Source of the DNA: Pristiophorus japonicus
Taxonomy: Eukaryota
Direction of reading: 5' to 3'
DNA: 64,000 nucleotides
Assembly (NCBI RefSeq): GCF_044704955.1
Contig: NC_091984.1
Coordinates: 198,090,001 to 198,154,000 of the forward strand
The position numbers were made by a program, and so were the translations under genes. Under the pieces are notes generated by a model. The model was not told where the DNA came from, did not search any database, and was given only the letters and a program-made list of their open reading frames with translations. Below are positions 1-64,000 of this stretch, in pieces (the first letter of the stretch is position 1; the number at the start of each line of letters is the position of its first letter).

Positions 1-1621
1 CGCCGGTTCCGAAGGCATCCATAATTTTACAGGTTTCACTGTATTTCTAGCTAATTAATTAATTACTCTTTTTGCAGAAGATTTGGTTACAGCTCCAAGA
101 TTGGGCTATTGAAGTTGGTTTTAACATTTGGCTTTTATTTGTAAATTTGTTTTAGTTTGCTTTTACAGAATGGCCCCACTTGTTTTGCATGTAATTATAG
201 TATATCTTCATAGAGCACAGGAGGCGAGCATTCAGCCCACTGTGCTCCGCCGGCTCTCTGAAAGCTAGCAATTAGTCGCACTCACCTGCTCCCAAACAGG
301 CTTCAGCATCTAAACATAGGCATGTACCAGGAAAAAGAATAATAATCTTTACCCTCTACAGGGGTGTTAAGAGGCTTATACGTCAGCAGCATTGAGAAAA
401 TACTCCTTGCTCAGTCTCATTATCACAGAATTATTCAGCATCCATTTTCCACTTTAATTCTCAGAAACCCAAAGAAAATCCACAAAGGAGAACTTCTAGC
501 ACATGCTCACTTTTTTTCTCACTTAGTAAGAAGCAGTCCATCTGTGCATTCAGCTAGTTATAAGCCGCTACTTTCTCTTTCACGACTCTTCCTTTTTTTG
601 ATGCTGAATTTCACCCCTTCTCCTCTCCGAATTTCTGATGAGGTATGCTTCCCAGGTGCATCACATCTTTCTCACCTGACATTTGCACACATGCAGCTTA
701 CAGAAGATGCCGTAGATAGCAATCAGAAGCAGAAGCCGTGATCGATTTTTCCCTTCCTAGTCAAGAGAGCCGAGGCCAATTTTAGTGTCCCAACCACTGT
801 CCTGGCTGAAATCAGCTAACTCCACATAAACCAGGGATTGATCCTGGCTCCCTCTTGTCTGTAGTTTAGAATACTCACATAGAATCATCTGCTCTGCAAG
901 CTACTGAATGGGATCTCATTTTATACAAAGGCCGTTAACTATGGCGGAGGAAACTGTGTTTGAAAAATATATTTTACTCCTCGCCCCAGTCTGCTCACAT
1001 CTTCTCTGACTGATGACAGGCCAAGTGATCTGCTCGCAGACCTAATGGACTCACTCGGCAGGCAGTAGTTATGAGATGTGGGAGAACACACTGGCTCTCC
1101 ACTAGCCATGGGGAAGCATCTTGCTTCATTCAATGTCTCTGCCCATCAGTACGTTGAGAGCAGAAGTTCAAGATGGGGAGAATCGCATCTTACATACGAG
1201 ATGGGATATTGACTTTCCAAACAGCTGCATTTCTATGGGGATGTGTAATCTTCATATTAAGCACCTAACTGCATATCTCCAAGAGTTATATTAACTTAGT
1301 CCTGACTGGAGAATAATTTGTACTGAATGATTGAGGGCAGACTGACATTCAGTAACAGATGTGTTCTGTAGTTTGCCATATCTTGACCAGGAACGTGTCA
1401 ACAAGAAAATAGATGTTCAGTTCAATTTCCATTTCTACGTGTATGCCAGATGTGACTTACTTTCCAAACTGTCATTGGCAGAAAATGCAAAGCTACTACC
1501 CTGTATTGGTTTTTTTCCCCCAACTATGCTACATGACCCACCGAATAACAGCATTGAGCATGCCACAAGCAGCCATCTGTGAGCCTAACGAGTAACAGAG
1601 ACTCCTAATTTCACTAATTAC

Positions 1622-1754
1622 CTTTTCTGGATTGATCCCCAAGTGAAAGTAAAGTCTGCCCTGAAGCATCAGGTATTCAACATCATCAGGAGCCAAGGTG
1701 AGATACAAATCAAGAGCATTTCGTAGTAATTGGTAAGACTGGTCATTGCCCTCT
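1622..1754 (-). CDS. FBXO21: FBXO21 coding exon 9 (gene continues beyond left edge)
   Basis: AG/GT bounded, 133 nt. EGNDQSYQLLRNALDLYLTLAPDDVEYLMLQGRLYFHLGINPEK. The YccV-domain exons were not found in 1-1621. Confidence 0.92.
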
Positions 1755-1886
1755 CTGTAAACAACAAAATATTGAAGGTAGATGCGAAAGGAAGCTCTTC
1801 TCTACAAAATATTTATTTTCTTAAGTTTTACAATTATGTGCTCCACTTTGTAGTGCAGCCATTTATCCTGGCTAGCAACAGTTTAG

Positions 1887-2313
1887 AACTTGCACTTGTA
1901 TAAGGCCTTTCACATACTCAATGTCCCAAAGCACATCATAGCCAATTACATATATCCTGAAGTGTAGTCATTGTTGTTTTACTGGCAAACATGGCAGCCA
2001 AATTGCACACAATAAGGTTCCAGCAAACAGCAAATGAATGCCCAGTCAATCTGCTTTGTTGGTGGTGTTGGGTCAGGGAGAAATGTTGGCCGGGATACCA
2101 GGAGAACCTGCTGGTCTTCCTCAAATATTGCCATGTGATCGTTTACATTCACTTGCACAGGAAAATGGGGCCTCGGTTTAATGCCTCATTTGATAGACAG
2201 TGCATCTGATAATGCAGCGCTCACTGTGTACTGCACTAAAATGTCAGCCCAGATTATGTGCTCAAGTCCTGGAGTGCATTTCTCAACCTTCTGACTCAGA
2301 GGCGAGAGTGCTA
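1887..2313 (-). mobile_element. same SINE family
   Basis: Colinear with 12235-12653. Confidence 0.7.
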
Positions 2314-2961
2314 TCACTTACAATTACATCACAAGGTTACAGTACTGCTAAAGAAATTGGATACATTTCCTAGGGTGGTAATAGGATGGTTTCATCAGAT
2401 GAAGGTGGTTGAAATAGCTTTAGCTCCAATGGCATTGCTTAAATTTCTCTAAAGCAACACAGACACAAATGGCCTGTCACGTTTAACAATTCCCCAAGCA
2501 TTTAACAAGCTCATATGGGAGTCTCTCATATTCTACAAACTGTCAAATCTTTAGAATACCTGCAGTATTTGGCAGTTCAAACCAATTATATAATGATCAG
2601 ATTTAAAATATATATGATTAAAACGGTAAGCCTTTATAGCTTTCCCTTAAAGTGATTTTCTACCCAATAAGTCCGCTCAGCACCGCACACCTCTTGTATC
2701 TGAGCAAGTAGGATGGGCAGTCACCCTTCTCCAAAACAACTGCCAGTATTATTTTTACTGGGAAACTAGGAATCATGCGAGAGCAGCAGAGACACGCTAT
2801 CTGATTTCTCTGCTGCTTGGTCTCCAGCGTAGGTAGCCATTTATTTTCCATTTTATTGACAGAGAAAACATGGCTTTGTATGATTGGTACCCAATTATAT
2901 GGAACTATTACTCCAAACCAATACCAACCACAGACTCAGAGTAGATCCACCCGCCTCTTAC

Positions 2962-3138
2962 CTCTTTCCCAGGTGAAACAGATTTGTTACCATGCGGAAC
3001 AGCACATCCTTAATGGTAACAGAACTGTAAAAATTAGCAGCAACTTGGTGACCAATCAGATGCTCACATTCCTTCGCAGTACATGTTTTCCCATTATCAA
3101 AGGCATCAATGTAGACGTAGTCCAAAATATCAGTACTC
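2962..3138 (-). CDS. FBXO21: FBXO21 coding exon 8
   Basis: AG/GT bounded, 177 nt. STDILDYVYIDAFDNGKTCTAKECEHLIGHQVAANFYSSVTIKDVLFRMVTNLFHLGKR. Confidence 0.93.
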
Positions 3139-3850
3139 CTGGGAAAAGTGAGAGAGAATGAAGGATTCAATTATAAACATCACAACACAGAAAGCAGTAA
3201 AGTTTTATACAATGGCAAATAACTAATAATAGAAAGAAATCAAACAAATATGCAAATGTCAAAATAACTGGCCAAATTTCTGGGGGGCGGGGGGCAGGGA
3301 GAGGAGTCCTTGCCTATTGTAACAAACTATAAAATGAACATACTCGGAAAAGTTTTATTTTAAACTTGTATTATAAAAGTTAACACTGCCAATACCTCCA
3401 TGAGAGCCAAACATGAACAAATCTGAAATGAGAATGTGCTTAGCATATCTGGTCATTTTGCTAAAAACATTTATTCACTCTACTGTGCACAAATTAAAAA
3501 GTCTAAGAGCTTCAAATTCACCATTTTAATGAAACATATTTTTAAACCAATGTAGTTTGACCTTTTCTGTATTCAAGGTGAAATTGTCTTTTAAGGCATT
3601 TGCAGGGAAGATTTGCTCTGTATGTTATATGCAGTGAAGTCACAAACACGTTTATAAATCAGGAGGGTGGTCTGTTGTAGTATGTACTTTGGCATCATTC
3701 AGATCTGTTCAGAAACCAACATTTTTCACTGCCTCTGAAATGATTGGTGCAAATAATGGTATTTGGACAGTGCATTGTGTTGCACACTGCATGCGTAGAA
3801 CTGTTCAGATATCATGCCACACCAGATCACATCACATTCATACCAACAGA

Positions 3851-4140
3851 AACTTGGATTTATATAGCATCTTTAACATAGAAAAAATCCCTACGGTCTT
3901 CACAGATGAGTAATTAGACATAAATGGATGCTGAACCAAAGAAGGAGATATTAGGAGGCGAAGCCAGAAGCTTAGCCAAAAGGTGGCTTTTAAGGAGGCT
4001 TGTAAAGGAGGAGGTGGAGAAGTAGATGGATTTAGGGAGGGATTTCCAGAGCGTGGGGCTTAGATGGTTGAAGGCATAACCGGCAATTGATTTGAGGGTG
4101 CACAAGATGCCAGAGTGGATGAACACAGAGTTCTGGTGGA
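3851..4140 (-). mobile_element. L2 3' fragment
   Basis: Encodes the AFNHLSPTLWKSLP...FTSLLKSHL motif and an L2 tail. Confidence 0.65.
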
Positions 4141-4214
4141 GGATGTTAGTTTCTGACACATTAAAAATAATGAAATTGATTCATTCTTCAAAAAGATATC
4201 TAAATAATTATTAC

Positions 4215-4351
4215 CCTTCAACTTTTTGACACCACCTTAAGAGGAAGTGACTAGGAAAACTGACTGGCTCCAGTCGTACACCCAGATTCTTGCCTATTGT
4301 TGAATATACCACACAGAGAGTGATGGGAATTCCTTTTTTTGTTCTAAGCAC
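4215..4351 (-). CDS. FBXO21: FBXO21 coding exon 7 (transglutaminase-like core)
   Basis: Follows an 84-nt intron; 137 nt. VLRTKKGIPITLCVVYSTIGKNLGVRLEPVSFPSHFLLRWCQKVE. Not in the ORF track; read directly from the sequence. Confidence 0.93.
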
Positions 4352-4435
4352 CTAGATGCAAACAACACAGAAATAATGACTTTTAAATATGTATTTCATA
4401 ATTCTAGACAGAGCATTATCTTAAAAGTCACATAC

Positions 4436-4572
4436 CTGGTGTATATAGGAATTCATGGGGTTGTAATAATCATCTTCATCACCTCTAAATTTCAGCTGCT
4501 TGTATAAGACACAGTTCATAACATCCAGAACCTGTTGCTGAAGTTCTAAATCATCAATAAACACTTCCCCAT
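4436..4572 (-). CDS. FBXO21: FBXO21 coding exon 6
   Basis: AG/GT bounded, 137 nt. DGEVFIDDLELQQQVLDVMNCVLYKQLKFRGDEDDYYNPMNSYIHQ. Confidence 0.93.
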
Positions 4573-5006
4573 CTGAAATATGAATCACCAAAGATAAATG
4601 ATATATTACAAGTATGCAGAATATATACAGTAAATAGAACAATGTGGAAAAACAAAGCATTTCAGATCCATTTTTCATTTATATTACAATACATGTACTC
4701 AAAGGAGAAGGAAAGTCCAAGTATTCGCCATTTCACAGCAGAAAATATATCTTTCAAAAGCTGGTCTAATTTCCACCGCCCCACCCCATCAAAAAAAACA
4801 TAAATTTTATTACCTGCATGACCCTCAAATTAAACCTCCCTCCCTATTAACTTGCTCTGTGACACACTAAGACGAAGCATCACGAGCCAGTCGTGTGGTT
4901 TCCCAGGGTCTCATGCCTCAGAAGCAGTTTTCAGAATGTGCAAAGTCTTGGCCCCAGTTGTTTCAATAGAGCCACTCTGGGATGCCTGGGTTCAAATGTC
5001 ACTCAA

Positions 5007-5320
5007 TACAGGCTGAGCGTCCGAAATCCGGAGTTCCAAAATTCAGAATGTTCCGGAATCTGGGCCAATCCATGGCAGGGTCATCTGGAAACCGGAAAAT
5101 GTTCCGAAGTCCGGACTCCTCCCGCCTCGGCGGCCCAATCTCGTCCCGGCCCTCAGCGGCCCAACCTCGCCTCAGCCCCCCACCCCCCTTACCTCGGCAG
5201 GCCGACCTCGCCCACTTACCTTGGCTGCCTGACCCCACCTACCTCAGCCCAGGCAAAGACGTTCCAAAATCCGGAAATACTCGGTCCCGAGGTTTCCGGA
5301 TTTTGGATGTTCAACCTGTA
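5007..5320. mobile_element. Tc1/mariner-pogo (Tigger-like) MITE
   Basis: TIRs CAGGYTGARCRTCCRAAATCCGGA at both ends, flanked by TA. Confidence 0.8.
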
Positions 5321-5512
5321 CTAGGATTCAAACTTGGGTCCCCAGCTGCAAATACAAAACTCGAGAACTGCTGGCACTGGATTTCACTGTACTTTTGAAG
5401 ACTGAGGTTAGGTCCAAAGTAGCTGAAGAAATTACATTTCTTTAATACAATATAAAATAAAAACACAATGTTGATCTATTGGAGAAAAAAGCTGTATAAC
5501 TAAATGATGTAC

Positions 5513-5659
5513 CTCTTTCTGCAGTGATACTTGGATGAGAAGATTTTGTTAAACGCAACACTTTTTTCACCTCTTCTGTAATAGAGTTCAACTGTAATAG
5601 GACATTCTCCAGGGAGGTGTCTGCTAAAGGGTTGCAGTATTGGTCTATCAGCACAACAC
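5513..5659 (-). CDS. FBXO21: FBXO21 coding exon 5
   Basis: AG/GT bounded, 147 nt. GVVLIDQYCNPLADTSLENVLLQLNSITEEVKKVLRLTKSSHPSITAER. Confidence 0.92.
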
Positions 5660-6212
5660 CTAGCAAGTAAGTAAATCAAACTTTATGCTTACACTCTTAA
5701 TTATGTATTTTACATTATATATAACCATAATTTTAAGTACATAACCCTGACAACAGATTTTTGGGGGAAATGTCAGTGTAGTGTACTGACATCAAATTCG
5801 TGGACATCTATGTTGTAACATGTGGCAGATAACAAGATTCTTACCTGTAATTTCCTCATGGTAATTTCCCCAAACCCATTCAAGTGAAAGGAAGATGCTG
5901 GGAAGAAATTGAGTCACCTTTGTCCAATCTGGAGCCATCCCAAGGTTTGCAAGAGTGGCAATGAATGAGACCTGAAAGCAGGTTTCCTGCCAGCCCCTTC
6001 ACCAGCAAATGGCACAGTAAAAGTGACAACTTAAAAGATATGCTCACGTGAAAATTATCCATTTCTATTTTGTACCTGCTGTACATCTCAATTTCTCATA
6101 TGTTTGTCTTTCTAATAGTTAATGGAGTAAGAAAGTGCAGCTACATAAACTTCAGTTGAGAATAATGTTACTCAACGAGGAACATGGTTATTTATACCAT
6201 CTTACTAAGGCT

Positions 6213-6870
6213 ATGGCCCTGAAAATGGGGCCTCTCCGGGTGAGTACGGTGTGCGCACACGCCTGAAGAGGCCCTGCAAGTTCCGAGTTTAGACGCGTAA
6301 AGTGCATGCGCTGAAATTCAGCATTTGCGAATTGTCAAATTTTATTTTGACAGTTCCAATGCATCCCCGGGAGAAGGACTATTTGCCCAGCGAATGTCCT
6401 TAAAATGTTTACATCTGGTAAAAGCAGGCATAAGGCTTTCTTTTATCAGCGTACGAGTTTTAAAAGAAAGAAGAATTAAGTTTTCACTAATTTTTATATT
6501 AAAAACCCTGTCCATTAAGATAAGTTTATTTTTAACCTTATTAAAACATTTTTAAAACACTTCAAAAAAATAACTTTTTCCTGAAACATTTAATTCAATT
6601 TCAATTAATTTTAAACATGCGAGGTGTTTTTTTTTTATTGTGTTGTGTTCTGGGGGGTATTCTCATGGATAGTAATGGGAGCTCATACAAACGGAACTCA
6701 TCATTATTATCAATGAGAAGACTCCATGTTCATTGGTGGTCCAGGCCCATGTGATCCCAGGTCACGCTTACGTTCCTGGGATGCAAGGGTCTCTGCGCTG
6801 GGCTGTGTATCTTGGCTTCCAGGACCACCAGATACTTACGTGTAAAAAATTTCGGTTGGAGGCATCCGCC
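6213..6870. repeat. dispersed non-autonomous element; related inverted copy at ~58575-59045
   Basis: CpG-rich ends and an AT-rich core. Shares segments with 58575-59045 in reverse complement. Confidence 0.45.
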
Positions 6871-6903
6871 CATAAAAATATATATTTATATTAATTCACT
6901 TAC

Positions 6904-7025
6904 CTTCTATTAATTTTTGCTGTTCTGGTGGAGATGAGAGAAACTCCTTCAATGTTTCCATGATGTCCTGCTGACGAAGAAAGCACAGGATTTTCCGAGC
7001 ATAATATTTCCAGGTCAGGTACTTC
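6904..7025 (-). CDS. FBXO21: FBXO21 coding exon 4
   Basis: AG/GT bounded, 122 nt. KYLTWKYYARKILCFLRQQDIMETLKEFLSSPPEQQKLIE. Confidence 0.92.
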
Positions 7026-7181
7026 CTGCAGTAAAAAGCATTATTTTTAATTATCCAACATTTGCCTCACTGATAATTTAATTAAAATCTTTTAAATTGG
7101 AAAAATAAACCTGGCTTGATAGATTGACATGCAATTTGTCCCTTCTTGATTTTTATACATACTCTATTACCATTTACTAAC

Positions 7182-7276
7182 CTTTCATCCATGTTTAGAA
7201 TCGACACCAATTCATCTTCAATAAAACGGAATGGACCATCTAGAGCCTCAACGTCTTTAAAGCCATGAACAGGAAC
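7182..7276 (-). CDS. FBXO21: FBXO21 coding exon 3
   Basis: AG/GT bounded, 95 nt. VPVHGFKDVEALDGPFRFIEDELVSILNMDER matches FBXO21. Confidence 0.92.
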
Positions 7277-8201
7277 CTGCCAATGAAAAGCTCTGTTATA
7301 ACCAATGCCACATTAGTGCCATCTGCTGGCAATTATACATTTTTAAATTCTTTGTTTGACTATGTGATTTCAAATGAAAACAGTCATTAGTCAATTGATT
7401 ATTTTGTTTTATAACTCCACGCAGAGCTACAAAACACTTCTCCAATGGAGAAGATTTATTTATTGGTAGCATAAGCTGAAAGAATGCACACACAACACAC
7501 TTAAGTTGCAGGAGTTTCCTCCAGATAAACATTGGTACTATTTTATATTTTACAGACTGTATTTTCTGTGTAAATAACCATAACCTTTTTTTGTATAAAA
7601 TCAACCTGTTTCTACTTCAAGGTGGTCTCAATACTAGAGGGAGCATAATGCATTGCTGCTAGTACACTGATGTAAATATATCTAATTATTTTGATTCAAT
7701 TTTATACATGTTTTAATTAGTCTGTGACAATTTAACTTTGACCACACTTAACAGATGCATTATTATGCAACACTTAAATGTCTCATAATAGCTACTTAAT
7801 AAAGGATAGGAATGTTTCAGGCATGTGAAAATGTTTCTCAAATTACATTAGAAAACTAGTAACGTGAACTTTTCACTCAAAGAAATTAAAATTACAGGCA
7901 ATGTCAAAACAAGGAAATGATTGATATCGGCCAAGATTACAATGAATATTCAGAATTCCTGAGAGTCTCTGTACAATCTATGTAAAATAGTCCACATGGG
8001 GATTGAGACATAACCAGCACTGGTTATGCGGCAAGAATTGTATTGGGAAAATGCTTCCCAAGAGCTAAAGCAAGTTTGGCTGAGGTGTCACAGGTCACCA
8101 TCAACAAAGGAATCCATCAGCAGATATTTCAGCTCAGGAGATGCATGAACAATGGCAGCAATCACCAACATTTAGACAGCTCAATGGCATGTTAATTATG
8201 T

Positions 8202-10742
<2,541 letters not shown>

Positions 10743-10934
10743 ATGTTGATTATGTGCAGGAAATGTTGGAACATGGTAATGACACTATATTCAACAACAA
10801 GCTAATGTATTTCCATCTGTGTGTGCGGCACAACCTTTCATACATCAATACAGCGTGATATATTGTTACATGCATGGCTCAGATATCAATGCATCTTCGG
10901 CACACGCATATCCATTTATTATTATAATTCTAAC

Positions 10935-11070
10935 CTCTCTTGTAAAAAATCGCTTTGAAAAGGTGTCCACCATTTTCCGCACTTGCCAGCCAGTAGAATG
11001 TCGTGTTCGGTATTCTTTCCACCAGTTACGAGTTTCTGTAGTTCTGTAGTATTTTATCAGTGTGGGCCAC
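10935..11070 (-). CDS. FBXO21: FBXO21 coding exon 2
   Basis: ttttgcAG acceptor. Encodes (R)WPTLIKYYRTTETRNWWKEYRTRHSTGWQVRKMVDTFSKRFFTRE. GT donor; 136 nt restores phase 0. Confidence 0.92.
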
Positions 11071-11406
11071 CTGCAAAAGTTAGAAGCATACAGATATTAT
11101 TCAAATGATTCAAAACTTTCTTTTTTTTTGAGGGATACACACTTTCCCTAGGAGGTCAAACACCATCTAATTTCCCTTTCCTTGATAGCCCCTTCAGGCC
11201 TATAGATATCCTGAGTTTAAAAGCAGAGCAGGTAGCCAGCTCCCACACACACCACTACAATTGCAAGTGGAGCACTGCAGATTTCCCAATAGAGGTCTCT
11301 TCTAGCACCTCCATCCAGCAACACTGACTGAAGTCAGTGGAGTGGGAGAAAGTAAGATCAACCTCATGCTCTATTACTCCACTGCATCAAACCTCACAAT
11401 CTTATC

Positions 11407-12200
11407 TCATTATCATAGGCAGTCCCTTGAAATCGAGGAAGACTTGCTTCCACTGTAAAAGTGAGTTCTCAGCTGACTGTACAGTCCAATACAGGAATTA
11501 CAGTCTCTGTCACAGGTGGGAGAGACAGTGGTTGAAGGATGGGGAGTCTGGTTTGATGCATGCTCCTTCCGTTGTCTGAGTTTGGTTTCTGCATGCTCTC
11601 GGCGACGAGACTCGAGATGCTCAGCGCCCTCCCGGATGCTCTTCCTCCACTTAGGGCGGTCTTGGGCCAGGGATTCCCAGGTGTCAGGTGGGGATGTTGC
11701 ACTTTATCAAGGAGACTTTGAGGGTGTCCTTGAAACGTTTCCTCTGCCCACCTGGGGCTCGCTTGCTGTGTAGGAGTTCCGAGTAGAGCGCTTGCTTTGG
11801 GAGTCTCGTGTCAGGCATGCAGAAGATGTGGCCCGCCCAGCAGAGCTGGTCGAGTGTGGTCGGTGCTTCGATGCTGGGGATGTTGGCCTGATCGAGAACA
11901 CTGACGTTGGTCCGTCTATCCTCCCAGGAAATTTGCAGGATCTTGCGATGGCAGCGCTGGTGGTATTTCTCCAGCGCTTTGAGGTGTCTACTGTACATGG
12001 TCCACGTCTCTGAGCCATACAGGAGGGTGGGTATTACTACAGCCCTGTAGACCATAAGCTTGATGCCAGATTTGAGGGCCTGATCCTCGAACACACTCTT
12101 CCTCAGGCGACCGAAGGCTGCGCTGGCACACTGGAGGTGGTGTTGGACCTAGTCGTCGACGTCTGCCCTTGCTGATAGTAGGCTCCCGAGGTATGAAAAA
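11407..12200 (-). mobile_element. RTE-clade LINE 3' fragment
   Basis: KLMVYRAVVIPTLLYGSETWT...QLCWAGH, with the (CAT)n tail at the left. Confidence 0.88.
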
Positions 12201-12234
12201 GGATTGATCCGATACATCAATAGACAGGCAGACA

Positions 12235-12653
12235 AAACTTGCATTTATAGAGCATCTTTCACAACCTCAGGAAGTCCCAAAACATTTTACAGCCAATTAA
12301 GTACTTTTGAATTGTAGTCACTGTCGTAATGCAAGAAACGCTGCAGCCAATTTGTGTACAATAAGGTCCCACAAACAGCACTGTGATATTGATCAGATAA
12401 TCTGGTTGATGTTGTTTGAAGGATAAATATTGGCCAGGACACCAGGGATAACTGCCCTACTCTTCTTCAAAATAGTGCCATGGGATCTTTTTCGATCATC
12501 CGAGAGAGCAAATGAGGCCTCAGTTTACCGCCTCATCTGAAAGACAGCACCTCAGACAGTGTACTGGAGTATCAGCCTAGATGATGTGCTCAAGTTTATG
12601 GAATGGGACTTGACTCAGAGGCTGGAGTGCTATCCAATGAGCCACAGCTGACT
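12235..12653 (-). mobile_element. same SINE family
   Basis: Reverse complement of 41006-41470. Confidence 0.72.
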
Positions 12654-14759
12654 AGACAGATAAACATTTGTTTTGAAACTATGGTGGTAAATGTGCATAT
12701 GCTCAGGAGCCATAATACAAGCATGAGTATCCAGCCACAACCACCATCATTTAAGATACCAGTTATATTCTTCCTTTCCTACTTTCTTGGTTTTTCTCCA
12801 CCAACACACTGCTGAGGCCCTGCCAATACTTTACTGTAACCGGCTCCAGAAAGTGTGCAAGAGTTGCCCAGAGTAATTCATCTTCCCTTCCAATGGAGAA
12901 TCTCACTGTCTGCTCAAATCCTCAGCCAAATCTGCAAGTGGGAGACTGTGGGTCCAATCACATGTGCCACCTACTCTGCAGGCCAGTACAGTATTGCTCC
13001 AACAAGTTGTCGCATCCAACTACACTATTCATTCTGCACAGCAATTTTAACTAGGGTGGGGAAGTGCCGGTGAAGTGGGGAAGCACGTCTATCCAATAAC
13101 CTCACAAAATTGGATTCTGTTTACTCTCAATGAAATCATGCCTGCAGTCACACAAATAAGCTGAATTAGCTCCCAACTGGTCATGCAAAAGATGATTAAT
13201 GTACTGTTGGAAGCAGTTTATTAAAAAGCCTATCTAAAACACTTAGTGTGTGCAAATGCTAATCATAGCCAATGATCCACAGCTACAGGCAGTGGTTTCA
13301 GTCAAACAGTCGTATCAACTTCAAGCTCTACGAGCATAGCACAACAATGTAGTATTAACTGATGTGAATGTAAGTTACACTGGGGTTCATTACCAGTGTC
13401 CTTTAAGTATGAAAGTCTGTTAAATAAGCAGTACCAGTACAGGCACACGAGCTATGAAGGCCATTCTTAGAATGAAAACCACAATAAGAACCTTGAACAA
13501 TGTGTTGCCAAAGGTTTGAAACATTTTCCTTTTACCTTTGAACCCAGACTCAGTCTCCTCTATCTGACATCAGTGAGGATCATAAATGAAATGAGTTGGG
13601 ACAGTCGCAACACAGTTCCAAGTGAGTACTAGTCCACGGCATAAAACTATCAACAATTCATGACTAATGACAATAACTTGGTAATCTCACTCAGAGAGGT
13701 TGCAAGGATAGTTTGAGAGAAATGGGAATGTGCACTGCTCCAGTGGGTGTGGTTTTCTGAAACTGGAATTCAGACAGTTGGACCAATATAGCAGGAGGAA
13801 TTTGTGACTTGTCTTGACATGTGAAGGCTTTATGAGGATAATGAAGTCAAAACCAAAATGTTCAACCAACCAGCAGTGACATTGCCTGCCCAATTTCATT
13901 CTGCCTTTCATATGAACTTTTTCAAACATCCCAATTATACATTTACCTCACTCAAGCTTCTTTTCAGTCAAAATATTTTCAAAGATATCGGCACATTGCT
14001 ATTAGTGCCCACATTACAACTAAAACATTATTTAAGAAATCCTGTGCAGTGATATAATGTTGAGAAATCAACACGTGGTGTGGCTCCTTATGCTTGGAAT
14101 ATGGACAAACAAGGCTGAACAGGGATCCTGAGAGTTACAACAGATGAAGAGTTATTTCAAAAGTTCATATTAGTGTTTGTGGAGTGTTTTTTTTAATTGA
14201 GAAATCATTGTATCGACACACTCTCCTCCCAAGTAAATGGCAGGCGAGAGTAGCAGAACACCGCATTTACTTCATTCAGCATGTTTGGCAGTGGTTTCAT
14301 ATCTAAAACGCGATTATGGGAGAAATGTTGGGGTTGCCCTCCCAGAAAGAGGCATGAATCTCTTGGACACTGCTGTTTCAGTGCGTTACTGGTGGAATCA
14401 AAGTTCCGCTTTGCCCCCTGCCTGCGAATCCCTCTCCCACCTGTAGGTGATCGCCTGGTTCTTGGAACTTCTCGCACAACAGCTGCTGCCGCCGCAAAGA
14501 AACTCAACTACAGGGGGACCCAACCTTTGGAAGGTCACTGGAGTAATATTTGCCGACTCCACGTGCTCCAATACCTGGCATCACACGATCAAATCTCCAG
14601 GAAAACCTCCAACCAGAGTTGGCAACTCAAGTTTGGAGTGAGTTGTGATTACTGGCATATACTGAAACTTTATTTGAACACACGAAGTCGTTTATTTTGA
14701 CAGATATATATAACTGGTCACATTAAAAAAAAAACAATCCAAGTGATTCCCAACCGCTG

Positions 14760-15215
14760 GCACTTTTGCAGCTGTCGGTTCCCTCGGCAGACCCCCCTGT
14801 CCCCCTACTCCCTACCCGCACAGGCGGCGCCTACCTCTGCCTGAACTTGTGCTTCCACACGGTGCTCCGGCCCTGACACACTTCCTGCAGCTTCTTGCAT
14901 GACAGGCAGATGCTAACCACATCCACATAGCTCAAGGAGGGGTGGCAGAATATCTGCTCCAGCACCTCCTCCGGCAGCCCCGTTAAGCCGCCATCGCCCT
15001 CCATCTCGGCGCCCCCCGCGGCTCCAACCTCCGCCATCTTGCTTGTTTACATCCAACCGGCGACTTCCGCTTCCGGCCGCCGGGAGCGCGGGGAATTCAA
15101 ACTCCTTTGGCCCCGCGGTGGGCGGCCGTCCATTGGCCGGCACTCCCTCCCGCCCCATCGGCCAAGAAGTGAACATCATTGGTGTGAACAAAAAAAACAG
15201 CGGCGGGCAGAATGC
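14760..15215 (-). promoter_or_regulatory. FBXO21 CpG-island promoter
   Basis: CpG-rich. YY1-type AAGATGGCGG overlaps the ATG. Tandem ETS/GABP-type ACTTCCG-CTTCCGG at ~15063-15076. CCAAT boxes (ATTGG) at ~15132 and ~15178. Confidence 0.7.
14835..15037 (-). CDS. FBXO21: F-box only protein 21, coding exon 1 (F-box)
   Basis: ATG at 15037 in a CpG island. Encodes MAEVG...LTGLPEEVLEQIFCHPSLSYVDVVSICLSCKKLQEVC (F-box). GT donor at 14834, phase 2. Confidence 0.93.
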
Positions 15216-15242
15216 AAACCTGTTGAAATTAATACATGTTCT

Positions 15243-15447
15243 TGTTATGTATGTAAACCTGTAATTACCATGTCTAACCGCCAGAGGGCCTATCCCCTGG
15301 AGTCCCAAGGGATCCCACAATCCCTTGGGAGCAGCTGTATATAAGGAGGCCTCAGACTGGAGAGGCATTCTGAGATCTGCAATAAAGGACTACGGTCACA
15401 CTTTGAACTTGCAATATCTAGTCTGACTCTTTATTCAAGACATAACA
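15243..15447 (+). mobile_element. solo LTR of a related Gypsy family
   Basis: TGTTATG...CATAACA termini, 5-bp TSD GTTCT, TATATAAG and AATAAA. Shares GGAGTCCCAAGGGATCCCA with the LTRs at 21590 and 24555 (reverse complement). Confidence 0.85.
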
Positions 15448-16372
15448 GTTCTCACCATTGAAGAGTTACTCTATCACAAAATACTGTGATAGTCACCGCA
15501 AATAAACCAGACACTTGCAAACCTAAGTCAACAATTTATTCTTCAGTTACAAACATCAAAGTAGACTACATTTAAAAACGAGAATAGATGCTTGTACCCA
15601 TAGTTCAGGAATATTGGAATGTGGAAGACCCTCCATTTAGCCAGCACCAAAGTTAAAAAAATACCATGCACTCTCAATTACTTCTTTCGTTTAAAAAAAT
15701 TCAGCTCCTTAAATTTGTTAACACTCTGTTTCCACAGTATGCATAAGCAGTCTGCTCCATACCATTATCCTCTGTGAAGTAGTTAAGCTAAACTTGCATC
15801 TTCTGCAGTTATAGCCATGCCCTTGATTTCAAAGTTTAGCATCATCCCTAAAATGTTATTATGGTCCAGGTTCTCTATCCCACAGTCTTGACATTTTCAA
15901 TAAGCTCTCTCCTGAGATCTCTTCACTGTAACTATTCACAAATTCCATAATAATTTATCATAGCTCTAACCCTCACTATCAGTTTAGTTGCCCTCCTCTG
16001 CACCTTCTCCAAACTCAATAATGATGAGTGACATTTGGTAGGATTCAAGAATGCATTCTGCCTTGTTTGTTCAGAGCCAGAGGTATGCTTTTATGTTCTA
16101 ATTCAAAAAATACAAATCTCATTATTTATCCTCTCAAAGTTTCGTATATTGTGCTTCAATATGCAACTTTGCTTTCTGTATTCGGTGAGTTAAAGCCACA
16201 TATCACTGTAGTTGAGATCCTATGGTACAATAATACCTCCACGTTTTTGATTTCATTCATTGCTGTCTATCAAAATAGCTGCCACCAGTAAAAAAAAACA
16301 CCTCTGTTGAGAACAGAATAACATTATCCAACAACCTCAACTTACATGTACAATATACTAGGAGATCGGGTT

Positions 16373-17722
16373 ATAGAATCATAGAATGGCAGCACAGAAT
16401 GAGGCCATTCAGCATACCATGCCTGACCCGGCTCCTTGGGTGAGCTGTACAATTAATCCCACTTCCCTGCTCTTTCTGCATAGCCCTCTAAATGTTTTCC
16501 TTCAAATATTGTACTATTGAATCTGATTCCTCCACCCTTTCAGGCACTGCATTCCAGATCACAATAACTCGCTGCATTAAAAAAAAATGTTTCCTCATGT
16601 TATCACTGGCTCTTTTGCCGATCACCTTAAATCTGTGTCCTCTGGTTACTGACCCTTCTGCCGTAGGAAACATTTTTCCTTATTTACTCTATCAAAACCA
16701 TTCATGATTTTGAACATCTCTATCAAATTTCCTCTTAACCTTCTCTGCTCTAAGGAGAACAACCTCAGCTTCTCCACATCCCTGGTACTATTCTAGTAAA
16801 TCTCCTCTGCACCCTCTCTAAGGCCTTGACATCCTTTTTCAAGTGTGGTGCCCAGAATTGAACATAATACTCCAGCTGAGGCCTAACCAGTGTTTTATAA
16901 AGATTTAGCGTAACTTCTTTGCTTTTGTATTCTATTCCTCTATTAATAAAGACAAGGATTCCATAAGCTTTTTAAAAATACTCTGCTTTTTTAACAACCT
17001 TCTCAACTTGTCCTGCCACCTTCAAAGATTTGTGTACATACACCCCCAGGTGTCTCTTTGTTCCTGTACCCCCTTTAATATTGTACCGTTTCGTTTATAT
17101 TGCCTCTTTTCATTCTTCCGACCAAAATATATCACTTCATATTTCTCTGTGTTAAATTTTGCCTCCCGTGTGTCTGCCCATTTTACCAGTTTGCCCTCTG
17201 AAGACTGTTGCTGTTCTCCTCACTGTTTACTACATTTACGAGTTTTGTATCTCATGCAAAATACCCAAGTCCAGGTTATTAATATACACCAAGAAGAGTA
17301 GTGGTGCTAATAAAATCCCCTGGGAAACACTACTTTATACTTCCCTCCAGTCAGAAAAACAACCATTCACCACTACTCTTTGCTTTCTGTCCCTTAGCCA
17401 ATTTTGTATGCATGCTGCCACTATCCCTTTAATCTCACGCGCTTTAATTCTGTTAACAAGTATATTATGTGGTACTTTGTGAAACACCTTTTGAAAGTCC
17501 ACATACACAAAATCAGTCACACTACCATCATTACTTTCATTATCCCTCTGTTATTTCATCAAAAACTCAATCAAGTTAGTCAAACATGCTTTGTCTTCAA
17601 TAAATCAGTGCTGTCTTTCATTTATTAGCCCATACTTATCAAATGCCATTAATTTTGTCTTGGATTATTGTCTCAAAGTTTCCCCACTGCTGACATTAGG
17701 CTGACTGGCCTGTAGTTGCTGG
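16373..17722 (-). mobile_element. CR1 LINE 3' fragment
   Basis: VYVDFQKVFHKVPH, WLRDRKQRVVVNGCFSDWREV and TRGHRFK. Tail repeat ATAGAATC at the left. Confidence 0.85.
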
Positions 17723-19003
17723 CAATGTCCCCTGTAAGCTGCACAGCCGCACAGCAGTCTGAAGGTACCACACAGTCTGGGTAAATCGTGAATATTTGTG
17801 GGAGGAAAGTAGTTGAGAGAGTCTTGAAAAGGCAATGAGTATTAAGAGAGATTGGGGAAGTGAGTAATCAAGATGAGGAACATGAGTAGTAAGAATTTCT
17901 TCACCAAACTGGCTCAACCACATCAAGTTCTACTGGGTTTGTTTTTCTCTGCCAAAACAACCTACGACTTAAGAGTACAAATATAACCACAGGTTCTTTT
18001 TTTCTTCTATTGACCACCAATTAACCCCCTTTCCCCTTCTGCTTCCAGCCACATCTCCAACAAGAAGTGCAATGGATTTGTCACAATGAAAGCAACCATC
18101 CATTCAGCTGCCTCTGCTGCTTCTCTCTCCCCATTGCCCACTGAGCCAAACCTTTCCTATTCTCTTTCCACTCTATCCCTGAACCCCTGTCTCTCTAGTT
18201 CCCTCACCCCCACCCCGCCCTCAACAAGTTTGTGTTATCCATTGAGACCTACCCCATTCCCATTAAATGCCTGACCACCCAACTTCCTTTCCTGTCTTCC
18301 ATGCTAGATGGTATTGCAAAAGTTTTCTTATCCTCAGGAACATTCACCCTCCTCCTCCCTTTCTAAACTTCCATCACCAGCCCCACCTCATAAAATCCAT
18401 ATTTGACCACTATGCCCTTGCTATCTACCACCCTATCTCCAGCATTCTTTTCCTCTCCAAAGTCCTTCAATGTGATATTGCCTGCCAGATCTTTCCTCTG
18501 CAACTCCCTGTTTGAATCATGCCAATCAGGGCTCCACCCTTCCTACAGCACCAAAATGGCGCCAACGAAAATCACAAATGATGAATGACATTCTCTCTTG
18601 TCCTCTCTGCAACTTTTGGCACAGTTAGTCACACCAACCTCCTGTAACATCTCTCCTCTGTTGCCCAACTCTGTGGCACTGCCCTCGCTTGGTTCCATTA
18701 TTATCTTTGCAATCATAGCCAGAGTAGCTCTAGCAATGGCTTCTCTTCCCAGCCCTGGGAGTCCTTCAAGGTTCCCTTCTCTGCCTCATTATTCCCTGGC
18801 AACATTATCTACAGACATGGGGGTCAGCTTCTATTTGTATGTCAATGACACCCAACTCTGCCAGTCCATCGCCTCGATTGACTCTGCTACTGCCTGTATT
18901 GTCACAATATTTATCCAACATCTACTCTTGCATGAGTCTTAACTTCCTCCAAAATCATCATCTTGCGTCCCTCTCCTCAGCTACTGTCTCAGGCTCAACC
19001 CTA

Positions 19004-19537
19004 TCATCATCATAGGCAGTCCCTCGAAACGAGGATGACTTGCTTCCACGCCAAAAAAGGATGAGTTCACAGGTGTTTCAATGATGGACCTAATATTCCA
19101 GGTCCTGAACTACATCCTGAAGGGTGGAAGATGCCTGTGTGTGGATTTTTTTAACGTGCAATGGCCACCACACGGGCTTGACAGAGCTAGGTCTTGGTCC
19201 AGTGGCAAGGGTTATCCAAGACGACTGGAGACAAGCTCTGCTGCATGAACCTAGTGTGCACACATATCGCAGTGTGGGCTGTCCTGTGCTGCCCCAGGAT
19301 CTCGAACTCACGCCTCTCCTGGGCCCCGATCACATCCCTCCACAGTCTCTCACCGCTCCTGCTGTACCTTCCCACACTCCAATCACCGACCTGGACTTTG
19401 ATAATGTCACTCTTCACTGCCGTCGCCCTCCTGCACCAGCTCGCGCTGCTCCCTGAAGTGGTATGCCTCCATGCTGCTCCTGGGCCGCCGCTCACTGCTC
19501 CTTTTATGGCCCTGACCTGCCGCTGGTGTTTTCACGC
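19004..19537 (-). mobile_element. bipartite non-autonomous RTE-derived element (SINE-like)
   Basis: RTE 5'UTR and ORF start fused directly to the RTE 3' tail, preceded by a GC-rich head. Confidence 0.7.
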
Positions 19538-19589
19538 TCAACCCTTTATCCTCTCAATCACTGTCTACTTCCGTCTTTTTTTTACTGCG

Positions 19590-20126
19590 AGGGACCATCA
19601 GCGGCAGGTCAGGGCCATAAAAGTATCATGCCACTGCAAGGTACAGCGCGAGCCGGTCCGGGAGGGCGACGGCTGTGAAGAGGGCGACTGGATTGGACGT
19701 CACCAGAACCCAGGTCAGTGATTGGAGCATGGGCAGGTACAGCAGGAGCGACGAGGTCGGGACAAAGGAGCGGTGAGAGATTGCAGAGCAATGTGATCGG
19801 GGCCCAGGAGAGGCGAGAGTTCGGAGCCTAGAAGAGGTGAGAGCCCAGGGGCAACATGGGCCAGCCCACACTGCACTATGTGTGCGCACTAGGTCCGTGC
19901 AGCAGAGCTTGTATCCAGACCTCTTGGTTAATCCTTGCCAGTGGACCAAGACCTAGCTCTGTCAAGCCAGTGTAGTGGCTGGTGTGCAACGGCCACCACA
20001 CATTAAAAAAATCCACGCACACGCATCTTCCACCCTTCAATATGCAGTTCGGGACCTGCAATATTAGGTCCTTCATTGAAACACCTGTGAACTCATCCTC
20101 TTTTGGCGTGGAAGCAAGTCATCATC
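19590..20126 (+). mobile_element. second copy of the bipartite RTE-derived element, head-to-head with the previous one
   Basis: Reverse-complement similarity to 19004-19537 over ~500 bp. Tail truncated at GGAAGCAAGTCATC. Confidence 0.7.
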
Positions 20127-20989
20127 TGCACATCTGCTGAAGCCCTCATATATGCCTTTGTCACCTCCAAACTACTGCTCAGACTTTCCATAAACTTCTA
20201 TTCTGTTTCCCATCTCTTACCAAGTCGCACTCACCAATCATCCACATCTTTACTCGCCCACCCAGTCTGACATGCCTAGATTTTAAAATTCTCATTCTTG
20301 TTTTCAAATCCCTCCAGGGCCTTGCCCCCTCCCCATCTCTGTAACCTCCTCCAGCTCTACAACCCTCCAAGATCTCTACACTCCTCCAATTCTGGCCTCA
20401 TGCACATCCCTGATTTTCTTTGCTCCACCATTGGTGGCCTTGCCTTTAACTGCCTAGGCCTAAAGCTCTGGAATTCTCTCCCTAAACTACTCCACCTCTC
20501 CTTTAACATGCGCCTTAAAATCTACCTCTTGGTCACCTATTCCAATATCTCCTGGCTTGGTATCAAATTTTGTTTGATAATTGCTCCTGTGAAGTGCCTT
20601 GAGATGTTTTATTGCATTAAGGCGCTTATATAAATGTAAGTTGTTGGTCCTCCCAACGTTTCAAATTTAAAATTTGTATCCGTGTGTTTAAATCTCTCCA
20701 TGGTCTCGTCCCTCCCCATCTCCATTCCACTCCTCTAACTGACCTCTTGTTCATGCTCCTCTCCCTTCAACTCACTATTGGTAGGTGGGCTTCCATCCTT
20801 AATTTGCCCCTCCCTCCACTGCTATATAAATGTTGTTTGTGAGAAGTGAGTAATTGTGGAGCGAGTAGTTAGTACACAGCTGAAGGGTAGTGTGTAAGGC
20901 ATAATGAATAGTTCTGGGGGTGGGTAGCAAGCACTGGGGAGATGGAAACTGAGGGGAACGTGCAGTTTGTCTGTGGGCTAGTGGACAAT

Positions 20990-21241
20990 TTATATAGCAC
21001 CTTTCACATCCTCAAGACATTCCAAACACCTTCACAGCCAATGAAGCACTTTTGAAGTGTAGTCACTGTGTACAGCAAAGTCCCATGGGATAAAAGACCA
21101 TTTTGGTGGTGTTGGTTGAGCGATAAATGATCACCAGAGCACTGGGAGATCTCCCCTGTTCGTTGAATAGTGCCTACAGATCTTTGGCTCCTACCTGAGG
21201 ACAGACAGGGCCTCAGTTTGACTCATCCAAAAGACAGCACC
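20990..21241 (-). mobile_element. same SINE family, partial
   Basis: Colinear with the 3' half of 12235-12653. Confidence 0.6.
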
Positions 21242-21589
21242 GCAAATTTGGAGATTTGCGGGGTCAAATGTGTAGTTTGGTAAAGGGAACAGTTAGTGTT
21301 TTTAAATGACCGAAAGCATTACAACACAGCTTTCAGTTGGTGGCACAATAGCAAACTCATTTTATTTTATTGCTGGTCAATTTCCCATGGCATTGAGCAT
21401 GGTAAGTTGGAGAATATGGCATTGGTCTCACCTGTCACTGTTGTCATTGTGTTGCTCTCTCTCTCTACTTTGTCTCCTCTTCTGTCTCCTTTCTCTTTTC
21501 TTTCCCTAACTCTTTTGGCTTCCCTTATGCTTTCCCCCACCACCTCGTACCCATCGCACCCCAACTCTACACCTTCCCACTACCCTTAC

Positions 21590-24500
21590 TGTTATGTCTC
21601 AAATAAAGCAATGTGACCTTAGTCTCTTTAATCTGACTCCAGAGTGCCTGCACAGCATGAGAGGCCTGCTTTTATACAGTGCTCCAAAGGGATGCTGGGA
21701 TCCCTTGGGACTCCAACAGATGCACCCTCTAGTGGTGGTAGAATGCTGGTTACATGGTGTTGCATAATAACATCACTCCTCCTCCTCCTCCCCCCCGCAC
21801 CCCCCCCCCCCCCCCACACAAAGTCAATAGTACACTTATTTACAGGATGAGACAATCTGGGGCTTTCGCTCACTAGTCGATCGTCTTGGTACAAACACAG
21901 GTGCAGGTGAGTTGGTTGGGCCTTCGCTGGGCTGCTGCGCAGCTGGCCTTGCTGGGCTGCTGGGGATGATGAGTTCAGCTTCGTGGTCAACCGTGATGTC
22001 GGTTGCCTCTTGTATGTGTATCAAAGGGTCGAAGTTGGTGGTGTCTTCTTCAGGTTGCTCGTGGCTGTTTGTGAATCGCAGTTTGGTTTGGTCCAAATGC
22101 TTTCTGCAAGTTAGTCCATTTGCAAGTTTGACCTCAAACACCCTACTCTCTTCTTTGGCTACGACAGTGCCAGCAAGCCATTTGGGACCATGTCCATAGT
22201 TGAGTACAAATACAGGGTCATTGACTTCAATATCGCATGACAAATTTGAGCGATCATGGTATGTGCTTTGTTGATGCCGCCTGCCCTTGACATGATCAAG
22301 GAGATCAGAGTGGACGAAAGAGAGCCTTGTTTTGAGCGCCCTTTTCATGAGCAGTTCGGCAGGGGGAACTCCGGTGAGCGAGTGGGGTCTTGTGCAGTAG
22401 CTGAGCAGGACTCAGGACAAGCGGGTCTGCAGGGAGCCTTCGGACACGCATTTCAAGCTTTGCTTGATGGTTTGAACTGCCCGTTCTGCCTGGCCATTAA
22501 ATGCGGGCTTGAACGGGGCATATAGGACATGCTTGATCCCATTGCGGGTCATGAATTCCTTGAATTCAGCGCTGGTGAAGCACGGCCCATTGTCGCTGAC
22601 AAGGACATCAGGCAGGTCGTGCGTGGCAAACATGGCTCGTAGATTTTCGATGGTGGCAGTGGACGTGCTTCCAGACATTATTACGCACTCAATCTATTTT
22701 GAATAAGCATCCACAACAACCAAGACCATTTTGGAGGGCCATGACCACAAACTTAGTGGTGCCTCCCTGGGTGCATTGCTCAGTTGAGAGCAAGTGTTGC
22801 ATTGGCGCACGCAAGACTCCAAATCTGAGTCGATGCCGGGCCACCACACATGGGATCTGGCTATAGCTTTCATCATTACTATGACTGGGTGGGTACTGTG
22901 TAGGTCGCGTATGAATGTTTCCCTGTCTTTCTTAGGCAAAACCACGCAATTACACCACAAAAGACAGTCCGCCTGTATGGACATTTCGTCTTTGCGCCGC
23001 TGGAATGGCTTGATCTCTTCATGCATCTCCGCTGGGATGCTGGATCAGCTCCCATGGAGGACACAGTTTTTTGCAAGGGACAGTAAAGGATCCTGGCTGA
23101 TCCAGGTCCTGATCTGGCGGGCCGTAACGGGTGACTTTTCGTTTTCAAATGCATCCATCACCAAGAGCAAGTCTGCAGGCTGTGCCATTTCCATCCCAGT
23201 GGTGGGCAATGGTAGCTGACTGAGAGCATCAGCGCAGTTCTCTGTGCCTGGCCTGTGGCGAATTACATAGTTAGTGTGAGCGCCCATCTTTGGATGCGAG
23301 CAGAGGCGTTGGTATTAATACCTTTGCTCTCTGAGAATAGCGATATGAGCGGCTTATGGTCAGTTTCTAACTCGAACTTATGCCCAAACAGATACTGGTG
23401 CATTTTTTTCACCCCATAAACGCATGCCAGAGCTTCTTTTTCATTCATGCTGTAGGCTCTTTCAGCCTTGGACAAGCTCCTGGATGCATAAGCGACCGGT
23501 TGCAATGTTCCCGATTCGTTGTAACACACACCCGACCCCGTACGAAGATGCATCGCAAGCTAGCACTAAATGTTTAAATGGGTCATACAGAACAACAGTT
23601 TGTTGGAACATAACAGATTTCTGGCTTTCTCAAAAGCAGTCTCTTGTGATTTCCGCCATATCCAGTCATCTCCCTGGCGTAGCAACAAATGTAGACGTTC
23701 TAGCAAGGTGCTTAACCCGGGTAGGAAATTACCAAAATAATTGAGGAATCCCAGGAACAATCGCAGCTCCGTCACGTTCTGTGATCTCAGCACGTTCTTG
23801 ATGGCCTCCGTCTTGGCATCGGTGGGTCTGATGCCGTCTGCCGCGTTTCTTCTCCCTAAGAACTCTACCTTTGGCATCAGGAAAACAAACTTCGAACGTT
23901 TCAACCTGAGTCCCACACGATCCAGCCGACTTAGAACCTCTTCCAGGTTCTGCAAGTGTTCAATGGTGTCCTGACCTGTGATCAATATGTCGTCCTGGAA
24001 AACCACAGTGCGCGGAACCGACTTTAGCAGACTCTCCAGGGTCCTTTGAAAAATAGCCGCGGCCAATCGAATCCCAAATGGGCATCTATGTAGATGAACA
24101 CACCTTTGTGCGTGTTAATGCAGGTGAGGCCTTTTGAAGATTCTGTCAGCTCCTGTGTCATGTAGGCCGAGGTCAGGTCCAACTTGGTGAACATCTTTCC
24201 TCCTGCCAGCGTCGCAAATAGGTCGTCTGCCTTGGGTAGCGGGTACTGGTCCTGCAGCGATAAATGGTTAATCGTTACTTTATAGTCTCCACAAATTCTG
24301 AACGTGCCATCGCCCTTGAGAACCAGATCAATCGGATTGGCCCACTTATTGAACTCAACCGGCGCGATGATGCTCTCTTGTTGCAGCCTGTCCAGCTCAA
24401 TCTTCACTTTCTCTCGCATCATGTATGGCACCGTATGTGCCTTGTGGTGGAAGGGTCGTGTCCCGGGAACCAAGTGGATCTGCACCTTCTCCAGGATGCC

Positions 24501-24676
24501 AACAGTTCTCTGCATTTTCGCGTGGTGGTTCGTTATCTATTACTCGTCACCAGTTGTTATGTCTCAAATAAAGCAATGTGACTGAGTACTATAGAATGCT
24601 GGGATCCCTTGGGACTCCAACAGATGCACCTCTGGTGGTGGTATGTATGCAACATCATGTAACCAGCATTCTAACA
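21590..24676 (-). mobile_element. Ty3/Gypsy LTR retrotransposon, gag/protease-deleted, defective
   Basis: LTRs TG...CA at 21590-21772 and 24555-24676. TSD CTTAC. PBS TGGTGACGAG (resembles the tRNA-Ser 3' end). Polypurine tract next to the 3' LTR. Domain order RT (FQDD)-RNaseH (FELETDHKPL)-integrase (HHCC, SDNGP). Confidence 0.92.
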
Positions 24677-25349
24677 CTTACCATCACCCCTTTCCCATCA
24701 CTATCCCTAACTGTTCCACTTTGAACTACCCTTGAACCTCTGTATTCTCACTCCCTTTGTCTGCTGTCATTCACCTCACCCTTATCCCTCCATGTGCTCC
24801 CACTCACTCCCCCCAAAGGTGGCCCGCAAGATTCCAGAGGCACTCTGACTATAACCTATTTCCCTTCTGCCCGCCCTTTGAATCTGTTGCCCTCAGTTTT
24901 TATTTGCTTTCAAAATTCAACATACTTACAAAAAATGAAATTAGATTGAGGAAAGATGCTGCCTACCTTTCTCCTTATGTGCACCTTGCTCTCATAGGTA
25001 TAAAGAATTAGCACCTTTTCTAACCATCAAGGAAATAGAGGTAGATTATTAGTTGGCCTTAGAATTCAACTTTTGTTTTGAAAATTGAAAATATGAAGTA
25101 GTTTCCTCTTTCCCTCAGCCTAATCCACTTTCTAAAGTTTATAGAACACAAACCAAAGTTCACAAAAGGTGTATGATCAGAACAGTGTCACTTTTTCTCA
25201 CTTTCTTATACACTCACATATGCAGCATTACTGGGGTTTTTTCAAAAAAAGGATAAATGTTCTCAAATCTTTTGAAATTTGTCCTTTTGTTTTTCAAAAT
25301 TATTTGAAGAAAAGCTACTGAATAGAAAGTGCTAGAGCTATAGAAAAAT

Positions 25350-25850
25350 GTTCCATCAGTACAATTGATTGAGTAGTATAATGCAGCCAATGAAATATCA
25401 TTGTCAAAGGATACTCCGCTGTCTCCTTTACTCTATGTGGCAGAAAATCTGTTGTCATGTTGGAATTCAGATTAAAATCTCCATCTATTTGCCTCCTTCA
25501 CATAACCCTCGAGTTCCCACCCTGTGGCTTGGTAGTATGGTATTCCATAGGGAATGTTGAAACAATAAACTTTTCCACAAGCATCACTTTTTTAACTCCT
25601 TCCATCAGCTTGCCTCAGAGTATACAGCCCCAAATTGGGCATTTTTCAATCTCCTAAGCTTAAGTACTCCCTGACAAGTAAGGAGATTGTTTCCAAGCTC
25701 AACTCAGTCTTGTTGCCTCTGGAGACTTACAACCAAGCTAAAATCTTTAGTATATATTTACATCCATGGGTATGACGAGATGGAAAAAGCCTGGGAGACT
25801 GATCTCCAGGGGTCCTCCAAGTGGAGATTATTCACTACATTTGCTAAGTT
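25350..25850 (+). mobile_element. highly decayed L1-like ORF2 C-terminal remnant
   Basis: Fragmentary motifs in the order expected for fish L1 (..HNP.., W.S.G, FHQL..EY, KAWETDL..W). Confidence 0.35.
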
Positions 25851-26593
25851 TAAAACCACAAGCCTTACTCTTCTGGGTTAATAACTTATTTTAAGTGAGG
25901 CTAACATTCCATTGTTCTGTTTTCAAGCCTTTGTTCACTGTAAAAACAGGGGAGCTGTCAAGTATCATTCATTTGAAGTGAGACTTGTTTTTTGGTAACA
26001 TTTTGATGAATCTCATTATAGTGAACAGAGGACTATATATTTAAATAGATTTATAATGTCTCACTTTTTAATCTTGTCTTTTATTCTTAGTAAGGGCAGA
26101 CAGTCTACACTATTTCGGTGGATTTTTAAGTCTGTCTCACTCTGTTTTTTTTATCACAAATTCTTCTCATTGGTAATGGCCTGACCTTGGCAGCTTTGCA
26201 TATGTTTTCATTGACTGAAATATTGAGGCATTTTTGCATCCATTCAAACCTTTTTAGGAAAGGTTTTCCACAATGATTCTTCAGAAACTGATTAAAAATA
26301 TTTTTGAAAACAGAACTAAGTTGGAATGCTAGAATAGACAAGAAAGTTTTGTTAACTTCTTAGAAACAAGTAGGAACCATTAAATTACCTTTGCAGATAC
26401 TTTGTTACATCAAACAGTCCATGTAAAGTAGCTTAATTGTCCTTTTCATTATTCACCTACAAAATCAGCCATTATAGACTTCCAAACATTTCAACCACTA
26501 AAATATCAGTACTTCTTTTGAATTTAAGTATTGCAAATAGAAAAAGATTCCTATCAGTGAGTTTTACAGTGCAAGATAAAGACAATTCATTGT

Positions 26594-26678
26594 TTAAAAT
26601 AAAATCACTTTTTATGTCACTACAACTTCCTTTTTAAGGAAAGAAGCTGTAGTGACATAAAAAGTGATTTTATTTTAA
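26594..26678. repeat. perfect 31-bp inverted repeat (85-bp hairpin)
   Basis: TTAAAATAAAATCACTTTTTATGTCACTACA at 26594-26624 and its exact reverse complement at 26648-26678. Confidence 0.9.
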
Positions 26679-26703
26679 TGAACAAAGTAGTTTAATTATG
26701 TTT

Positions 26704-27809
26704 CATCATCATAGGCAATCCCTCAAAATCGAGGACGACTTGTTTCCACTCTAAAAGTGAGTTCTCCAATATGGCAATTATAGTCTCTGTCACAGGTAGG
26801 GTAGATAGAGATTGAAGGAAAGGGTGGGTGGGAGTCTGGTTTGCCGCTCGTTCCTTCCACTGTCTGCGCTTGATTTCTGTATGCTCTCGACAACGAGACT
26901 CGAGGTGCTCATCGCACTACCGGATGCTCTTCCTCCAGTTCGGGCGGTCTTGGGCCAGGGATTCCCAGGTGCCGGTGGGGATTTTGCACTTTATCAAGGA
27001 GGCTTTGAGGGTGTCCTTCAAGTGTTTCCTCTGCTCACCTGGGGCTCACTTGCCGTGTAGGAGTTCCGAGTAGAGCGCTTACTTTGGGAGTCTTGTGTCG
27101 GGCATGCGGATGGTGTGCCCAATGGAGCTGGTCGAGTGTGGTCAGTGCTTCAATGCTGGGGATGTTGGCCTGATTGAGAACACTGACGTTGGTGCGTCTA
27201 TCCTCCCAGGGTATTTGCAGGATCTTGCAGCGCTGGTGGTACTTCTCCAACGTTTTGAGGTGTCTACTGTATATGGTCCATGTCTCTTAGCCATATAGGA
27301 GAGTGGGTTTCACTACTGCCCTGTAGACCATAAGCTTGGTGCCAGATTTGAGGTCCTGGTCTTCAATACTCTCTTCCTCAGGTGACCAAAGGCTGCTTTA
27401 GCGCACTGGAGGCGTCGATGCCTGCCCTTGCTGATACTAGGCTCCCAAAGTATGGAAAATGGTCCATGCTGTCCAATGCCGCGCCATGGATTTTGATGAC
27501 ACAGTGCTGTGTGGTGGGGTCAGGTTGGTGGAGGACCTTTGTCTTACGGATGTTTAGTGTAAGGCCTATGCTTTTGTACGCCTCGATGAAGGTGTTGACA
27601 ATGGCTTGGAGTTCGGCCTCTGTGCGCAGTCACAAGCTACGGAAATCATTAAGGACACCGAGGCAGTCAGGGCCCGCTGGAAGGAGCACTTTGAAGATCT
27701 TCTTAATCGAGACTCTGACACGATGTCCTCGACTCCATCCCGCAACATGCTACCCGCCACCATCTCAGCAAAACCCCAGCCCTGCACAAGGTAGAAAATA
27801 CCTTGTGAC
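26704..27809 (-). mobile_element. RTE-clade LINE, truncated, 5'-inverted
   Basis: Tail at 26704. The 3' part is on the minus strand to ~27628, then a plus-strand segment (KDTEAVRARWKEHFEDLLN). TSD AATTATGTTT at 26694-26703 and 27810-27819. Confidence 0.82.
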
Positions 27810-28061
27810 AATTATGTTTAGTGTGTAACTGACAGCATCCAAGAAAAAAAAGGTACACTACTTTAAAAAAAATGCTTAAAATTTTGATAGTTGTTAATTT
27901 AGTGAATATCTGATACATATCCAGAAAGAAACATGATCAGACTAATGTTATGTAGCAAGTTTCTAAAAACGCTTAGGCTTGTTTTTCTGCAACAAATAGT
28001 CAATGATGTAAAGGTAGCTTGTGTGCTGTTAAAATAAACCATTTTGATGGAAAAATTAGAT

Positions 28062-30671
28062 CAGCCGAAACAGAGGAGGATGCTCCATAGTCCCTCACCG
28101 TTGACAGTGTCAAAGGCCTTTGTGAGGTCAAAGAAGGCCATGTACAAGGTGCTGTTCCCTGCATTTCTCTTGCAGTTGTTGCACAGTGAAGATCATGTCC
28201 GCATTGCGACTCTGGGAGAAGCTCTTCAACCACAGGAAGAAGACGGTTGAGGGGGATTCAATGATGACTTTCCCGGTGGCCGACAGCTTGGAGATTCCTC
28301 TGTAGTTGCCGCAGTCGGACTGGTCCCTTTTTTTAAAGATGGTCATGATTACGGCATCTGTGAGATCTCCTGGCATGCTCTCCTTCTTCCAGATAAGAGA
28401 GATGAGTTCATGCATTCGTGCTTCTCCACCATATTTTAGTGCCTCAGCGGGGATTCCATCTGCTCCTGATGCCTTGTTGTTCTTGAGCTGACGGATAGCC
28501 TTTTCTATCTCGTGCAGGACTGGGGTTATTCTGAGATGGTGGCGGGTAGCATGCTGTGGAATGGAGTTGAGGATACTGGTGTCAAAGGCAGAGTCTTGAT
28601 TAAGGAGATCTTCGAAGTGCTCCTTCCAGCGGGCCCTGACTTAATGAGTGCCCTTAATGAGTGTCTCCCTGTTCTTGGCCAGCAGTGGGGTGGGGCCTTG
28701 GCCGTAGGTGGACTTAACTGCGGTGAAGAATCCTCGCACATCATGGCTGTCGGCCAGCTGCTGGATCTCCTGTGCTTTCTCCACCCACCATCTATTCTTT
28801 AGGTCGCCGGTTTTTTGCTGGAACTCAGCCTTCAGCCGTCTGTAGAGCTGCTCCTGAATTGGGTTGCTGCTTCAAGTTCAGAAATGCCTTGTGCTTGCGG
28901 TTTATTAGCTCCTGGATCTCCTGGTCATTCTCGTCAAACCAGTCTTGGTGTTTCCTGGTTGAGGGACTGAGCGTCTCTTCGAAGGCACTGGTTATGGAAG
29001 CCTTGACGGCAGACCAGACCCTGTGGGCTCTCTATGTCTCGGGGTCATCAAGGGTCACCAGGTTGGCAGTGAGTCGCTGGCTGTATAGGGCTCTCTTAAA
29101 CTGGGTCTTTGAGTGCCCCGGCATTTATTTTTCTACGGCATTGCTTCTGTTGCCGCCTCCGCTTTGAGGCTATATTAATGTTGATGATGGAACAGATTAA
29201 GCAGTGGCCCATCCAGAAGTCATCGGCTCCTGTCATGGCGCAGGTGATGCGCACGTCCTTGCGATCCCTCGCTCAGACGATGATGTAGTCGAGCAGGTGC
29301 CAGTGCTTGGAGCAAGGGTGTTGCCATGAAGCCTTGTACTTGTCCCTCTGGCAGAACAATGTGTTGGTGATGACAAGGTCATGTTCTAGGCATTTTGTCA
29401 GGAGCAGGGTACTGCTGGAGTTGGTTTTCCCTTCCCCCTCTCTGCCAATCATGCCTCCCCAGAGGTCTGTGTCCTTACTGACTCTGGCACTGAAGTCGCC
29501 AAGGAGGATCAGTTTGTCACCCGTAGGAACTCGGGACAGGGATTGTTTGAGGCTGGAGTAGAATTCCTCTTTGGCCTCATCTGTTGTGTTGAGTGTTGGG
29601 GCATATGCACTGATAACTGTGGCGCGCTGTTTCCGGAATAGGGTGAACCGGAGAGTCATGAGACTTTCGCTTATCCGGTAGGAGGAATCTCTTGAGGTGG
29701 CCGACCAGCTCGTTCTTGATGTCGAAGTCCACTCCATGGAAGCGGCGTTATTCTTCTGGTATGCCTTTCCAGAAGAAGGTGTAACCTCCACCTTGTTGTT
29801 TGAGCTGGCCTTCCCCTGCCTGCCGGGTCAAAGCATCTAAGTTCCTGGGCAACGATGACAGTGCAGCATTCCGGTCTGCCGCTGTTGGGGTTGTCCATGA
29901 GGGTCCTGACGTTCCAGGTTCCGAACTTCATTTTGAGGGGGTGGAAGATGCCTGTGCGCGAGTTTTTATAATGTGGGGTGGCAGTTGCACACCGGCTACC
30001 ACACGGGCTTAGCAGAGCAAGTTCTTGGTCCAGTGGCAAGGGGGTCCAAGATGACGCTACTGTATGGGTCTAGTTGCCTACGTTAGGATACGGTAGACTC
30101 TTCAAAGCGCTGGAGAAATACCACCAGCTCTGCCTCCGCAAGATCCTGCAAATCCACTGGGAGGATAGACACACCAATGTCCGTGTTCTCGATCAGGCCA
30201 ACAACCCCAGCATCGAAGCACTGAACCACACTCAACCAGCTCCGTTGGGCGGGCCACATCGTCCGCATGCCCGACACGAGATTCCCAAAGCAAGCGCTCT
30301 ACTTGGAACTCCTACACAGTAAGCAAGCCCCAGGTAGGCAGAGGAAATATTTTAAGGACACCCTCAAAGCCTCCTTGATAAAGTGCAACATTCCCACCAG
30401 CACCTGGGAATCCCTGGCCCAAGACCACCCTAAATGGAGGAAGAGCATCCAGGAGGGCACTTGAGTCTCATCGCCAAGAGCACGCAGAAACCAAGTGCAG
30501 ACAGCGGAAAGAGCGTGCGGCAAACCAGTCCCACCTACCCTTTCCCTCAACGACTATCTGTCCCGCCTGTGACAGGGACTGTGATTCTCATATTGGACTA
30601 TACAGTTATTTGAGAACTCACTTTTAGAGTGGAAGCAAGTCTTCCACGATTTTGAGGGTCTGCCTGTGAGA
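28062..30671 (+). mobile_element. RTE-clade LINE, 5'-inverted, 43-bp TSD
   Basis: 28062-~30055 is an inverted 5'UTR/APE endonuclease/RT start. ~30056-30671 is the forward 3' end. Flanked by a 43-bp duplication. Confidence 0.88.
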
Positions 30672-31359
30672 TTGTGTGCTGTTAAAATAAATCATTTTGA
30701 TGGAAAAATTAGATTAAGTCTGCCAATAAATTGCTAATAAATGAGAATCATAATTTATCCAGAATTTTATAATTAGATATCATTTTTGTTTTTAGTATCA
30801 AGAGTACATCTTGATGGTGATCAGGTCTATATGAAGATGAGCATTATAATCAAAGTTTAAAAAAAATGTGCAGGGAATCTAAGCACTTCCAGTTAATTGG
30901 GATGATCTCAAATGTTCTCTGTCTCTTGTGGAGATCTGAATCCTGAATGATGTTTAATTGCAGGAGGAGTTCTGTGAAGTTGTTATCGCACCATTGCCAT
31001 CACTTTTTCCCTCCTTTAGTACAATTAATGCATAGTAGCACCCTGATGATATCAAATTAATATTGTCATGTTAAGCAGATTGTTCAGAGGATGGGGGAAC
31101 CATGTCAAATTATAAAATCGCAGTGACTCATACCGTGAACATTAAATTATAACCCTTTGAGTGGCACAATAGGTGCATCACAATGTGATAAGGTATGGGC
31201 TTGTGGTCATGTAGCAAGTTGTAATGTTAGGTTTTCAAGAAAAACTGTGGTAGTGGTACAGTACATTAGTACACCAACCTACTGCACCACTGAAAAAAAA
31301 CTTTACTTCAATGTTCATAGTATGAGTTCTTATATCTGTCTTTAAGTAATTAAAAAACC

Positions 31360-31880
31360 GACATGGTGTACCCAAACTTTGTCAAATGCTTTTTATAAGT
31401 TCTGTATGAAAGACTACCAGTTAAGTTCAAAGCTGTGCAGATCCAGAGTAAATCTTGAGATTGAGTAAAAAAATTGGCTAAATGTTAGTGGTTATTAGTC
31501 TGAGGAGTTATGTCCAGATAAGGGAGGGAACAAGTATTGTGTCTGAGATAAGTTGCTCCATTCTTTCCTCTTAAGACTTTTCAGTCTTAAAAGGAAGCAA
31601 CCGAGAGGGGATCTGATAGAGAGGAATAAGATAGTGATAGGTAAGGAAAAGTTAGATCCAGAAAATTACTTCAAACTAAATACCGAGATCAAGACAAAAA
31701 GAGACACAGGTTTAAACTAGTAAAAGGCATATTTATGATGTCAAGAAGTTTTTCTTCACCCAAAGAGTGATCAACAGTTTGAATGTACTTCCAGGTAAAG
31801 TAGTGGGGGCAAAACCCCTGAAACTGTTCAAATAAAATGAGATGTTACAAAGGGGGTCTTTCTGGATGAACAAAGATGAC
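31360..31880 (+). mobile_element. old CR1-like fragment
   Basis: Degenerate LFSL.R....GDLIE and RGHRFKL-like C-terminal segments. Confidence 0.5.
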
Positions 31881-32992
31881 CATCCTCAAGTCATATCTTT
31901 CTTGGGATTTTCTGAAGATACTGACTTGTGTTGCAGTATGGTTCCACGATTATCTCACCCACGTGTCTATTCAACAGTGAAAGTGGAAAGTGAACTGAAC
32001 CAAAATCTGTCCTCACCCGAGATCCACAGATGCATATTTGCCACTAAGGGCAAATGGTTAGGGATAAGGAGAGGGAACCCTAGCTTATCTTTCTTCTCCA
32101 TAATTAAAGGTACCGAGGGCAACAATTATGCCTCAAATGTTGCCAGAGCTACAATCAGGTAATTCAGCACAAACTGGGAGATTGAATCTGGGAACTCTCT
32201 GGTTAGGATGGCTCCATCATAATGTGTCTTCTTAGTGGGAGGGAGGAGAAAAGTACACTTATGCTATAATAAGAGTGTTTATGAATTGTTCCATCATTGC
32301 CAATTTGTATTTGAATTTCAGCAGGCTGCTCCATGAGAAAAAGGGACAATCTTGTACCAACTTTTCACACACATTGCAGCATCGTCAGTACATGTGCAGT
32401 GCGGACGATTACAGCTTATTGAATAGAGAAGTTATGGGGATAGAAATTGGTCCTCATTGCATCCATTTTACAGGCGCAATAAGGGAAAATTTTGGGGATT
32501 AACATACTGCACCCGACAATGCCTGATATTCAACCCAATATTGGGTCGGGCCATTTTTCATTTTTCAGGCGTCCAAGTCAGCTGTCTAAAACAGGCATTA
32601 GGCCCCTTGCATATGCGAACGAGATCTATTGCTTGTTTTTGGACCTCGTGGGGAAATTGGGCTGCCCTGAGCAGAGCAGGTGTTGGGCTCAGCTTTTGCA
32701 TGCGTGGATGTGGCTCAGCAAGCAATGCTATTTTTTTTTAAATAAAAAGGGTTGATGTGGAGCGAGGAGGAGCAATAGTGCTTCTCCTTCCCCACTGATG
32801 GCCTGGTCTCCTCTCCTCCTCCAGCACGTGGTGAGTACAATGGCTGTAACCCCCATTCTGAACCCTAGTGCACCACTGGCCCCTTCAATACCTGCCCCAA
32901 CCAAGCCTTGGACCACCTACCATCAAGGGCGCTACCCAGCGCCGAGCCTGTCGCTAACATCTCGCTGTAGGCAATTAGGCCCATATAGTAGT

Positions 32993-35797
32993 GCCTGGTC
33001 TCCAGTCGTCCTGTACCCTCTTGCCACTGGACTAAGACCTCGCTCAGCTAAGCCCGTGTGGTAGATGGTGTGCAACGATCACCCCACGTTAAAATAAATC
33101 ACACACAGGCATCTTCCACTCCTCTAACATGAAGTTTGGGACTTGGAACGTCAGGACCCTCATGGATAAACAGTGACAGACCGGAACGCCGCACCGCCAT
33201 AGTTGCCCGGGAATTTAAGACGCTTTGATATCGACATCGCAGCCCTAAGCGAGACCCGGCAGGCAGGGGAAGGCCAGCTTAAGGAACAAGTTGGAGGTTA
33301 CACCTTCTTCTGGAAAAGGAAACCAGAGGAAGAACACCGCCTCCACGGAGTCGGCTTCGCCATCAAAAACGAGCTGGTCGACCACCTCAAAGACTCCTCC
33401 TGCGGGGCTAACGAATGCCTCATGATGCTTCAACTCATCCTATCCCGGAACCAGTGCATCACAGTCATCAGTGCTTACGCCCCAACACTCGATGCAACAG
33501 ATGAGGCCAAAGAGGGTTTTTACTCCAACCTCGGAAAATCCCTGACCTGCGTCCCGCCGGGCGACAAACTGATCCTCCCCGGCGACTTCAACGCCAGGGT
33601 CGGCAAGGACACAGACATCTGGGGAGACGTGATTGGCAGAGAGAGGATAGAGAAAGCCAACTCCAGCGGTACCCTACTCTCGACAAAATGTCTAGAGCAT
33701 GAACTTGCCATCACCAACACCTTGTTCCGCCAGAGGGACAAATACAAGGCATTGTGGCAACATCCTCGCTCCAAACACCGGCACCTACTCAACTATGTCA
33801 TCGTCCGAGCCAGGGATCGCAAGGATGTGCGCGTCACCCGTGCCATGACAGGAGCTGACGACTGCTGGACGGACCACCACCTAATCCAATCCATCATTGA
33901 CATCAACATAGCCCCAAAGCGAAGGGGCCAGCAGAAGCAGTGACGCAAAAAAGTCAATGCCAAGGGCACTTAAGGACCCAGCTAAGAGAGCCCTTTACAG
34001 TCAGCGCCTCACAGCTAACCTGGCATGCCTTGATGACCCCACGATGCAGAATGTCCACAGCGCTTGGTCTGCCCTCCAGGCCTCCATAACCAGTGTCTGC
34101 AAAGAGACGCTCGGTCACTCAACCAGGAAACACCAGGACTGGTTTGATGAGAATGATCAGGAGATTCAAGAACTAATAGATTGCAAGCGCAGGGTTTTTC
34201 TGAGCCTTAAACAGCAACCCAACTCGGGAGCAGCAAAGCAGCATTACAGACAGCTCAAGGCTAAGGTCCAACAAAAAACCCGGGACCTAAAGAACAGGTG
34301 GTGGATGGAGAAAGCACAGGAGATACAGCAACTAGCCGACAGCTATGATGTGCGAGGATTCTTCACTGCAGTCAAGGCCACATACGGACCAAACTCCCAA
34401 GGCCCCACCCCATTCCTGGCCAAGAACGGGGAAACACTCATCAAGGCATTCAGGGCCCGCTGGAAGGAACACTTCAAAGATCTCCTCAAATCAACATTCT
34501 GCCTTTGACTCGAGTGTTCTCGACTCCATTCCGCAGCATGCTACCTGCCACCACCTCAGCAAGACCCCAACACTGCATGAGGTAGAAAAGGCTATAAGAC
34601 AGCTAAAAAACAAGGCTACGGGAGTGGATGGAATCCCTACTGAGGCACTGAAGTATGGCGGAGAGGCACTACTGGCGCGAACACACGACCTCACCTCTCT
34701 CATCTGGAGGGAGGAGAGCATGCCGGGAGGTCTTAGAGATGCAGTGATCGTGACCATCTTTAAAAAAAGGGGACAAGTCCGACTGCGGCAACTACAGAGG
34801 AATCTCCCTGCTATCAACCACTGGGAAAGTCGTTCATAGAGTCCTCCTCAATCGTCTACTCCCCGTGGCCGAGGAGCTCCTCCCGGAGTCACAGTGCGTA
34901 TTTCGTCCCCTCCGGGGCACAACGGACATGGTTTTTGCAGTGCGACAAAGGTCCTCCACCAGCCTGTCCTCGCTGCACAGCACTGCCCCCCCAGACATCG
35001 AGATCCACGGTGTGGTCCTGGACAACGTGGACCAATTCCCCGATCTCGGGAGCCTCCTATCAACAAGAGCAGGTATTGACGACGAGATCCAACATCGTCT
35101 CCACTGCACCAGTGCAGCCTTCGGCCATCTGAGGAAAAGAGTGTTTGAAGACCAGGCCCTCAAAATTGTCACCAAGCTCATGGTCTACAGGGGCTGTAGT
35201 AATACCCGCCCTCCTGTATGGCTGAGACACTCAAGTGCAGCAGACACCTCAAGTCACTGGCGAAATACCACCAGCAATGTCTCCACAAGATCCTTCAAAT
35301 CCTCTGGGAGGACAGACGCACAAACATTAACGTCCTCGTCCAGACCAACATCCCCAGCATTGAAGCACTGACCACAATTGATAAGGCCACACGAGACTCC
35401 CAAACCAAGCGCTCTATTCGGAACTCGTCCACGGCAAACGAGCCAAAGGTGGGCAGAGGAAACGTTACAAGGACACCCTCAAAGCCTCCCTGATAAAGTA
35501 CGACATCCCCACTGACACCTGGGACCCTGGCCATTGACCGCCCTAAGTGGAGGAAGTGCATACGGGAGGGCGCTGAGCTCAGAGTATCGTTGCCGAGAGC
35601 ATGCAGAAATCAAGCACAGGCAGCAGAAGGAGCGTGCGGCAAACGAGTCCCACCCACCCCTTCCGTCAACGACTATCTGTCCCACCTGTGACAGAGACTG
35701 TGGTTCTCGTATTGGACTGTACAGCCACCTAAGAACTTATGCTAAGAGTGGAAGCAAGTCTTCCTCGATTCCGAGGGACTGCCTATGATGATGATGA
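32993..35797 (+). mobile_element. RTE-clade LINE, near full-length, RT core deleted
   Basis: 5'UTR, MKFGTWNVRTL, APE motifs (ALSET, SAYAPT, GDFNARVG, TDH), linker, RT start and (ATG)n tail. Contains stops and frameshifts, plus an internal deletion at ~34945. Confidence 0.9.
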
Positions 35798-37938
35798 CCA
35801 GATAAAATCATGAAAGCTGCCGGGTTGTCTGAACAACCCTACTGGTTTCACTAACGTCCTTCTGGGAAGGGGCATACCACTCCTATCCAGTCTACATCAG
35901 GCTCCAGTCCCATACTAAGTAGTTGACTCAATGCCTTTCGGGCTTTGTTCATGTTGCCCACATCCCAAGGACAAAAAAAAAAGTTTGAAACCCAGATTTT
36001 TTTGAAAAGCTCCATTCCACGTGGAAATGTGCCATTAGATGAACAATGGCAAAGGTAAATGTCATCAGTACAGCAAAGTTATTTATCTTGCAGAATGTTG
36101 TTCCTGATTCTTTGAATAAAATCATCCAACACCTACAACAGGTTGTAACTCAGACCATCAAATAGGGCAATCACCTTGGAAAATGTCCCTTTAAGAACTT
36201 TAATGTGAGACTTTGTGACACTGTCCTTTGCCTTTTTTGACTGATGTATTAGTTCTTTCCTGAAGTAGCAAATTGATTGTACCATAAACGATGAAAAGGC
36301 AAAAAAAAACTTGTCCTATAACAAATCATGCATATTTGGGTGGATAATGGCAATTACCAGATAATTAAGAGTCCCCAAATGTTGATCTCACACACATGGT
36401 CCAGCAACACCTTCGGTGAAAGAATACAAATAGACAAGAATATAAATGAAACATCAAAGTTCGTACATCAAAAATTGGTGTGAATTCTGGAAAACAATTA
36501 AGGTAGTGGAAAGTTTAAATTCCACGGTACGTTGAATTGCTAATCTACACCACAAACTCAACAGAAAAAGCAAAATACTCCAGTGTTCATTGGCCCATTT
36601 AGAGTGCAGACGTACTCTCTTTTCAATACACTGGCACTGGTGCAATATTTCTGAAGTGTCACGCTGGCTGCAACACAAACCTGTGCATTGACGGAAGAGT
36701 TATCCAGCTTGAGCATACTGTTCCATTGATGTTTATTGAACCTAGTTTCTAGTGTTTCAGGCAACTATGGGCCACTGAATATGTCACAATCGAGTAGATC
36801 CCAAGGCTAGACTCTCATAGCCCCATGACTATTTCTCTGGAATCTAAGCCAGCTTCAGACTGCTCTTGACAATGTTATTGTTGATGTTGGACTGACTTAG
36901 ACCAGCCACCTAATTTATCAAAATAAAAACAGTCAAACTCCATGAGAACATATTTTGAGCAAAATCTCTTGTCTACAATGTTCACATTAATAAGATTTGT
37001 ATTATGTAGGTAGGTTTGACAGGCGTGTATCATGTAGGATTTTAAACATACAATAGGGTGCCCTGAACAGCCTTCCACAATCATGAGCACTGAGAAAAAT
37101 GATTTCTCACTTCAATCTCACTTAGTTCCAACTGATTTCATGGTCGTTTACACAATACACTATTGCTGATGGATTCCGCTGATCGAGAATTCTAGCTGCT
37201 TTTATTCTTCTATGTATGCATCACAGGCTGGTGCATAGCCCTTTGCTTTATCTTTTCTTTGTTTGTAAGGTCATTTTAAAAACTAAGAAAGCAGCACTTT
37301 CCGAATCTGTATGGCGTTCCATTATAAATTCCCATACCCACATTTATAAGAATGGCGGCCTATGTAAAGTTGTCATGCTGTTTGCTCTTGGTGATGCTGT
37401 TTTGCCTGTCATAGCTTCTCAGAGAAACTTCTAGGGACCAACCAAATTGCCTTCCAAGTTGCCATGAAGTTTTGCTATTTAACTCTAAACAATAAAAGTA
37501 ATAAAGGGGCAAATGTTAGAATTTAAAATAGGGACTGAATTACATCTGTCTGGCAAGTCGGCTCATCACTTGCCCCTAACCCTGCTTCACTTGAAGTCTC
37601 TTAGTCCCCATGTACAATACCACAGGAGATTAACCATTATCGGTCTTAGAGAAGCTCTGTGCTGAACATCAGTGACCAGTAAGTTCTGCTGAAAAACTGC
37701 CCAAAGTCAAGGTAGAAAGCCCATCAGCCTGGGATGAAAGGACACGGTATTCTAACTCAACATTCACACCATTTTCCATCCAAGTTTGTTTTTTCCAACA
37801 CGAGGAAATGCTTAAATAATTTGGGTACCATAGACAGGGTGCAGACCTGCTCAGTGGAAAGTGCTAATAAAGTTACATTAGTAATTCCCAATGTTAAAAT
37901 CAGGCCACAAAGGTCTGATGCACATATATTTCATTGAC

Positions 37939-37944
37939 TTTATT
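37939..37944 (-). terminator. candidate PLBD2 poly(A) signal AATAAA
   Basis: TTTATT on the plus strand ~0.9 kb past the stop codon. A second AATAAA overlaps the stop at 38834-38839. Confidence 0.4.
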
Positions 37945-38834
37945 CAAACATCACAACTCAGTACAGACAACATCCTCTGTACTCAAAAGAGTACATCAGC
38001 AACCTTTGTATTCAAAAGTAATGCACAATTTTATGTATTAGCACCAGATATGTAGAATTTAATATTAAAAAATAGCTTAAGTTGCAAATAATGTACCAAC
38101 CAGGTTAACAGCAACCATCCATGGCTTAAGTCCAGTCTGGTTTTCTGCTGGGCGGTCTGCTGACAGGCAACTGATCAATCATTCGGGTGCACAAGTTGCA
38201 GGAAGGTGCAACATGGGCCCAATGTCATGGTACCTGTACTGTGACAGCTCTGACCTTAAATTGGTTTAACTGTTAGCCAAAGGTGGTGGTTTTGTCAGCT
38301 CACCCTGAATTCAGCCAGCGCTGTCTATCTGCATGATTTGCCTCGGTCAAGAGGATGGACAACTGTAGGTCCATCAGGCCACTCGAATTGAAAAGAAGCA
38401 GCCCTGCTGGGAGTGAAATTTTCTCTGTTCATTAAGTCATTACAAAATGATAGAAGCTTTAACAAAAATCTCTTAGCAGATTATTAGCTGTAAAAATACA
38501 TTAGTCAAGAAAGCCTGCCTTAAGCTTTAATTTGTGCGTGTTATGTTACCATCATGTTGAAGCGGAAGACCATGTACATCAAATTTCATCAAGTACACAA
38601 CAATGCTGATGCAAGATTGCATTCAAAATGAAACTTAAGTTAGTGATTATTTTGCAGAATTTACACCACAAATGGTGCTCCGACATTTAGAATCATCCTC
38701 TCATTTCAAAAATCAGCTTTGTACGAGTTAACCCAAGAATATTTTAAGTAAGGCAGATGATAAACATAAATGTCTTAATCTGATTTAAAATACTTTAAAA
38801 CAAAAAAATAAATCTGGTAAATGTTCTTAGGTTT

Positions 38835-39002
38835 TTATTTCCACTGCACCATCACTGGTAGAAACCTCCACAAATCAGGGAGTCCCATGTGCACAAGGTT
38901 GCTGAACGGAGATTTACTCCACTGAAATGCTGGAACCTCGTCCCACGTTGGGCCATTCACTGCAATCATTCGATAGGTGCTGTGCAACTCAAACGAGGTA
39001 AC
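38835..39002 (-). CDS. PLBD2: PLBD2 last coding exon
   Basis: AG acceptor. VTSFELHSTYRMIAVNGPTWDEVPAFQWSKSPFSNLVHMGLPDLWRFLPVMVQWK, then TAA at 38837-38835. Confidence 0.93.
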   Translation of the reverse strand, partial: VTSFELHSTYRMIAVNGPTWDEVPAFQWSKSPFSNLVHMGLPDLWRFLPVMVQWK

Positions 39003-39883
39003 CTAGGCATTAACACAAGTCAAATGAGTTAACCTTAAGCTTTAGAGAGCCACTTTAGCATAATACTGGGCTCAGAGAAGAATTGCTTATAGCTATGATT
39101 TGATTATCTTCAAATGAAATAAGAGCGTGTTTGTGGAATATAAGCCATGTTCTATAAATACTTGTGTTTCACACAATTTATTACTTTTGGTGAGCAAGGA
39201 TAATTATGCAAACGACAATATCTATAACCATGTAGAGACAGAAACAACCAGTTAAACCTGCTATTTTAGTTGAAGGAATCTTGACCATGGAATCTCATTG
39301 CCCTTCTTTATATAGGGCCATAGAATCTTTGAATCGTACCATGAGATCTTTGAGGCCTTCTTGTACAAGCAAATGGAACCATATTTGAAGGATAGGACCT
39401 CAGACAATGTAATGTCTGCCTCAATTATACACTCAGGTCTTGGTGTGGGATTCAAACCCACAATTTTCAGACTCAGGTGAGAGTACTACCAAGTGGGCCA
39501 AACTCATATTGCATCATTGCATCACTGATAGGCAAACATACTGCGAGGAGGCGGGGGGTCATTAAAGAGGGAGGTAACACTACAATCACTGACAAGGAAA
39601 GAGTTCCTCCATTGCTTGGTTAATTGTTAAATTTTTTCTCTCAAGAGCTCCTTTGTGAATTATACAAATATCCATTTAAGGAAAGGAGTTAAAATTAGCA
39701 TGCCTTATCTAAGTTTTCAGGTATTATTCAGCAGGTGTACAAGCTATCAGCCAGCATTAAATTATAAGCCCATGTGTTCTATGTGGGATGCGGAGGGAGA
39801 GAAGAGTGGGAAAGTGAAAAATTACCAAAAGACAGTAAACTGAAAGAAATGGAAATATCCTTTTTTTTACTTCAAATTTCTTT

Positions 39884-40489
39884 GGGCTAAACTTTCACCA
39901 TTTTCGGCAGTTTTCTCGGAGGTACAGCTGTTTTTGGGAGAGAAACCGCCCGCCGAAAGTTTCCCCATACTTTTTGAATGGTACTGGCCAAATCTGAAAA
40001 TGCCTGCCGAGACCAAACCGCCGAGAAAATCGCCAAGGTGCAAGTTTGGCCTCAACGGAAGCCCGTCCAGATCGCCGAGGGAACCATCCTGTGAAAGCTG
40101 CTTAAACAGGATGGTAGATGAGTACTCGGCAAAGAAAGGCAAGCTAAAGGTTCTTAATTTTTTTAACATTGTAAAACAGCGATTAGCTTTAAAACGGTCT
40201 TGGAAATGTTTAATTTTTTTTTAAAAAAGTGATTTTAAAAAAAAGTTTCCCCCCCCTCCTTGGGCCCAACCGCAGCCTCAAAGTAAATTAAAAAAAAACA
40301 TTTTAAGAACCGCCCGTCTCACTTAGTTTTGCCTTTAACCACCGAGAATACTGGTGCAAGATCCATTTTCTCGCCGGGCGATTATTTTTAACTTAATTAT
40401 GGAAATTCTCGCCAGTCTAGTTGCAAAACTAGAGTGGTTTTTCTGAGTGGGCAATCTGGCGTTGAGGGGCTCTCAGAAAAGTCTAGCTC
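39884..40489. mobile_element. GC-rich non-autonomous DNA transposon (Harbinger-like TIRs)
   Basis: TIRs GGGCTAAACTTT / AAAGTCTAGCTC, with TTT on both flanks. CpG-rich arms around an AT-rich core. Confidence 0.5.
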
Positions 40490-40749
40490 TTTGTGTAAAT
40501 ATACAAAAGAAAAACTAGAAATCTGAAACAGACAGTCAGTACCAGAATAAGAGAGCTAGATTAATGTTTTGGGTGGAACCCATCAGAATTCCTGCTATTC
40601 TTATGAAAGGTCCCATCCAAAATGTTAATTGATCTCTTTCAGATGCTGACCAAATTGCTGTGTGTTTCCAGCATTTGCTGTCCCCTCCACCCAATTCTGT
40701 GCGCTGTTCCCACGTCCCCTCCACACAACATTATCTCAGAACAGCTCAC

Positions 40750-40912
40750 CTTCATGTCTGTACCTCCATGTGAACGCAGTCCTAATGCTGAAAATGGGTA
40801 AGTTCCATTAGCCGGATTGAGGTCAGATCTGGCAGAGATTGAATTCTCACCGTTGTGTTTAGGATCACACTGCTGACATTCAGACAGAGGGTCATTCTTA
40901 AAGTTATTATAC
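40750..40912 (-). CDS. PLBD2: PLBD2 penultimate coding exon
   Basis: AG/GT bounded, 163 nt. YNNFKNDPLSECQQCDPKHNGENSISARSDLNPANGTYPFSALGLRSHGGTDMK. Confidence 0.94.
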
Positions 40913-41005
40913 CTGACAAATATAAATTTATTGTAATTAATTATTCTGAAAAAGTGAAAACATGAGCAAAAGATCAAAATTATATTTTGTTTACTTAATT
41001 TATAA

Positions 41006-41470
41006 GTGTCAGCTGCAGGTCAGTAGATAAGCACACTCTCGTCGGAGTCAGAAGGTTGTGGGTGCAAGTCCCACTCCAGGGACTTGAGCACATAAATCTA
41101 GGCTGACACTCCAGTGTAATGTTGAGGGAGTACTGCATTATCAGAGGTGCCATCTTTTGGATGAGACATTAAACTGAGGCCCTGTCTGGTCTCTTAGTGG
41201 GACTTCAAAATAGTGCCATGGAATCTTTGAAGAGCAGCAAGGGAGGTATCCCCGGTGTCCTGGCCAATATTTATCCCTCAATCAACATAACAAACACAGA
41301 TTATCTGGTCATTATCACATTGCTGTTTGTGGGAGCTTGCTGTGCGCAAATTGTTTGTAGCATTTCCCACATTAAAACAGTGACTACATTCCAAAATTAC
41401 TTCATTGGCTGTAAAACGCTTTGAGATGTCCAGTGATCATGAAAGATGCTATATAAATGCAAATCTTTCA
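41006..41470 (+). mobile_element. tRNA-derived SINE with L2-like tail (Deu-SINE-like)
   Basis: tRNA-like head (GAAGGTTGTGGGTGCAAGTCCC), shared body and GCTATATAAATGCAA tail. Homologous to four other copies in the window. Confidence 0.75.
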
Positions 41471-41534
41471 TTTTCTTTCTTTAAATGCATTACTTTATAT
41501 CTGAAAGTTGGTAGTGCATTATTTAAAATCATAG

Positions 41535-42133
41535 GGGCCGATTTTCAGCAGCCCACCACTCTCTACCGCCCACATTCCTCCTACAGATCCACCCAGTGCC
41601 ACTTTGGAGGTGGCCTGGAGGAGAGCCACTGGGAACCGCCCGTTGATGGCCGAGTGGCGCAACTGAGCTCCCGCCCGCCGGGTTCCCTGATTCCTGTGGG
41701 CGGGAGTCGGCGCAGAGCGGGGGTGGACCACTGTGAGGAGGCTGGTCTGTCCCCGACGGTACGTCTGAACCACCTGAAAAAAAGGTAAGTGAACATTTAA
41801 AAAAAAAACATTTTCAACAGTGACTTACCTATATGGGGTCCCGACGGTCTTTGGATGGTTTTTGTATTTTTTTTTTGTGATTTTTATTTTCAGGTCTTTG
41901 ACCCTCCGCGGGCCCGACTCCATCCTCGGCGGCACTTGGGCGGCAAGCGCCTCTGCGGCTGAGAATGCAACCTCCCCCGTCTGCCGCCCAGATTGGCGAC
42001 ATATGTCTTCCATTTTCCACCCACCGACCTTTGAGGGACCTCGGCCATGAATATCCCGCCCAAAGTACCATCCGGTACCTTGGCATCCATCGGCATCACT
42101 TGGGCAGGCAGAGGCCTTGCTGAAAATCTACCC
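41535..42133. mobile_element. GC-rich non-autonomous DNA transposon (Harbinger-like TIRs)
   Basis: TIRs GGGCCGATTTTCAGCA / TGCTGAAAATCTACCC, with ATAG on both flanks. Confidence 0.55.
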
Positions 42134-43816
42134 ATAGGATTTGAAAGATCGAAGCAGGCAATAGGCTTACCAATTGTCAACTGCAAATTGAGGATTCAGC
42201 TGCTATATTAATTTTTTTTTTTTTTTTTAAAGTTGAGAAACCTAAATGAAGATCAAAGATGCAAAGTGCAGGGCAGCATCACAATTCCTACATTACAACA
42301 GTGACTACTCTTCAAAAGTGCTTCATTGGCTGAAAGTGCTTTAGGACATCCTGAGGTAGTAAAAGACACCATATAAATTTGTCTTTATTTCTTTAAAAGA
42401 TTGGGAGAGAAGACCAGATGAAATCAAGGAGTAATTAGGTTTAAAAGTAAGTAGGTTAAAAAAAGCAAAGAGAGTGAGGGAGGCAGAGTTCTAATGTTTT
42501 GAGATTCTGTAAAAATAAAAGAGTTGGAGCAGATGTAGTTAGCCTGGCTTTTAAACAGTGAAGATGCAGGGAGAAGGAAGAGTGTGTTGAATAGTACATT
42601 TGGATCTAGAAATATTCTTCACTGGTTGAAATGGTGGATAGTATACAGTAAGAGAATCTCTATATATCCTGATGAGAACGTAGAGAAACTCAAGAGTCTG
42701 GAAGAATAGAATCTTTGAATCTTCCGGTTCATCTGGTTCCTCTACAATTATTAAACCTCAGTCAAGGAAAATCAGCTCATCATACATTCAGACTAACCTC
42801 CTCTCTTTAGAGAAGGCAAATCACTTAAAATGGGAGTAAATGTGTGGAATGACCTGCAAACTGATTAATAGAATACTGTTAGATGATATTTTAAAAAATC
42901 AGCAATGAGGTGATGCAAACATGTAAAGGATAAAAGAATGTGCAAACAGTGGAGGATGAAAAGACATGAGAGGCCCATACAAAACAGTGAAAAAAGAGAG
43001 AAACAAAAAGAGAGAGAGAGAGATATATAAAGGGGAGAAAGCTGAAAATATAGATGTAGTAATTAAAACATTTAGGCTGAATGTGGCCATTTGATCTTTC
43101 TCTCAATTTACAGTTATTTCTCATTTACCTGGTTTGGGGATTTGTCAACTCTGGGTAAACAAATTTTCCGATAGAGCGAGTTTCCATAAATCGTAAAAAA
43201 ATTAAGAAAAAAAACAATCACGTGTACTTTAGGACGACATTATTTACCTCACTGCAGTCGGTATAGGTTGGACCGCCCTTATTTACAGGCGGTCACTGCG
43301 GGGCATACAGGTCAGGTGGGACTCAAAAAGCGGGCCGGTGTGGCAACCAGGGGCAAACTGCTCAGCGCTGCCGCAAAACCGGCCCCGGAGACCCCCGCAG
43401 AGCGCCGGAGGCTGACCGCCCACCCAGGAGACCTCACCGCCGTCATTGCCGCCCGTCCGGGACAGAAAATGGAACATGAAAGATCAGAAGATCCACCCCA
43501 TGGAGTGCTGGGTGGCTAATCATGATTCAGTAGGAAGGTAAGTACAATATATAGTTTGCACAGCTTAAAGCAAGTAATAATGTTCACTGCTGCTTGTATT
43601 TGTTATGTAGCCAATGATCCTCATTTTTGTTTAGTTGCCGAATCTTGCAATATTTTAAATTCCATTACGGCGAGTTTTCCGTTACATTCGTATCCGGGTA
43701 ATCGAGAGTTTACTGTACTATATTACAGTCCTTCGCCACTGACTGCAAAATCCGGGCATATGTATTAACCTTATCTACATTAATATCGCAAAACAAATGT
43801 GGTTTGTAAATAGAAG

Positions 43817-44086
43817 TAGAGGTAAAGCGGACGAAATCCGTAAACCTCAGGACTGAGGCCGTTCCAGGTATTTCCTGTACGGTTTTCCACTGTCCCAAAT
43901 CCAGAAACGCCCGGGCCAAGGTAAGGGGCGGGAGGGGAGAGTCCGGCAACAGAGGTGGAGGAGCTCCGGCGACGGCAGGTCCGGATTTTGGAACATTTTC
44001 CGGATTCAAGACGACCCCGCCAGATTGGCCCGGTATCCAGATTCCAGAACATTCCAAAACTCCGGATTTCAGACGCTCAACCTGTA
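43817..44086. mobile_element. second copy of the Tigger-like MITE, opposite orientation
   Basis: Right end TCCGGATTTCAGACGCTCAACCTG-TA; degenerate left TIR. Confidence 0.65.
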
Positions 44087-45256
44087 CTGAGAATGCAATG
44101 AAACTTCACACCAGCTCCTTTTATAGGGCACTTTGTAAAGACAATTAAGTGTACTTATTTGCTTGAAATATTACTTCTTACTTCTAAAAATTGTGATTAA
44201 ATCTTATGAACACTCTTTTTTGACCTAAAAATATTTGACAGGAATTCAATAATACGGTTTGAAAATCAGGTGGTGTAATTATGGCTCATTGTTAAGGTAA
44301 TGCAGTTCAAGTTGCGATCCTACAAGTCGAGAGTTAAACAAATAAATTAGCATCTAGAAATGAATAGTTTTATGGCCACATCCTCATTTCAGTAAATTCC
44401 AGCACTCAGCAAGATAGTCAGATGAGTGAAGTCATTGCATATGCCCCAACAATTTGCAAGTGCCACTCTTCTACCTGTCATCATTTGTTTTTCCAAATTA
44501 GAGGGAAAATAAAACAAAAGTTAGACCGCTCTTTGTGGTCATTAGGATGAGTCAAGATTTTTAGTTTTATCACAACAGTAGCATAGGTCTCAAACACAAA
44601 CGTCCAAACAGGAGTGAATAATAAAAATTAATGATGGGAGAACAGCTGAACTGGCTGAATACAAAAAAAATTCTGCTTCAAAATTTAGTGTTTGTAAAGT
44701 GCAACCCTGTTAAAATGAAAAGTAATTTTCATATAAATGTTTACCTGAGTACATTAATGCATGCAAACACAATGAAGATGCTGACTAATGGAAATGAATA
44801 GAAAAAATGTTTCTGAACTTTATATACAGAAAGACTTTTTCTCAGCTAAATGTCTAATTTTGTGGATAAATTCTGTAATGCAAGAAAAATTTGATTTAGA
44901 AAAGCTGATTTTAGACCAAGGACATTAGTATTTTAAAAATGTGTCTTTAAAGAGTTAGTTTCAATACATTAGTCTAAAATATGATTTCATAGAATCTGGT
45001 ATATCAGGTGAAACAATCTTGTTTCATTTCTTAAAAATGAGCTAAATAGTACTAATTAATATTTTTGGGTTTCAATCAAATGAACCAGTATACAGGATTT
45101 AAAATCAATATACAGTGAGGTTTACCCAAGTCCTTTATGTTACTATAATGTATTGACAACTCCAGCACACATTTAGAGTGATCCTCAATATATTTACTAG
45201 CTTAAAAGATCAAAGCAATGTAAAGACATTATTCTGGTTGGCGCAGCTGCACATAC

Positions 45257-45409
45257 CTCATTAATTTAATCATTGAATCCATGTCTGTAACCAAAGTTTG
45301 ATTTCGACGGAATATCAGAGCTCGAGGACTCTTGGTGTAACTGAACCAGTCTCCAAATTCCTTAACCAGCGCTGGTTTACCACTGGCATTAAAGATTTCT
45401 TCAAAATAC
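45257..45409 (-). CDS. PLBD2: PLBD2 third-last coding exon
   Basis: AG/GT bounded, 153 nt. YFEEIFNASGKPALVKEFGDWFSYTKSPRALIFRRNQTLVTDMDSMIKLMR. Confidence 0.93.
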
Positions 45410-46257
45410 CTACAGAAATGCAAGTATGAGTTACAGTTAACTCATCAAAATATATTGGTTTTGATTGAATTATGCATGTTTTGGTAAAAATATTTACTTG
45501 TATATCTTTTCCCCATTTTTATCCCCTCTGGGTCTTCCCAGGTCACATGCTATCATAGCGGAGAGAGGGAGCAGTATCTCATTCCTCTGCCATTGCTGCT
45601 CTGAACTGACGAGCAATATGACCACGGGTCAGGGACTGCACTCTCAAGATTTTCCCTCCCGGTGGGGAGGGGAATGTTCTCCACTAAGAGCACACACCAA
45701 AATCAATGCGGACAAGACGCAGGGTAGTGCAGGAATTTGATTCTACAAACTACTACTCTGGCACTCTGTATTGGTGCTCCAACACATTGTGTCAGCTGTT
45801 CTCATGGAAAGTCTCAGTTAAACAACCTGAAAGACATTAAGAAAATTGCTATTAGACATAAAATGTCAATGATAATATAACTGGATTATTTAATACAACA
45901 AATAATTGTTGCATAGAAAATTACCAATGGGATTACCTCATCCAGTTATACCCAATCTGCTTGCACGCATTCTGTATATTATGCCTCGTGTAATCGGCTA
46001 TAAAGAACTGTCAGGCAGTACTACTGTGGCTGTAATTCATTGTCAGTCAGTAGTTCTCAGCAATGAATGAAACATTGGATGGCCAGTTCTGCTAGAATGT
46101 AGAAAAAATAAACATACTGCTGACGAAGAGACACAAATGTCACTCTTATTCAAGGTTGTATCAATTCTGATAACATAAAATAGGGTGGAGTGAGATGAGG
46201 TAAACCAATTAATTAATTAGCATCCGAGACCTGGGATAAACAACTGATTTCTGGATA

Positions 46258-46833
46258 NNNNNNNNNNNNNNNNNNNNNNNNNNNNNNNNNNNNNNNNNNN
46301 NNNNNNNNNNNNNNNNNNNNNNNNNNNNNNNNNNNNNNNNNNNNNNNNNNNNNNNNNNNNNNNNNNNNNNNNNNNNNNNNNNNNNNNNNNNNNNNNNNNN
46401 NNNNNNNNNNNNNNNNNNNNNNNNNNNNNNNNNNNNNNNNNNNNNNNNNNNNNNNNNNNNNNNNNNNNNNNNNNNNNNNNNNNNNNNNNNNNNNNNNNNN
46501 NNNNNNNNNNNNNNNNNNNNNNNNNNNNNNNNNNNNNNNNNNNNNNNNNNNNNNNNNNNNNNNNNNNNNNNNNNNNNNNNNNNNNNNNNNNNNNNNNNNN
46601 NNNNNNNNNNNNNNNNNNNNNNNNNNNNNNNNNNNNNNNNNNNNNNNNNNNNNNNNNNNNNNNNNNNNNNNNNNNNNNNNNNNNNNNNNNNNNNNNNNNN
46701 NNNNNNNNNNNNNNNNNNNNNNNNNNNNNNNNNNNNNNNNNNNNNNNNNNNNNNNNNNNNNNNNNNNNNNNNNNNNNNNNNNNNNNNNNNNNNNNNNNNN
46801 NNNNNNNNNNNNNNNNNNNNNNNNNNNNNNNNN
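46258..46833. other. assembly gap (576 N)
   Basis: Run of N. Confidence 0.99.
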
Positions 46834-48660
46834 GGGAGAAAGAGAAGGGGGGGGGAGAAAGAGAAGGGGGGGGAGAAAGAGAAGGGGGGGAGAAAGAGAA
46901 GGGGGGGGAGAAAGAGAAGGGGGGGGAGAAAGAGAAGGGGGGGGAGAAAGAGAAGGGGGGGGAGAAAGAGAAGGGGGGGGAGAAAGAGAAGGGGGGGGAG
47001 AAAGAGAAGGGGGGGGAGAAAGAGAAGGGGGGAGAAAGAGAAGGGGGGGGAGAAAGAGAAGGGGGGGGAGAAAGAGAAGGGGGGGGAGAAAGAGAAGGGG
47101 GGGAGGAAAGAGAAGGGGGGGGAGAAAGAGAAGGGGGGGGAGAAAGAGAAGGGGGGGGAGAAAGAGAAGGGGGGGGAGAAAGAGAAGGGGGGGGAGAAAG
47201 AGAAGGGGGGGGAGAAAGAGAAGGGGGGGGAGAAAGAGAAGGGGGGGGAGAAAGAGAAGGGGGGGAGAAAGAGAAGGGGGGGAGAAAGAGAAGGGGGGGG
47301 GAGAAAGAGAAGGGGGGGGAGAAAGAGAAGGGGGGGGAGAAAGAGAAGGGGGGGGAGAAAGAGAAGGGGGGGGAGAAAGAGAAGGGGGGGGAGAAAGAGA
47401 AGGGGGGGGAGAAAGAGAAGGGGGGGGAGAAAGAGAAGGGGGGGGAGAAAGAGAAGGGGGGGGAGAAAGAGAAGGGGGGGGAGAAAGAGAAGGGGGGGGA
47501 GAAAGAGAAGGGGGGGGAGAAAGAGAAGGGGGGGGAGAAAGAGAAGGGGGGGGAGAAAGAGAAGGGGGGGGAGAAAGAGAAGGGGGGGGAGAAGAGAAGG
47601 GGGGGGAGAAAGAGAAGGGGGGGGAGAAAGAGAAGGGGGGGGAGAAAGAGAAGGGGGGGGAGAAAGAGAAGGGGGGGGGGAGAAAAGAGAAGGGGGGGGA
47701 GAAAGAGAAGGGGGGGGAGAAAGAGAAGGGGGGGGAGAAAGAGAAGGGGGGGGAGAAAGAGAAGGGGGGGGAGAAAGAGAAGGGGGGGAGAAAGAGAAGG
47801 GGGGGGAGAAAGAGAAGCGGGGGGAGAAAGAGAAGGGGGGGGAGAAAGAGAAGGGGGGGAGAAAGAGAAGGGGGGGGGAGAAAGAGAAGGGGGGGGAGAA
47901 AGAGAAGGGGGGGGAGAAAGAGAAGGGGGGGGAGAAAGAGAAGGGGGGGGAGAAAGAGAAGGGGGGGGAGAAAGAGAAGGGGGGGGAGAAAGAGAAGGGG
48001 GGGGAGAAAGAGAAGGGGGGGAGAAAGAGAAGGGGGGGGAGAAAGAGAAGGGGGGGGAGAAAGAGAAGGGGGGGAGAAAGAGAAGGGGGGGAGAAAGAGA
48101 AGGGGGGGAGAAAGAGAAGGGGGGGAGAAAGAGAAGGGGGGGGAGAAAGAGAAGGGGGGGGAGAAAGAGAAGGGGGGGAGAAAGAGAAGGGGGGGAGAAA
48201 GAGAAGGGGGGGAGAAAGAGAAGGGGGGGAGAAAGAGAAGGGGGGGGAGAAAGAGAAGGGGGGGGAGAAAGAGAAGGGGGGGGAGAAAGAGAAGGGGGGG
48301 GGAGAAAGAGAAGGGGGGGGAGAAAGAGAAGGGGGGGGAGAAAGAAGGGGGGGGAGAAAGAGAAGGGGGGGGAGAAAGAGAAGGGGGGGGGAGAAAGAGA
48401 AGGGGGGGAGAAAGAGAAGGGGGGGAGAAAGAGAAGGGGGGGAGAAAGAGAAGGGGGGGAGAAAGAGAAGGGGGGGAGAAAGAGAAGGGGGGGGAGAAAG
48501 AGAAGGGGGGGGAGAAAGAGAAGGGGGGGAGAAAGAGAAGGGGGGGGAGAAAGAGAAGGGGGGGAGAAAGAGAAGGGGGGGAGAAAGAGAAGGGGGGGGA
48601 GAAAGAAAGGGGGGGGGAGAAAGAGAAGGGGGGGAAAGAGAAGGGGGGGGGGCGGAGGAA
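46834..48660 (+). repeat. purine-only tandem repeat (G7-9 AGAAAGAGAA)n, ~18-bp unit, ~100 copies
   Basis: Seen directly; almost no pyrimidines on the plus strand. Confidence 0.97.
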
Positions 48661-49073
48661 GAGAGAAGGTAAACTAAAATTGCTCAGTACCCTATGAAGA
48701 GAAATGGTTAGAATTCCTACTCGTGATCACTATTCTTCCGTGATCACTATTCTTCCACCCCTGCTGGAAAATGTGCACGTGCCAACATTGGGCAAGAAAA
48801 CATCTGGCAGACCACAAGTTCACTTGACCCTTAGCCTCAATTAAAAATAGTGCCAACACACACCAGGCTCACACATGAACAATGGCCATCTGGGCCAAGT
48901 ATTAGAGGGTTGCGAATAAACATCTTGCAACCCGAAATGATATTTTTTAAAAAACTTCAACTGACAACCTGATCACCAGGCTAGATCTTAAGATAAAGTA
49001 GTGGCGCTGGGGCCAAATGATTAGTAAACTAATGGGGGGGGGGGGGGGGGGGAGCAATTCTTGATTTCAAATA

Positions 49074-49477
49074 TGGCTCAGTTGGTAGCACCCTCACTCC
49101 TGGGTCAGAAGGTTGTGGGCCAGGGACTTGAGCACAAACATCTAGGCTGACACTGCAGTGCAGTACTGAGGGAGTCCTGCACTGTCAGAGGCGCCGTCTT
49201 TCAGATGTGACATTAAACCGAGGCCCCACGTAAAAGCTCCCACGGACACTATTTTGAAGAAGAGCAGGGAAGTTTTCCCGTGTGCTGGGCAAGATTTATC
49301 CCTCAATCAAAATCACAAAAAAATAATCTAGCCAGTTTCACATTACTATGCACAAATTGGCTGCCGCGTATCCTACGTTACAACAGTGACTACACTTCAA
49401 AAAGTACTTCATTGGCTGTAAAGTCCTTTGGGATGTCCGGTGATCGTGAAAGGTGCTCTAAGTGCAAGTCTTGCTTT
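49074..49477 (+). mobile_element. same SINE family
   Basis: TGGCTCAGTTGGTAGCA A-box head; body colinear with 41006-41470. Confidence 0.75.
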
Positions 49478-49789
49478 AACTAAAGACATAAGCCGCCTCT
49501 TTACAGGCAGCTCCTGGCACCAATTAACGACATTCCTAAGAACGCTGTGGCCAATTTATAAATAATAAAATGCAATGTGCCAACTAAAAAATACACTTAG
49601 TGCCCGCAGTGTGTCAGCGAGACAAGTTGAGTAATGCCCCGATGCCCCTGAGCGGTGAGGCCCATCTCGCCCTCTTCCCGGGCCCGCCCTCCGCCTCGCC
49701 TGGCCTAAGAAGCCCCATTGCCTTCAACCCCTGGCCGGTGAGGCCTCCCTCACCTTCGCCGGCCAGCCCTCCTCCCCCAGCCAATAAGA

Positions 49790-49852
49790 CCCCCACTCTC
49801 TCCCCAGGCTGAGAGACCTCCCCACTCTCTCTCCCCGGGCTGCGAGACCCCC

Positions 49853-49889
<37 letters not shown>

Positions 49890-50000
49890 CAGGCTGCGAG
49901 ACCCCCCCACTCCTCTCTCTCTCTCTCTCCCCAGGCTGCGAGACCCCCCCCCACTCTCTCTCTCCCCACAGGCTGCGAGAACCGCCCCCACACACACACA

Positions 50001-50034
<34 letters not shown>

Positions 50035-51190
50035 GCTGCGAGATCCCCACCCCCCCAATCTCTCCCCGGGCTGCGAGATTCCTCCTCCCCCCCCCAAATC
50101 TTTCCCCGGGCTGAGAGTTTCCTTCCCCCCCCCACCCCCCAATCTCTCCCCGGGCTGCGAGATTCCTCCCCCCCCCCAAATCTCTCCCCGGGCTGCGAGA
50201 TTCCTCCCCCCCCCCCAAACTCTCCCCGGGCTGCGAGATCCTCCCCCCCCCCCAAATCTCTCCCCGGGCTGCGAGATTCCTCCCCCCCCCCCAATCTCTC
50301 ACCGGGCTGCGAGATTCCCCCCCCCCCCAATCTCTCCCGGGCTGCGAGATGCTCCCCCCCCCCCCCAATCTCTCCCCGGGCTGCGAGATTCCCCCCCCCC
50401 CAATCTCCCCCAGGCTGCGAGATTCCCCCCCCCCCCAATCTCTCCCCGGGCTGCGCGATTCCCACCCCCCAATCTCTCCCCGGGCTGCGAGATTCCCCCC
50501 CCAATATCTCCCCGGGCGGCGAGATTCTCCCCCCCCCAATCTCTCCCCGGGCGGCGAGATTCTCCCCCCCCCAATCTCTCCCCGGGCGGCGAGATTCTCC
50601 CCCCCCAATCTCTCCCCGGGCGCCGAGATTCCCCCCCCCCCCAATCTCTCCCCGGGCGGCGAGATTCTCCCCCCCCCAATCTCTCCCCGGGCGGCGAGAT
50701 TCTCCCCCCCCCAATCTCTCCCCGGGCGGCGAGATTCTCCCCCCCCCAATCTCTCCCCGGGCGGCGAGATTCTCCCCCCCAATCTCTCCCCGGGCGCCGA
50801 GATTCCCCCCCCCCCCAATCTCTCCCCGGGCTGCGAGATTCCCCCCCCCCCAATCTCTCCCCGGGCTGCGAGATTCCCCCGGGCTGCGAGATTCTCCCCC
50901 CCCCCCAATCTCTCCCCGGGCTGCGAGATTCTCCCCCCCCCCCCAATCTCTCCCCGGGCTGCGAGATTCTCCCCCCCCCCCAATCTCTCCCCGGGCTGCG
51001 AGATTCTCCCCCCCCCCCCAATCTCTCCCCGGGCTGCGAGATTCTCCCCCCCCCCCAATCTCTCCCCGGGCTGCGAGATTCTCCCCCCCCCCCCAATCTC
51101 TCCCCGGGCTGCGAGATTCTCCCCCCCCCAATCTCTCCCCGGGCTGAGAGATTCTCCCCCCACTCCCCACTCTCTCCAAGGGCTGCGAGT
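49790..51190 (+). repeat. C-rich minisatellite, unit ~35-40 bp (Cn-AATCTCTCCCCGGGCTGCGAGATT)
   Basis: Seen directly in PLBD2 intron 1. Confidence 0.95.
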
Positions 51191-51502
51191 CCCTCATCCT
51201 TTCCCCCAGGCCGGCCCTCACCCCCCCCCCGCCCCCCGACCAGCCTTCACCTCCTCTGTCCCTCCTCCCCCCTTTACTTCCTTCTCCCCGCACCGCCCCA
51301 ACCGGCTCTCTCTCCTCCCCCCACCCACCGCCCCCGCCGGCTCGCTCTCCTCCCCCCACCACCCCAACCTGCTCTCTCTCCTCCCCCCACCCCCCCAACC
51401 GGCTTTCTCGCCTACCCCCACCCCCGGCCGGCCTTAATCCCCTCTTTCTCCCCACCCTACCCGGCCCGCTCCCTCTTTCCCCCTCCGGAGGCCTGCCCTC
51501 AC

Positions 51503-51747
51503 CCCGTTGCCTTGATTCGGTCGGTGAAGTTAGCCCAGGCGATCGAGTCACGCCGCAGCCCTGGCACCACCTTGAGCCGCCCGCTGTGTCTATCCAGCAC
51601 CATCGAGCGGTGCAGCGACTCCGAGGCCGCGCCGCTGCCCGCCGCCAGCAGCAGCAGCAGCAGGGAGAGGGTGAGGAGCAGACGGGAGAGAGCCGAGCTC
51701 CGCCGGGAGCAGGATTGGGGCTGGCCAGCCTCGCTCGTCGCCGCCAT
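51503..51747 (-). CDS. PLBD2: Phospholipase B domain-containing 2, coding exon 1 (signal peptide)
   Basis: MAATSEAGQ...LLLTLSLLLLLLAAGSG (signal peptide)...AWANFTDRIKATG. GTGAG donor, phase 2. Lies in a CpG island. Confidence 0.88.
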
Positions 51748-52601
51748 GTTTGGCCCACGTGACCCGCCCACTGTCTCAGCGCTCGCGGCTAAGCCAGTCT
51801 GCGGCAGTGCAACTCCAGGATGCGTGCACTTGCTGATTTGTAATACATATTTATTACATGCGACGTTTCAATCGTTCGATTCTGTAGCGGAACAAGAAAA
51901 TATGTGCATTTGCAGAAAAATCCAGTGACTTAATAATCAGCAATTTCAGTAATAGTGACACTCAACTGTGCCTGCTTTAATGTTTTCATGTTTAACGTGG
52001 ACACGCACATGAAGGTAAATTGGCCCAGTGTTGTGCGTTAATTGGAGTAGAATTATTTAAGTAGGGGGAGGGAGTGGGGAAGGAAGCAGCGTTGTAGCTG
52101 GGAGGGCATCACTGGGTAGCTGGGGACAAGTCCACTGGGCAGCAAGCTTTTCAGAAAGGGACACATCGTATTTAGGTACTTTTGGAAACTCTGGAAAAGG
52201 GAATCAAGGTGTTCTGACTTTGTATATGTATCAACTTGCGAATGGCGTAAATCTGTAAGCTGTTTTCCAGGAACATTTACTTCCCGGTACATAATCGGAG
52301 TTTTGGGAGCCAGCTGATCCGTGGGTAGTAGTTTTCTCCCCATATCTTATACTTTGACAAATTGCTGTCACTTTTTGTGAAAACGGTTCTTCCTCGGCTT
52401 GCTTGTGTTATCTTAACTAGTTTCCTCGAACGACTTTCTATCTTAAAATTAGTAAACTCAGTAGTATGAAAACGCACTAATGGTAACTGTTCTTCTACGC
52501 CTGACTAGAATGACTTTCTAATCTTTAAAGTTAGTAAACTCCGGGTGGTAACTGAATTCAAAGTGCATTGACTCTCTCTCTCTCTCTCTCTCTTCCTCCA
52601 G
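51748..52601. promoter_or_regulatory. bidirectional promoter region PLBD2/SLC8B1 (probably including an SLC8B1 non-coding first exon)
   Basis: The ATGs are divergent and ~870 bp apart. E-box CACGTG at 51756-51761 and GC box at 51764-51769. A (CT)n-AG acceptor at 52601 implies an upstream UTR exon. Confidence 0.65.
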
Positions 52602-52617
52602 ACTTTGAGCTCTAGCC

Positions 52618-52821
52618 ATGATGGCTGGGGACGCAGCCGTGATCTGGTTTCTCTTGGGCTGGACTGTCACGTGTATTGTAACTGACCCCCTGGCGGCGGC
52701 TGAATCATATCCCTTTGGAACTGTTGCAGGAAAAAGTGAACCCTACTCTTCTAAAAGTAGTATTTTTAATGGCAGTTCATTTAGTCTGCTGCTTGAAGAA
52801 GGGAGCAGTGGTACTATGGAG
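52618..52821 (+). CDS. SLC8B1: Mitochondrial Na+/Li+/Ca2+ exchanger NCLX, first coding exon
   Basis: GCCATG after a (CT)n-AG acceptor; hydrophobic N-terminus; GT donor in phase 0 joins the conserved CRGV exon. Confidence 0.78.
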
Positions 52822-52911
52822 GTACTATTTTAATATAGTAAATATTGACCCGAAATGTAACTTTTTTTTGATTCAACAACAACGACTTGATAGTTATTTT
52901 CAGTTTATATG

Positions 52912-53391
52912 TTTAACAGGGTTTCCCGACTAGAACTACTGACTGTTGAAGACAATTTGCACTATTCACTGTGGGTTTTGACAGTTCTGCCAAGAGCAAG
53001 CACTGCAACCCACTTGTCAATATAAGGCAGGACAGTGCACCACAGTGACCAAGAAACTCTTTGTGACTTTTGATTCGGACAATTTATATTCTGTAGAATT
53101 CTAGGGAAATGTTTTTAAATCACTAACTATTGTAAGAAATGGGTTGATTTCATGAGTTATATGGCGTGTGCTTAGTGCTCCATATATCCCTCCACTTGGG
53201 TTTCTGCCCCTGTCACAGCAATGAAATGGCCTGAATTAGACGCAAAAGACTTTATTTGTGACTGGTGCACTTTCCTGCTTTGCATTGGCAATTGGGCTGT
53301 GCAGTGCTTCCTGGCAGAACTGTCAAACTCTATTGAAGACAATTTGCATGATTCACTGTGGTTCTAGTCTTAGTTGGGAAGTGCTGTTAAA
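52912..53391. repeat. imperfect foldback with an embedded 32-bp direct repeat
   Basis: Inverted arms 52975-53042 and 53263-53329, plus outer inverted ends. Direct repeat at 52943-52974 and 53330-53361. Confidence 0.75.
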
Positions 53392-53838
53392 ATTGTATTT
53401 GTTGTACAAGGACTGACTTTTTAAAAAATATTGGTCATCTGTCTGTTTAAATTTGTACATCTGGAGGGGAACTGTGTATGGACTACAACAGATTTCATGG
53501 GCTGTAGTTAGTAGTTGAAGATGTAGTTGACTTTTTAAATATAGTGGCTGATTTGAATGTGACTAGTATAAGAGAATGTTAACGGTACCAATTTAAGCTG
53601 AATTCCACCCATTATTACAAAACTGCCACAATCTTTAACTGAAATCTTTGAAAATCCACAACTTCTCTTTGCCATTGCAATTAACACAAGGCTAGTATCT
53701 TTATTGCTTTATTGACACTAGTTGCAGTCAAGGAACCTGACCGATTGTGTAAATGAATGGAATGGGTTTTGTTATCCTGGTTTACATTGTAAATTGAATA
53801 CTGCTGAATCAGCTAACTATATTTCCTTTATTTTCTAG

Positions 53839-53991
53839 TGTCGTGGTGTAATACAGCTCAATGGGTCCCAGTGGTGTTCATTTGTAAAAACTACTGAAGA
53901 CTGCAAAATTGACAGTGGCTTTATTGACTACCTCCAGGGGGCTATCTGTGGGTTTCACCACAATCTGCTACCATTGCCCATTGTGTTGTAT
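53839..53991 (+). CDS. SLC8B1: SLC8B1 coding exon 2
   Basis: AG/GTAAGT bounded, 153 nt. CRGVIQLNGSQWCSFVKTTEDCKIDSGFIDYLQGAICGFHHNLLPLPIVLY. Confidence 0.92.
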
Positions 53992-55488
53992 GTAAGTGTT
54001 GCCTATTTGCATTGAGCAAATGTTACATCTCTATTTTGTCTATCGTCATGTTCAATTATGGATTAAATTAAGGCGATGCTAGGTGTTTGTTCCAGTTGCA
54101 TGAAAAACCACATGCATCTACACCAAACCATATGCAAATTAAAGTTAACTTGCTGGCAATAACTTTTTAGTCTTGTGGTTGATCTTTTCCTGACTACCAG
54201 AAAAATGTAATTACTACTTTATACTCTGGTACTTGGTTGCTGTATAATCTAGGATGTTGGCTTTTTTTAAAAAAGAGAATCCTTATCTTTATTTTCTTAA
54301 ATTGAGCTGCATTCATGTTGCTTTGCTACTACTAACAACTATCTACTCCTCTCTGGCTATAGGCCTTGTTGTGCTACCACCTCTCTGTAATGTGGTTGTT
54401 TCCATTTTAGCTAGAGCAGAGAGACCGGCAGGTAGCTTAAAGAACCGAATAATAACAGAAAATGCTGGCAATCTCTGGGTCAGGCAGCATCTGTGGCAAG
54501 AAAGAGTGTAATGGTATTGACCTGACACTTTAACTCTGTTTCTCTCCACAGATGCTAGCTTTATCCAGAATGGAGTATTTTCCCCCTGGGTTTGTCTTTG
54601 TATATTTTCCCTCCCCTTGTTCTGATTGTATTATGTCTGTCCATCTCATTAAGCCCCAAAGAAGAGCTGCATTCTGTTTGCTCAACAGATGTTTCCAGCA
54701 GTCAGTTTTTAATCCAAGTGTTTGGCAGTTTTTAAAAAAAATGTCTTTGCTGAACCCCCTCCTGCAGACTCTTGGCAAGATTGTCATAGTCCTACATATG
54801 TGACTGCTGGTCAATCTAATAATGGCAATGTTTAATAGAAGAGGATTAAAAGAATATTCACCTTTGAGGATAGCATTGTCCATTAACTGATTACATAAAC
54901 CATGGTGATTAACCCTGTTACAGTTGATCTTGAACCACTGTTTACACAATGGAGGTTCACAATCCAAATGTGCATGTAACCTTACCAATGTTAATTGATC
55001 TTGACTGATAGCTAGTTGCAATACAAATAGTTATGTGGATTTGCCCTCCATGAATTAACTTGTTACAGAATTTAAAAATTCTGAAAGCCATCCCAAAGAT
55101 ACATTAAATACTTTTTAACCCTATTTTGAAAGCTGTGTAAAATCAAGACCCAATTCCTATCTATGCCACACTGGGTTAGCTCTAATACATCCTGGAGGGA
55201 AAGTAACTCTACTACCTTTTTTTTCTTGAGCCTGTATTAGGGAAAGTGTTCAATCAAATCCAAACCACTTGTACTCGTCTACTAACATTGAAGTAGTACA
55301 AAATAAAAGGTCAGAGGGGGATGGTAAGGGCAAAATGCAAAACACTTTGGTGGGGGACATGAGTTTGGATTTCTCAATGGTTGACTTGTCAGATTGTAGG
55401 ATTTAAAAAAAAAATGGTGAACCCATTTTGTATATCTAGAAGTGTGGTGGTGGTCAGTCAAAAGTATTCTTGTATATCTTTTTTACAG

Positions 55489-55541
55489 GTGATTTGGTTG
55501 GTCTATCTATTCACATTCCTTGGAGCAACAGCTGAAGATTT
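55489..55541 (+). CDS. SLC8B1: SLC8B1 coding exon 3
   Basis: AG/GTAAGT bounded, 53 nt. VIWLVYLFTFLGATAEDF. Confidence 0.9.
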
Positions 55542-56590
55542 GTAAGTATCTTTGTGCACAACTTGCTAGTAATACTGAGCCTTTTGCTGTGTTGCTCGTG
55601 GGGTTTTCAAAACTATAAAGGTAACATAATTACACACTGTTGTGGTCGTATCTCTTAACCAGCCTGCATGTCAAAGCAGGGATGTTGGTGCTGCAGAACA
55701 GAACTTTGCAATGCAGTGCACATTGGCAATACACAGCATTTCCAGGTGAAGTTGCATATAGAATCCAATTTGATGCACCACTCACAGTAGTATTTGCCCC
55801 AACCTCTGAGTATCCTCTACTGTAGCAGTGAATTGTTGGCCAGCCATCCTAGATATGGGTGAAATTGGAAACTGTTTCAGTTGACTAATCAACTCTTATG
55901 CTGCAAACACAGTACTAAACTGAGATTGCAGCACAAAGTGACTGGCCTGTCTGTTGCTTCATTGCCACTACCCTGCATGCACACTCTCCATAGCCTTGTA
56001 TCTTCTTTCAATTAATGGTCTTTTCCTCCTAATTCAGTCCAATGACCTAGTTTTCCATAGTAGTTTTTTTCCAGAGCTCCTGTTGTGCTTAAGTATTTTT
56101 GTTTAAAATTCCTGGTTCTGTTTTTTCTCTTTCCACTCCTCCCTTACCAGGAATGTAGTCAAACCTGGAGTGGCTGGGTCTGCAATTTTTTTTTACAACA
56201 AATCAAGCCTTTTGGATGGTGCTAGTGCTGGCTCTAACAGAACTACCCACAGTGCAATCACCTGCCCTTTCTCCATGCCTTCATTAAATTTATTTAAAAT
56301 ATTTAACCACTTTCCTTTTTAAACCTAGCATGGATTTTGCTTCCCATTCTCTTCTAACCACTTTCTGCATTGAAAGAAAATCCATCTCCTAACTGCTCCA
56401 TTCTTTAGGTGGTCTTGACTCTCTGCCCTCTAGTTACTGATTCATTATCTAACTAGTGTTTGTTTTTTGGGGGAGGGGAGAGAAAAAGGGAAATGTTCCT
56501 GAATAGCTCTTAACAGATTGAGTTCTGATCTTCAGATACTTTCTGAATACACTAAATTTAACTCATTAAGATTATTCTTTAACCTTTTAG

Positions 56591-56648
56591 TTTTTGTCCT
56601 AACCTGGCTGCCATCTCTGCAAGCTTAAAGTTGTCACATAATGTGGCA
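56591..56648 (+). CDS. SLC8B1: SLC8B1 coding exon 4
   Basis: 58 nt. FCPNLAAISASLKLSHNVA, followed by the U12 donor GTATCCTTT. Confidence 0.92.
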
Positions 56649-59600
56649 GTATCCTTTTTCACCTGTAAGTGCTTGGAAAGTACTATTTATTTGGTGAATT
56701 GTTTGCATGCTATTTTACTAAGATATTATGCCATAGATATAGATAGTTGTTAACCCATGTGTTATGGAAGGTAACATGGTAATAACAAATAGTAATTTCT
56801 ATGCTTTGAATTTTTAACAAACTCTTTAATTGTGCGAGGTAAACAATAAAATATGTTCAATACCAATTAAAATGCCCAAATAAAGTAGGGTGACTTTACA
56901 ATTGCAGTTCAGAAAAGATACAAGTATTGTAGTAATTTTCATTATTCAGGATAATTCTTGTCTAGTAAAGAATGCTTTGTTAAATTTGAGGTGTGTGCAC
57001 AAGGCCAATTGAGTTGGGTGGAATATCTGTCCTTTGTACTGTATCTGCCAATTCGGTGACTTTGACAGATGTCTCCCTTTGTCTCATAAATGTAATACTG
57101 CAAAACCCACATTCAGTTTAGTGGGGTATATTCATGAAGCTTGTATATGTAGGTGAAAATTGTCAAATGAAGTGACTGTTGCTAGAGCTGGATATGCTCC
57201 ATTTGTCTTCTTCCTCCTCCTCCCCACCCCCCCCCAACTTTTTAGTGCTCAATTTCTCCAATTATCATACCACCAATGCTGAGCATTTAAGAATATTGAG
57301 GATTGCCATTAATATAATACAATGTTCATGGTTAATAAATTCATGTGGGTATGGTGTGTGTGGCTAGTCGGCATGGGTTTATGAAGGGGAAATCTTGCTT
57401 GACAAATCTTGAATTTTTTGAGGATGTAACTAGTAGTGTGGACAAGGGAGGACCAGGGATGTGATGTATTTGGACTTTCAAAAGGCTTTTGACAAGGTCC
57501 CACACGAGATTGGTGTGCAAAATGAAAGCACATGGTATTGGGGGTAATGTATTGACGTGGATAGAGAACTGATTGGCAGACAGGAAGCAGAATTGGAATA
57601 AACTGGTCCTACTAGTGGGGTACCGCAAAGTTCAGTGATGGGACCCCAGCTCTTTACAATATACACTAATTTTAGATGAAGGAATTGAATGTAATATCCA
57701 AGTTTGCAGATGACTAAGCTGGGTGGCAGTGTGAGCTGTGAGGAGGCTGCAGGGTGACTGGGACAGGTTGTGAGTAGGCAAATGCATGGCAGATGCAGTA
57801 TAATGTAGATAAATGTGAGGTTATCCACTTTGATGGCAAAAACAGGAAGGCAGAATATTATCTGAATGGTGACAGATTAGGAAAAGGGGAGGTGCAATGA
57901 GACCTGGGTGTCATGGTAAATCAGTCATTGAAAGTTGGCATGCAGGTGGTGAAGGCAAATGGCATGTTGGCCTTCATAGCAAGAGGATTTAAGTATAGGA
58001 GCAGGGAGGTCTTGCTGCAGTTGTAAGAGCCTTGGTGAGACCACACCTTGATTACTGTGTTCAGTTTTGGTCTCCTAATCTGAGGAAGGATGTTCATGCT
58101 ATTGAGGGAGTGCAGCAAAGGTTCACCAGACTGATTCCCGGGATGGCAGGACTGACCTATAAAAGACTGGATTGACTAGGCTTATATTCACTGGAATTTA
58201 GATGAATGCGAGGGGATCTCATAGAAAAATAAAATTGACAGGTTAGATGCAGGACAAATGTTCCTGATGTTGGGGGTCCAGAACCAGGGGTCACAGTTTT
58301 AAGGATAAGGGGTAAGCCATTTAGGACTGATAAGGAGCAACTTCACTCGTTTGTGAACCTGTAGAATTATCTACCACAAAGTTGTTGATGCCAGTTCATT
58401 AGATATATTCAAAAGGAGTTGGATGTGGCCCTTGCAGCTAAAGGGAGCAAGGGGTATGGAGAGAAAGCAGGAATGGGGTTCTGAAGTTGCATGATCAGCC
58501 ATGATATTGAATGGTAGTGCAGGCTCCAAGGGCCGAATGGCCTACTGCTGCACCTATTCTGTTTCTATGAAGCGTGCTCCCGTCCTCCAGGTTCGGATGC
58601 ACTGCCCAACCAATCGGGTACAGTATTCCACAGCTTTCTCATTAATAGCAATGAGAACTCCCTATCTACGTTCATTGCTATTTAATGAGAAAAAACACCA
58701 TCACCTCACATAATTGAAATTAAAGTTAATGGCTTAATTTTTTTCCAATTTAAATTATGGTTTAAAATAAACTTACTGTAGTGGGCAGGGTTTTAACAAT
58801 GTTTTTAAAAAAAAAAAAAAAAAAATTTTTTTTAAACTCGCGCCTGTAAAAGTAGGCATGTGCTTGCTTTTCAGGTGCAAGAGTTTTCAGACATCCGCTG
58901 GACAAGATACGGCTAAATACCGCAATCTTGCCCATGCAAATGTCCTTCCGAGATGCGGAGGGTCTGCCCAGCTGGAGCTTGATGGATTGGGAAAAGCTGG
59001 CTTTCAGCGCATGTGGACCTGGGGGCTGTAATTTCTGGGCCAGGTTCCCCCCTCATTTCCCCCATTCCCCCAATATGCCCCTCAGCGCTCATGGGCAAGA
59101 ATCGCATTTTTGCACTCCAAATAATTGTATAATGCCTCCTTGCGCAAGGAAGTGCCGAAAGTTGCGTCTTAAATCGGTAATGCAGCAAAAGGTAATTTTC
59201 ACGTATCGCTTATGTTTTTGGCCAAAAACGGCGCAACCTGAAAATCCAGTCCAAGGGGTTCTTGATTTCAATGAGGTTTCTTGTCCTTAAGACCAACTTC
59301 AGTCTTGAATGTTCTAAAGTAGGACAGAATAGTGCTGGCTCGCCATCTGTAAATTCTAGAATTTGCTACACCACATTTAACTAAGCTAAGGGAGTAACTA
59401 TTTGTACTGTTTTTCTGCACATGGTTCTGTCAAGCTCCACCTCCTGCCCGTACCGGAAGTGTGGCCCCTGACTGAAATCATTCCACGGGGCAGAGCGGCC
59501 AGCGGGGGGACAGAGAGGGAGCGACCGGCGGGGGTGGCAGCAAAGTGGCACGGGGGGGTTTCGGCAGGGAGAGCGGGAACTCTGGATAGACAGATCACAT

Positions 59601-60392
59601 TCTTGAAACCCCCTACAAGGGACATCGTTGAAGTGGATGAAATCCAGAAGTCACACCACTCACTTCACTTCATATCCAATAAATCTGTCAACAATCTGTA
59701 CACAATGCCCCATCTATGGGTGGGGAGGGTGTGCACTTGTGCTGGGGCAAGACACTTTGGCTGGCCCTTGGTGTCTTCGGAGATTTAGCTTCTGGAAGTC
59801 AGTGGATTGAGTTATAATTTGCAAACTCTGTGAAACCTTGATGGGAGGTTCCTGTTACACATTCCAGAGAAACTTCAGGGTGTGGCTTCTCAAAGGGTGG
59901 CCATTTTCACAGTACAATAAACACATCCATAAGCTGATGGCCCATTATCTGTTTCAAGTACACTTTTTTTGAGTCCATGTATGAAGAAGGAAATATAAAT
60001 CAACTCCTGCTTTTCTAGTTACCATTTTAAGGTAGGCAACACTGTGTACAGCTGGACACTTGCACTTTTTTGATTTGTTTTTTGAAATGAGTACATGTGA
60101 AACTTGAAAGCAAGTAAGCTATTTACCTGCATTTTGATAGTTTATTGCAATTTTTAACTTGTCAGATAACCCTGTACTGACTTTGGTCTCTTGACCAAGA
60201 TTTGTTACAAGTAACTGATGTTGGATTGTCCACACCAGATTTAAACACTTAACTAGAATGCATCTCACCATGGTCTTCAGTTCTATTAATTGTTTACTCC
60301 TTCCCTTTTATCTCGGTAATAATTGTGATGCTGCTTTGTGACCATGTTTGACTAAATGCATCATTTAATTTTCCTTGATGGATTTTGTTCAT
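56649..60392 (+). other. U12-type (minor spliceosome) intron with GT-AT termini
   Basis: 5' site GTATCCTTT. Branch sequence TTTTCCTTGAT at 60369-60379. Intron ends ...TTCAT before GGT GTA ACG. No AG dinucleotide between 60281 and 60421. Confidence 0.85.
57366..58569 (+). mobile_element. CR1 LINE 3' fragment inside the SLC8B1 U12 intron
   Basis: Degenerate HGFMKGKSCLTNL, DFQKAFDKVPH and KFADD. Typical CR1 3'UTR ending ...TTCTATG. Confidence 0.87.
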
Positions 60393-60498
60393 GGTGTAAC
60401 GTTCCTTGCCCTTGGCAATGGAGCTCCTGATGTATTCAGTGCAATTGTTGCCTTTTCTGATCCTAGAACAGCAAACCTGGCAATTGGTGCCTTATTTG
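60393..60498 (+). CDS. SLC8B1: SLC8B1 coding exon 5 (alpha-1 repeat)
   Basis: GVTFLALGNGAPDVFSAIVAFSDPRTANLAIGALF carries the CCX-family GNGAPD motif. GTAAGT donor. Confidence 0.93.
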
Positions 60499-61203
60499 GT
60501 AAGTTTTTTAACATTTTTAGTTCTTTGATCATTGCTCTGTTTTATAAAAATTATATTTTGGCTTAAAAACCACATCTTCACAGGGTGGGTTTCTACTAGT
60601 GTTTGGTAACCCACCCATTATGTCAGCATGAGTGACCCCCTGGTTGGTTGTTTCCCAGTACTTCCCCATTTTCCCATGCTATTGGGGCATGTGTAGGTGA
60701 GCAATTGTGCTATCTCTCTGCTGTGTACTGTGCTGCTGAATTCTCCCATTTTGATATTACAGGCTGTTGCTGATCCTTCCAGTGCCGTTTTGTTACCTGA
60801 GCAGTTTTTGGGGGATTTATCCTTTGTGACTCCACTTTCCTGTGTTTTCAGTGCCCTCTTGAAGTGATGTTGACTGTCTAGTAAAATTGAATTCTCTCCA
60901 TGGTTACATAGAACTTTGCAGCACAGAATCCGGTCCTTTGGCCTAGCTTAATGGCCCATTAGTCATACTTTATTTTGGGTGGATGGGGTGGCAGGGAGTT
61001 GTAGTAATTGGTGTAGCATAGCTGATGACAAATCCTATGTCTAGCTCTTGCCTGTAACTAGTTCATTTGCTGCTGAACTACAATTTCTCAAGCACCTGCA
61101 TATAGTAAAAATGCTGTTTTTTTTTTAAAGCAGATACTGAATAATTAATTGGCTTCCCTAAAGTCCTGCAAACCTATCTTTTCTCACTTCCTCAACTTTG
61201 CAG

Positions 61204-61371
61204 GTGCTGGTATATTTGTGACTACTGTTGTTGCTGGAGGTGTTGCCCTTGCAAGACCATTCACAGTGGCATCAAGACCCTTCCTTCGAGATGTGATATT
61301 CTACATGGCAGCTGTCTTCTGGACTTTTGTGGTCCTCTATTTCCAGAGCATTGACTTGGGACAAGCACTCG
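61204..61371 (+). CDS. SLC8B1: SLC8B1 coding exon 6
   Basis: AG/GT bounded, 168 nt. GAGIFVTTVVAGGVALARPFTVASRPFLRDVIFYMAAVFWTFVVLYFQSIDLGQAL. Confidence 0.93.
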
Positions 61372-61507
61372 GTGAGGGATATTTGAGCAAATTCCAATCA
61401 CTAGTAAACTGGTCAATTTTAGCTGCTTCTGGCAGTTTTTCTTCACTTAATGTAAGGTTATTTGACTGTATAGTAGTGAAATTGATTTGTGTACTTTATC
61501 TCCATAG

Positions 61508-61618
61508 GTTACTTGGCTCTGTATGCAGTCTATGTATTCACAGTGATCATAAGCAGTATCATTTACAAAAAGGGCAAGAACCAGGCACATGATTCCCTTT
61601 ATAGTACTGAATCTGAAA
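61508..61618 (+). CDS. SLC8B1: SLC8B1 coding exon 7
   Basis: AG/GTAAGT bounded, 111 nt. GYLALYAVYVFTVIISSIIYKKGKNQAHDSLYSTESE. Confidence 0.91.
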
Positions 61619-62080
61619 GTAAGTTCATTGCTGGTCACGTAGATATCCTTGTCTTGTGGATTCCAATTATACCACAAGATTGACTGCCAATGTCTCTGCC
61701 CTTGGTTCTACAAAAACTATTACTGTAGCAGCATAAATGTGTTGAAGGGAAATAGACAAATCATAAGTGATTTGGTGAATTCTACATTCTTGCCACTCAC
61801 TGTAAATTGTACCATGTTTGAGAAGGCAGAGTTCATGCATAGTGCTCTGCTTACTGACCTCCTGCTGGTGGCTTGTTTTAAGAGGTAATTATCCCATCAG
61901 CTTTTTTGGTTTTAAACATTTATTCTGAAACATCAAATATAATTTCTACTTCATTAATGGCAAATGTTGTGAAGTTGAAGCAGCAGATAAGAATCCTCCA
62001 GATCTTGCACCACAAGAGAACTTGTTTGCAACATCTATGCATTGGTGGAAGTGATGAACATTATAACTAATGTTTTTCAG

Positions 62081-62137
62081 TCTGTGACACGGAGGATGCA
62101 AATCCATCCTGTATCAGGAGACCTATACATGACGACT
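62081..62137 (+). CDS. SLC8B1: SLC8B1 coding exon 8
   Basis: ttttcAG/GTAAG bounded, 57 nt, phase 1-1. ICDTEDANPSCIRRPIHDD (loop region). Confidence 0.75.
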
Positions 62138-62516
62138 GTAAGCACTTTTTTTATTCTAACGAGCTGGGTAAAGTAGTACTCCATTTTCATAAGGATGTGT
62201 ATATAAAAGTACTCCAATTTCAGAATGCTTTCCTGTTGGACAACCACATTTGCTTTCAAGTGGCTAATCTATGTAATTTACCAAGTTAGTTGAGCAATTT
62301 CACTAGTGCTCTAATTCAGGAAATTATTGTAAGCTAGCATTATAGCAAGGATAATTCCTCACTGATCGTGGACTGGACTACGATTGCATAAAATGCTTGT
62401 GGTAATTCAAGCTGAGTAAAACCTGTTGCGACACTTCGTTTTGAGTTTAGTAATATGTGTCATGCTGCAGTCTAGTCATTCTTTGAATTGAAATCCAAAA
62501 TTGTATTTTTCCTTAG

Positions 62517-62650
62517 CAAGCGAGTATCAATCTTTAATTGGAGAAGAACCCAAATCTACAAAATCCATTTTGTTGGACTCTCTTAACCCTATTGACTTAC
62601 AAAAATGGAGGAGAAAACACCTGCCCTGGAAGATCTTCAAATGTCTGAAG
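62517..62650 (+). CDS. SLC8B1: SLC8B1 coding exon 9
   Basis: 134 nt. SSEYQSLIGEEPKSTKSILLDSLNPIDLQKWRRKHLPWKIFKCLK. Confidence 0.9.
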
Positions 62651-63387
62651 GTGATTCTAACTAGGAGGGTGGTTGGGTGACTTCTAGACTGTCCAAGAAA
62701 ACTATGGGGGGGGGGGGGGGGGGGGTGTTCATAGCTTTAGATGATGCTAAAATTGCTCCTTTGAAGCCTAATCTTAATTTTGACTTCCATTTCCTGTAAT
62801 TTCTGCATTATTGCTAACTGCATAGGCATCTAATGACCTAATTTCTCAGTTAAGGCTGGCAACCACCAGAAGGTCCCAATTTTCAATGCATTACACTTTC
62901 CTTGGGTGTTGACCTATGGGGAAATAAATCTTTCAACTATTATCTCTGATAAATTCTGAATTGCTATTTCAAATGTATTTGTGCTGCCAAGTAAATGGCA
63001 ATAGTTTTGGTGTGCTCTGCTTGAACAACTCTCATTGCTTTGAAATACTAGGACAATCCAATTGTCACTGCCTTTTTTCCACCTCCACTCTTTCTTCCTA
63101 CCCCCACACATACAAAAAATGAAGAATCTTCCAGCTTGCCAGTTAGTCATCTGCACCCAAAATCACTTTTTCCAGCACTGATTTTTAGTCATCTCTTTTC
63201 CAGTAGTGGCTTGTGGCCTATTGCAACAGTCTTGAGGGTTTATTCCCTATTCTTGCTGCTTTTGGGCCTTGGGCTAGTGATGTGGTTTAATTTCATCATT
63301 TTAGACTTGGCAGTCTGCCAAGTACAGTAAATGCAAAAATCCCAGCAATTCAACACTGTATTTACAATTGGCTTCTTTTTGTTCCAG

Positions 63388-63529
63388 CTGCCAATTGAGA
63401 TTTTGCTTCGAATCTGTATACCTGTGGTGGATTCAGACCAGGAAGACCACAACTGGAAGCGCCCTTTAAACTGTCTACAAATTATTACTGGCTCACTTGT
63501 GTGCATCCTCACATTTAAATCTGGCTATT
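63388..63529 (+). CDS. SLC8B1: SLC8B1 coding exon 10 (gene continues beyond right edge)
   Basis: 142 nt. LPIEILLRICIPVVDSDQEDHNWKRPLNCLQIITGSLVCILTFKSGY. GTAAG donor. Confidence 0.92.
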
Positions 63530-64000
63530 GTAAGAATTATTTTAAACTGTTTAATTGTTTGAATGCCATTCTGGTACTAGACCACCCACATTTATTGAAA
63601 CTTCCAAATCACCAAGTTCTAGTTGGGATTTGCCTATTAAATTAGAGGTTGATTTTTAACCCTGCCTGCCACTAACCAGGTGGTTGGGCTGAAAAACTTG
63701 CCTTTCACTTTATTTTTTTCAAGTGGGTAAGCAGCTTCATGAATGAATACAAATTGCTGTCCTATTTGTATCCCAGTTACATTTTGACTGGTGCTTGAGT
63801 GGGAACTGCAGTTTCTTTTCCATCAAGCTGAAGTGGGTCTACAGATAGAATCCCTCTAGGGTAAGTGGGGAAAAACTTGTGGGGTTAAGATCAAGCCTGC
63901 TCCTCTACACCCCACAAGGAAAGTCTCCAATCTCCCCTGCCCCAGACACTCCTGCTCTCAACCTTCCTGCTTGCTGACCAGCCTCCTTTTTGGTGCTAGC

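Follow-up and report, generated by a model that had tools for sequence, protein, structure and literature searches.

A GT-AT intron with U12-type signals in shark SLC8B1 (NCLX), and the intron ends found at its position in other eukaryotes

In a stretch of 64,000 nucleotides of Pristiophorus japonicus DNA (hereafter, the window), a first-pass annotation had placed, within the SLC8B1 (NCLX) gene, an intron which starts as a U12-type intron and ends with AT rather than AG or AC. The locus raises the questions of whether this AT is genuine, which spliceosome would remove the intron, and whether such an end is found outside this shark. On the evidence described below, we hold with high confidence that this is a genuine GT-AT intron, likely spliced by the U12 machinery and orthologous to the one catalogued in human and mouse SLC8B1. 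Both the class and this intron in human and mouse are already known; what is new is that the GT-AT end is common to shark and human, together with the series of ends found at this position. Since class and intron had already been catalogued, the finding alters no principle. The features are listed in Table 1.

Table 1. Features of the shark SLC8B1 locus, and introns at the same position in other loci. Positions are those of the window unless a contig is named.
Feature	Position	Strand	Evidence
SLC8B1/NCLX, first ten coding exons (residues 1-376)	52618..64000	+	tblastn of P0002; Pfam Na_Ca_ex
Coding exon 4, 58 nt, ...LKLSHNVA, phase 0 end	56591..56648	+	joints 55541->56591 and 56648->60393 in X5, X6
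GT-AT intron with U12 signals, 3,744 nt	56649..60392	+	joint 56648->60393 in X5, X6
U12-type 5' splice site GTATCCTTTTTC	56649..56660	+	U12 consensus; best U11 pairing among 9 donors
Intronic high-copy repeat, probably the decayed remnant of a LINE	57400..58560 (limits approximate)	.	contig depths in DNA runs, adding up to the order of 10^6
AG-free stretch around the acceptor	60281..60421	+	
U12-type branch site TTTTCCTTGAT, with its branch A predicted at 60378	60369..60379	+	predicted 10-bp pairing with U12 snRNA
Non-canonical AT 3' splice site	60391..60392	+	0 differences in X1, X2, X3 DNA contigs and X7 contig
Coding exon 5 (GVTFLALGNGAPD...), with alpha-1 calcium ligands	60393..60498	+	match to NCLX chains 9ps1, 9z4i
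Second U12 intron of SLC8B1, 92 nt, GT-AG, after IIF codons	L086:6161-6252 (G000:C8:198160161-198160252), outside the window		
AT-AT intron, same position	L012:822-1564; L014:178-914		nearest clams (Mercenaria 88%)
AT-AC intron, same position	L028:920-1316; L031:1077-1471		unplaced eukaryote

Signals and splice joint of the shark intron

The gene runs past the end of the window, its remaining part being found on contig L086. When the NCLX isoform X2 of P. japonicus (P0002) was aligned to the exons of the window by tblastn, the identity was 100% on most exon cores. Exon 4 terminates with CATAATGTGGCA (CAT AAT GTG GCA) at 56648, and the donor which follows, GTATCCTTT, agrees with the U12-type consensus RTATCCTT. 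The intron terminates with TTCAT, its last base being 60392, and exon 5 opens with GGTGTAACG (GGT GTA ACG TTC CTT). The predicted branch A lies 14 nt before the intron end, in a sequence agreeing with the branch pattern TTCCTTRAY; in U12 introns this distance is typically about 10-20 nt. Under a mononucleotide model, the chance of finding GTATCCTT at a fixed site is about 2e-5, and that of finding TCCTTRAY within a 10-site window is about 8e-4. A GT-AT intron of U2 type is characterized by a U1-type donor (GTRAGT) and by the lack of a U12 branch; the intron examined has instead GTATCC as its donor, along with a U12 branch.

The AG dinucleotides nearest to the acceptor are found at 60279-80, upstream, and at 60422-23, downstream. 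Ranked by length, the resulting gap (143) comes 6th among the 4221 gaps of the window, and one of the longer ones is a run of N. Six acceptors were examined, and only AT60392 leaves the reading frame open: AG60280, TG60393, TG60396, AC60400 and AG60423 each shift the frame into stops. Use of AG60280 would add 112 nt and break the frame, with a stop after 2 codons; combined with the skipping of exon 4, it keeps the frame, and stops are encountered all the same. The exon and intron ends proposed by the first-pass annotation, the U12-type donor at 56649, the position of the branch A, the absence of AG from 60281 to 60421 and the disruptive effect of the upstream AG were thus all found in the sequence as described.

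The repeat located inside the intron is presumably of LINE origin, a label which rests on its motifs; one of its ORFs was searched against Pfam and gave no match. A second high-copy stretch was observed at 59520-59920. High-copy repeats explain part of the length of the shark intron, compared to the 163 nt of the human one.

Seven sequencing runs (X1-X7) cover the region, and six of them were compared, X4 being left out; in all cases assembled contigs, rather than raw reads, were used. X1-X4 are DNA runs from one sample, possibly the source of the assembly itself, while X5-X7 derive from a single study and are transcript-like, although not on record as RNA. The 56648->60393 joint, with GT..AT ends, is carried by one contig in X5 (depth 27.5) and by one in X6 (depth 20), as predicted from the sequence; both runs also contain the flanking GT..AG joints 55541->56591 and 60497->61203. 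None of these three joints was found in the contigs of DNA runs X1 and X3, and X5 and X6 therefore behave as transcript data. The spliced form across 56648/60393 was not found in the X7 contigs, and is thus present in two out of three transcript-like runs. A shift of the joint by 1 nt, to TA..TG ends, would also fit, an ambiguity which is resolved by the donor being of U12 type. One X7 contig (depth 4.5; window 60312-60500) retains the last 81 nt of the intron, and 17 of its 18 following letters match exon 5, an extension which falls under the 31-letter bridging rule; it hints at a partly spliced molecule and at a late removal of the minor intron.

The shark genome contains three matches to U12 snRNA and one to U11 snRNA, all above the Rfam cut-off. 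The branch sequence TTTTCCTTGAT is predicted to form a 10-bp duplex (-10.2 kcal/mol) with each of the three U12 copies; as two U2 acceptors of SLC8B1 reach -9.2 and -9.0 kcal/mol against U12, the duplex energy alone is weakly discriminating. The donor pairs with the 5' end of U11 at -6.9 kcal/mol, the best value among 9 donors and followed by -4.4, three of the comparison donors being off by a few nucleotides. The minor spliceosome is therefore a likely agent of the removal of this intron, as judged from its signals.

The choice of the acceptor, in minor introns, depends on the distance from the branch. By analogy with what is established for U12 introns, U11 would pair with positions +4 to +10 of GTATCCTTTT, and U12 with TTTTCCTTG, leaving A60378 bulged out; the acceptor would then be picked for its short distance from the branch, and not for being an AG. 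As no AG is within reach, the AT located 14 nt past the branch would be used, which results in the only open frame. The U12 machinery is able to splice GT-AT introns, according to section 23 of PMC1557818.

Position in the protein and database models

Exon 5 corresponds to residues 141-175 of the solved NCLX chains 9ps1 and 9z4i, and the minor intron is located immediately before G141, in PDB chain numbering. The calcium ligands of the alpha-1 repeat are N149 and D153, as reported in PMC12571890, and their equivalents are found 8 and 12 residues into exon 5. Since the position of the intron precedes both, no cut is made between the calcium ligands, and the original description of an intron splitting the ion-binding repeat was overstated, both residues being encoded by the downstream exon. 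The second U12 intron of the gene coincides in position with that of the human row chr12:113304386-113306494, and is thus common to shark and human. In the same gene, an X6 contig joins 61371 to the exon at 62517, leaving out 61372-62516 of the window; two exons, of 111 and 57 nt, are skipped, for a total of 56 residues, and the frame is kept. The 542-residue database isoform P0001 has the length expected from this two-exon skip.

An intron with such ends had been expected to be mis-annotated by standard gene predictors. This does not apply to the proteins of the shark itself, as the database entries P0001, P0002 and P0084 all read HNVA-GVTF, the correct junction, and it does apply to many homologues. 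Within a first set of 120 homologues, 47 showed the exact junction, 71 ended with H before GVTF, and 2 were of another kind. After 14 ORFs from raw contigs were set apart from the 71, intron-derived residues ending in H were found in 57 of 103 named homologues, a proportion which is not a rate, because the query included 6 intron-encoded residues and favoured H-ending matches. One of the 57 is a RefSeq mouse isoform, with no evident error. Mouse isoform 2 (P0030) reads AAKFPH-GVTF, without exon 4; judging from this sequence, exon 5 is apparently joined at a nearer acceptor, a few bases before the AT, so that the minor intron is avoided and the frame kept, unlike in the shark combination of exon 4 skipping with AG60280, where stops are met. 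NCLX models carrying intron-derived residues before the alpha-1 calcium site need correction before being used in alignments.

Ends at the same position across eukaryotes

Peptides derived from raw contigs, or from imperfect gene models, run on across the intron end (read-throughs), and the last codon of the intron can be deduced from the residue which precedes GVTF; such peptides cannot separate AT from AC, nor AG from AA. The survey was performed with an exon-only query and yielded 115 representatives, 15 of which were without the motif. Lineages were assigned to nameless contigs and peptides by similarity alone. Among the sequences nearest to non-teleost vertebrates, H (CAT/CAC) ends all 20 read-throughs, the remaining 7 members of the group being five spliced forms, one start and one NVD model. 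The 14 teleost-like read-throughs end with Q (6) or E (8), and none with H; the teleost-like intron end is therefore likely to be AG. Many of these read-throughs keep the S-L-T register of the U12 branch, and a separate exon-led query agrees, with 5 teleost-like sequences showing Q. Mixed end residues were found in invertebrate-like read-throughs.

Among vertebrates, the AT end is known at the DNA level for shark, human and mouse only. No close vertebrate match was found among the metagenome relatives listed, the best identity being 69%, and other vertebrate ends are consequently derived from peptides only. The metagenome loci analyzed are the best 80 of at least 482 relatives. Within these 80, the coding sequence is interrupted at or beside the intron position in 20 loci: 10 carry a U12 branch (6 with AG, 2 with AT and 2 with AC ends), 7 have no U12 branch and end with AG, and a further 3 are apparently shifted by 1 nt. 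Besides the AT-AT and AT-AC introns reported in Table 1, two loci (L013 and L019) contain a U12 GT-AG intron at the same position, and four more combine an AG end with a U12 branch, the donor not being found on the contig. In some homologues, short GT-AG introns without U12 signals occupy the same position. A 39-nt in-frame insert was observed in L021, L025 and L029, before the matches at 2533, 2410 and 833, respectively; its sequence has the look of a GT-AG intron displaced downstream by one base relative to the minor intron, and may possibly represent intron sliding with class conversion.

These data would be accounted for by an old U12 intron, the ends of which drifted among AT-AC, AT-AT, GT-AT and GT-AG in the different eukaryotic lineages. 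By parsimony, the ancestral jawed vertebrate probably already had GT-AT ends here; shark and mammals would have retained them, and in teleosts an AG end likely took over.

Mammalian orthologs, alternative explanations and related introns

SLC24A6 is the former name of SLC8B1, and the names of the homologues found in database searches fit with this. GT-AT ends are listed for the SLC24A6 intron in both human and mouse in Table 3 of Sheth 2006 (PMC1557818), a paper reporting 4 U12 GT-AT introns in human and 3 in mouse. The supplement of the CENATAC study of 2021 (PMC8280824) classes the human intron, chr12:113320687-113320849, as U12 GT_AT, with donor and branch scores of 0.95 and 0.88; according to its rows, the human donor comes after the same ...AACGTGGCA exon end, and the branch A, by our own count, is also 14 nt from the intron end. 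In Table S6 of Olthof 2024 (PMC11347168), the human intron is classed as minor, and 4 of the 9 datasets, including one with a U12 morpholino, show it responding to the loss of the minor spliceosome. The shark and human introns are identical in gene, codon position and phase (0), and are on this basis orthologous. The first-pass annotation could not say whether the orthologous intron had been catalogued; in human and mouse it has, as documented by these three sources. No literature on an SLC8B1/NCLX minor intron outside mammals was found, although IAOD, MIDB and U12DB may list non-mammalian orthologs; the same holds for the supplements of PMC2831892, PMC4176328, PMC10639083 and PMC7367187, papers in which no mention of the SLC8B1 intron was found under the terms searched.

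Seven human U12 GT-AT rows, including SLC8B1, are present in one dataset of the PMC8280824 supplement. The other human introns of this subtype are located in OCRL, ALG6, GPR89A/B, ADAT2/DEADC1 and CACNA2D2. In shark DNA, the minor intron of ALG6, GT-AT in human, is AT-AC (L095, G000:C8:91228001-91238000, minus strand), and that of ADAT2, also GT-AT in human, is GT-AG (L097:574-4267). The GT-AT ends are thus kept in one of the three genes examined in the shark (SLC8B1 only; a small sample, three of six genes, with GPR89A/B counted once). A first ALG6 candidate (C10, L089) was discarded, as it has no intron at that codon and resembles ALG8, and a PF14437 search returned only an intronless deaminase.

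The AT could be thought to result from an assembly error, or from a private variant of an ordinary GT-AG minor intron, as teleost-like homologues are likely AG-ended and X1-X4 come from one sample, maybe the very source of the assembly. No difference is found at 60391-92, however, either in the DNA contigs of X1, X2 and X3 or in the X7 contig, which derives from another sample and another study, and AT is found at the same site in human and mouse. On the strength of the contigs an assembly error was rejected and the AT taken as genuine, and we regard this whole explanation as extremely improbable. Removal by the major spliceosome, or a boundary shifted by 1 nt (TA...TG) and producing an identical mRNA, is hardly more credible: the joint is ambiguous by that one nucleotide, U2-type GT-AT introns are described in PMC1557818 (DGCR2), and some homologues have the short GT-AG introns mentioned above, but the donor is a full U12 consensus and not U1-like, the branch is a U12 consensus with the human spacing, and loss of the minor spliceosome affects the human ortholog (PMC11347168, Table S6). 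Splicing of a genuine GT-AT intron by the minor spliceosome remains by far the best explanation.

To this explanation, and not in its place, it could be added that the AT end has been selected as a weak site, throttling NCLX output; we consider this unlikely, though less so than the previous alternatives. The first-pass annotation had proposed that the intron could rate-limit NCLX expression, which stays a hypothesis. The AT persists from shark to human, while ALG6 and ADAT2 have canonical ends in the shark, and a persistence of the terminal T between sharks and tetrapods would span over 400 million years. According to PMC1557818, 14 of 24 non-canonical U12 intron pairs switched their ends between human and mouse. 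In the rows of PMC8280824, control retention of the human intron is 0.43 in one dataset, the top value among the 7 GT-AT rows, but values in three datasets are 0.06, 0.25 and 0.43, with base means of 5-29 reads; retention is 0.77 with ZRSR2 mutation, yet the test for this row is not significant (padj 1). The X7 contig retaining the intron end may be called in favour, but its depth is low and its extension too short, and X5 and X6 carry the spliced form. Against a selected weak site are also the teleost-like genes, which seem to have moved to AG, and the second minor intron in the same gene; purifying selection against worse ends, together with the rarity of an improving change, could suffice for persistence. 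The broader proposal that the terminal T was selected in sharks and tetrapods as an NCLX throttle, that teleosts released it, and that the switching series skips AT-AG, appears to us equally doubtful. If it were true, mitochondrial calcium efflux would be tied to minor-spliceosome activity via a weak acceptor, the AG of teleosts being a released brake, and the position would preserve an AT-AC > AT-AT > GT-AT > GT-AG series, not passing via AT-AG.

Aside from this proposal, the intron provides a dated example of a non-canonical minor-intron end common to shark and human, with two comparable introns being canonical in the shark. It is also a clean one-base (T to G) test case of whether non-canonical minor-intron ends are tuned for regulation or are neutral leftovers; malfunction of the gene has been associated with heart failure and neurodegeneration (PMC12571890).

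In comparison with its known counterparts, the shark intron shares with human and mouse SLC8B1 the GTATCCTTTT donor, the CCTTGA branch, the 14 nt spacing and the CAT end, and in both shark and human a second, later U12 intron is found in the gene. The two species differ in intron length, 3,744 nt in shark and 163 nt in human, and in the upstream AG, which is absent within 112 nt in shark but found, in the human acceptor region, at a distance of about 37 nt. The ends observed at this position differ among lineages by single bases, as in the switching of U12 introns discussed by Sheth (PMC1557818). The proposed intermediate is AT-AG in that paper, whereas AT-AC, AT-AT, GT-AT and GT-AG are the ends found here; as a series of sequences they suggest, with no order or direction implied, a switching route via an AT end.
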